64,000 nt of DNA from Ascidiella aspersa (Eukaryota): positions 13,702,001 to 13,766,000 of the forward strand of contig OZ004607.1 of assembly GCA_963924565.1 (NCBI GenBank), given 5' to 3'. The notes under the pieces were generated by a model. It saw nothing but the letters and a program-made list of their open reading frames with translations. It had not been told where the DNA came from and made no database searches. Both the position numbers and the translations under genes were made by a program. Below, in pieces: positions 1 through 64,000 of the stretch. Numbering within the stretch: the first letter of the stretch is position 1; each line of letters begins with the position of its first letter.

Positions 1-10900: not shown

Positions 10901-13900
10901 ATGTGCGCCCGAAGGTCCGGTTGCGCCTTCCAGACCGACAAGAAGGTCTTCTGCGCCCGCCACCTGCAGCACGTAAAAGCGGAGGTGAGTCGGTACAAGT
11001 GTGCAAAAATCGCGCAAACGATGCTGAAAGTTCACTTTTAATAAATATTTTATTCCTTTGTCACAGTGCCGCTTATTTACGGGGCCGTCTTAGCGAGCCA
11101 TTTTTATTTGTTTAAAAAACATCACAGTATACAATGTTGCCAGCTTTAACTCCAGATTGATATACATGTCGAGGATTAAGCAACGACGTTTATATTTTTG
11201 AACACTGCAACAACTAAAACGTTATAACTAAACTTTTTCCTGGAAAGTAATTATGACAATAAATACACTGATAGATACCTGCACGAGTTATTGCAGAAAC
11301 GTTCTAAAACAGAAAAATATGTCGTTTTTTTATCGAATGTTACGCCTGTTATATTTTAATTAAATTTAAATATTTTTTTGATTTTGCATTCTTTTTTTGG
11401 TAATTGTACTTTAAATTAAACCGAAAAATCTTTCGTTTTTCTGGATCTTCTGCCTGTTGTATTTTAATTAGAATTATTTATTTTTTGATGTTGCGTTCTT
11501 TTTTGTTAAATGTTCTTTAAATTAAACCTATTTTCGCGACGTTGTTTCACGCTAAATTCTGACAACCCAATGTATATACAGCAGGCTTGGAACCTCTGTC
11601 GCAATTGAAACCTTTCCCACTCAAAAACGTCGCCAATGCACATAAAAATAACGCTTTGAGGCGCAGGTTTTAAGCGACGAGCAGTTTGCGGTGCCTCGTC
11701 TTGTGTGCGTGGATAACGATGAGATGCGGCCGAATCGTCGCTGGCAGCGCGGGATGCACGCCGCCGCCATCACCCTAACCGTTGGCTCGCTCACCGTACA
11801 CAGCCTAGGCCAGCTCTCACTCGCGTCTGATTCCAGGGAATGCCTGGTGCCCGTCTCGTACAGGTGCGATTTCGTTGTTTTCTCGAGGAAGACTAGTTGG
11901 GAACACTATGCATATATCTGTACTGTAGCTTAGTAATGAATTGCAAAGCCATAAAGGTCGAGTAGATCGACATCATCTCGATTATTAAGAATTAAAGTTT
12001 GTTTTGTTTTGAGCTGTCCTGAACATTTACTGTATTTACTAGGCTTGCGTTTACTTTGGTAATACACTCTGTCTGAATTATAGGCTTTTTAGAGCCTTTT
12101 ATTTCAAAGCTGATCTGACAAGTCATGTTGAAATAGTTTGTTAAAATAAAAGTAGAGTATAAACTAATGTAATGCCGGTAACAGACTTGTGTGATAATAT
12201 TTAAAATGGGATATATGTATCTTTTTAGTAACACACAACATTTTTAGAAAGCTTAGGCGTGCAGTGTGGACGAGTTTATTGGGCTGTCACATAAAAACTA
12301 AGATCCTTCACAGACATCGTTTCGCCAATATTCCCCACTTAACACTTCGTTTCTTTTCCAGAATGACTCGGTTGTTTTGGAGCACTTTTTCGGCCAACCG
12401 TAAAACCCTTTACACAATCACCATCACCGATCGTAAACCCTCGGTCGACTCATCCGATGCCGACAAATCATCGGAAACCAACATGACCATCTCGCACGTC
12501 AACGAATCAGGTGAATAACGCTTGATGTATCCCTAATTTTCCGAAGTAAACCCAACAACATGATTGATGACGGTCTGTTGACGGTGTTCAAATATTATCA
12601 GCTTCAGTATATGTTTAGCAGGGCTTGAATTTGGGATTCCATTTTGATCCCTTTAAACGTATTTAATTAAGGGGAACCAATTGTATCCCGAACAAGTATT
12701 TGACCTTTTTAATTATTTGACTCTTTCGGGCAATGAAAACAGATAAGCCAACTGGTCATAAAGGATTATTATGCCAATAAATAATTTCATTTGCATCACG
12801 TCAAACATCGAATATATAACGTTGATTTTCGCATTTTAACTTTTCTATCACCGCTGTTTGCATTCCCGTTTTAACATCCCCGGCCTAATGTTTTCAGATC
12901 GCTTCCAATCCAACGCGAAGCCGTCGCCGGCTCGGGTTTCGTGCAAAGACAAGCTGGTGAATCGGCTGGACGACCCCACGCCCCACATCGGACCCCTCTC
13001 ACCCATCCGCCGAACCCCAACGAAGACTAACAGGGACGGACAGCCGACCGGCACCTACACCATCATGTCCAACCTGAATAAGACCCTGCCTCGCCTTGTC
13101 ACGCCTATACCGGCCACTGCCAAGCTGGTGCGCGAAAACGTCACGACCTCGCTCGTCCAATCGGCGCCCGCCACGTTGCGCAACCCCGCGACGACCTCTG
13201 CCTCACCTGGCAACCCATACTTGCGACCACCGAACATTTTGACCGACAGCGACAAGCCGTCAGCTGCTACTGGTCAATGGAAGCCGCCTGAATTGCAACC
13301 GATACTCTACAATTCGTCACTTGTCCGGCTTTCCTCTCGTTTTGCTGGGAAGGAATACCAACTTTCGTCATCTATCTCAACAGCACAAGACTGCACCCTA
13401 AATTCCGGCTCTTCGGGAAGCATCATTTCTGGCCAAAACCTTGACGCCAAATGCGTTTCTACCGTCGCCATTAAAAAAGTTGGTGGCCAAACTGATATTC
13501 CCGAAAGCCCCACTGTTACGAGTATTAAAAACTCAGAAGATTCAAGTATCGTGACGCAAAAAGTTACAAAAAGTCAAGTCCAACCGCCCGATTTTTCTGG
13601 TGTATCTAAAACAGACAAACCTGAACCTAAATCCTTTGCGAAATTTCCCGAACCGCTTGTTGTAGCAAACGCGAGCAGCATCGAAACCGCCGACCTAAAA
13701 ACCACAAACGTGTCGGAACAAGATACGTCAACCTCCCCGTTTCAACAATCAGACAAACAGACGTCGGTTGGTCTCTTGGCCAGCGCAAGACGGGCCACCG
13801 CCACTGCAGAAAGCAAGGCTTCGCTCTCCAGTAAACCTAAGGAGCCGGAAGTCGTTCTCTGGTGGAAGAAGCAGCAAAAGCAAGAGCCGGGTAAATGCAC

Positions 13901-16900
13901 ACGCGAAAATTCGTCAAAAAGCGACGGCGATCTGTCGCCGCCTTCAAAATCAGGGCGACGTAAATACTTATCGGCAGATCACAGCGATCCAAGCTTTGTC
14001 CCGGAGCGAGCGACTTGGAAGCGCTTGCCTGGCGAGAGCGCTACAGAAGCGTCCACGCGCGTCACCAGACGATCCCTGGATCGCAACTGCAAAAAGGAAG
14101 AGCTGGCCGCAACCTCCGAATTGGCGAATAAATCCGCTGATTTGCCCTGCTCTCTCGAGAAAGCTACGGCAAAAATTGGTGTTACGGACAGCACAGATCC
14201 CCGGGTAGACGAACACGCTTCTTTGTCGGAAAACACAGAAAATAAAATATCTGCGAACGAACGTTTGGAGGCAAATGAAAATGAAGATCATATATCCTCT
14301 GATGAAGAAATTAGCTGCATAGAAAAGGTTTCTTTCAGCTCGGAAGAAAACGAAGTTTCAGAGAAGTTGACGCCATTAGAATCAAAAGCTTCTGACGACA
14401 CTTCTACTCCCAAATTAGAAGGCGCACCAAAACCTGAGCCAGCAAACTGTGACGATATAGAAACTGACAGTACGTTTCAAGAACAAACATCTAGCGTTAC
14501 GGAGGTCGTATCCCCAGGTTTAACAGAACAAAATCCTTGTGAAGATTCAGCCGACACACCAAAAATATTAAACCTGGAAGACCGTACATTGCAAAACAGT
14601 GAGGAGCTATCCGCCAAAACTTCCGCCACTGTGGAGCCAAAGCATAACGTGGAAACACATAGGGCAAACAACTCCCAGTTAAAATCAAATTCCAAAAAGC
14701 TCCGAAGCAATTCAAAAATAAAAGAAGGTCCAACCATCACCAAATCAGACCAAGCGCAAGTTCAGAAAACGGAAGCCGACCTCCGCCCTTCGACGCCGAA
14801 ACATTGCAACAGTAAACATCGACGTAACAAATCGGCCAAAACCAATCACAAGACGCCCCTGATGAGACTGGGAGCAACGAGGGCCTCACGGGCGAGGAGC
14901 AAATCGCACGACGTGATGAGGACTCGGAGTGGAAAGGGAGTTAGCTCCAAGGTCCCGTCTCCGCTTCCATTGCGCCACAGAACGCGCTCGGGCATTGTCG
15001 GCGCCAAAGTCACATCCCCGTCTGTCAAACCTCGTTCGAAAGAAGCAAAGGCGGAGATAGAATTGACGCCACCTCTTGTAGAAGTAAAGGCGATGCCTGT
15101 GCCGGAACCAAACCCTGGTAGGAACGCAGATGAATCGACGACGCACGACTCCAACTTGCAAATGCAAGTGGAAACCAAACCAGTCGAAATGCTAGTGGAA
15201 ACGCAAGTGGAGTCGAATGCTATTGGAAACAAAACCAAGCCGGACACTGTGACACCAAACGCGCAAGTCGAAGGCGATGAACGCGACGACCTGGATTCTC
15301 CGTCTCGCAGATATCCCCGCCGCGACACCTACCTCTGCCTCAAGTCCTTCTCTGGCCTTTCGCCCAACTACGCCCTGGCCTCCTACTCTAGGCACGAGCC
15401 ACAGGATTCCGGCAAAAGGAAATTAAGGAAGTCCCGCAAGCGCCCGGCAACCACACCGCCGCGGTCGCTTCGAAGAGCGAGCGCTTCGCGGAAAATCAGC
15501 CCCGTGAAGTTGGTTGTCGGGCGACAGAAAGACGCTGGTAATTCGTCTGAAGAAGCAGGGCCGGGAAGTGCACATGCTGATGTTCTATCGCAGCCGGATC
15601 TTGTTCAGAGCAGTACTTCGGAACGCGGTAGTTCTGGCAAGTCACTGTGTTTATAAGCAGAGCAAATACTTATTCTATTTGCAATGTCTCGTGTGTTTCT
15701 GTAGTAATAAAGAGAATATATAGTTTTATTTTGACTTACGTTGAAAGTCTAATTCAATTTAAGGATAAAAATGTTTCTTTTATACTGTAAATTGTGAAAT
15801 ACCCAAGGTCGTCAAATCAACTCTTGCCATGTTTACCGCGTGTCACTGAAAATTTAAAATATTGGTTTGTTAATGTACATCCAACGCATTTCTGATATTA
15901 TTTTTCCGATTTGTGAATTTATTTGCGTCTATAATTCAGTTGTTTTTAATAAATAATATATCTCAAGTAAACGGCACTCAACCCATAAAAATGTGTTACC
16001 CCAAAATTAAAACTACGCAAATATCACATAAATTATTCCGAAACTCTGTTTTATTAAACAGATCGAGATACTCCGCCTTGTGTAGATGGCGAAAGATGCA
16101 AAGATTCTGAAGCTTTCCACGAGAAAGAAGTTAAAGCTGCTCTCAACGACCTTTTAAATGCTGTCGTGGTTTCGCTGTCCAACCCTCAACCGAGGCCTAA
16201 TCCTCGTCAAGAAGACATTCCTACTAGGCAAGAGAATGAGTCGTCTCCGATTCTTCCTGATCTGGACGACTCGATTGAAACTGCGAGAGGAGGAGGTGCT
16301 CCTGGAGAGGAAGCGCCTCGAGCGGCCGAAACGGGGATCAACTTCTCCGGCGAAATCCTTAACGTGTCGGTGAGCTCCAATACAACGTCAGACTTCCGCC
16401 CATCGGAAAGCCTAGTGTCGCCGGTAATGGACCTGGACGACCATCTTCCCTCTCCTGTCGACGACGCCATGCTCAAGAACGACCTTCTCGCTTCGGGGGA
16501 ATGTCCGGTGCTGAATGCCGATGAGGTTGAGACCCTGCTAGAATCGCAGTCGGATCCCATTTCGCCCGTACAGCTCGGCGCTTATTCTGTGAACTCTTCG
16601 GTTAACAACCTTCTGCAACCCGCTACTCAACAGCAACTTCCAACCGACAACTTCTTCAATCCGATGACGCAGTTCAGTGCGCCGCCACCTGCCGTTTCTC
16701 CCGCAATAAACGCGATTCACAAATTTCCGACGTTTATTCCAAACTCCACCGGTTTCGTGCGCGACTGCTACGGCGTCGGCGAACAGACCCCCAACAACCC
16801 CCCTTCGGTCGTTCTCCGACCTTTGCAGATAAGGATCCCGTTTGTGCCCCTCCCCAACCCTGCTCCCGCCTACAGCGAACCCCCGCCGCTCGAACGCAGC

Positions 16901-19900
16901 CCCATAGCCCAGGGACCCATTCCCATATCTGCCCCACTTTCCTACTCGATGCGCGTTACTATGGCGATGACGGGGGCCTTCAATGACGACTCTATGACGT
17001 CACATGCGTTTCGGTATCCCACAAACGTAAGCAGCAACCTGAAGCAACAATATCCCCAGAAGCAGCAGCAGCCGCCATCTAACCCGCCTCGTCTTCCCAC
17101 CCCTATAAACGTTGCTAAACCTGTCGTGTTGAACACATCGTCTTCATTGAGAAGTCCTCCTAAGCCCAGCAAGTTTCCAAGCCAACCTCAACTGGTACGT
17201 CAAGGGATTTGGGTGATAAATCATATCTAATGCTATTGTTATGTTGTTGAGTCGATCAAAGGGTCTGCATTTTCCTAGCATCAACAACGAACATTATGAG
17301 CCTTACAGTCTATCTCAGGGGTGTCCAACATGCGGCACGCGACCTAATAAAAAATGGCACAAGTCCTCAAAAAATATCTAATTAGTTATTCAGCCAATTG
17401 TCAAAAAAAATACTAAAGTTGTTATACAGCCAATTGCCATTGTCGCGGCAATTACGGCAACTAATAAATACTTCTTGTATTATTATACCATTAGAATATA
17501 CTTTAGTGCAGGCTAGCATTAACAAAATTATATAGTTTGGTGTGAAGAAACAATAAGTAAAAGTCAGCTCACCGACGGATGCTTAGATGCAGTAATGCGC
17601 ATTGCTACAGGCCAATCTATCTTTACAGTTTGGCTTAAAACAAACTTGCGCGAAGAACCAGATTTGGTCAATTATAAATGGTATGCTTGATTAAATAAAC
17701 AAATGTTTTTGTGTAAATTTGTAAAAAGCTCTTATAATATTAGAAAAAAATAGTTACTAAACTTTGGCACGGGAAGAAGTTATAACATAAAAGTTGGCAC
17801 ATCGGCCTGTTTGAGTTGGACACCCCTGGCCAATATTTTTAATTGTACAGCGCACCTATAGCAGAATAATTATTTCCAACCTGAAGGCTTTAACACATGT
17901 CAGCGTGAACCACTATCAATCAGCCAGTGCGCCAAACCCTTGTTTTGCTCGTTTTTAGCAAGGCAACAGCGACCAGCAGATGAACGCACTGGAGCATATG
18001 ATCAACTACTACAGCGCCAAGAATAACTTGACGACGGAAGAGAAGGAGATTGTGCGCTCGATCATCAGCTCTCAGATCCAGACAAACCAGCTTCCCATGC
18101 CAGCAGCCGCCAACACCGCCAGCGATCCTCTTACGAGTCCGGACGTATTAAAACCATCTCAGTCGGTAAAACGCTTTTGTAATACACGCCGTTTTAGTTA
18201 CAGTTTCCAGCTTTTAATTAGTTGGACCTTGGTAAAAAAGACACTGTTTTTATAAAAAAGTTTTCGTTTAAGGAAAATATTTCGTTTCTTTATAACAAAG
18301 ACAATCGTGATGTTTAATACATTGGTCTGTGTTAGTGTCCAAGGAAAATATTATATCGATTTAACGCACATTGAGGAAATCGGGTATTCACGTAGGATGT
18401 TTTTAGTTCGCAGGTTTGATATTGAACTCGTCCGGACAAAATTACACTCGCAAAAAGCCGTCTGCAAACTTCCTTGTTAAATTGTTTTTTCTAGTTGCAT
18501 AACCTTAGGTCGTCTTTGGCGTTCAACATATTTTTTCGCAGATCTACATCAACAAATTTAGTGCAGTTTATTTAATTACAAAAATGTTTTTTTGCACTCT
18601 CCACTCGTGAGTTGTTGTCAAACAGTACAACGCAACGCAATGCACTGGCATTGGCGAGCAGGCGAGTTCAAAATCCCAAACCTGGTCCGCGACTTCAGAC
18701 CATTAAAAGATTATTTGATTACATTACACATCGTATACACAGTTAAGGCCGCCAACGTAAATAAAAAAGCATTTGCGTCTCCATAAGCTTAACCCTTGTG
18801 TATGCTTGCAGTTTCTTCCGTGCGAGACCAAGTTGAAGCAGAAGAAAAGAAAAAGCTCACACGAGCGTGAGAAAAAGGATCGCGGAACGCGAGCCAAGCG
18901 AAAACGATCCCTGGATAAACAATCCCACGATAAACATCACCACCACGTCGCCATCGATGCCCGTTAGTACCATTTTGCCTTTGATACTTTATTTTGTCGA
19001 ACTAAAATGTAGAGTACACTGGCAAGCAGGTGTGGCGGTGCGTGCAGGCGAGATATTTTGCAAAAAACTTAGTCGAATTTATTGTTGCACCGCTTTGATG
19101 TTTGTTATCCTGCTACAGCGTCTAGTTTGGTGGTAAAAAATGCATTCAAGCAACTTAATTTCCTCCCTGCACACCACAACCTATTTCAAGGGCATGGAGG
19201 AGATGTGTGTTCTGACGCTTTAAATCAGGGATCAGGGATGGGCAACCTTTTTCTAGGCCGGGCCAAAACCAAACTCAGAAAGGTCTTTGCGGGCTGCTAA
19301 AAACACAGTTAAAATTTAAAAGACTTACTCATCTTGTTACAACAACCGCAACAACTGTTAATCAGAAATAAAATTAGAGTATTTTGCCATTGAAAAGGTG
19401 TCTAAATACATATATAAGCTATTGCTACCAGGCATAATATCAGGTTTGTAGAGCTCTTCTGGTAAATGTAATTTTTATTCCGACGTTTCGACGTCCTATA
19501 CAGGTCGTCTTCATCAGGGTAAATAACACGGAATGCGACTAGTACAGTGCACGATAAACAAAGGAAAAAAGGAAAAAAGAATGGAACGCAAGCACGTTAC
19601 AACGCAACAAAAACAAAACGCGATAACGAATGATTGGGCCTCTAATCTTTAAGCAGGTGCCTGTAGCACGCTGAAAGCATCACGTCCGTTTTGATGTTCA
19701 TTGTGTTGCCCCGTTGGTGAATAATCCATGACTCAAGAAATAGTCTTTTCCTGTAGTCAGATTCCCGGGCCACAACACGGACGGATCCGCCCCGCGCATC
19801 TACGGCTTACCAAAAATCCACAAAGAAGGCATCCCTCTGCGACCAATTGTTTCGTTTGTTGGTTCTCCAACCTACAACCTTGCGAAGTACCTAGCGAAAG

Positions 19901-22900
19901 TTATTTCTCCGCTCGTGGGCAATACAGAATGGACTGTTTCGAACTCGTCCAAGTTTGTTCAAGAGATAGCACAGTTGCCGCCTCTGTCCTACGAAGAGGT
20001 AATGGTATCGTATGACGTCGTGTCACTTTTTACATGTGTTCCTGTGGAGTTGGCAATGAACATCGCGTCATCCAGGATTATAAACGACTATAGCCTTAAA
20101 GACAGAACACCATGGCTCCCTCTGGATATTGTGGACGGTTTGCGGATTTGCTTGGAGCAATCCTTTTTAACATTCAGGGGAAGCTTTTACCAGCAGGTTC
20201 AAGGCACAGCGATGGGTTCCCCGGTATCTGTGGTTGTCGCGAACATGACAATGGAAGCGCTTGAGGAAAAAGCCTTATCAACATTTGCCTACCCACCAAG
20301 ATTCTGGCGGCGATATGTTGACGACATTTTTTGTGTCATTGATAATAACAAGGTTGAGGCATTTCTACGGCATCTCAACGAGGCGCAACCAGGCATTCGG
20401 TTTACCATGGAACTTCAATCGGTAAACTGTCTTCCATTTTTAGATGTTCAGGTCACAAGAACCGATGATGGTGTCTTGTACTCGAAAGTGTACCACAAGC
20501 CAACGAGTACAGACAGGTATCTCAATTTTCGATCGCATCACCCCACATACCAGAAAAGAGGGGTGGTTCGTTCCCTGAAAGATCGGGCACGACGCTTGTG
20601 CACACTTAACGACGACTGCGAGGCGGAACTGGCGAACGTTCGCAAAGCCTTGAAGTATAATGGCTACCCCAATTGGATTCTCCGTGATCGACGGGCAACT
20701 TGTCCCAAACAGGCGACTCATCCAAAAACAGAGGGTTTTGTGACACTTCCGTACATACCAAAACTGACGGATATTCTGCGGCGTATGTTGCGTGACTTTG
20801 GTGTAGCGGTGGGCGTCCAACCTGCCAATACTCTCCGCAAGCTACTGTGTCACCCGAAAGATCCAATCAACACCTTTGAACAACGAGGTGTTGTATATTC
20901 TATTCCCTGCGCCGAGTGTCCGTTAATATATATCGGAGAGACTGGAAGGTCACTTAACACCCGACGAAAAGAACATCAACGGGATGTTTCCAACAGTGAC
21001 GCGAAGAAGTCGGCCCTCTCCAATCACGCGGTGTCACAGGGCCACCGTATTGATTTTAATGCGGCGTCTGTTGTGGCCCGGGAATCTGACTACAGGAAAA
21101 GACTATTTCTTGAGTCATGGATTATTCACCAACGGGGCAACACAATGAACATCAAAACGGACGTGATGCTTTCAGCGTGCTACAGGCACCTGCTTAAAGA
21201 TTAGAGGCCCAATCATTCGTTATCGCGTTTTGTTTTTGTTGCGTTGTAACGTGCTTGCGTTCCATTCTTTTTTCCTTTTTTCCTTTGTTTATCGTGCACT
21301 GTACTAGTCGCATTCCGTGTTATTTACCCTGATGAAGACGACCTGTATAGGACGTCGAAACGTCGGAATAAAAATTACATTTGCCAGAAGAGCTCTACAA
21401 ACCTGTGTCTAAATACATGTTACTCTCGATGCAGGAACAAGATTTATGTAGTTAAAACACCAAAAAAAATATTAGGAATGGTCTCGTGCACGGTTTATAA
21501 ACTAGGTTCTGCGCCAGATGATTTGCCTTGGCGGGACGGATGTGGCTGGCGTGCTGTAGGTTGCCCACCCCTGCTTTACATGCACGTCGTTTCAAGTTTT
21601 ATATGTATGTAAAAATTCCACGCTTTAAACTAATAAGGTGACTTTGAATATACCTTTTTGAACTTCAAGTCGACATTCCTACCAATCGCAATACAAAGGT
21701 AAAGTTATAAATTCACAACCACTCAGTCAGACAAATACGTGACAAATTAAACTTTCCATTGTCTCCAACCGAATGGAGCGTGGTATATGCGGAGACGGTG
21801 CAACGCTCCTTATTAGTGAGTACTGTATGTTTTCTTGCAGCTTGGGTCGTGCATTCCGACGACGGTTCAGACGAGTCGTCGTGCCTAATGGAAATTTACG
21901 AGCAACGAGCAAAGTGCATCAAAATGCACAAGCAGCCCGCGCTCAAGGTAAGAGAGGTTAACTTAACCTAGCTTTCAATTGCCACTGTCACTACGCTACG
22001 CTAACCTGTAATTAGCTTAACCGGGCGATGACGGATTACAATCGAACTAGTTTATGTTGTGGGAAATTACCTCTTGTTTGAATAGCTTGATCCATTAGCC
22101 ACTAGCAATGTTCGTAAGTGCATTTTGTGGTTTAACCTGTATGCAACTCTTGCTTGCTCTTGGGTTTCCACAAAGTACCGTGATACTAATTTTCGTTTTG
22201 GAAGTTATCCCGCCTAGGCATTAACGTTTCAGGACATTTCCGTATAAGCATTTACGTTTTTTGATTTGCTTCAAGTTGTTTGATCAAAACGATAAAAAAA
22301 AATTTAAATTTGATTCAACATGTATTTTTCTGTGAATCGACGGTGTTACATTTTTTGTTGCAAACATATCTGTCCCTTATATGTTTAACGCCTTATTACC
22401 TATAAGATCGAGACATAAAAATTCGAACATTTTTTTGTATTCGCATTTCCTTTTTCTGAACAAAAAGTGTTGCAGGGCTTCTAGCAAAACTTTGTTTCGC
22501 TTTACAATTGATGTGTTACAAGCCAATATATTTAAATTTTCTTTTAATGACAACTTTGTACATCTGTGTTATAAAGAAACCAAACTTGCTTCATGTCACA
22601 CAATCGTCAATACAACTTATATCAAGCATGTTACGATTGTTACGCCTAAAATGTTAAGCAGACCACTGATACTATTGCTTATTTTGGTAAAAACTGCTTG
22701 TCCGCTTCACGAAACGACACTCCCGAAGATCAATTCCGGCAATCCGATGGGTGTTAAGCACATCTTGTTGGCAATGACAACCTTTAATTACCTCTCGTTA
22801 AGGCGCTTGTGGATATTTTTGTTTCAAATGAAGTTTGAGATATTTTTCATTTGATTTTCGACGCTGATTCGGTTAAAAATAAGTAAAAGAAACAATATTA

Positions 22901-25900
22901 AATAGTCGTTTACTCCTAAAACAGGGTTTATTTGTATGGTCTTCATTGTTTCATAACGTGTCCTTTAATTGTTTAGCTAAATTTACGATTATACTGGTTG
23001 TTTAAAATGGTATACGACATGTAAACATCTCGTTGATCTGTTTGTTGTGTCTCCATTTCTACCTGTCGCCTGCGATTGAAACGCTGCAAGCTAAATTTCT
23101 GCCTGTTATAGTACTATTGTGGTTATCTAAACGCACAGGTATTAAGTACTATAACAGGCTTCTTTAACCATTTTGTAAACATTTTTTTTTTCTAAATGAT
23201 GTTTAAAAAAACTCCCAAGAAAAATTTCCTATTGCCTTATAACAGTGAAAAAGAGTTTTAAAACAAAAAGTTAACCGCTTAATACATAGGATCACAACTC
23301 GGTTTTACGTTTATAAACATTTTTTTCTTGAACCAGGTCCTTTCTATGTACAACATTTTCCTCGGAGACAAAAAGACGAACCGGGAGAACCGCTTGCCCC
23401 CTCCCCCGCCCAACGGGACTTCCCCGGCCGCCAACAAGCGGCCCTACCTCATGTACGAGATAAAGAGCGACGACGGATATTCCGCCAGCGGCCCCGACTT
23501 GCAAGGTGATAAAAACGTCAAAATATTTTTTTACTGGAGTTTGCGACCCTAGTTTTTCCATTGTTGTTGCGTGGTAATCGCCTCGCACTGTTTCTCGCAT
23601 TTTTTTACCTTTTTTTAAGTATATTTTTCACCTTGAAACGTCAGAAATGTCTAACAAAATGATCTACTTTTTCGCTTTTATCATTGCGCAAACTACAGGA
23701 ATGAAGAAATAAAAAGAAATAATTTCCATCTCTTGAAAATATTGGTTTTAATTTATAATATGTTAATTACTTGAAACCTTGAAAAAACTTGATAAGACTG
23801 TCTTTTTTGCTTTTGTTTTGCTAAAACTAAAATGTAAATTTATACCTATTGGAGGAACAGACTTTTCACGTTTACTTATGCTTTTAATTATTAACTTGCA
23901 ACCCCAGAAAAATCGAACTAATCGATTTATTTTTTCGTTTTATCACCATTCATACTAAAGGGATGAGAAAATAGATAGAATAATTCCAACTCCTGTATAA
24001 CATATTTGTATTTAAAAGTTTTGTATCTTAAAACGTTAAAAACAGTCCCTTTTCGCTTTTGTTTACTCAAACTAAAGAGCCACTTCATATTTACTCCAAA
24101 CATGCTGTTTTCACTCAATTAACCTTAAAACCAAGCGGATCTCCATTCGCAGAGCTGATGAACCAGCTGTTCGCCGCCGTCCAAGAGTGCCGCTCCACAG
24201 CCAAGGGGGGAAACCCCTGCCTGGCGCTGACGTCGGTCATGACGCCGCACCGCTTCCTGGGACTTTCCCACGACGCCGTACGCTTCCTGGTCGAGCAGCT
24301 GCCCGGTGCGCGCCACTGCCACCGTTACCGCGCCAAGTACCACAAGCACAAGAAGGCCAAAAACGAGGTGACAACCCTAAACTATGAACTTTGTTTATGT
24401 CCTAGCCTCCGTTGTTGTAATCGACTGGCACAATGATCACCAAACTAACGGCAAACGGACCAGATGCTGCCCTTTAGTTTATTCCTTCGACCCTCGGGAT
24501 AGTTTCTTAATGTTTGTAAAATACGTTTAATTATTACTTTATCAACGGGTATGCTTATCAGATGAATATCCAAGCTTTTTTTATTTTTAATTCATGAAAT
24601 TTTAAACCAAACGAAAATTTGCACGATGACTAAATATTTTAGTAATATTTTTAAAGTTATTTTCGTTTATTAATAAAGTCAAATTAGTTCGAAACAAATT
24701 CTATACGACGTCCTAATTTATTAATATCCTTACGGTTATCTGGTCTGTTCGGTCCTGGGTCACTAGAATGCGCTTTGTCGGCGCCCGAGTTTTGTTGTTG
24801 CGTTAATTTTTTGGCCTTGAATTGCCACCACACCCTCCCGCTTTTCGTTCAAGTGCCGTCTTTTCAACGTAGCCAAGGCCTCGTCTCCGTTGCCGCTTTG
24901 CTGTGGCAAGCGGTGGGCCCATTTGTCTGGCTTAGCAGCCGTTTTTAAGTGTGCCGATTGCTTGATCTGACTGTTGTTGTGACAGTGGCACCACGACACC
25001 GACTCTCTACCTTCGCATTACTTGACGTTCGAGAAACGTTTTTTGAGTGGTTTAATTGAACTCCTATTCAGAATTCGTTTTGATCACTGGCTTCACACTA
25101 GTGAAGCTGGCGAATTTTAATCGTCAAAACATGATTCGAATTCGAATTTTAATTGCAACATTCCTCGATAGTGTTTGATTGGGGACGTTTGTGGCCAGTA
25201 CTTTTTAAGTAAAGTAGTTTTTTTTAAAGCAACCTCTTTTAAAGTTAATTCAACATGTTTTCAGTTGTGGCAATAAGGATAATTCTAGGTACTTTGTCGA
25301 CAGGGCTAATAAACGGGACTTTACTTGAGCTGGCGTGAATGATTACTTACTAAAAAAGCATGAAGTGGTTTTAATCGATTTTAAATTTGGATTTTAGCCC
25401 AAGAGCAGTGTTACGTCATACTAACGCTACAATTAACACCTGTTATGGGTTTTCAAAAAAAATCAAAGCTGAAACTAACAAACTAAATCTTGCACAAGGG
25501 TAACCAAATAAAAAAGGTTCGTCGAACTCTCTGCCAAACAACATTTCCATCGCATTTTTCAATTTAAAAAAAAGAAAAAGCAAATCAAAAACTAACAAAG
25601 TAAAATCTGCACCAAAGTTGTAAACTCGTCGAATTTTGCACGACAGATAACGCACATCAACCCGCACGGCTGCTGTAGGGCCGAGCAGTACAAGGGCCGC
25701 TCCAAGCCCGACATGTTCAGCTTCCTCGCCTCCAAGTATCGAATCCCGCCCGAGTTCGTTCCCGAGCGACATCAGGACGACGACATGATGCAGCTCAGCA
25801 ACAGGTGCTGTAATCTCCTTGTGCTTAGCTCGTTTGGGTGCAATTAGATAGAAATCAGACGAGCCCGTTTCGTGTAATCGTTGTGCTTGCTTTTCTTGGC

Positions 25901-28421
25901 ATTTTTGCATGATAACGGCGAGATTTTTTATGTAATGCGTTTGTCAACTTGTCTGGTAATCTACAAATTGTAAAGGTGTTTTTTTTTTCAATCAAAAGTG
26001 TTGGTATTTGTATCCGATGCATGGAACTTTTTGTACTTTTAATTTGTTGAATTGGAAAACATATCTAATTTCCAAAAAAACTTCCCCAGCAGCTTGAGCA
26101 ATGGGTAGGTTACTCGTTACACTAGGTAAAAAATACACTGCACATTTTGCTTACCGCATTCCTATAGCTCAGAGTGATTCCTTAACTTTTTCAGCTTTTA
26201 AAAGCTTGCGGCACAGTAAGAAAATTAAAAAAAATATTCGCGGCACACTTTCTACAAAACAACAATTTCGTAACTTGACAGTCGCCCCAAATACATGGAA
26301 AGGCAATTGGTAAATGTATTATTAGTTTTCTAATGGACAGTGTGTATTCCAGTTAGTATGGAAATTTGTAATGCAAATTGGTTATTTTCTAATATAACCA
26401 AAAGTTTCGCGACAATCTCTCAAGGCACAGAGTTGAACATTCACTGCTTTAGCTTGAATCAGTGGTTTCAGTGGTAAACCTGTTTAGCAACAACTTTACA
26501 ACTTGGCTGTCGCCCTTAATACATGGAACTGCAATGGGTCCGATTTATATGGAATAGTATGCATCCAAGTCTCGAATGCTTAGTTGTAAACTCTTTTTTA
26601 ACACAAACAGGTTGGTTATCAAAATAACAAAAAGCTACCGACGCACTTAATAATCCTTCACGGTACAGTCACTAGCTTAATGAAAGAAACGCTCTAACGC
26701 TGTCCTACTGTGCACAGGCGAGCGACCAGCATGGAACAGCTGCCGATGGCGATGCGATTCCGCCACTTGCGCACCTTCTCGCGTGAGGCGGTGGGCGTCT
26801 ACCGCTCTTCCATCCACGGCAGGGGTCTCTTTTGTAAGCGCGATGTCGAGGCCGGGGAAATGATCATGGAATACACGGGCGAGGTAAGCTGAGCGTTTGT
26901 CTGGTTGAACAAATACGACGAATCATTTAAAGTTTAGGTGGTAGCTAGGTCAATGTTTGTGTACGGGTCAGAGTGTGAAGTTCCACACGTAAATAACGAG
27001 CTGCCTTTAGGTAAGAACAACTACTTATTTCTGACCAATTAAACTTCCATTGTTGCCAAGGTTGTTTCGGTTATTTCACTTTCCCTAATAATGGTTTGAA
27101 TCGGCAGCGATACCATTCTCAGTATCTGACGAGTACCACTACGACTATCTAGAACCGGTTATCGGATTCTTTTTGACATTATCGCGCATCGCCTATTCTG
27201 TACTAGTAAGAAATTTCATATATGTCTCAGCATCCAACAAATTGGCCTGTTTCAGACCTTGTGGCGGTTTCACGTCCTAATTGTCTTAGAGAGTTTGGTA
27301 TTTAAGCCATAGTTTTATACCAAGAAAGATATGGCTTAATACCCGGGTTAATGCCGAGTTCCTTTATGACGATTTTACCTTTGGCTTGCAATTTAAAATG
27401 TCCGACATCCTAATACCCTGCACCTGACTTTGCTTGGCCAGGTGATACGACGTGAGTTGACCGACAAGCGCGAAAAGTGCTACGAGAGCAAAAGCATCGG
27501 CTGCTACATGTTCCGCATGGACGACTTTTACGTGGTGGACGCAACCATGCGTGGCTCGAGTGCGCGCTTCGTCAACCACTCGTGCGAACCAAACTGCTAC
27601 TCCAGGATTGTCAATGTTGAAGGTACGAGGGGACGGGGTTCACACTTTTCTAACCTTTTTGCGGAATTTTATTTCATGTCCTTTTTTACATAACATTACC
27701 AAGTCGCTAGATATGCCATTCGTCACGATACGGTTATGGTTCTTAAACCATCGGTATTGATACGCAAAAATTAAAGTGTTGCACCCAGTCGTAACCGCAT
27801 TAAAAAAAATATATCAAAAAAATGTAAAAGGCGAATTCGCGTTTTTTATTGAAATAAGCTTAGCATGCATCAACGCTGTATCCACGCCTGTAATATTTGA
27901 CTTGACGCCAGAGCATTTAAACAGGCAAAAAACTTCCCCTTGCGCTTGAATGCCTCTGGCCAACGGCACTAAGCAGGTCTGAAGCTATGGTAAGGCGATC
28001 CGAAAGGAGACTACAAAATCAAGCTTATAGTCTACACCGTATTGCTTGCAAGTTACACAATATTGCTTGCAAATAATTTGGTTTGCATTTTCTAAAGATT
28101 CCGGTGTAGTGCACAGGAAAAACGCTTGCAGAAACTCGAAACCGAAATATTTCGCGTAAGATTGGGGTTAGGGTAGTTAGAGCTAAACCCCGACAAATAT
28201 TCCGCGCTTCCGCAAGCCCTTTTTTGGCGTATTGCCGGCAGCGTTTTGACCGTTTTGCTCGCGTCCTTTTTTCAGGCAAGAAGCACATCGTGATATTCGC
28301 GCTGCGCAAGATCTTCCGCGGCGAGGAACTCACCTACGACTACAAGTTCCCGATCGAGGACGACTCGCACAAGATCACGTGCAACTGCGGCGCGCGCACC
28401 TGTCGCAAGTTCATGAACTGA
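3261..28421 (+). CDS. KMT2A: Histone-lysine N-methyltransferase trithorax / KMT2A-KMT2B (MLL1/2) ortholog, 5'-partial, 22 coding exons
   Basis: Phase-consistent exons: 3261-3428, 4298-4386, 4775-4922, 5322-5475, 5835-5950, 6815-6979, 7618-7849, 9936-10073, 10826-10984, 11667-11863, 12362-12510, 12898-15627(or 15636), 16062-17194, 17959-18165, 18812-18962, 21841-21947, 23337-23505, 24153-24367, 25647-25804, 26718-26883, 27442-27622, 28276-28421. Motifs: [13 protein letters not shown] and [36 protein letters not shown] (PHD2/3), VFPWF (bromo), [21 protein letters not shown] (ePHD), [17 protein letters not shown] (Win), SET and post-SET. The KMT2A vs KMT2B distinction is probably not meaningful for an invertebrate trx ortholog. 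Confidence 0.95.
4961..5129. repeat. Foldback element: ~56-bp inverted arms (4961-5016 / 5074-5129) around a 57-bp loop
   Basis: taaacaaataaaactcaaagtttaaaaacctgagtaaaaccaggatcagacgtttt versus its reverse complement at 5074-5129, about 3 mismatches. Confidence 0.85.
6468..6778. mobile_element. Degenerate hAT-type MITE (same family as 19226-21573)
   Basis: Ends cagggataaggaac...gattgcctacccctg. Internal accaaactcagaaa.gtct.tgcggg is shared with 19268-19294. Confidence 0.6.
7256..7516. repeat. ~33-bp imperfect inverted repeat pair (7256-7288 / 7484-7516), MITE-like
   Basis: cgaaattaaaaacatacccgaatttcttgtagg versus the reverse complement of cctactaggagttcgggtatttttttaatttcg. Confidence 0.6.
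7459..7606. repeat. Minisatellite-like ~21-bp repeats (acccactttaccccagtaggtt) abutting a splice acceptor
   Basis: About 5 imperfect copies visible. Confidence 0.75.
7618..12510 (+). CDS. KMT2A: KMT2/trx exons encoding the extended PHD4 and FYRN (7618-7849, 9936-10073, 10826-10984, 11667-11863, 12362-12510)
   Basis: [13 protein letters not shown] / [27 protein letters not shown] / [14 protein letters not shown]...NYHFMCAR...FCARH / [12 protein letters not shown]...[12 protein letters not shown]. Confidence 0.9.
11344..11528. repeat. Degenerate direct duplication (~78-bp copies, ~108-bp period)
   Basis: gcctgtt.tattttaatta...ctttaaattaaacc occurs twice. Confidence 0.65.
12898..15636 (+). CDS. 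KMT2A: KMT2/trx giant (~2.7 kb) exon encoding a low-complexity S/T/P/E/K-rich linker
   Basis: 932-aa ORF in the track. Acceptor ttttcag at 12891-12897 is in phase 1, matching the upstream donor. The donor is either GT at 15628 or GC at 15637 (both phase 1). Confidence 0.85.
16062..17194 (+). CDS. KMT2A: KMT2/trx 1.1-kb acidic/Pro-rich linker exon
   Basis: Acceptor aaacag ending 16061, open frame continuous with the 354-aa ORF, donor ctg|gtacgt at 17195. Confidence 0.85.
17316..17828 (+). mobile_element. hAT (Charlie-like) non-autonomous element retaining a transposase C-terminal remnant
   Basis: TIR caggggtgtccaac / gttggacacccctg. Internal frame reads [17 protein letters not shown] (~17559-17609), resembling the hAT dimerization-domain tail. 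A second copy lies inverted at 53154-53585. Confidence 0.8.
19474..19526 (-). ncRNA. Second copy of the hammerhead ribozyme in the inverted pLTR
   Basis: Exact reverse complement of 21320-21372. Confidence 0.88.
19780..21204 (+). CDS. PLE reverse transcriptase + GIY-YIG endonuclease (N-terminally truncated, frame intact)
   Basis: [49 protein letters not shown], then [30 protein letters not shown]. The frame is open upstream of the track's 19915 start, back to the pLTR junction. Confidence 0.93.
   Translation, partial: DGSAPRIYGLPKIHKEGIPLRPIVSFVGSPTYNLAKYLAKVISPLVGNTEWTVSNSSKFVQEIAQLPPLSYEEVMVSYDVVSLFTCVPVELAMNIASSRIINDYSLKDRTPWLPLDIVDGLRICLEQSFLTFRGSFYQQVQGTAMGSPVSVVVANMTMEALEEKALSTFAYPPRFWRRYVDDIFCVIDNNKVEAFLRHLNEAQPGIRFTMELQSVNCLPFLDVQVTRTDDGVLYSKVYHKPTSTDRYLNFRSHHPTYQKRGVVRSLKDRARRLCTLNDDCEAELANVRKALKYNGYPNWILRDRRATCPKQATHPKTEGFVTLPYIPKLTDILRRMLRDFGVAVGVQPANTLRKLLCHPKDPINTFEQRGVVYSIPCAECPLIYIGETGRSLNTRRKEHQRDVSNSDAKKSALSNHAVSQGHRIDFNAASVVARESDYRKRLFLESWIIHQRGNTMNIKTDVMLSACYRHLLKD
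21320..21372 (+). ncRNA. Minimal type I hammerhead ribozyme in the PLE pLTR (sense to KMT2 pre-mRNA)
   Basis: CTGATGA (21329-35), stem II GACG-a-CCT-gtat-AGG-a-CGTC, GAAA (21357-60), palindromic ACGT stem III with GTC cleavage triplet, stem I ttattt-a-cc / gg-aataa. Confidence 0.88.
25647..28421 (+). CDS. KMT2A: KMT2/trx Win motif, SET and post-SET exons (25647-25804, 26718-26883, 27442-27622, 28276-28421)
   Basis: [76 protein letters not shown]. Confidence 0.97.
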
Positions 28422-30699
28422 GCAAAGGGTTCACCTGTCTGTCTGCCCGCTGATTCTCCTTGAAGGTTCACACCCTGCCAACAGTGCCTTGTCAATGTCG
28501 CGTCGGTTGTAACGGTTTGCTTTGCGCGCCGGTCCCACGAAAGTTCGTGTTTGTTTTTTCAGTAAGTTTGTGATAGATCAAGAGCACGTCCTACATCATA
28601 CACCATATTTGCCTGCTCTTTTTGAGTTGGATGCCTTGAGAAGTCGGTAGCGATTGATTCCAACTGTCTAAAATTGCGGTAACTTCTCTTCTAGGTTTTG
28701 TCGATTAATACCAGTTGTGAGCTCACTTTACACAATTGGTGCACTATTTTAAAACTATAATTTTGAATATGAAGGCAAACTTCAAAAATTCGTCAACCAT
28801 GGTGCGCTTCAACCAAAATTTACATGTTTCTGCCTAAATTGTTTTACAGTTTCTGTTCGTAAAAAAATCGTGGACGCCCGTAACATTGCAAAAAATGTTT
28901 TGTGTTGTTTGTTGCGGAATCAGTGTTAAACCTACTAGCGAGCAGTATGACTCGATCTAATTGCACCTCTCATAATGTTCATTCATACAGTTGAAGCATG
29001 CTTTCCGTGTTCGTTTTCTTACGTCATTCATTGGTTGCTTGGACCATCTTGTGTTTTACCGCTGTTCTAACTTTTACCGACCAAATATGTTGTCGTTATC
29101 GTTGACCGTGTATTTTTATTAACTCGAGGTTTAATTTCAAGCTGGTTGTCGCTTTAGAGGAGTTAAAATGAGCATCTAAAGGCATTGAAGCGTTAGTAAT
29201 ATAACGGAATATTGGTCTTCAAATATTCCTGGAAAGTCGCTAAATTGGTTCGCAGTTTAGTTCCGTCGCGAACGAAGGACCAAATTACTATTTGCAACTA
29301 TCGAGCCTCACACGCTTAGACTTTTATGACAGTTCGGGTTTGTCGTGTTCATTGTGATTCTGCGTATCGTGATTATTGTTCGAGGTTTGTCGCTGCTGGT
29401 TGCACCTGCCCACTGCCCAGTGCCCCAATTCCGAAAGCAAATCTACATATTAAATGTCTATTGCACAAATCCGTGACTAATACGTGATTGCTCATGCGTC
29501 GTGTTCGAATTCGGGCGTATAGTAAAGTGTGAAATGTGATGGCGCCCTAATGCTGCTGGTTTCCTTTGTGGTTCACCGATTTCTCTGTGTTTGTGTCTGC
29601 GCTTAAATTTTGCGTCCGCAGCCAATACCCGAAACTCAGTCGCAACGCAGAAATAATATTTTTTCTACTATACTCGGCGTGGTTTTTCGGAACACCTTCG
29701 TATCTTTATTTGTTCAGTTGCGAGGCGACGGCAAATTGCCGGAGCAAAACAAGTTCTTTTACATCAGGCGCACGCGGGTTCCTGGAATGGGAATTCAAAA
29801 ATACAACATTATTTAACCGCGTTAAAACAGTTTCGCCCATCTATATAGTATACACTACAGGTTTCGGATTTTCATAAAGGTTGCAAACAAAATCCCATTT
29901 GCACTTAATTCGAGGTTTTTATAAGTAAAATGTTGTTTTTTTAAAAAAAAAAAACAATATTTTAGAACCATTGGATCACTGCCGGTTTCTACTGAAGTCG
30001 TTTTTTGTTCAGGACTTCAATCAGTCATGTCTGTAGGGTACAACATAAAGAGGTCAATAGTAGATTACGATATACAGGTACAGTAATGAGAGCACGTTTT
30101 AATATAATTATTGTGTTACCGGTGTTGGGATCAAGGTGCTTGATTAAATATTACCCAACTCCACATTCCAAAAAAAGTGGGTTTCAACTAACAAAATTTG
30201 ACCACTGCAACCAATCTATTTCCATCTACAAATTTTCATAGCATTTGTTTGCATTAACCAAATTGGGAATATGTGATGCTTTAGTCCAATATTAACAATG
30301 TTAAGCAATCATTTTGGTTCAACTTCGCAACATTAATATCACGTATAACTTATTACTGGTTAAGCCGCCTAAGTTAGCATAAATACACGTTTTGTTCGAT
30401 AAAATAAACATTCATTTACGAAAGTCGCAATATAAAAGCGGTGGACCAATAGAAGTAACAGCGGTTAACTGAAACAATAAAACGTAAAACGCCGCATAAT
30501 TACCTTGTTAGGAATTGTGTTTTTGTTAGATCTCCTATCATACAGAACAAGTTTTGTATTGATAGAAATGGCACGACCGCTTAAAGTTCATAAATATGTG
30601 ACCAATTATAATTAACCTGCTCTTAGCCGTAAAGACCGGGCTATATTGCTAATAGAATAGTTGGGCTTACATACACTTCAAAAGAATACAAGCAAAATG

Positions 30700-31156
30700 C
30701 CGATAATTTATTGTTTAATTTTCGACGTTTCAACTTTTCATACAGAATATCTTCATCAGGGAATGAAAAATAGCACCACGCACGACACTACGCAGAGTAA
30801 AAAGAATAAATTGCAGTTACAAATGATAAAAAAGTTGCGATTAGGACGTGAACTCGAAACTGAATCGTTAGGCCGATCTTTTAGCCCTTGAAGGTACGGT
30901 ACTTAAAACCAAACGTCTGTTAAGATGCATCGTGTTAAGCCGTTGTTAAATGTGACACGACTTTCGAAACAGACGTTTCTGGTACATAGTCGTCTTCCTG
31001 TGCAATCATCTCGCCACCAGAAGTGCACTAGCTGTTTTTTTTGCAGTGTTCATTCCCTGATGAAATCATCGTGTAGGCCTATATAGGTAGTCGACACGTC
31101 GGGAAGTAAATAAGAAACGGCCGAAGCATCTTGTTAGGATCATATGCCTGGTAGCA
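30700..31156. mobile_element. Old Penelope-like remnant: minus-strand pLTR with GIY-YIG C-terminal relic and hammerhead, plus a short plus-strand pLTR with a mutated hammerhead
   Basis: Minus strand 30900-30985 translates YQKRLFRKSCHI*QRLNTM (compare [19 protein letters not shown]). Minus ttcattccCTGATGA...GAAACGTC at ~30718-30767. Plus ttcattccCTGATGA...GACACGTCgggaa at ~31049-31105. Ends in tatgcctggtagca (31143-31156), shared with the tail of the 19.4-kb element. Confidence 0.75.
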
Positions 31157-34100
31157 GGGTATTTACAAGAAATGCATGGATCTTAAAGTTTGCATCTAAA
31201 TAAAAGTGTGCGCACATTTTAATGTCCACTTTCCGGCATGTGCACATTTTAAAAAACGTGCGCACATTTGGACGTGCGTATTTTGTTGACATTGTGCAAA
31301 ATATCGCCACGTCCCTGATTGGCTACTTGCTTTGTCAAATCCTTCTTTTGTGAAGACGTATAACTCTCATAGAAATTGAAATGATTCCATAACACTTGAA
31401 AAATTCGAGGGTTATTGGCCTAAATCTACCTGAATTATTTTAAGTATGTAGCAGAATCCTCTTTTAGCTTTTGACGTACAAAAAACCTAAAAATCATAAT
31501 CCTTTTACTAGAGCTTTGCTGATAACCGTGTACCACCTTATAAGTGTTGTGGTAAATCATTATTTTTTTTCAATCAAGAAATACAATTGTCGCGTTTTCA
31601 TGTATTAAAATTACTACGTGACGTTGCAGAATATTTCACAGCCACGAACTTGTTTTATGGCACAAACTAGAACCCTTATTCTTAATTCGCGTCGGCGCAA
31701 AAAAATCGTCTAGTAGTAACTAGTTAACACGTGGCAGAATCTTAGTCACGTTTTTATTTTTTACTATAATTTAACTAATCTATCTGTTTTTAGACAAATA
31801 CAAAAGGTAATTTTTTGAGGGAAGTTTGCTTCGCGAAATTTGTGGCAACGGTAACTTATAGAACCCTATGCTTCTACCAACACATTAATGCTTTTATATT
31901 ATATACTAGCCTCTCTACCTCTACTTTTCCTTAACACCATAACGCTGCAAGGTCTAAAGCTTGTTGGTTACTGACTAACGTGATTATACATAACACAATA
32001 ATAAATCGCCCCTAATGACATTGACTGGTGACGCCCTTGGCAGACTTGATTTACCCGATGTGGGCGGACCCCCCTTTTTGGGTGGCGCAACATTCGCGTC
32101 TCTATTTATACGTTGTTGTTAATACCGCCCAAATATTGTGATTCTCCAAGAAAACTTTGCTGTCGGCGAAAACGTTGCCTCGGTCCCGATCACTACAGGC
32201 TTTAGTTTTCTGTCAGGTTTCATTTGTTGAAGCGTTCGTATAGTCTAAGCGATGAAACAGGATCGTAATGTGCCGCCTTTTTTCGACGGCTGCAGGTTTT
32301 TATATTACACAAACGGCGGTTGCACGACAGTGCAGTACTGCGAGTGCATTTAGCCTATAGCTTAAAAAAATGTTTAGTTGTTCGACTATTTTGTGCGATT
32401 AGAAAAGATGTATAACAACATGGCCTGTGAAGTTTATTAGGGCAGGTCAGGTGCGTGTCAATATAGCGATTATACATGGTATTAGTCAAACCAATCTTTG
32501 TTTAAAATAGTATTATTATTTTCTTGAAATAGCCGGTTTAAATGTGTTGGCCCCGATGTAAGGATATAGTTTACACGTTGTCAACATCTAAACTGTTTTG
32601 GCTATTGTCGTGTTGCTAGCATAAAATTAAACGCGGCAGCACGGGTTATTATGTACCAAACGATGGCAAGCTCCACGTGGTCTTGGCTTAAGAGCTAAAT
32701 GTACAAACACCGCGACAACGAACTGGCAATTTTCTGATGACCTGTGAGAACCGATCGATAGACATTAGCAATGCTATGTTGCATTGGACTTGAGTTAGAA
32801 TAACCGCCAAATAAAACAAACGTGATGCTAAAGGACTTTGGTGTATTCCGCGAATATCTTCGTATCGCAGTGCCAGTTAAAGCTATAATTAACTATTAAG
32901 TTGTCGAACTTTGTTCACTTGTGCTATTGCCATACCATGTGATGCAAAAGCATAATGTTTCAGAGATTGTACAAGTAGGTTAATTCGATCCTCCTTATCT
33001 CCAAATATCAAGAAACGCATATCTGCCTAATTCGTCTGACATGTAATATTAAACAACGCAACGTTTTACGCCAGCTTCGACACAGGTCTAATCTAATCTG
33101 CACAACTGGTTGTTCATAGACCCCTGTTTTTTGAATTGGGAACAAACAGCACTGACTGCATTTTCTTGTAACCTCTGAAAATTGACTAAATATTCTAGTA
33201 TGTAGCTATACCGCGAGCAACTATTTTGTTGTGGTTAGGTGAAATGAACCCCAATTCTAACCCATTATGTTTTCTGCGACTCTTATTTTCAAATGGTAAT
33301 CCAGGCTTAACGCAGCCTCCCTTCCAAGTAATGCAACGTCTATAGGTAATTTGTTGTGTTGGTCAATAACAGTTCCACCTTAGGGTTCAAGTTTCGAAGA
33401 AAATGCGCTTCGCACTCTTAGGCATGAGAACCCCGATTTAAATTGTTTGACAAGCCAGTCCTATGGGTTGTTTCAGGTTTTAATAATTATTTAAACGAGT
33501 GTAAAATGGCATAACGAGTTAAAACGGATCAATCAACTAGGATATCGTTAGGCAATGAACCCGAAAGCCCGAAAGCAGAAGCATTTGCAACCGAAGCAAG
33601 ATTAATTTTCCTTTTCTGGGCTTTCCGTTAGCAAATAAATATTAAGTTTGTGTATTGCAGCACAACTGAGATACTAATTAAGCTATGGTTTGACCTGGCA
33701 TCCTTTAAATATGCCAAAGCTTTTTAGTATATTTTTTATTCAGTGATGTGTCGTAATGGTTAAAATATATGAGACTCCAAACCAGGACAAGTTTAATCGT
33801 TATATCAAAGCAAAACCATTATGGTAATATGCACCGGTAACACCATGTTAGTATCAGATCAGATTACGTTGCAAAACTATTTGTTAGGCAAGGTGCTCCT
33901 TGGTGATTTAGGTTGCCATCGGTCGTCAAGCATTAAGTTTAGTAAACGTTAAATGTATAAGCATAATATCGCCTAAACGGCGAATTGTAATTGTAGCGCA
34001 CGACCTATTGAAAGTTGTATATTGTACCTCCAAGCTTGATGTGAAGAACGAAGACATTGGTAATTCACGCGGCCGATCATTATTATTATTACACGCGTTA

Positions 34101-36196
34101 CAGCAATTATTGCGGCAATATACTCTATTGGTCATTCATGGTAGTTTTCGTGTAGAAATGGGGAGTAAAAGCACGGTTATATCACAGAAACATTTTTTCT
34201 ATGGTTAGTTGGGGTTGGGTAAAATGTGTTTTATCCCCGAAATATAATTAGTTTGTACATTTCTACACTATATTTTCAAGCCCCGGTGAATGCCCAATAT
34301 TGCCTACCCGTTTACTTCGCCAGTAAGGAACATGCCCTTTTCAAACATCCCTATGTTCTCATTTCACAGGTAGTGGCGGGCCTTGCAATTCCAACCTGTT
34401 GTCACGGTTATTTTGGCAGGTGGCCTTTTTTATGAGTTAGTTAGAAATAAATTAGGAATGGAAAAACGTGATCTTTGCTTTTCTAATTAAATAAGGTAGG
34501 CCGGTAAGTCAGAGAGTACAACCCTAAAGTCATATACTGCATAAGTGCTTCCAATATTAGCTAATGTAGGGTTCCGATCTGACTTCAGCTTTGAGCGAAA
34601 TTAAGGCGCACAGCTTCAGTATATATACTGTTGTTACTCACTGTCTTCCTATTTACAAATAAAATAGGCGTAATAACCCCAAAGAAAAAAGTCCGGCCAG
34701 TTTGCTTACTTGATTATTCTCGTTTAATTTATATGAATGTTTTGGAACAGTGAATCGCGTCGCCGAAACTGTATTATGCCACTAAACGAAAGCGTATGGA
34801 AGTTAACTAGAGACACATAAGAATATAAAGTGCTGACATTACGTGAGAACAGTTATATTTCCTGCGTCACGCCGCAAGACATCAAAACTGTATTACACTC
34901 TAATCGAATCTTGACCGGTGCACAAATTTCAATATTCGTTCATTAGCCGGTCATCGGCGACGCAGATTACTGACCAAAGGTGCAATTAGTCTGGGACCTC
35001 AGTCAATTTCGTACAAAGGGGCAGCGACCGTTGTGATGATGCTAATTATTACACTGTTTGTTAGTACCCACACCCAAAGTAGGACAATCGAGCCTAAATA
35101 TCCAGCTCCACCTCAAGCCAACTGTACCCCGTGGGTACCCGGCACAGATATGTAGGTCAAGTGCGAGACATTCCGCTGGCACGAAAACGCTAAAATATTA
35201 CGATGTTCACAGATGTAACTTCCTAACGCTAGCTCACTGTGTTTTGAAAAAATAATTTGGCCTAATTTGACGCAGAACGGATGTTTCCTCAAGTTTAACC
35301 GCTCACGACCAACGAGTACTGCCAGATTGCGCAACATAAAACTCTTTGCGCAGAAAATAATTCTCGAAAGTTGGAAAATAATTTGACAAGCATAACAATG
35401 CCTATTTGTTTATACCCTTTGCCACCCCCTTATTTTCAGATTAAAATAATAAAAAGCAAAATAAAATTAAACAAAATTTACGAAATTCGCCTTTATGGAT
35501 GCTGTACATTGAAAACCAATAGTCATTTTTTGTAACGAGGTTTTTATGTTTGGGTTTACGGCATAAATATACAGTTTTTCCTGTTAAACATTTCTTCATT
35601 GACTGCTTTTGTTGCATAATTTGCAAATATTGATATTGCGGACACTTATCTTTATTTTATTACTATTTGTGTATTATTCGTTTAATTTTTGAATTTTCTT
35701 CTTGTAAATATCATAATTGATTTTCCAATGGTCATCATTTCTTATTTTATTTCGTTTGTTTTTATTACGAAAAAATTACCTTTTTTTGTTTGTTTTTGTA
35801 ATCAAAATTATATTATTATAACTGTATGGCCCTGTCAAATTTTAGTAAAATCTTTTTTTGAAAACTGACATTTAAAACCTAAGCGTTATATGTCACATGA
35901 ATTTTTTCTATACATTATCTAATTAGCAAAAGACGACATATATCGATTCTGCGCTAGACAGCATATAAAACATTAGTGCTATAGGCAATGCAGGAGATAC
36001 ATCATTTTAATTCACCAACTTAATTCAGGGCCGAAAGTTAACCTAAATCATCACGACGTTGCCTATAAATGCTTCTGTTTCATAGGACAGCGATAAGAAG
36101 AAACGTCACTGGTAATAATTATTCCGTCTGCGACGTATCTAAGGCAAAGAAAGTGTCGCATTGAAAAAAGACGAAGTCTCTGGGTAGAAGTGCTGG

Positions 36197-36204
36197 TATA
36201 AAAG
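36197..36204 (+). promoter_or_regulatory. TATA box of the trefoil-protein gene; probable non-coding exon 1 ~36228-36320
   Basis: TATAAAAG ~30 nt upstream of an Inr-like ACAGT. Strong donor aca|gtaagt at 36321 upstream of the ATG exon. Confidence 0.6.
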
Positions 36205-36706
36205 CTGCCGCTGTCTGCAACGAACGACACAGTGCATCATTTGGAAAGCCAAGATCGCTTCCAATGAATTGAGTCTATTTGCCAATTGGCTGATTTAATT
36301 CTGCGCAGAGTTTGAAAACAGTAAGTGCCTTAGAGTTTTAAATTTTAGGGCTCAAAATTTAGTTGCAAATCGTGATAATTGCTATGCCAATTATGTTTGC
36401 GCTACTAGAAATACTTTATTTATTATTTATGTTAACCTTTTTGTTATTGGATATGTAAACAAATGCCTAGATTCTAGATAACAATGTTAAATCAATAATT
36501 TATAGCTTGTCATTAAGTTCAACCTGGCCCTCACTATATTTATAATCACCTAACTAAGGTAACATTACTTCAATACGGACGCTTGTTTTTGCATGTGATT
36601 TTATTGCCCTGAACTCAAATGGAATTAAGTCGAACATAACCACGACCGACACGAAAATGTCTTGACTGTTTTAGGGGTTATCGATTATAATAGGAAAGAC
36701 AGCAAG

Positions 36707-39700
36707 ATGTGGTCAATACGTAGCATTTTTCTTGTTGCGTTGGCAACGTCAACCTACTGTCAACATCACTGTGAAGTTTCGCTCGAACATAGGATTGCCT
36801 GCGGACCCGAGTCAAAATATTACACCTATCACCAATGCAACATGAGGTAAGCGGTGCGCATGCTATATTGCCCTTTTTGGAGAGTTTTGAAATCGTTGCA
36901 AGGGTTGTGGGTTTGATGGTGTTTGCAACGACACTTTTTTCTTTCTTGCAGAGGTTGCTGCTTTGAACAGATCGGCGTGGACGATAGAAGATGCTACAAG
37001 GGTAAGTTTATGAATAAATAATATATTAAAACAGGTCCCAGACAAAATTAAAACAACACGCATTTTTACGATGCTCACCCTGACGCAGATACTGCGTTTC
37101 TTCCGCTTAAACCGTATATTAGCAGTTCACAGATATAAACATTAAACAGCGTCAGTCTAAATTGTGTATTTCGGGAAATATTCCCGGATTAACGAAAGCG
37201 GTAGTTAACCTAGAAGTAAAAGGCAAATTACAATGTGCTATGTATGCGTTGTCAAATATGCACGCTTCACCATACCGTCTGCAAACCGTACTTTGGTCAC
37301 CTCTTAACTGCTGTCGAATTACAAATGGAATCATGCAAATCTTTCAAAACCCTTGTATAATTTTAAGAGCCAACCAGAGGCGTGTCTCGATTGCTGCTAT
37401 TTTAACAGCTAATGGGTAGTTTTCCCGGGGGCATTACTTTGTTGTTTCCCTTCGCGTTTCATCGAGGACATATCTGGTACTAAGTTCCCACCGCTAATTC
37501 CATTGACTAATTTCACATTAAAAAATCGCCCCCCCCCCTGACCTACCATGATTATCACAAACGTATTGTCTTCCAAGAATTTTAAGGCATTCAAATATCA
37601 ATAAATCTAAATTGTTTGACAGTCAAAATTCTCAAACAAGCACGTGAAAACCTGAAAACAAATTTGAAAATTTTGCCGCACTTCAAGGATTTACATAGAA
37701 TCCAAAGTTGGAAGCCCAGTCTGCAAATATGCGCCGCGTGGCTTCATTTTATTTCGCTGGAGTTTCTATTCTGTGTCGTTTCTAATAAGTTAAAGCGGTG
37801 AAAATAATGCTAATAAACTAATGTGTACAATAGATACTATCTAATGATGTTGCAAAACGCACTTTTATTTATTTAATTATACTTATATATAAATGAATGT
37901 TAATAAAAAAAATTAATAAATCGATAAAAATGCAAAATGTGTTACGGAAAACAATGAAACCTTTACAAAGTTTATGAATAACTGTTACATGTCGCTTCAT
38001 TAAAGCAATTGAGAGCCCAAAAAACGTGCTTTTCAAGGGCGTCATTAATTCCGCTTCCTATATTGCAGGTCGCTTGTTCAACTCCTACTTGTCAAATGAG
38101 GGCATCGCCGGGCGAAGTCCCGTACCCTCGACGCCGGCACCAATAGCAACGGAGCGCCCCACGCGCCCCACAAGAAGGGTCATCTCCTTTGGAGTCGAGC
38201 GTCGACGCGATCCGGAGAAGAAGAGAACCCCGGGGAACCCCAACAGGCTAAGCATGCTCGCTCTCGTCCAAATGAAGCGAGACAATGTTCCGCAGGAGAT
38301 CATCAACAGTCTTTTGGCCGACGGTAAGCTGTCAGCTGATGTCCGTTGGTGTTTCGTGGCTGCTTAGTCTCGTGCGCTGTAGCATGGAAAATAGTTTTTT
38401 GTTTATATCTTTTAAGACAAGTTACATTATTTTCTTCTTTGGTGTTTATAATTCTATTTGTCCCTTTTGTGGTCACCTTTTTTGGGAAAAATGTCTGTCT
38501 TCGTCGCCTTTGTTGTATTATTAATCGTAGAGTCTTTATTTTTACCATTGCTAAACACTTATACGCGATCACTTTATGAAATCAGGGCGCCATGCCAAGA
38601 CACGTGTACTATACCGCAAAGCGTTTGACAAATATACATAAATCTAAAGAAGTTATGATTAATATGTGAATGTTAACAACTTTGAAGCTCCAAATATATA
38701 ACACTCAGCGTACTTGTGTACATATTAAAATAGGTAGGCCTATAGTGATTTACCCAAACTTCTACAAAATATAAAAACCTAGTTGAATTGTCTAAATAAA
38801 AATAAAATGTATTGCTTAATTACCTAATAAGTTTAATAGTTTAAATACAAAATGTTGCTTTAACCCAAAGGCATAGAGAATATTATGTATGATTTCGTGA
38901 TAAAATTTCGTCATCGTAATAAAATTTCGTCATGAAACCAATGATGATTTTTCACACTGTTGGCGCCAATATTTGATGTTTAATCTTTGGTAAGAAACAA
39001 TTCACTTAAGCAACTGTTTAAACTCCAGCATTATTTTTTGACTTACTTTCAGCCATTCCTGGTGGCGAATTCTTTTATTATCTGAATGATGGAAAATTGG
39101 ACAAAAGTGAGCTCGCCGAACTTTTGCAAGGTTAGTTCATGAAATCCAATCAAAGTAATAATGTCGCTTTATATCTGTTAAACAAATATAAGTATCTAGA
39201 TTTTAACCCAAATAATCTTTCTTGGTATAGTATGCCTATTATATTAAATTATATTGATTCTGCAACAACTAAGTAAAAGGTCAAGGCTGTTTTACTCTGG
39301 CTTGCATTGCTGTACGTTAGAAGTAACGCGACCTTTTGTAGGGACGGGAGTTGAGTGGAGCAAATGGCTCTCATTCTACCTTAACGGAGCCAACGTTCAG
39401 GATCTGCTGAAAGATCAACTGTCTGATGTATATGGTAAGTGGCGAACTTCAAGGATACAACAGAACGACATTTTTTCGTAATCCAGAAAGTTTTGTCCAG
39501 CACCTTTATTAGCCCATTAAACTAAAGTGTTGGGTTAAGGCCGCTTATAATTTTTTATCAGATATAACCAAAACAAACATAAAAATTCATAAAAAGTCTG
39601 CAGTTTCGCATTCGCCATTTTCCAGCATTTTTGCATTTATTTTAATCCACTGTTACGGCAAGGAATATTTTGTTCAATATTTTTTAATGTAACTGATTCC

Positions 39701-42700
39701 CGAAAACAATTTATTTCTAAATTTAAATTGGAATTTAACACAGTATAGCCTACAAAATGTATAAATAGTAGCGAGCTTCTATAATTTTTTTGCCGTTTTC
39801 GTCTTCTCAATTAGTTTTGCTGGCAAAATTTTAATTTGGTTTTGTAGGTTTTGCGACTTTAATTCTCTGTTCCAGGTGTTGATCCAACAGTGGTCGAACT
39901 ACTGATGACGAACAACAAAGATCCAGTCGCGAAACATTTGGTGGCCGTTTTATCTTGTAAGTACTGCCATTCAACAAGTGGAAAATTGTTATATTATCAA
40001 TTAACGGAAAACGCATTATTTTGTTGCACCTTTCATTAAAGGCCGATGTCTTATTTACTAAATTAACAGAAGTTTAGCGGCAGAATTTATCGAGGTACAT
40101 AGTTTAAAACCGCAGATAACCATCGCAATTAAATTTGAAATTATTAGATTTTATTAAAAAACATTTCTTATAATTTTGAGTTAATGCTGCATAAAGTTGA
40201 ATGCTTGAGGACTATAATTTTGCGTAAATTTGCAACAGAAAAATTGAATCTAATTGCATTATAAAACAAAACAAAAAACTTTAATGGAATTATTATCATA
40301 TACAGTTTACACTCCATTAAGCTACTTTTTTTTTAATTTTACGCATTTTAGCGAACAGAAGACTCAACCCACTTTCGAGTTTTGTAATGCATGCACTGGC
40401 ATTCGGCGACGGAATCACGCACAGGGGAATGACAAACTTCGTCATTGAGCAGATATTTAAAAACGGTACGTTTAACTTTATTGAATTTTTGGAATGTCGA
40501 AATCTGACCTCGATGTGCAAATCGCTGTGGGTTTTTATTGCATAAGTTTTTAAGTTGCGCTACCGTCTTGCAGAAAACAAGTTCGCAATTGAAGCGTACA
40601 AGGCACTTTTGAGCGGCGATAAAATACGAGCCATACAGTGGTCCATCATGGCAAGAACTGCAAGGGCGACACGTAAGTGGCTAAATCGGCAGCTGCTAAA
40701 TTATTTTTTTCCAGAGTTCTGTTTTGCTAAAACAAAAATTCCTTCTTCAGCTTTAGAGAAATATTACCCAAACAACGAGGCCCTCTTTGCCCACTTCGTC
40801 GATAACAAGTTGAAGCACCCTGGAAGGATTGATCCATCTATTATCCTGCACCTTGCACTTAATGGTTCACTTGCCGGAATTCCAGCGAAGAAATTCACCG
40901 AACACTTTGGCATCAAAGCTTTTGGTAGGTGATAATTCTTTGCTAGACTTTCGGCGACCAAAGTAAATTTGTCGGGGCGTAAAGATGCTTTGTACTGGCA
41001 GTTCTCAAATGTTCATTTTTGCGATTTTAACCATATACCTGCAATAAGTTTAAACGTTATCTTAGACAGCTTTAACCGTTGTATATTGATGACACCCTTA
41101 TAATGCACGACAATTTTTGTGCAGCATAACAGTACTGAAGAATGGTATAATATTTTTAACAAATTACCAGCAAGCATGTTGTTTCTTTATAAAATATGGG
41201 ACTCTTTTTTTCGAAATATAGCGACAAAAAAATGAAAATTGATTCCGGTCATTAGCCAGACAACAAAATATATTAAAACATGTATACATGTTACAGTTAG
41301 AATACATCAGTCATCAGGTAATTTAAATTGGTTTGATTGTTTCCCAATGTAGGCATGGGGTGTATTATACAGTATAGAATGGGACAAACATATTTGATAT
41401 CTCGTCAAAGCATATTCCATACAAATGGCCCACATCCCAAGTTGTCGCGGCACCTCCAAAACGTACACCTACCATTTTGACTAACAACTTAATCTAATGA
41501 TAAGTTTATTTATTTGCAAATCATCTACACAGTGATTAATCACAGATTACGTTTGTTCGGTTCACTCAATAAACCTACGTCTTCCGTGCGACGCTCTCAA
41601 GCACAGTCCCTACCATTCTACACTGCAGTGCATAAACGCCGGTTGCTGCCTTCATCCTCCAAGAGTTCCCGGTGGAAGACCCGAGTGTCACGAGAACATC
41701 ATTGGAAAAATCGGTAAAGAAAGAGTGTACGACAACAATACATTTCCAGCATTTATCACCATTGTCACTATAGTATTGTTACTGTTTGCGAAATTATATA
41801 ATGCCTAAATACTTTCTGTTGCCGGGAATCAGTGTTGTAAACCAGTCATTTTGAAATTACTCAAGTCCCAAGTCGTTATGAGAGCAAGTCACTTTCAAGT
41901 TATGTTATTGACATAAAAGTAAATTGTTAAACAATTAAAATTGGTAAACTCTTCCGATTATAAGCAGCAATTTAACTAAAAAAATAACCCAAACGCAAAA
42001 TGCAAAAATAGAAGTGTTTAATGTGCAAAACTTGAGATAAATTTTATTGAAAAACACTTAATTTAATGCCAAGTTATTTGACAAATTGACTTAAGTCCAA
42101 GTCATTTGAAAACAGTGACTTAAGTGCACTTAAGTCAAGTCAATGACTTCTGTCATTACAACACCGCCGGGAATATATAATTATATATTTACAAGTTAGA
42201 AAGTAGGTTAAAATTTATTTTGTTTTATAAAGGAGTTGCAATAGCCGAAAAAGTCTGGGACGAAGATTACGTCATCCAAGAAATATTCGGCGGTGTGTTG
42301 CCGAAACTGGAGAATTTTTATCCGAGTGGAATTCCTTGTGAGTTTCTCTGCTTATAGGCTAGAGTTTTTCATTCATTTTCATTCCAAGATTTTATGTCAT
42401 TTGGTCATGATGTAAATCTTGTTTTCAGTGCTTTTTCAGGGCATTGAAAGTTATAACTAATAGATTTTTCACGTTTAACCTAAAATATTGTTTGATTATT
42501 GACGACGCTGTAGCATTGTTTACTTGGTGATTTCATGTATTGTTATTTTACATGCAGTTTCCTATACGCTTGTTGTAAGTTGTACAAACATAAATAGCCA
42601 CGTAGTTCATATCTGCAAAATGTTTCTCGTGGCCTCCCCCTAAAATGAAACAAATCATAAAATGCTTAAAACTCAATTTTAGAGACTATATGATAACCTT

Positions 42701-45700
42701 TTGAAAACGTAGTTTTACCGGTACTTTACTTTGAACCACATACAGCGATATGTGATAATAACTCCTTAAAACCCAGGGATCCCTAGTCGAGAAATCCCAG
42801 CAAAATTCACAACTCACCTTCGTCGGGATCCAAATCAACCTGACTGGTTCCATTCCCTAACGTCGCAAGGAAGAAACCTTCACTACAGCCCAACCTCCAT
42901 GGTAAGAACATACTACAATGTCTATAGCTGTACATTTTATATTTGTGTACGAGTTGACTGTTGATCGTTATACGGAGTAGAGAAGTGTGTCCCTTTTCAT
43001 TTTTTCTTAACAATTTGTGTGTTAATGTAAAATAAAATGTATCCGAATTGAGGATGTCTGTATGTCCGTTTAACAGCATTGCGAAAGTATTTAGCTGGTC
43101 ATCGTTTTTAGACATAAAACAGAATGCTATGTTGTTGCAGCCTAACCTAAGACCGAACAAATTCCAACCGAACTTCGTGTGGAAGCCTCACGGACCAACA
43201 CCATTTCCGTATCCAACACAACTGCCCGGAGGTAATCAATCTATTCTAGGTTGTAATATGTCCATGTTTATGCGCATTGTAACACGTCCGATGATTTAAT
43301 AATCACCTTTTTATTTTCATCAAACTATATCATTTAAATCTAGTTAAATTACTGACTTCTTACCAGTTTATTAAAGGTAAACAAATTTCTGTACAATGCA
43401 ATGAAGCACACTGAAGTAAATGTCATTGATTATTGTCATTAGGTGTCATTCATCTTCCAACGAGCGGCCCAGGAGAAGTGGGTGGTGTCCATGTTGATGC
43501 AGCTGGAACATCGCCAAGTAAATACAGTTTTCAATATTTTATCATGATTTATATTGTAAAGTTTAAGCACGGCTCCAACAAGATTTAACATAGTCACCGA
43601 CAAACAAATCAAGGGTCAAATAGCACAATTCTCTAACATAAACCCATGTAAATTTGAAGACATGGCGTCACAAATCTACGTCATAATCTAAAACAAGTAA
43701 TTTAAAACTGAGATTGTTGTTCGATTAGTGCACAAATCTGCAAATGGAATCGCAATTTAAATACTTTCAAAGCTATGGCGGGAATTGGATTGGTGTAAAA
43801 AGTGCATGGACTATTATTAAACGAACATTTTTTAAATGTACGGCGTACCTGCAAAATTGTTTCACCGCAACGCCGTTCCGGGCAGTTTCGGCTTACTTTC
43901 ACCAAGCAAATTTAACCGCAGGCCGGGGTATTTTGCGCCCGGGGGCAAACTATAGAATTGACGCCCCCTCCTCCATATTTAATCACATTTTCTATTACAT
44001 TAACATAATATAACTTACTTGATACGGAAAAACAATTCAATTTTAATCGAATCTTGTATTTAAAGAAGAATCAGCCTCATTTTGGCAATTGTAAGCCTGG
44101 GGTACTTATGTACCCAACCGCCCCCCTTAGCTACGCTCTTAACGAAACCAAACCGGATGACCGCTAAACCCAAACGGTGCACTTTTATCCAAGACAAGCA
44201 GTTCACTTTTGTTGTTAACTTAATACTTTTACTTTACAGTCGTCCAGTCGCTCTCGTCCAAGGTATTTTCTTCTTGTTACGGCGTGAAGCGCGAGGATCG
44301 CTACGAATGCATGCCGAACAAGTTTGCACTGAAGAGTGACGGTCACCAAATTTGCAAGGACCTGGACTGCTGCTTTGATCCCGACTACAGTGACCTTAGC
44401 ATCCCCGCTTGCTTCAGGAAAGAAAGCTACGGTTGGTTCATTTAAAACTGATGAAAATGGTTGTTAACGAGTGTACTAAAGCAGAGTCATTGCTTTCCGG
44501 TGTGATAATACAGTAACATGTAACTTTTGAATTTTAATATATCTGTTCTTTGTTTAAATGCATTTATCTCCTGTAGGTCAATGTTATCTTGTTGAACCCG
44601 AGGACCGAATTGATTGTGGTAAACCAGGTAAACTTTCTATTTTTAAAGGCTTTTTTTAATTTTTATTAACAATGGCATAGCCGTACTATTATTATGGGTC
44701 GTTTCCTTTTTTTATTAAATAAGTAGACACATGTCTATATTGATTGAAAGCAGGACCAAAGTATCTGCAACTTATTACAAATATTATGCTTTTTTAGTGT
44801 ATAATATCATTTATTTTTTTGGTAATCAAACATCTTCCATTATATCAGGCATTACCAAGGACGAGTGCTTAAGCAAACCGCGATGTTGTTACGACAGCAC
44901 AATTACAGCCGATCGGCACAAGAATCCAGTCCCATGGTGTTACTTTAAAAAAGGTTTGTAGCATTTGACGAAGATTCGATATTTCTGTTTGCGAGTGGGA
45001 CTCAAAGACCAAATAGGTCATTTTTACTGGCCACCTCATTAGCATAATATGTTTCTCAATACCACGTAGAAAATAAGTTAAGTAAATATATAATGCGCAC
45101 ATGTGTTTTACCTACAATAGACTAAATGCCTATTTAGGCCTTTTCAAGTTTAATTGCATATTTGCAAAATGTATAGTCTTCTGGTGAGTAACATGCAGTT
45201 ATTTAACTGATATTTTTTAACCTGTAAAACCGACATGATTCGTGCTAAATGCTGCAATTAATAATGGTGGTTCTTTACGTGAGACGTGTTGTTCTCGGTG
45301 TCTATATAGTAAACATTTTGAGGGCCCTTTTTACAAGCTGTTCTTGTTTGCAGAATCCTATGTAACTTCAAAGGAGAGATGTAGCCGCGTTGGGCACTCT
45401 GATCGCGTTGGCTGCTTCTCCAATCATCCTTCAGGAAGTAAGTTGTGTAGGAGTCGACTAAGACATTTAAGTAGAAACCATGGCTAACAATCAATCCGTG
45501 ACCCTGGATTTAAGTTGGGGGTGGGGCAAAGAAAAAACATGGTGGACGTTTTAATATTACATAAAAATTAATCTTTTTCTCTTATTCAGCCTACTTTGAC
45601 CACACGGTTTCGAAGGATGACTGTATTGCGGAAGGTTGCTGTTTTGAGGCAGTTCGCGTAAGTTTTTTTAGCCGAACTGTTCTTGGCAAGACGTCCCCTC

Positions 45701-47019
45701 CACCGTGTTACAAAAAGCTTGGTGAGTTTTTGTTGTGCTGTTATACATAAAATCAAATAACTATATGCTGTAATTGTTCCATGCTCTATAAAAGCCGCCA
45801 AAAACACAGATGAAAAGATCCACTGCATTAAAAAATATGTTTTTTAACCTCAATTTTACAGCTTTTAATAGTTAAACGCACCCCAACAACAATTCATTAA
45901 AAACTAAAAAATAAAAAAGTATCACCTTTAGTAAACGCTTGGCAGATTAAAAAAACACTCTTCTATTTTCTGTTTTGCGTTTCCTGTGCCTTTAACAAAC
46001 TAATTTGCTGTAGATGTTTCTGTGCGACCGACGGACCCGAAACCCACCCTTCCAGTCGTACCACCGCCTGACCGTAAGTATTTTTTTTTCTAAATTTGTT
46101 GACATCGTTATGTTTACGCCACGCGTGTAATTATGACCTTGCTTACATAATGGCTTTCAAATCAAGTTGTTAACAATATGGCTGACAATATTTTTACAAA
46201 TGTTCTTTTTGCTTTAGCCGCCCCCACACCGACATGTAAAAATCGAGATGAATTGGATCCTTGGATGAGAACTGATTGTGGAAACTACGATTACGTTGAG
46301 TGCGTACTCATCAATGAATGCTGCTACTTGCCGGAGATCATTTTAGTCGGCGCTCCCCATTGCTACAAAAGAAGTATGATTTATTTTCCTAAGAATGAGT
46401 TTGTAACTCAAATATATATGTTAGATACATATCTACTTCGCAAGCTAGATCGGAGGCCAAGCTAAAACATATCGATGATTGAAACAAGCACTTGAATTGT
46501 AATTGCACCAAATGTTTTGTGAAACATCGCTTAGTTTTGCATCAAAATATACTCAGGGTTACCATCTGCTAACACATAATATAGGTACTCTTGATTGGAA
46601 TGACATAGTAGTTTGCTATTACTGCCCGAATTTATTTAATGCAAGGTTTAACGTAATTACATCAAGTTATCGACGTCACAACGTTACGTCATACCGTGAT
46701 GTCAAAAACATCTAATCTTCAATACAACCTGTTGTTTTCAAGCGAACCCGCAACGTAATTAAACGAGTAGAAAGCTGCAAATTGTATTTACATTTAGTAA
46801 AAATTGGCAAAAAATCTGGTTAATGAACTCGGATAGGCTAATGATAAGAAAATCACTTTCAAAATAAGTTTTTATAATTGGATCAGTGTCCGATTTGAAC
46901 ATTTTCAGAAAGATTACTGAGACAAACTGACTTAAGCACGAAATGTTAATACATAACACTGAATCGTAAATGCACTTTCATTCAAGGACAATAATTTATT
47001 TATTGTTTCTGCAGCCTAA
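36707..47019 (+). CDS. Secreted multi-trefoil (P-type) domain protein, ~810 aa, 22 coding exons, six trefoil domains
   Basis: Exons 36707-36846, 36952-37001, 38069-38323, 39053-39130, 39342-39434, 39876-39956, 40352-40465, 40574-40672, 40751-40924, 41546-41713, 42233-42337, 42777-42901, 43141-43231, 43443-43517, 44240-44431, 44577-44627, 44849-44953, 45354-45437, 45590-45721, 46014-46073, 46218-46373, 47015-47019 (sum 2433 nt, in frame). Signal peptide MWSIRSIFLVALATSTYC. Six C..R..C..C..CC..C motifs, e.g. CYLVEPEDRIDCGKPGITKDECLSKPRCCYD...VPWCYFK. AATAAA signals ~47316-47364. Confidence 0.88.
41830..42166. mobile_element. hAT MITE with CAAGT(C)-rich subterminal repeats
   Basis: TIR cagtgttgtaa / ttacaacaccg. 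Perfect 8-bp TSD ccgggaat (41822-29, 42167-74). Confidence 0.85.
43920..44138. mobile_element. Degenerate GC-rich-ended MITE-like relic
   Basis: gcgcccgggggcaaa...gacgcccccc and ccccccttagctacgc ends are typical of small DNA-transposon relics. TSD not found. Confidence 0.35.
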
Positions 47020-48494
47020 GATTGTACGACTTCGCTTTGCACGACCTGAACTTTCCATGAGCAACGTTATGCCAATCGAATCCGAATCGACTTAACTTTG
47101 TTTGTAGGCAATTTATTTTTTTGCAACTTGTACGCGACGTTTTCGTTGCATGCTTTACCAACTATGCGCCATTTTTGTTACTTTTGGTTTACCTTTACCT
47201 ACTATTGTCTTTTCTCGTTTAGCGAAAATCGTTTTCTCCACTCACTCGAATCGTGGCAGCCCGTTCTTTATTCGTCGAATAGCGGCGTGCTATTTGAAAG
47301 ACGTTGTGTTCCAAAAATAAAAGTAAAAAATATAATAAAAAGACTTTGTGCTCTAACAATAAAAGTAAAACAAATAATAGCAACACATATTTAGATACAT
47401 AATTTTTGACGATGTGTAATTAGTGCGGTTCGTTTTTAATTGAACTATGTATACAAAAGAGTATTTGGCTAAGTTCTACAAGTCCAATACTCAAACAATA
47501 TTCTCATAAGCGATGCTTAGGGATTAACAAGTTGTCGTACATTACCACGCACCTAGTTTACGTTTGTGTTCCGCAAACAGTACAGCTTAGACATAACTAG
47601 CTTGCGTACTCTTTTGGTAAGCCAGGCATTAATAATGCAAAGGGTCCCCGCCCGAATTACATACAGCCAATGGTCCCTTATCAGCAACCCCGCTTTGAGA
47701 AAAACGAAAACAAAACAGATGGAGCCAAAACTCAAAGATACCCAATAGCCATTAGTCGCTGCTGTACAGCCAGAGTGCAGGTGTGAAGGCAGTAATTAGC
47801 GAGCAGTGCATGCATGCAGTGGAAGCGTCGCGTACCTAATTACGTGCACAATGGCACGACCAAACGAACATGTTCCCGTACAATGGCAAGGACGGGAATT
47901 ATGGGTTTAACGATTCGCGAACGGCAGCGCGTTTTTGCATTGTTGGATCGTGGGAGAAAGTCGCCAACGCGTCTTGGTCGCTCGAAACGCTGTCACACAA
48001 ATTGCTGATAATAATGCGCAGGGTTGTAACAGTAAATGCTAATTTGAAGGGAAATGATTTTAGCAATTAATTTTTAAGTAGTTATTGGTAACATTCGATG
48101 CTTTTTCCAGTCTAAAGTGAAAATCGCGTGAAAGGCATGCGACAGTGCTTAATTCTATTGAACATATAGCTTAGTTTTGCAGGCTAAAAGTATACTATAT
48201 AGGCTTTCTTAGCGCAAGTTAAGGCAGGATTCTGTAAGGATAAGCATAATGTGTAGGTAAGTGGTACACATGATTCAAGAATTACGAAGTAAGTTTGTAT
48301 TTTGCAAAAAATATCATGTAATTGCCAGAAATGCTAATATAAAAAAGGGTATGATCAATATTAGCCGAGCTGCGTTTCAGGAAACAAATCAGGGTGAACG
48401 AAATAGAAAATCTATGTGTAAACATATCGGTTACTATACAGGGGATCTTTTAGTAAAAATAAGAAAAGTTGTTAGCATGTAGACTATTTTATAA

Positions 48495-48811
48495 ATCAAA
48501 ACACAGCTCCTCTGGTAATTTTAATTCTTCACCAACGTTTCCGCAACCTATGCAAGCCTCCATCTTCAGGGTGAATGACACTAAACGCTCGTACCATAAA
48601 TGGAAAACACACAAAGGCAAAATGCAAGAAAAAATGCGGGCAACTAAACGATAAGAAAATAATTAGCAATAACGTTTTGCCTCTAGTCCTTTAGCTAGTG
48701 CTTGTAGCATGCCGAAAGCATCACGTCTATTTTGATGTTCATGGTGTTACCCTTCTTATGGATGTCCAAGGTTTCAAAAATAATCTTTTTCTGTAGTCTG
48801 ACTCTCTTGCT
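48495..48811 (-). mobile_element. Solo Penelope pLTR (3' end of GIY-YIG ORF + 3'UTR + hammerhead), diverged relative of the 19.4-kb element
   Basis: 48680-48810 aligns by eye to 19640-19770. Flanked by a ~18-bp TSD: atgtagactattttataa (48477-94) / atgtagactatttgtataa (48812-30). Confidence 0.85.
48528..48575 (-). ncRNA. Hammerhead ribozyme motif (degenerate stem II)
   Basis: Minus strand: ttcacc-CTGAAGA-tggaggcttgcataggttgcg-GAAAC-GTT-ggtgaa. Stem I ttcacc/ggtgaa is perfect. Confidence 0.65.
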
Positions 48812-49045
48812 ATGTAGACTATTTGTATAATATGACTTTGAAGCTTTCTTGTGTGACACTAAAAAGGTTCTATACCGTGTTCAGGAAGGTTTACCTTCAA
48901 ATAATTGTTTGTTATTGCAGCGCCCGTCTCGTAGAAACTTTCAGTCAACGTGGCCAGTGAACGATACCGTTGTTTCGCTGAAGCTTGAATCGATTCGGGA
49001 ATCTTGTTTATTACATCGTTCTGTGTTGTCAGAAACTGGGGCCAA

Positions 49046-52000
49046 ATGTTTTCTGGGGGCTTGCTTTCGCGCAACCTTGCCCGCCGACAGGGAATGGGGG
49101 AGGCCAACGTGCCGGGTAACAATGACCCCCGGGACCAGGCCAACGCGCGCCAAAAGCGGAGGAGAGCGCGGAAAGACCGCAAACGGTCCAAACTCATGAA
49201 CTGGTGTGATTCGCCAAATGCTCAAACGGTAAGGCAAACAAATTAATATAACTCGATAGAAATCCACAAGACAGTACAGAGAGATGTAATAAGAATATCA
49301 AAGCTCATACAGAAGTAGGTATTATTTTAAACGTTTCGAATAACTCTTTATTAATTTTCAACATAGCATGTTCGAAATGATACCTACTTCTGTATGGGCT
49401 TTGATATTTTTATTATGCCTTACAACAACCTCCAACCATTACGCTCCAGAGCGTGATAATATAAGCGCAAATATTGATAAAAGCAAAGTGGGTAAAGTAC
49501 TAGGCAACTGTCACTACTTTGCCACATTTGTGGGACGGTTGTCGCAAAACATATGCTCTAACTTATTTTATTTACCCAAACTTCCCTTAACTCAAGAGTT
49601 CTTGAGTTTTTCAGCGAACTTTTTTCCGCCAACTTTTTAAACTGGCAGATTATGCGAAATGTTATTAGATATCTGTGATTTTTCAGTTTTAGGTTAGCTG
49701 GTCAATGCAGTTTAATTACGTAAATCAACATCTATAGAACATTAAGGTTGTTTGTGCTGTCATATTAACGAATTGTATAAAGTTAATTTGCAGAAAAAAA
49801 ATAAATATCCCCAACTTAAACTTTGTCTAAAAAAAACAAGTGTTTCTCAATTGATTTGTCACTTCGGGTCTATATATCAACAAAAGATACCGGTTCGTCT
49901 GGCCAGGGAGGAGTCGCTATTTTGGATTATTAAAATGTCCGCAAGGTAATTTTAAATCAATTCAAAAGGTAATTTTAAATCAATTCAAAAGGTAATTTTA
50001 AATCAATTCACCACGCCATGAAACCCGTGAGACTTTCAAAATAGTCATAAAAATGTTTTCTATAATTGGAGAAGTCACTTTTGTACTCAGTAAAGCGTAA
50101 TTCAAAAAGTTACATTTGACATATCAGTTTCTTGCACTTTCTCTGTACTTACAAAACAATTCAAACAAGCACCAAGGCGTAAGCGTTTAAAGTTACAGTA
50201 AAATTGTTTTACGAAATTATTCCAGCGGAACCTTAATTTAATTAATAAGAGAATTTACGGTGGTTTAAATATTGTGATTATTGTAGCTAAAACGTTGGTT
50301 TATAGACCAAAATGTATGGTATATAAACATATATATGTGAAAATGCAGGTTATTCAAAAAAGATCGTAAACATTGAAAGGGAAACACACAAGAAAACTTA
50401 TAAAGAATACTAGCTACAAGGGAATTATCTAACGCCATGGTATTACGACCAACGACATATAACTAAAAGAGGAATAATATCCTGGCGGAATAACACCAAA
50501 ACCTGTCGGAACAAGGCAGGCTCAATCCAAAACGCTAATATAAAGTGAAAACATTCTGATAGTAACCATTTGCGTCCACCGTAAAAAGTTTAATAGGTTG
50601 AGTCATTCGAGCTGCAACGGGCTTCTTGGCTGCAAATCATTTTTTCTTAGTAGTGTATTAGGCTAGGGATAAAATCCAATTGTTTTCCTTAATTGCAAAT
50701 TTGAGACAAAAATGGATTTTCTAGATCTTTAATGTCAAATGTTTAACAATAAAACAATACTGCTTTAAATGGAAAAACTTCTTCAACCCGTTGGAATTGC
50801 ATAATAGCAAAAAATAAGTCAAAAATAGATCTACGTATTCAAAAAATATACAATTTGAAACTTGGCTGACCCACTGCAATTTGCAGAAGTTCTGCTAAAA
50901 TAATCAAATTCCTAATTAGGTCCGTATATAAAGGAGTAATCCCTATAGTCACCAGTTGGCGTCCCTTTGCTATTGTATAGGGCATTTGTTACTGGGCCGA
51001 ACAAAACGAATAAATTATTAATATTATTGCTGCTCTATTGATTAGAGTTATTATTTAAATTAGATTGCAGTATCCCAATTTATTTTTTATTCCTACTCCC
51101 ACAGGAATGTACCAAAGCAACATGACAAAATTCAACTAATATTTATTCCCCAGCCCACTGTCAAATTTACAAAAAAGTGATGCATACTCCGATTGCGTTT
51201 TTCGTTGATTCTTTTGTGTTAAAACTTGAAAGCTAGTCTATAAATTGAAACTACATTGAAATGCCGTGTATTAAAAAGAATTGCGACCTTTGGTGTATAG
51301 GAAGTCTGATAAATTTGAGAGATTACTTTGATTGAGCATTGCGTTCAAGGAAAAAAACAGCAGTAGTTACACAGGTTAGCATATATTATTACAAAATTTG
51401 CTATATAACTGCTATGCGTATTGTGTAACCTATAGGTGTACTTTTTTACCAAAAAAATATCCTAAATGCCTTTTAGAAGTTGTTTTATTTAAGTTTGTTT
51501 GTCGTAAAGCGCAAACTAAATATTGTATCGGTATTTATATAAAGAGTCACTGAAAGGCGTATACGTTAACCTAAACTCAACGTTAAACACACGTTTCAAA
51601 TTGTAATTTATTTTCAGGAAAGCGCCAACATGCGATCAAGCTACATGCTTGAGGTACCTGGTAATATCCGCTTGGTGTCAGCCGGGGGCGCTATGATCAT
51701 CGTCGGGACAACGCTTATTGCAATAAGTATTCATACATATATTTTTGAAAATTTGTAGGCTTAGACACAGTTGAATTTGTGATCGATTCCTATTTTTTTC
51801 GCTTCTTGGCGTCAAGTGCCCGAAAGGTAAACTGACAGTTATTTAAATGGTTGAAAATGAGTCATTTCAAAAACACCTAAGTCGAGGTCAAGTCATTTTC
51901 AAAAAATGTTAAAGTCCAGACCTTAGTCATTGTTATAGCAAGTCAATTCCAGGCCAAGACATCGTCATTAAAAAATAATTTTTAAATAATAAAAATGAGT

Positions 52001-54342
52001 GTATGCATTCCACTTCATGCAATATTTCGCACAGCAAAAACTCAGGCGAAACAAAAAATAAAGTGTTTTTATTAAAAATAAAGTATTTATTATTAAATGT
52101 TTTTAATTAAAACACTTGAGCTCAATGAAGTCATTTGCTTCGGTCAAGTCAAGCAATTTTTCTAAATCACTATGGTCAAGTGCTCAAGTCAACCAACTTT
52201 GCCCAAAAGACTTTTTTGAAGTGCAGCCCTTTAAAAACACTGATTTCATATTACAACACTGGTAATTCACACTTAAAAACTAAAGCATATTTTTTTATAA
52301 ATGCGCAATACAAGTTAAAAACAACTAGCGTACAAAGGAAATCATACGGCATTTTTTTTGGCAAAATGCTACCATATAATTACCTAATTAAAATATAGCT
52401 AAACATAGCATATAGTTGATTGTTCGCGAATTTTATTGCAGGTGTCTTGCTGACTTGGGCTCTTGAATCTGTATTCTGCTGGCCGATGGGAATCGGGATT
52501 GGGATCTATACAAACCTCGTTGCTATCACGTGGGTGCTGGAAGAAAGAAATTCACAAACGAAACTCTACCATATTCAGGACATCTACACACAATACGCCG
52601 TCAATGGAAGGGCGGACATACACCAACAAAGTAGAACATCACATATACTCTTTATTACTTTTCGTATAGGCCTACTATTTATTGCAAAAGTTAAAAAAAG
52701 GTCACCTTCGTGCCGTGCTTTTCCAAAACAAATTTTCTTATCGCTATTCTTTAGTTGTATATATAGCTAAAATTTTCAATTTTCTTGTTTCAAAAAATGA
52801 TTTAAAAATAAATTTTAATTTTAAATAGAGACAGATATATAACGATTTTTTTGTTGAAATGTTTTGGGCTACATAAAAAGGCAGCCAAGTTTATATCATA
52901 ATAAAACGATTCACTTTTACTCTGCAGACGATTTTATATGTTTTTTTAAGGTGCTGCGCCGATTTTCCCATTTATACGTATGGTTGGTTTTAAGCCAAAG
53001 CGAATCCATATATATCTAGGGCACACTAAAACTGTTTTCTCCGACAAGCAAAATTAATAAACCAACACTTTATTTTTTGTTAATGCTTAGCGACAACATA
53101 AACAATTCTGTTTATTTTGCTAAGACCGACAAGTTTGTAATAAGGCTTTAGATCAGGGGTGTCCAACTAAAACATGCCGGCGTGCCAATTTTCATCCTAT
53201 AATTTCTTCCCGTGCCAAAGTTTATTAATTAATTCTTTCTAATGATAAAAGCGTTTTTTGCAAATAATAAAAACGTGTAGTAGCATTACTGCATCTAAGT
53301 CCGTCGGTGAGATGACTTTTGCTTCCACACCAAACTTTATAGTTATGTGAATGCTAGCCTCCACTACAATATAATGTTATAGTATTAGAAGTAATTGTTA
53401 GGTGTCGTAATTGTTGCAATTGTTTAATATTGTGAATAAGCAATGGCAATTTACTGTATAAAAAACTAAGTACTTTTTGACAATTGGCTGAATAACAAAT
53501 TAAGTATTTTAGGGGGACTGGCGTGCCATTTTTTATTAGGTCGCGTGCTACATTTAGCGCGCGTGCCGCTTGTTGGACACCCCTGCTTTAGATAAGTTTT
53601 ACATACCGTCTCCAAACACAAACTCGTTGTGTAAAATAATTGTTTACAAAGGGGCTGTAATTGCTTTTACGGGAAGGTTAATGGCTTGATTACGTTAGTA
53701 GAATCTGAGCACATTCCTGTATTTGAATATCTTAACTATATATCTTAACGTATTTGGTAAACGTCCATTAACTATGATCGTGTTTGGTAATTTTTTACCT
53801 GACCTTAACCTTGACTTGTATTAATTAAACACTATGCTATTTACAAAAAGCTACTAATAATAGTCAACATTTTTATGATCTATCTGTGTTATATAAACCA
53901 AGCTTTGACTGTTCTGTGTGTTAGCCTACATATAACCAAGCTTTTGACTGGCACATGGAAGACCATGTAGTTCGGGTTAATATCTATTTTAATAATTTTG
54001 TACTACATCGCAGACACAGAAGAGTGTATAAGTGAAGTACCTTCAGATGCAAAATCATCAACATCTATTTCTCAAGTTCGATTGGAAGGCGGTAGGTTAA
54101 GTGAAAGTAACACTTGACATATTTTCTCAACCGTCAGACATACTATTAAAACGTGGACTATTTTCCACCTTGTAGGACCACAAGCGTTAAAAAGTTTAGA
54201 CCCGTCAAATGGATTTTACAATTGCTGTCCTTGCAATTTTAAGATTTATAAGCTCGTGACACTTAGATGGCGTTCCGTGCTTCTAATTGGTGTGGTTTTA
54301 GCCTTAGGAATTTACGTCGATTATGGAAAAGCTTCTAATTGA
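49046..54342 (+). CDS. Uncharacterised ~241-aa membrane protein (3 predicted TM segments, basic N-terminus), 5 exons
   Basis: Exons 49046-49228, 51618-51726, 52442-52630, 54014-54091, 54176-54342 (726 nt, phases consistent). Hydrophobic stretches GGAMIIVGTTLIAISVLLTWAL, VFCWPMGIGIGIYTNLVAITWVL, SVLLIGVVLALGIYV. The donor at 52631 is weak. Confidence 0.6.
49943..50010. repeat. 23-bp tandem repeat x3 (aaggtaattttaaatcaattcaa)
   Basis: Directly visible. Confidence 0.9.
51836..52261. mobile_element. Older relative of the CAAGTC-rich hAT MITE family
   Basis: Right end ttacaacactg and repeated caagtca motifs. Left TIR and TSD degraded. Confidence 0.55.
53154..53585 (-). mobile_element. hAT (Charlie-like) MITE, inverted relative of 17316-17828
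   Basis: 14-bp TIR caggggtgtccaac. Perfect 8-bp TSD ctttagat (53146-53, 53586-93). Confidence 0.9.
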
Positions 54343-56980
54343 ATCGCGAGGGAAATTCCACTTAACAAAGCATAGCTATCCCTCGTTTACAGCAGACCAT
54401 TTGTCATGTTTTAGCTCACCAAATTGATGAATTTGAGCGGCATCGGGCCGAAGAAAAGGACGACTTCATCACAGTAAATCAAACGCCAAACAAAGGCCTT
54501 TACAGCCTTCTGCCGGAAGCTGTCTTTCCTGTCACCTAATACATCAATAGGCTGCGATCAGCAAACCCCGGCCCCACTATTATTGTTTTTCTTCGTATTT
54601 TCATCGGTATCACAGTAATAGATTTTTCTTTGGTATAAATTGTACGTGTACCTTCGCACTATCTTTTGAATTTTGTTTAATACAGCGTTGTTAATAAAAA
54701 TGTAACGAGACAATGTGCAATCAGTTTAAGCGATAAAACAGGTCTACTCTTATCGTGACAGGCTAGTAGGTAATCCCATAACCCGTGGGTTGAATTTATA
54801 CAGGGCCAAGGCGAAACACCCATTATTATCACTCTGTAATAAGTTTTCATTTTAGCTAACGACAATGCTTTCTACATATTAAACAATAAATAAATAAGTA
54901 TTTTTTCCATGGTGCGCTGATAGATTGTTAAGGAGTCGAAAATTAGCACGGATATTAATAAATCTCCTCTTTAAAACGACACATTTTACGGGGTGTAGCA
55001 AGAATACAAAGTAACAAATAAATTGTCGGCGCATTGTTTGAGAAAAATTGACATTTTTCGAGCACTGTTGACATAAAAATAATAATAAAAGCTTCCTATG
55101 TGTGCCCCTGCTTAACGCCTGCCTATATTTTATACTCCGGCTTTTAGGTGTTTCACCGAGCAAATTTTAACAGTATCTAAGAATAACATCTCTTCCGTTT
55201 TAAATGACTTACTATTATCCAAATGACTGGGAAAACCGTTGGCAATACAATAACAGTGCGTCACTGGCGCATCATACAGTGAGGGTATAGCTAATGTGCA
55301 AACGCTAGCGGAAAACGTGATGCGACTGGGGCAACATCGTTGCTCTATTCAAGAAAGTACATTGAGTGAGTGTAGTGGCCTAACTGTATGACCCGTCCAG
55401 CGAAACGATTGTATACAAAACAATTGACGGAACCGCTGAATAGGATTAGTCAAGTCGCAGAACCCCTTGCCTTACAGATAACTTATGTTCGAGTTATAAC
55501 TGCCTTTCCGTCTTAGCAAAAGAAATTTAGTACTTTGCTTAGCACTCGTGTTCGGAGCATCAGAGTTGGGTTTTCACAATATAATTTAAACTGTTACCGA
55601 GTAGTATATAAAAATTTAGTGTTGCACGTTGTGTTATATATTTGTGTTGTACGTTGACGTTCAAAGTTGAACAACAAGCTGTTGTAAACAGATTTTAAAA
55701 TCAGTTATGATTTACTGTGAACTGTTATCGTGTTATAGTTGTCCTGGTGTTGGCGCCCGAATTTTAAAGAGAAGTAGTGCGCAAGTCACGCCAATCTTTC
55801 TGCTAATATAGTCTAGTCCGACGCGTAGCCACAGCTGCCACAACAATTCCAAGTAAATTGTGATCATTAGGTATAGATATACAGTGTCAGTAAGCACAAT
55901 TTTCCGGTGTACAAATCGATTTCCATGTTGTATGAACAGCCCCCATCTGCCGTACAAACAGCTAACGTGTATTTGACAACGATATTTGCATATTCGATTC
56001 CAGTTTCACTGAGTATCTGTTGTTGCTGCTGTGTGAAGCATTGCGTGTACTGTATAGTCAAACGTTAGAGTAGACAAACGGCCGAAGTCAATCGTAGCCG
56101 AAACTGTACCTGCTGGTCGTTTTAGTCGCACGAAATAGTTGTTCCCCGCAAGCACTTTCTCGCTGGCAGTTATGCACGGTTACGCGATATTCTGCAGATA
56201 AGCGTGCTGAACTAAGTGTCAAACAAATGGAAACCGGGTCCCATGGGCACCGGCATGCGTCATTCGCAAAGTGCTTAGAGTGATCGCTTCGCGGGCGTTT
56301 TGATCGTGAAAAGCGATTGGCGGCATGCAGAGTTACTATAGGGGCAGGCGAAGCTATAGCACGGTGTGACCTTGCCGTGCGAGCGCTAAGGCTGCTGTCG
56401 TTGCATGTGATGACACCTATTAATTTACTGTCGATAATCGCACTGACCTTTTACCTGATCAGTGCATGCAAATAGGTGTGTAAATATTGTCTTGTCGATG
56501 GAAGGTATTTACATCACGTTGCGTACGCAGACGTAACAAGCGCACATAAGAAAGTTATGAGGTGTAAGCGAACCTTCCAAGCGATGTGCTGTACACATGG
56601 AAATAAAGTAGGCATGCTGGTAGCCGAAAGACACATTTCTTACTAAGGTTCCATATGATGCAGCAAGTTATGTTTTCCTTGTCACCGATTTTATTTTGCT
56701 TGAAACCGTCGTAAAAGGCGTCTATCTAAGCAAATAGCAACGGAATGGTATTATACCTTGGATTAAGTTTTATTGATTCAGCAAAAGTGCCTCACACTGA
56801 TCGGGTTGCAGCTGAAAAATCGATATAACTGCGCTCTCACTTTCAATCAGTAGTCGATAAAAAGCGTGAGCGCTATATCATTGTCGACGTTTTTATTACA
56901 GCTTTGGGGAAAAAATTGTTTAACTAGTTGTATAAGGACAACCCCATGCTGGTAAATGTACTACCTATGAATAGAGAGTG

Positions 56981-59900
56981 ATGGATTTCAAGGCTAGCAT
57001 ATTTATTTTGCTTTGGCAAATTTGCAGCGGAATCAATACAGGTGAGTGATATAAAATTTTATAGGTAATCAGAAGTATAATTTTATATCAGTTAACCAGT
57101 TGTATTGAGCATAAACACCAATGTGTTATATATTTTAGTATAGAAGATAAATGTTTTTTTTATTTTGTCGCTTATTGTTGCCATCACCTGCTTTGTGTTC
57201 AGTAAGGTAAAATTACTTCAACTCGGTGTAGCAGCCTATTATTAATATTTATGTTAACCATAATAGGCTTAAAACATTGACAGATATAATAATGACACGA
57301 CATGAAAAATCAGTTGCAGTATTCTTCTGGGGTATGGGCTACAATGTTGAAAGACAGGAAGGTGAAAATGCAATTGTTGACTTTCAGATATGAAGGCCCG
57401 CTTAATAGCCTTAGCCTCGATACTATGTATAGATTATTATTCATGTTTTGTTTTAAGTTTAAACTTTAAACATTTTAATTCTAACTCGCCTTTATCACTT
57501 TCATCAACACCTAGGCTTGTATGAATTCGTATTGCCACTTTTATTGAATTAAAAATGCCAAATTACAATACGGTGCCAATCAGAACGTAAATACCATTAA
57601 GAGCAGGACAACGTTGCGTCATGAAGTCATTGCCAAAGTCGTAATCCGAAAGTTATTGATTTAAAATCCTGCTTTATCAATGTCATATAAATTACAGATA
57701 TATATATTGATTTTATTCAATCCTGCCTATTATCTTGTTTCAAAACACTGGCATGTTACAAAAAAGTTGGATTGTTTCGCGTTTGCTTTATCCCCGAAAG
57801 AATACAAAATTATATACTGGGGTTGCATCGTTGTCGCAACCTTTCTAACATAAACTTTTTATTACGGTATTCAGGCTAATCTTTTAATATTGATGTCAAT
57901 GATTTTGTTTGGTATTTTACTACAATGCCATAAATTAATTTTCCAGGTTAAACGAACTTTCGATGAACCTTTCTTGCGTGAGATTATAAGTTAAGATACG
58001 GGATTATCTTCATCGCGAATAAAATCGCGAGGTAATCAATCAGTCATAGGCAGGTTACGCGTGCCCGTCAGCATTTATGGTTCCATTAGCAATGCCGTGA
58101 TTTGCCCTTGTTTCCCACAAAAATCATTGTTTATTGCATGTTGTGCAGATCAAGTTTCCATACCAGAGGGGTTGTATTCTTATCCAAAGCCGATTTATCA
58201 GGTAACGAACCTTCTTATAGTTTTTATCCAAAAGGAAAATATATTAACGTATGCCTTTTATCTGATCTGGCCTCTCGAAAGAGTTAACTTAGTTTTGTAC
58301 TGTAACACATGACGAAAAAATATCATACATTAAAAAGCCAATTCCTAATAAATTCTTTAGAAAAACAAATGAGAGTTTTGACACTTCCTACATAAAAGTA
58401 ACACGAACCGAAATTTGTTGTTCTGTCGTATTTCTTAATATAACTTCCGCTGGTACACTGCAACTCGTTGTTATTTCAAAAAAGAGGGTAACTTCCACTT
58501 TAAAAGGACCTTTTTCATGAGTTGAAAAATATATTTTTCATAATTTGTCAACAAACGAATTTGTTTTCATGATACTTTAGTTTAACATGATCTGGGAGAC
58601 AAACGCGAAGTGCTTTGTGGAGAACGTCACAACGGTTCGAGCAAACGGATCGATCGAACTGATAAGACGCAGGTATTTCGAGGTAAAATACAACATGCCC
58701 TCCGCCCTGTATCCCCCTTCATCGCACAAGCAGGCTTCGGAAAACAGCAACACCAGCCGCAAATACAAAGGCCCGAAAAAGCGCTCAGTTGCCAGCAACA
58801 TTATCGACAACAACAACAACAGCAACAGCAACAGCAGCAGAAATAGCAGTACAGTAGCAGCAGACCACCCTAAAAGTGTTACCACTACACGTACGCTAAA
58901 CGACGAAAATCAAGAGTCGGATAATACCACGACGGTGGGCAACATCTCTGTCGCCATTGCAAACACAACTTCGTCACCACGTCTCACGAGGCCGCTTGCG
59001 CCGGAGAATGGCACCGCCGCCTTCGAACTTCTACAAGTGCGGGACGTGGATCGAGAAAAGCACGACAACTTCGTGGTCGCCGTATCGTGCAAGAAAAGCG
59101 CCGAACGAGAGGTTCAGTTTGTCTTTTTTCGGCGTTCACCTACGGTTATCTTAACATGGCCCTAGACTTTGAAGGCAATGCACCGATAACTACGCTAATA
59201 TCACGATGCCAGAAAATTTCGAATTAAAAAAGCGAGTTGTACGTTGTATCCTGACAAAAAACTAAAAAAAATGTAAACGTCACCAGCCCAGACAAACAAC
59301 TAAAGGAAGGTTTACTCGATATCTATGTGTCGCTTGCTTTAGATATACTATTTTAATTTAAAAATAATATTTCGTGAAAAATGTGTGTGAGCGTAATATA
59401 CTTCTAGAAATGGCCTTGTTATTGCTACGTGATTTACGTTTACACTGAGTGACAAAACGTGACCAAACACGAACCTACGCTCCTAATACTACGGCGTCGT
59501 GTGTGACGTCATATACCACCGATCGTGCTAGATATTCCCCTCACCGGAAACACCGTTTTTATGTTACAAAGAGTTAATATAATAAATGCGCTTATCTTGC
59601 TCGTGAAGCCAGAGATAAAAAAAACATGAACATTTATTTATTTTCGCAAGCGCTATGAAAGCATATGCGTTTAGTTTAAATATTTTATTAGTGTTTGTTG
59701 AGACGACTTTGAGCAACGATTTTCTTTGTTATTACTGTGATGCCGCCGCTGTAAAACTTAATTTGCAGTATTCAAGCAAAACCACAAAGGTTGTAAAAGA
59801 GATACAAAATCTCTTTTACAACCTTTGTGGTTTTGCTTGAATCTTACGATATGGAGAAGAGATCAACAACTAGCAATGTTGGAGCAGGCTTAGATCCCAA

Positions 59901-60112
59901 AATTAACAAAAATAGTAATAATATTATTATTATTTCATCAATTAATTTGCAGTACAGTGACTATTGTCCGTGTATATTTTATTTGTTTATTTTTCCCTAT
60001 ATGCAGGATTATGCATCAAGGCTGATATCTATAAACGTTACCGACAAAAATGACAACACTCCAGTTTTCAATCAAACGTCGCTCTCAGCTACTTGTATGG
60101 TTAGCGGTAAGT

Positions 60113-60200
<88 letters not shown>

Positions 60201-63076
60201 TACACACGTTTGTTATTAGGTTTCGCCGTATAGTTAACTCTGGCTTTAAGCCTAAGGTTTAAACAAATTTTTAACTGTTCCGTAGCTCGTTGAGAAACAC
60301 TATTTTTTTCAGAAATTTTACCATTTTTTCTTGGTTTAAGATTTTTCCGACTTTCCATCAGTGATGAACATCAGCGCAACTGACGAAGACATCGGATATA
60401 ACGCCAAGCTATTGTTCAAAGAAAGTCCTGGCACGAAGCGAGTCTTTGCCGCTGACGGTTTACCAGTTGGTACGTCTACTTCTCCCAGCATTTACTTAGA
60501 CATTGACGACCATCATACATCAGTAAACGGCAGCAATGAGAATTCGCCACAGACAATCTTTTTTACCATCTCTCGGTTAATTGTCATGTGAAATCACAAT
60601 TCGACAATGCTCATCGCAAGTTTGCTTTCATATCTATTAATATACAAGTATTGTTATTTTTGAACACAATTTTCACTTTTTTATATGCAATTATTACCGC
60701 GTGATATTATTTGAATTTTGTCAAGTCTATATTACGATTATGCTTAGTTTCAATTAACACTCGATTTGCGATCAATTATGCAAAGATCTCCACGTATTAT
60801 TATAATCAAACTTGATTCTTACCCCGTAGTTAGGATGGTCAAAACCAACACTGCCCTGCAATTAAAATAGGTGTAGGGTCGTTACCATTTATAGGAAAAC
60901 TATAAAATACTGAAAATAACGACACCGTTTAAATTTATTGTTTTTTTATATATGTCAAAGAAAACTCTATGGATACCCTGGTTAATGTACGTTCTGACGG
61001 TGAAGTGCTTCTGTGGAGCCCGGACCTCAAACCAGATACGACGATAACCTTTGGTGTTATCGTCAAAGACTGCTACAACAGTGCAAACGGTTGGTAGGCT
61101 ATAACGATGTGTTTGATACTAAGTATTTTATTTCAAAATTGAGGCAGAACATACCGCGAACCGATCCGATACCGGGAACCGATTTTCGAGTTGAAAATTA
61201 GGTTGAAATATGCCCTTGTATTTGAAAGTCTATTTATATTTGATTTATAATGTAATATTTTCTGAAAAATTTACCTTTTAAAGTAACTCAACATTGGAAC
61301 GCAAACTGTGGCTGTAATGTACAACTATAGTAGTATTGGATGGTTACCGATACCTACGAAATATGGGATGAGTACAAATACTATTACTTGGTATAGGAAG
61401 TCGACTAGGACCCGAAATTATCAGATATCCTTCGTTATAGCGCATAACACCTAACACAGCCCTTGTCGTTAAACTACGTCTGGTCAATTTACACTTCTTC
61501 GCACTTTTAAGAGATAAGACACATTACGTATATGTAAACTCAAAGAGTTCAAAAGTGTTTTTCTCCACACTTGTATGGGCGATTCTAAATCTTTTTAAAG
61601 TCACGCTTTGCACGACAGTCGCACAGGAACTCACTAAACACAGCACAGTTTTGACTGATTGCTTACTGGCATGTTTATACTGCCAAATTTATAACGTTGG
61701 GTTGTTTGCCGCAGGTAACCGAGCAACGGCTACAGCTACGATAAAAATCATCCCGAATCCTTCTGCAGACCCAACAAGCAACCCAGTCACCGATAACGGT
61801 ACGCTTTTTTAACTACTTTACTTTATATTACGATATAAATATGTTTGCGAGATTAAACACATATATTTATATGAACTGTAGGTACCAGGACTAACGTCAA
61901 ACAAGATAGCTCCTTTGGTCATTATTTTGGTTCTCCAATGTTTTGAAGACCTACACGAGTAGCTTAAAAAAAGACGATTTTTACGATTGTATCTTGCTAT
62001 TTTAACAAACTTGCTTTATATTACGATATAAATATGTTTACGAGATTAAACACATATCTTTATATGAACTGTTGGTACCAGGACTAATGTCAAACAAATT
62101 AGCCCCTTTAGTCATTTTTTTGTTCTCCAATGTGTTGACGACCTACACAAGTAGCCTAAAATATACCAGAAAAATTTGAAGAATGTATCTTGCTTGGCTT
62201 GCAGTCCTGACGTTCCGATGGTGGATGGTGGGGGCTCCGGTACTGGCGGTCGTTTTGTTCGTGGCGGTTGGACTTGCAGTTGTCCGGATACGAGCTCGTA
62301 ACAAGGGAGCAGTGCTGATGATCGACGACGGTGGGTATTTCACCTGTAGTGTAAGAAAGCAGGCGAATACGGAAATTTTATTAACGAGTAGTAAAAATGT
62401 GTTAAAAGAAGCAAGGTTTTCAAAGGTAGCTATGTTTAGAGGGTTTTTTGATAAAGTGTGGTCGTTTCAATATAGTTCGTATACATAACAAGCATTTATC
62501 TAAGTTATTTTAAACGGGGAGCTTATGTGTCCCCCCATGCCACCTCTCACGATCAACTTTCACCTTTCTGTACCAAAGAATTAAACGAGCATCAACAGTT
62601 AAAATAGTCGTCAAATATCGTCAAACGTCCTATTCATCAACCGACAATCAACGAACAACTACATGCGCGTAATTGTTTCTGAACCGAGGCGGATTTCTGA
62701 AAAACAACCCAAGCCAAAGCATTTACTGTATTAAACATGATTGATTGCAATGTCTTAAATAAACACGACTGACTATAGTTGCAGTATAGGACAATTAGAC
62801 TATTTAACTGATCATTTCCACAGAGTTTCTTCTGGCTGTTGAAGGAGCACCAACCACATAGCAACAAGAAGGCGCTTAGTTGACTGCCGTAATACTTAGT
62901 CACTCAGCTGAATGATCGCATTTATTAGAAAGCTTCCGGTGATGCAGACTTCTTGTGTTTACTATTTTACATCTGCATTAAGTTCAAATTGTTTGAGTGC
63001 CATGTTGCTTATGTGCGTTAACTGTCCTTGCTTTTTGTCTTTATATTTTTTTGTTGACACTGTAGGACTACTTTAA
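56981..63076 (+). CDS. Cadherin-repeat type I membrane protein (two EC-like repeats, mucin-like insert, TM, very short tail), ~407 aa
   Basis: Exons 56981-57041 (signal peptide MDFKASIFILLWQICSG), 58149-58201 (SIPE), 58581-59111 (VDREKHD), 60007-60106 (INVTDKNDNTPVF), 60341-60469 (ATDEDIGYNA), 60961-61089 (SDGEV), 61715-61798, 62205-62330 (TM), 63066-63076 (tentative last exon). First and last exons are less certain. Confidence 0.7.
60116..60200. repeat. (CT)n microsatellite followed by (TA)n
   Basis: Directly visible. Confidence 0.98.
61821..62194. repeat. Tandem duplication, ~193-bp period, two diverged copies in a cadherin-gene intron
   Basis: ctttatattacgatataaatatgttt...ggtaccaggactaa...gacctacac...tgtatcttgct starting at 61821 and 62014. 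Confidence 0.9.
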
Positions 63077-63765
63077 GTTACACTGACCACTGCCATTGTA
63101 GCATAGACCACTCCTTTGACCTTGAGACTGTAAAGTCGAAACAGGGGTGGACAAGGTCATTTTTTTTGTTTGAAGTTGCAATATACGTTCACGTGAAAAG
63201 TTCCACAAATATCGCGAAACACTGATTTTTCGTTAAATCGTAAATTATTATAGTTAACTTTCAATTTCGCACCATTTTATGTAGTTACAGAATTATATTC
63301 AAATCGTTTAGTTTCCATAACCGATAAAACAGAAAGATACGCGTACTTTATTTGTTGCTTTTATTTGTTGCTTTTTTATTTATACTGGGTTCGGTTTTTG
63401 TGAAATAAATTTCTTTAATAAAATTTTAAATGTGTCCCTACCAAAACTAAATGGACTTTGACCACCATATTAAAATTCGCGTTCTTTAAGCAACCACTGG
63501 TTTAGGAAATTTCGTATAAAAGCACTAACTAACCAACCGAAAAATTATGGATCAAGGAAAATATTTCCAATGGCTCCCTGGACAATTTACGGCCTATACT
63601 TAATTGTTAATTGTTTAATTGTTTTAATTGTTCTGCAAAAATTATTGTTTGAGTCACCACTATAGCCTATTACTCATTTACCCAATACAGGCGTGGAAAA
63701 TATTTCTATTTTATACTATTTTACTATTCATTGAGGAGATGTCGGGATGCCCTAGTAATAAAGAT

Positions 63766-63827
63766 ACATGGCTGGTAAGAAATAAATATTTATTTTATAT
63801 TTACATGGCTGGTAAGAAATAAATATT
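63766..63827. repeat. ~26-bp direct repeat x2 (tacatggctggtaagaaataaatatt)
   Basis: Directly visible. Confidence 0.85.
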
Positions 63828-64000
63828 ATAAGAATATTTCTTTACTGGGTTTTACCGGAACGCTGTTCCAGTTTGCTTTTCAACACTGCGATAACAATTT
63901 TGAACACCCTAACAGCGCCACACTACGGATTAACTTATCATCCGCGATCAAACTTAGTCAATAACATGGCCGCATTACAAATACCGCCACACCTTAATCT

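What the first reader, a model, noticed from the sequence alone, without database searches (positions are those of the whole stretch)
19412..21405. Young Penelope-like element with inverted, hammerhead-bearing pLTRs inside the trithorax pre-mRNA: a ribozyme paired with its own antisense
Seen: an intact RT+GIY-YIG frame flanked by 337-bp inverted repeats differing at one base, a perfect 13-bp TSD and a complete hammerhead in each repeat. Known: PLE pLTRs carry minimal hammerheads that typically act as dimers, and inverted pLTRs occur in Penelope. Inference: on the KMT2 sense transcript the downstream ribozyme (cut after GTC 21364) could sever the pre-mRNA upstream of the FYRC/SET exons. The upstream inverted copy is transcribed first and can lock it in a 337-bp duplex, which may explain tolerance in an essential gene. 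The duplex is also an ADAR/Dicer substrate that could yield siRNAs against the whole family.
Basis: partly seen in the sequence, partly recalled or inferred. Interest (0 to 1): 0.8.

Follow-up and report, generated by a model that had tools for sequence, protein, structure and literature searches.

The report
Truncated two-armed Penelope retrotransposon in intron
This is a very recent, still polymorphic and non-functional copy of a Penelope-like retrotransposon in an intron of the trithorax/MLL gene. Its inverted, hammerhead-bearing ends are the normal way this element family inserts, not a device that protects the host gene.

Summary
The sequence features are mostly real. There are 337-nt inverted arms with one mismatch and a 13-14-bp target-site duplication. 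Each arm holds a Penelope-type minimal hammerhead. An open RT plus GIY-YIG frame lies sense to a KMT2/trithorax gene, upstream of its FYRC and SET exons.

The frame is not intact. It starts at RT motif 1, with about 320 N-terminal residues and the start codon missing. The arms are not discrete pLTRs but two 5'-truncated copies joined head to head.

The same geometry recurs across the genome. Among 100 listed hammerhead sites there are 20 (-,+) pairs and no (+,-) pairs. Inner arm lengths run from 0 to about 700 nt, and the checked young copies have their own TSDs. In 20 of 20 insertions exactly one end carries the 29-nt PLE "tail". This is the published PLE insertion pattern.

A DNA run from another individual has the empty site, so the insertion is young and polymorphic.

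Published assays show single minimal hammerheads do not cleave without a partner or PLE protein, so the ribozyme-masking idea is unnecessary and unsupported. The hairpin is thermodynamically certain; the RNA depth was too low to detect editing or cleavage.

The scan flagged similar loci elsewhere in this genome. Verdict: an ordinary new member of a known kind.

The parts
18812..18962 (+). Host KMT2/trx exon upstream of the insertion (inferred; donor GTTAGT at 18963)
   Evidence: Open frame, AG at 18810-11 and GT at 18963-64. RNA reads appear only from bin 18811-18921, with first mate on the - strand, so the RNA is +. No junction read was seen.
18963..21840 (+). Host intron of 2878 nt; 2007 nt of it come from the insertion plus one TSD copy
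   Evidence: Splice motifs and frame continuity (phase 1) read. Empty allele.
19233..19411 (.). Left part of a high-copy MITE into which the PLE inserted (TIR cagggatgggcaacc)
   Evidence: TIR is complementary to 21559-21573. Depth is about 1000x single-copy in DNA run X8.
19398..19411 (.). Left copy of the target-site duplication (gtgtctaaatacat)
   Evidence: joint 19397->21405 with 14 letters fitting both sides.
19412..19440 (-). 29-nt PLE 'tail': the distal 3' end of the element, present only on the inverted arm
   Evidence: Matches the sequence that follows the 21405-equivalent position in other copies. It is absent from the empty allele.
19441..19777 (-). Inverted 5'-truncated copy (left arm): the 3'-terminal 337 nt of the element, including the last 45 codons and stop
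19468..19529 (-). Minimal hammerhead on the - strand (predicted cut between 19482 and 19481). On the host + transcript this is the antisense of the ribozyme.
19778..21405 (+). 5'-truncated PLE body in sense orientation, with 2-nt microhomology (ca, 19776-77) at the arm/body junction and no tail at its 3' end
19780..21204 (+). ORF remnant of 474 codons plus stop. It runs from RT motif 1 ([11 protein letters not shown]) through YVDD to a GIY-YIG endonuclease with two Cys between GIY and YIG. There is no N-terminal domain and no usable start codon.
21069..21405 (+). Right arm (the part of the body duplicated in inverted form)
21317..21378 (+). Minimal type-I hammerhead, sense to the host gene. 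CUGAUGA lies at 21329-35, followed by a bulged A. Helix II is GACGACC/GGACGUC. GAAA follows, then a 1-bp helix III inside the palindrome ACGU. The cut is after C21364.
21367..21372 (+). AATAAA hexamer 3 nt after the predicted cut site, sense to the host gene
   Evidence: Read. Function not tested.
21405..21418 (.). Right copy of the target-site duplication
21405..21573 (.). Right part of the MITE (TIR ggttgcccacccctg at 21559-21573)
21841..21947 (+). Host exon downstream of the insertion (inferred)
   Evidence: AG at 21839-40, GT at 21948, frame continuity. RNA depth in bins 21808-22000.
24059..28421 (+). Downstream host exons encoding FYRC (24059-24433) and SET/post-SET (26710-28421)
   Evidence: Pfam FYRC E=3.8e-12. 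SET E=8e-11 and 2.8e-6.

Best explanation
This is a dead-on-arrival copy of an active Penelope-like element (PLE) family, provisionally of Penelope/Poseidon type. It inserted recently into a MITE inside a KMT2/trithorax intron.

The structure is two 5'-truncated copies joined head to head, with their 3' ends pointing outward. One end carries the 29-nt tail and the other does not, and a 13-14-bp TSD flanks the whole. This is the footprint of the PLE integration reaction.

In that reaction the GIY-YIG nuclease makes a staggered double-strand break, and both DNA 3' ends prime reverse transcription from the 3' region of element RNA. One end starts at the distal start site (tail copied) and the other at the proximal site (tail not copied). 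The two cDNAs are joined where they stop, here with 2-nt microhomology at 19776-77.

**What the insertion can and cannot do**
- It encodes no functional protein.
- Its hammerhead motifs are family cargo. They are conserved for the element's own cycle, are weak, and depend on a dimer or on PLE protein.
- In the host pre-mRNA the arms will form a 337-bp intronic hairpin. This is a passive consequence, not a selected safeguard.
- The insertion is most likely neutral or slightly deleterious, and it is still segregating.

**Shown here**
- The anatomy of the copy.
- The family-wide geometry and the one-tail rule.
- The empty allele.
- Conservation and covariation of the hammerhead.

**Inferred**
- Priming from both ends of the break, drawn from the published in vitro work.
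- Lack of ribozyme activity in this context.
- The fitness effect.
For: **Anatomy of the copy**
- Arms, TSD and junction.
- 5' truncation: the copy aligns to residues 323-790 of a related 790-aa ORF at 47% identity. The longest same-family copy has 103 more codons, including PADKG.
- PLE identity: RVT_1 and GIY-YIG hits in the right order, a weak T4 EndoII hit, and two Cys between GIY and YIG as PMC8557442 describes.

**The geometry is generic in this family**
- The genome holds 132 hammerhead sites, against 0 in the reversed control.
- Among the 100 listed sites there are 20 (-,+) pairs, 0 (+,-) pairs, 2 same-strand pairs and 56 singles; binomial p=1.9e-6.
- Inner arm lengths run from 0 to 706 nt.
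- Several young two-armed copies have their own TSDs of about 10-15 bp.
- Exactly one tail per insertion in 20 of 20.

**Literature**
- An inverted 5'-truncated copy and a one-ended 30-40-bp tail are typical of PLEs (PMC8557442).
- The PLE protein cleaves and extends both strands; two RT start sites delimit the tail (PMC11167929).
- The PLE hammerhead needs PLE protein, and no RNA-seq read ends were found at its cut site (PMC11167929).
- Single minimal hammerheads do not cleave (PMC4209133).

**Youth and polymorphism**
- The arm is 100% identical to three other loci.
- Run X8 has a contig at single-copy depth (103.6) that crosses the empty site.

**RNA**
- No pile of read ends at 21364 and no A>G excess, at very low depth.
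Against: - Activity of this particular hammerhead was not measured.
- RNA coverage was only a few reads per bin, so cleavage, editing and small RNAs are untested.
- I could not classify the roughly 78 insertions by gene context. A bias of two-armed copies toward sense introns is therefore not excluded.
- No independent read set confirmed the filled allele. Only the assembly carries it; run X8 lacks it.
- Priming from both ends is extrapolated from an Anolis element in vitro.
- Pfam scores for RVT_1 and GIY-YIG are below the curated cut-offs.
Confidence: 0.8

Rival explanations
1. One reading: the sense hammerhead would sever the trithorax pre-mRNA. The upstream inverted arm, transcribed first, traps it in a duplex, and possibly the adjacent AAUAAA as well. 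This trapping is why a sense insertion in an essential gene is tolerated.
For: - The geometry is right: the antisense arm lies upstream on the sense transcript.
- The minimum-energy fold pairs 333 of 337 arm positions and fully buries the hammerhead. The duplex energy is -654.7 kcal/mol, against -16.2 for the local hammerhead fold.
- The stem would zip from the loop-proximal end before the hammerhead is transcribed (inference).
- AATAAA lies at 21367-72.
Against: - Single minimal PLE hammerheads show no detectable cleavage. They need a dimer or PLE protein (PMC4209133, PMC11167929).
- No second sense hammerhead lies on the + strand of the window.
- The two-armed form is generic: 20 pairs genome-wide, with arms down to 0-46 nt that cannot mask anything.
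- The insertion is polymorphic, so tolerance is unproven.
- From my own knowledge, not checked here: cleaving an intron co-transcriptionally with a hammerhead does not by itself block splicing (exon tethering; Dye, Gromak and Proudfoot 2006).
Confidence: 0.06
2. The intronic hairpin acts as a hairpin-RNA locus. When the host gene is transcribed, it yields a 337-bp dsRNA that Dicer and/or an ADAR-type deaminase processes. This gives siRNAs against the whole PLE family, as a by-product that helps silence it.
For: - A near-perfect 337-bp duplex is predicted.
- Penelope copies with long inverted repeats give siRNAs that map precisely to the inverted regions in transformed D. melanogaster (PMC3681739).
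- The genome has three loci with the A_deamin domain.
- Family reads occur on both strands at low level.
Against: - No small-RNA data were available.
- The RNA run shows no A>G or T>C excess (A>G 8, T>C 6, against C>T 7, G>A 6), at very low depth.
- The A_deamin loci may be ADAT1 rather than ADAR; this was not resolved.
- Even if true, it would hold for all 20 or more two-armed copies. It would be a consequence of the structure, not a function of this locus.
Confidence: 0.2
3. Assembly artefact: the inverted duplication was created by mis-joining reads from different PLE copies.
For: - PLE tandem and inverted structures are known to trouble assemblies (PMC8557442).
- No independent read set laid here confirms the filled allele; run X8 carries the empty site.
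Against: - A perfect 14-bp TSD brackets the insertion exactly and matches the empty-site contig.
- The copy shows the one-tail asymmetry and the same architecture seen at 19 other loci, several of which have their own TSDs.
- The assembly has only 75 contigs.
Confidence: 0.02

Closest known systems
Canonical EN+ Penelope-like elements with complex tandem/inverted insertions and a one-ended 30-40-bp tail (Evgen'ev & Arkhipova 2005; Arkhipova 2006; Craig et al. 2021, PMC8557442, Fig. 2)
   Same: - RT followed by a C-terminal GIY-YIG with two Cys between GIY and YIG.
- Heavy 5' truncation.
- An inverted 5'-truncated copy next to the body.
- A tail at only one end.
- A variable-length TSD.
- A hammerhead in the terminal region.
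   Different: - This copy has no direct pLTR or partial tandem.
- No full-length copy of the same family appeared among the candidates scored.
- The host is reportedly an ascidian (earlier scan note, not verified here).
- Clade assignment to Penelope/Poseidon rests only on the absence of a CX2-5CxxC linker motif, not on a tree.
PAc (Poseidon of Anolis carolinensis) in vitro system (Frangieh et al. 2024, PMC11167929)
   Same: - Both target strands are cleaved and extended.
- Two adjacent RT start sites define the tail.
- The hammerhead is inactive without PLE protein.
- The target is AT-rich; here it is ...aaatacat.
   Different: [quoted passage not shown] Here each of 20 two-armed genomic insertions has exactly one tailed end, which suggests the choice is coupled in vivo.
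Minimal hammerheads of metazoan PLEs (Cervera & de la Pena 2014, PMC4209133; Lunse et al. 2017, cited in PMC6765202)
   Same: - A type-I motif with a long helix II (7 bp).
- An unpaired nucleotide between A9 and G10.1.
- An invariant G10.1-C11.1 pair.
- A 1-bp helix III within a palindrome (ACGU).
- A short helix I.
- 'Dual' motifs on opposite strands 100-700 bp apart are reported there too.
   Different: Nothing essential. Like other minimal hammerheads, it is not picked up by the Rfam models.
Intronic hammerheads of amniotes (HH9/HH10; de la Pena & Garcia-Robles 2010, cited in PMC6765202)
   Same: A hammerhead in sense orientation inside an intron of a protein-coding gene.
   Different: Those are canonical ribozymes with tertiary loop contacts, and they are ultraconserved single-copy elements. 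This one is a days-old, polymorphic transposon cargo with a minimal helix III that depends on forming a dimer.
L1 twin-priming inversions, and inverted Alu pairs as dsRNA/ADAR substrates (from my own knowledge)
   Same: - A second DNA end primes reverse transcription and yields an inverted 5' segment.
- Inverted retroelement pairs in introns form dsRNA.
   Different: In L1 twin priming the inverted segment is a different, upstream part of the same RNA. Here both arms copy the same 3' end, so the 3' region was copied twice.

Membership tests
Penelope-like element (canonical, C-terminal EN+) | Reverse transcriptase domain with the PLE motif order (PKIHK / RPIVS, then D of motif [13 protein letters not shown]) | tested here: met
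   - Pfam RVT_1 E=2.5e-5, 24.5 bits, below the 29.6-bit cut-off.
- Motifs are read directly from the translation.
- 47% identity over 471 aa to a 790-aa RT-EN ORF in the same genome.
- Placement in the PLE clade by phylogeny was not done.
Penelope-like element (canonical, C-terminal EN+) | C-terminal GIY-YIG endonuclease with the PLE-specific CCHH motif (two Cys between GIY and YIG) | tested here: met
   - Pfam GIY-YIG E=0.0034, 18.1 bits, below the 22.6-bit cut-off.
- PDB 2wsh (T4 endonuclease II) E=0.066.
- The sequence [20 protein letters not shown]...KEH shows the two Cys between GIY and YIG. The criterion comes from PMC8557442.
Penelope-like element (canonical, C-terminal EN+) | N-terminal domain with the DKG motif | tested here: not met
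   Absent from the window copy because of 5' truncation at 19778. Present (PADKGNCTVIM) in a longer same-family copy. This bears on whether the copy is intact, not on family membership.
Penelope-like element (canonical, C-terminal EN+) | Hammerhead motif in the terminal repeat region | tested here: met
   the core is invariant, and helix II is 95.7% paired with compensatory changes at 6 of 7 pairs across four families.
Penelope-like element (canonical, C-terminal EN+) | [quoted passage not shown] | tested here: met
   - A 29-nt tail on the left end only.
- One tail per insertion in 20 of 20.
- TSD of 13-14 bp here and about 10-15 bp in several other young copies.
Penelope-like element (canonical, C-terminal EN+) | Direct pseudo-LTRs formed by partial tandem copies | tested here: not met
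   This copy has no direct repeat. Only 2 same-strand hammerhead pairs occur among the 100 listed sites. The literature allows inverted forms (PMC8557442).
Type-I minimal hammerhead ribozyme (PLE type) | Conserved catalytic core: C3 U4 G5 A6 N7 G8 A9, G12 A13 A14, A15.1-U16.1, H17 | tested here: met
   All positions are present at 21329-21364. They are invariant in 10 sequences from four families.
Type-I minimal hammerhead ribozyme (PLE type) | Helix II supported by covariation, an extra nucleotide after A9, and a G10.1-C11.1 pair | tested here: met
   covariation score 0.371 against 0.192 when shuffled (0 of 500 shuffles reach it), and slid controls score at most 0.154.
Type-I minimal hammerhead ribozyme (PLE type) | Match to curated Rfam hammerhead models | tested here: not met
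   No hit at E<=1 over 18500-22500. This is expected for a 1-bp helix III.
Type-I minimal hammerhead ribozyme (PLE type) | Self-cleavage at the predicted site | not testable with these tools
   No read-end pile at 21364 in RNA run X13, but depth was only a few reads.
L1-type twin-priming inversion | The inverted segment is a different, more 5' part of the same template and does not overlap the 3' segment | tested here: not met
   Both arms contain the same 3'-terminal 337 nt.

The most novel reading that the evidence does not exclude
Two readings remain open.

(a) Two-armed PLE copies are preferentially tolerated in sense introns. Their built-in antisense arm would neutralise the 3'-end signals of the element: the hammerhead plus the AAUAAA 3 nt after it.

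(b) The strict rule of exactly one tail per two-armed insertion (20 of 20) reports an obligatorily asymmetric dimeric integration complex. Such a complex would use the two RT start sites once each.

Only (b) has data behind it here, and it extends rather than overturns published work.
Probability: 0.08. Interest if true: 0.55.

Novelty: new member of a known kind. Interest (0 to 1): 0.2.

Why it matters
For the host gene, the finding is a cautionary example. A striking 'ribozyme paired with its own antisense' turns out to be the routine scar of Penelope-like integration. It calls for no special mechanism.

The locus is still useful in three ways:
- It is a clean natural snapshot of a very recent PLE insertion, with the matching empty allele available.
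- The family census gives an in vivo counterpart to the 2024 in vitro result that both target strands are extended from two RT start sites. It adds the stricter observation that each two-armed insertion has exactly one tailed end (20 of 20).
- It shows an active PLE family in what is reportedly an ascidian genome, with about 130 near-identical hammerhead sites. A polymorphic 337-bp hairpin in an essential gene's intron could serve as a natural test of dsRNA processing.

Tried and rejected
- **Rfam scan** (evalue mode, 18500-22500): no hammerhead hit. I relied instead on a manual descriptor and on covariation.
- **RNA evidence:** Splice junctions, cleavage ends, editing and poly(A) use could not be assessed. 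No small-RNA library was available.
- **Full-length source copy:** the search found only copies reaching at most about 325 nt upstream of the window's junction. Only the best candidates are scored, so a full-length copy may still exist.
- **Literature:** Lunse et al. 2017 was not held. I cite it only through PMC6765202.
- **Mosquito guess:** I first took the genome for a mosquito because of the MITE. An earlier scan note says sea squirt; I did not verify the species.
- **Coordinates:** I first misplaced the TSD and tail by one base and corrected this against the ruler and the joint.
- **Constraints kept:** Copies were only compared and described. The spliced host model was not joined or searched.

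Full report
**1. What is in the sequence**

The region holds a perfect-looking inverted repeat. Its arms are 19441-19777 and 21069-21405: 337 nt, 1291 nt apart, with a single mismatch (19463 T against G at 21383). Reads and contigs of the repeat family all show C at 19463, so the T is private to the left arm.

The insertion is bracketed by gtgtctaaatacat at 19398-19411 and 21405-21418.

The long open frame (19744-21204) opens inside the inverted arm. Real element coding begins at the junction 19778, with ...[26 protein letters not shown]. It then runs through [15 protein letters not shown] and YVDD to [20 protein letters not shown]...KEH and a stop at 21202-21204.

Pfam gives RVT_1 (E=2.5e-5) followed by GIY-YIG (E=0.0034). 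Both are below their curated cut-offs but in the PLE order. PDB gives a weak hit to T4 endonuclease II, a GIY-YIG enzyme. Two cysteines between GIY and YIG are the PLE-specific CCHH signature described in PMC8557442. I see no CX2-5CxxC linker motif, which points provisionally to the Penelope/Poseidon clade.

**2. The copy is 5'-truncated, not intact**

- Its 474 residues align to residues 323-790 of a complete 790-aa ATG-initiated ORF of a related family in the same genome, at 47% identity.
- The longest same-family copy found has 103 more codons upstream, including the diagnostic PADKG motif.
- The window copy lacks that domain. Its first in-frame Met lies after RT motifs 1-2.
- It is therefore a dead-on-arrival copy.

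**3. The hammerhead**

Rfam finds nothing at E<=1. By direct reading, however, 21317-21378 has every feature that Cervera and de la Pena (PMC4209133) list for metazoan PLE minimal hammerheads:
- CUGAUGA at 21329-35.
- An unpaired A after A9.
- A 7-bp helix II (GACGACC/GGACGUC) starting with G10.1-C11.1.
- GAAA.
- A 1-bp helix III inside the palindrome ACGU.
- GUC, with the cut after C21364.
- A short helix I.

The same motif lies on the - strand in the left arm (19468-19529).

Four PLE families of this genome share the architecture; the relatives are roughly 47-75% identical to this one at protein level. In a 10-sequence alignment the core is invariant. Helix II is 95.7% paired, with compensatory changes at 6 of 7 pairs. 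The covariation score is 0.371 against 0.192 for shuffles (0 of 500 reach it), and slid controls score at most 0.154. Helix I is weak, with two invariant C-G pairs. The motif is real and conserved.

**4. Host context**

Downstream + strand ORFs hit FYRC (E=3.8e-12) and SET (E=8e-11 and 2.8e-6), ending in a post-SET tail at 28421. The gene is therefore a KMT2/trithorax type on the + strand, and the element body is sense to it.

From splice motifs, frame continuity and RNA depth, the flanking exons are about 18812-18962 and 21841-21947. The intron is 18963-21840. No junction read was recovered.

The element sits inside a high-copy MITE, with TIRs at 19233-19247 and 21559-21573. An earlier scan note calls the organism a sea squirt; I did not verify that.

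**5. The insertion is young and polymorphic**

The right arm is 100% identical to three other loci.

In DNA run X8, a 1420-nt contig at single-copy depth (103.6) runs from the unique exon/intron flank (18700-19397) straight into 21405-21577. It skips 2007 nt, with 14 letters fitting both sides. It differs from the window by SNPs and small indels, so it is another haplotype.

That contig is the empty site. It confirms the TSD. It also shows that the 29 nt at 19412-19440 belong to the insertion.

**6. The two-armed form is generic for this family**

The 38-nt hammerhead core occurs 132 times in the genome (80 or more exact), against 0 for the reversed control. The 100 listed sites break down as follows:

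| Arrangement within 5 kb | Count |
|---|---|
| (-,+) pairs | 20 |
| (+,-) pairs | 0 |
| Same-strand pairs | 2 |
| Singles | 56 |

The binomial p for 20 against 0 is 1.9e-6. Every pair is therefore head to head, with the element 3' ends pointing outward.

Arm lengths vary continuously, from a tail-only stub through 13, 38, 73-140 and 300-700 nt. Several young pairs have their own TSDs of about 10-15 bp.

The 29 nt at 19412-19440 are the reverse complement of the sequence that follows the 21405-equivalent position in other copies. They are the PLE 'tail'. In 20 of 20 two-armed insertions examined, exactly one end carries the tail. Under independent 50:50 choice this would have p of about 1e-6. 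The tail is on the shorter arm in about 15 of the 20.

**7. Comparison with the literature**

- Craig et al. (PMC8557442) describe PLE insertions as highly 5'-truncated. [quoted passage not shown]
- Frangieh et al. (PMC11167929) show that a purified PLE protein cleaves and extends both DNA strands, and that RT starts at two adjacent internal sites whose interval is the tail. Their hammerhead does not cleave without the PLE protein, and no RNA-seq reads end at its cut site.
- Cervera and de la Pena found no detectable cleavage by single minimal hammerheads and only weak cleavage by dimers. They also noted dual motifs on opposite strands.
- Evgen'ev (PMC3681739) reports that rearranged Penelope copies with long inverted repeats give siRNAs that map exactly to the inverted regions.

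Every element of the observation, and the dsRNA/siRNA corollary, is therefore already known for PLEs.

**8.

The hairpin is physically certain. The minimum-energy fold of the 1994-nt slice 19413-21406 pairs 333 of 337 arm positions and buries the hammerhead. The duplex energy is -654.7 kcal/mol, against -16.2 for the local hammerhead fold.

The premise that the ribozyme needs restraining is not supported:
- A lone minimal hammerhead is inactive in the published assays.
- No second sense hammerhead lies on the + strand of the 64-kb window.
- The architecture appears everywhere in the genome, including arms too short to mask anything.
- The allele is still segregating, so tolerance has not been demonstrated.

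The RNA run shows exon reads on the expected strand and low bidirectional family signal. It shows no pile of ends at 21364 and no A>G excess, but the depth is far too low to count as a test.

Three A_deamin loci exist in the genome, so an ADAR-type enzyme is possible but not shown.

**9. Verdict**

This is an ordinary, very recent, polymorphic, dead-on-arrival two-armed PLE insertion. It is a new family member of a well-described kind.

The one-tail-per-insertion regularity and the matched empty allele are its useful by-products.

Two first-reader notes from this scan flag similar hammerhead-bearing inverted PLE copies elsewhere in the same genome, which agrees with the census.

Noticed in passing
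G000-wide; examples L001, L022, L025, L077-L082; window 19412-19440: In 20 of 20 two-armed insertions of this PLE family, exactly one outward end carries the 29-nt tail. The tail is on the shorter arm in about 15 of the 20. The published in vitro work saw no strand difference in RT start site, so the in vivo choice looks coupled between the two ends of one break.
   Followed up: partly
window 21367-21372: A canonical AATAAA hexamer lies 3 nt after the predicted hammerhead cut site, in sense to the host gene. It could be a premature poly(A) signal inside the intron, and it is also buried in the predicted hairpin. It is not conserved in all related families.
   Followed up: no
window 19233-19411 and 21405-21573: The PLE landed inside a MITE of about 334 bp with TIRs CAGGGATGGGCAACC / GGTTGCCCACCCCTG. 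The core of this MITE reaches about 1000x single-copy depth in a DNA run and is abundant in RNA reads on both strands.
   Followed up: partly
window 48520-48581 (- strand): A degenerate hammerhead resembling the family-B PLE motif (GTGTCATTCACC CTGAAGA ... GAAACGTT) lies downstream of the trx gene. It is probably an old PLE 3'-end fragment.
   Followed up: no
L053 (G000:C3:7033869-7038266), - strand 1492-3864: A related PLE family (47% identity) has an uninterrupted 790-aa ATG-initiated RT-EN ORF. PLE families with complete frames therefore coexist with the truncated family studied here. It is described only and was not examined further.
   Followed up: no
G000:C9:10142769-10143345 and G000:C5:15714028-15716083: These are the only two same-strand (direct) hammerhead pairs among the 100 listed sites, spaced 347 and 2018 nt. 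They may be partial tandems (pLTR-type) or retrozyme-like repeats.
   Followed up: no
window 630-1610 (- strand): A 326-aa ORF with a weak DUF7041 hit (E=2.6e-5) lies antisense to the trx gene. An earlier first-reader note (s1-790913) calls it a solo gag.
   Followed up: no
window 21549-21683: In DNA run X8 this stretch is covered by two contigs of depth 43 and 57.6, each with 9-10 differences from the window. The sampled individual therefore carries two diverged haplotypes, both lacking the insertion.
   Followed up: no
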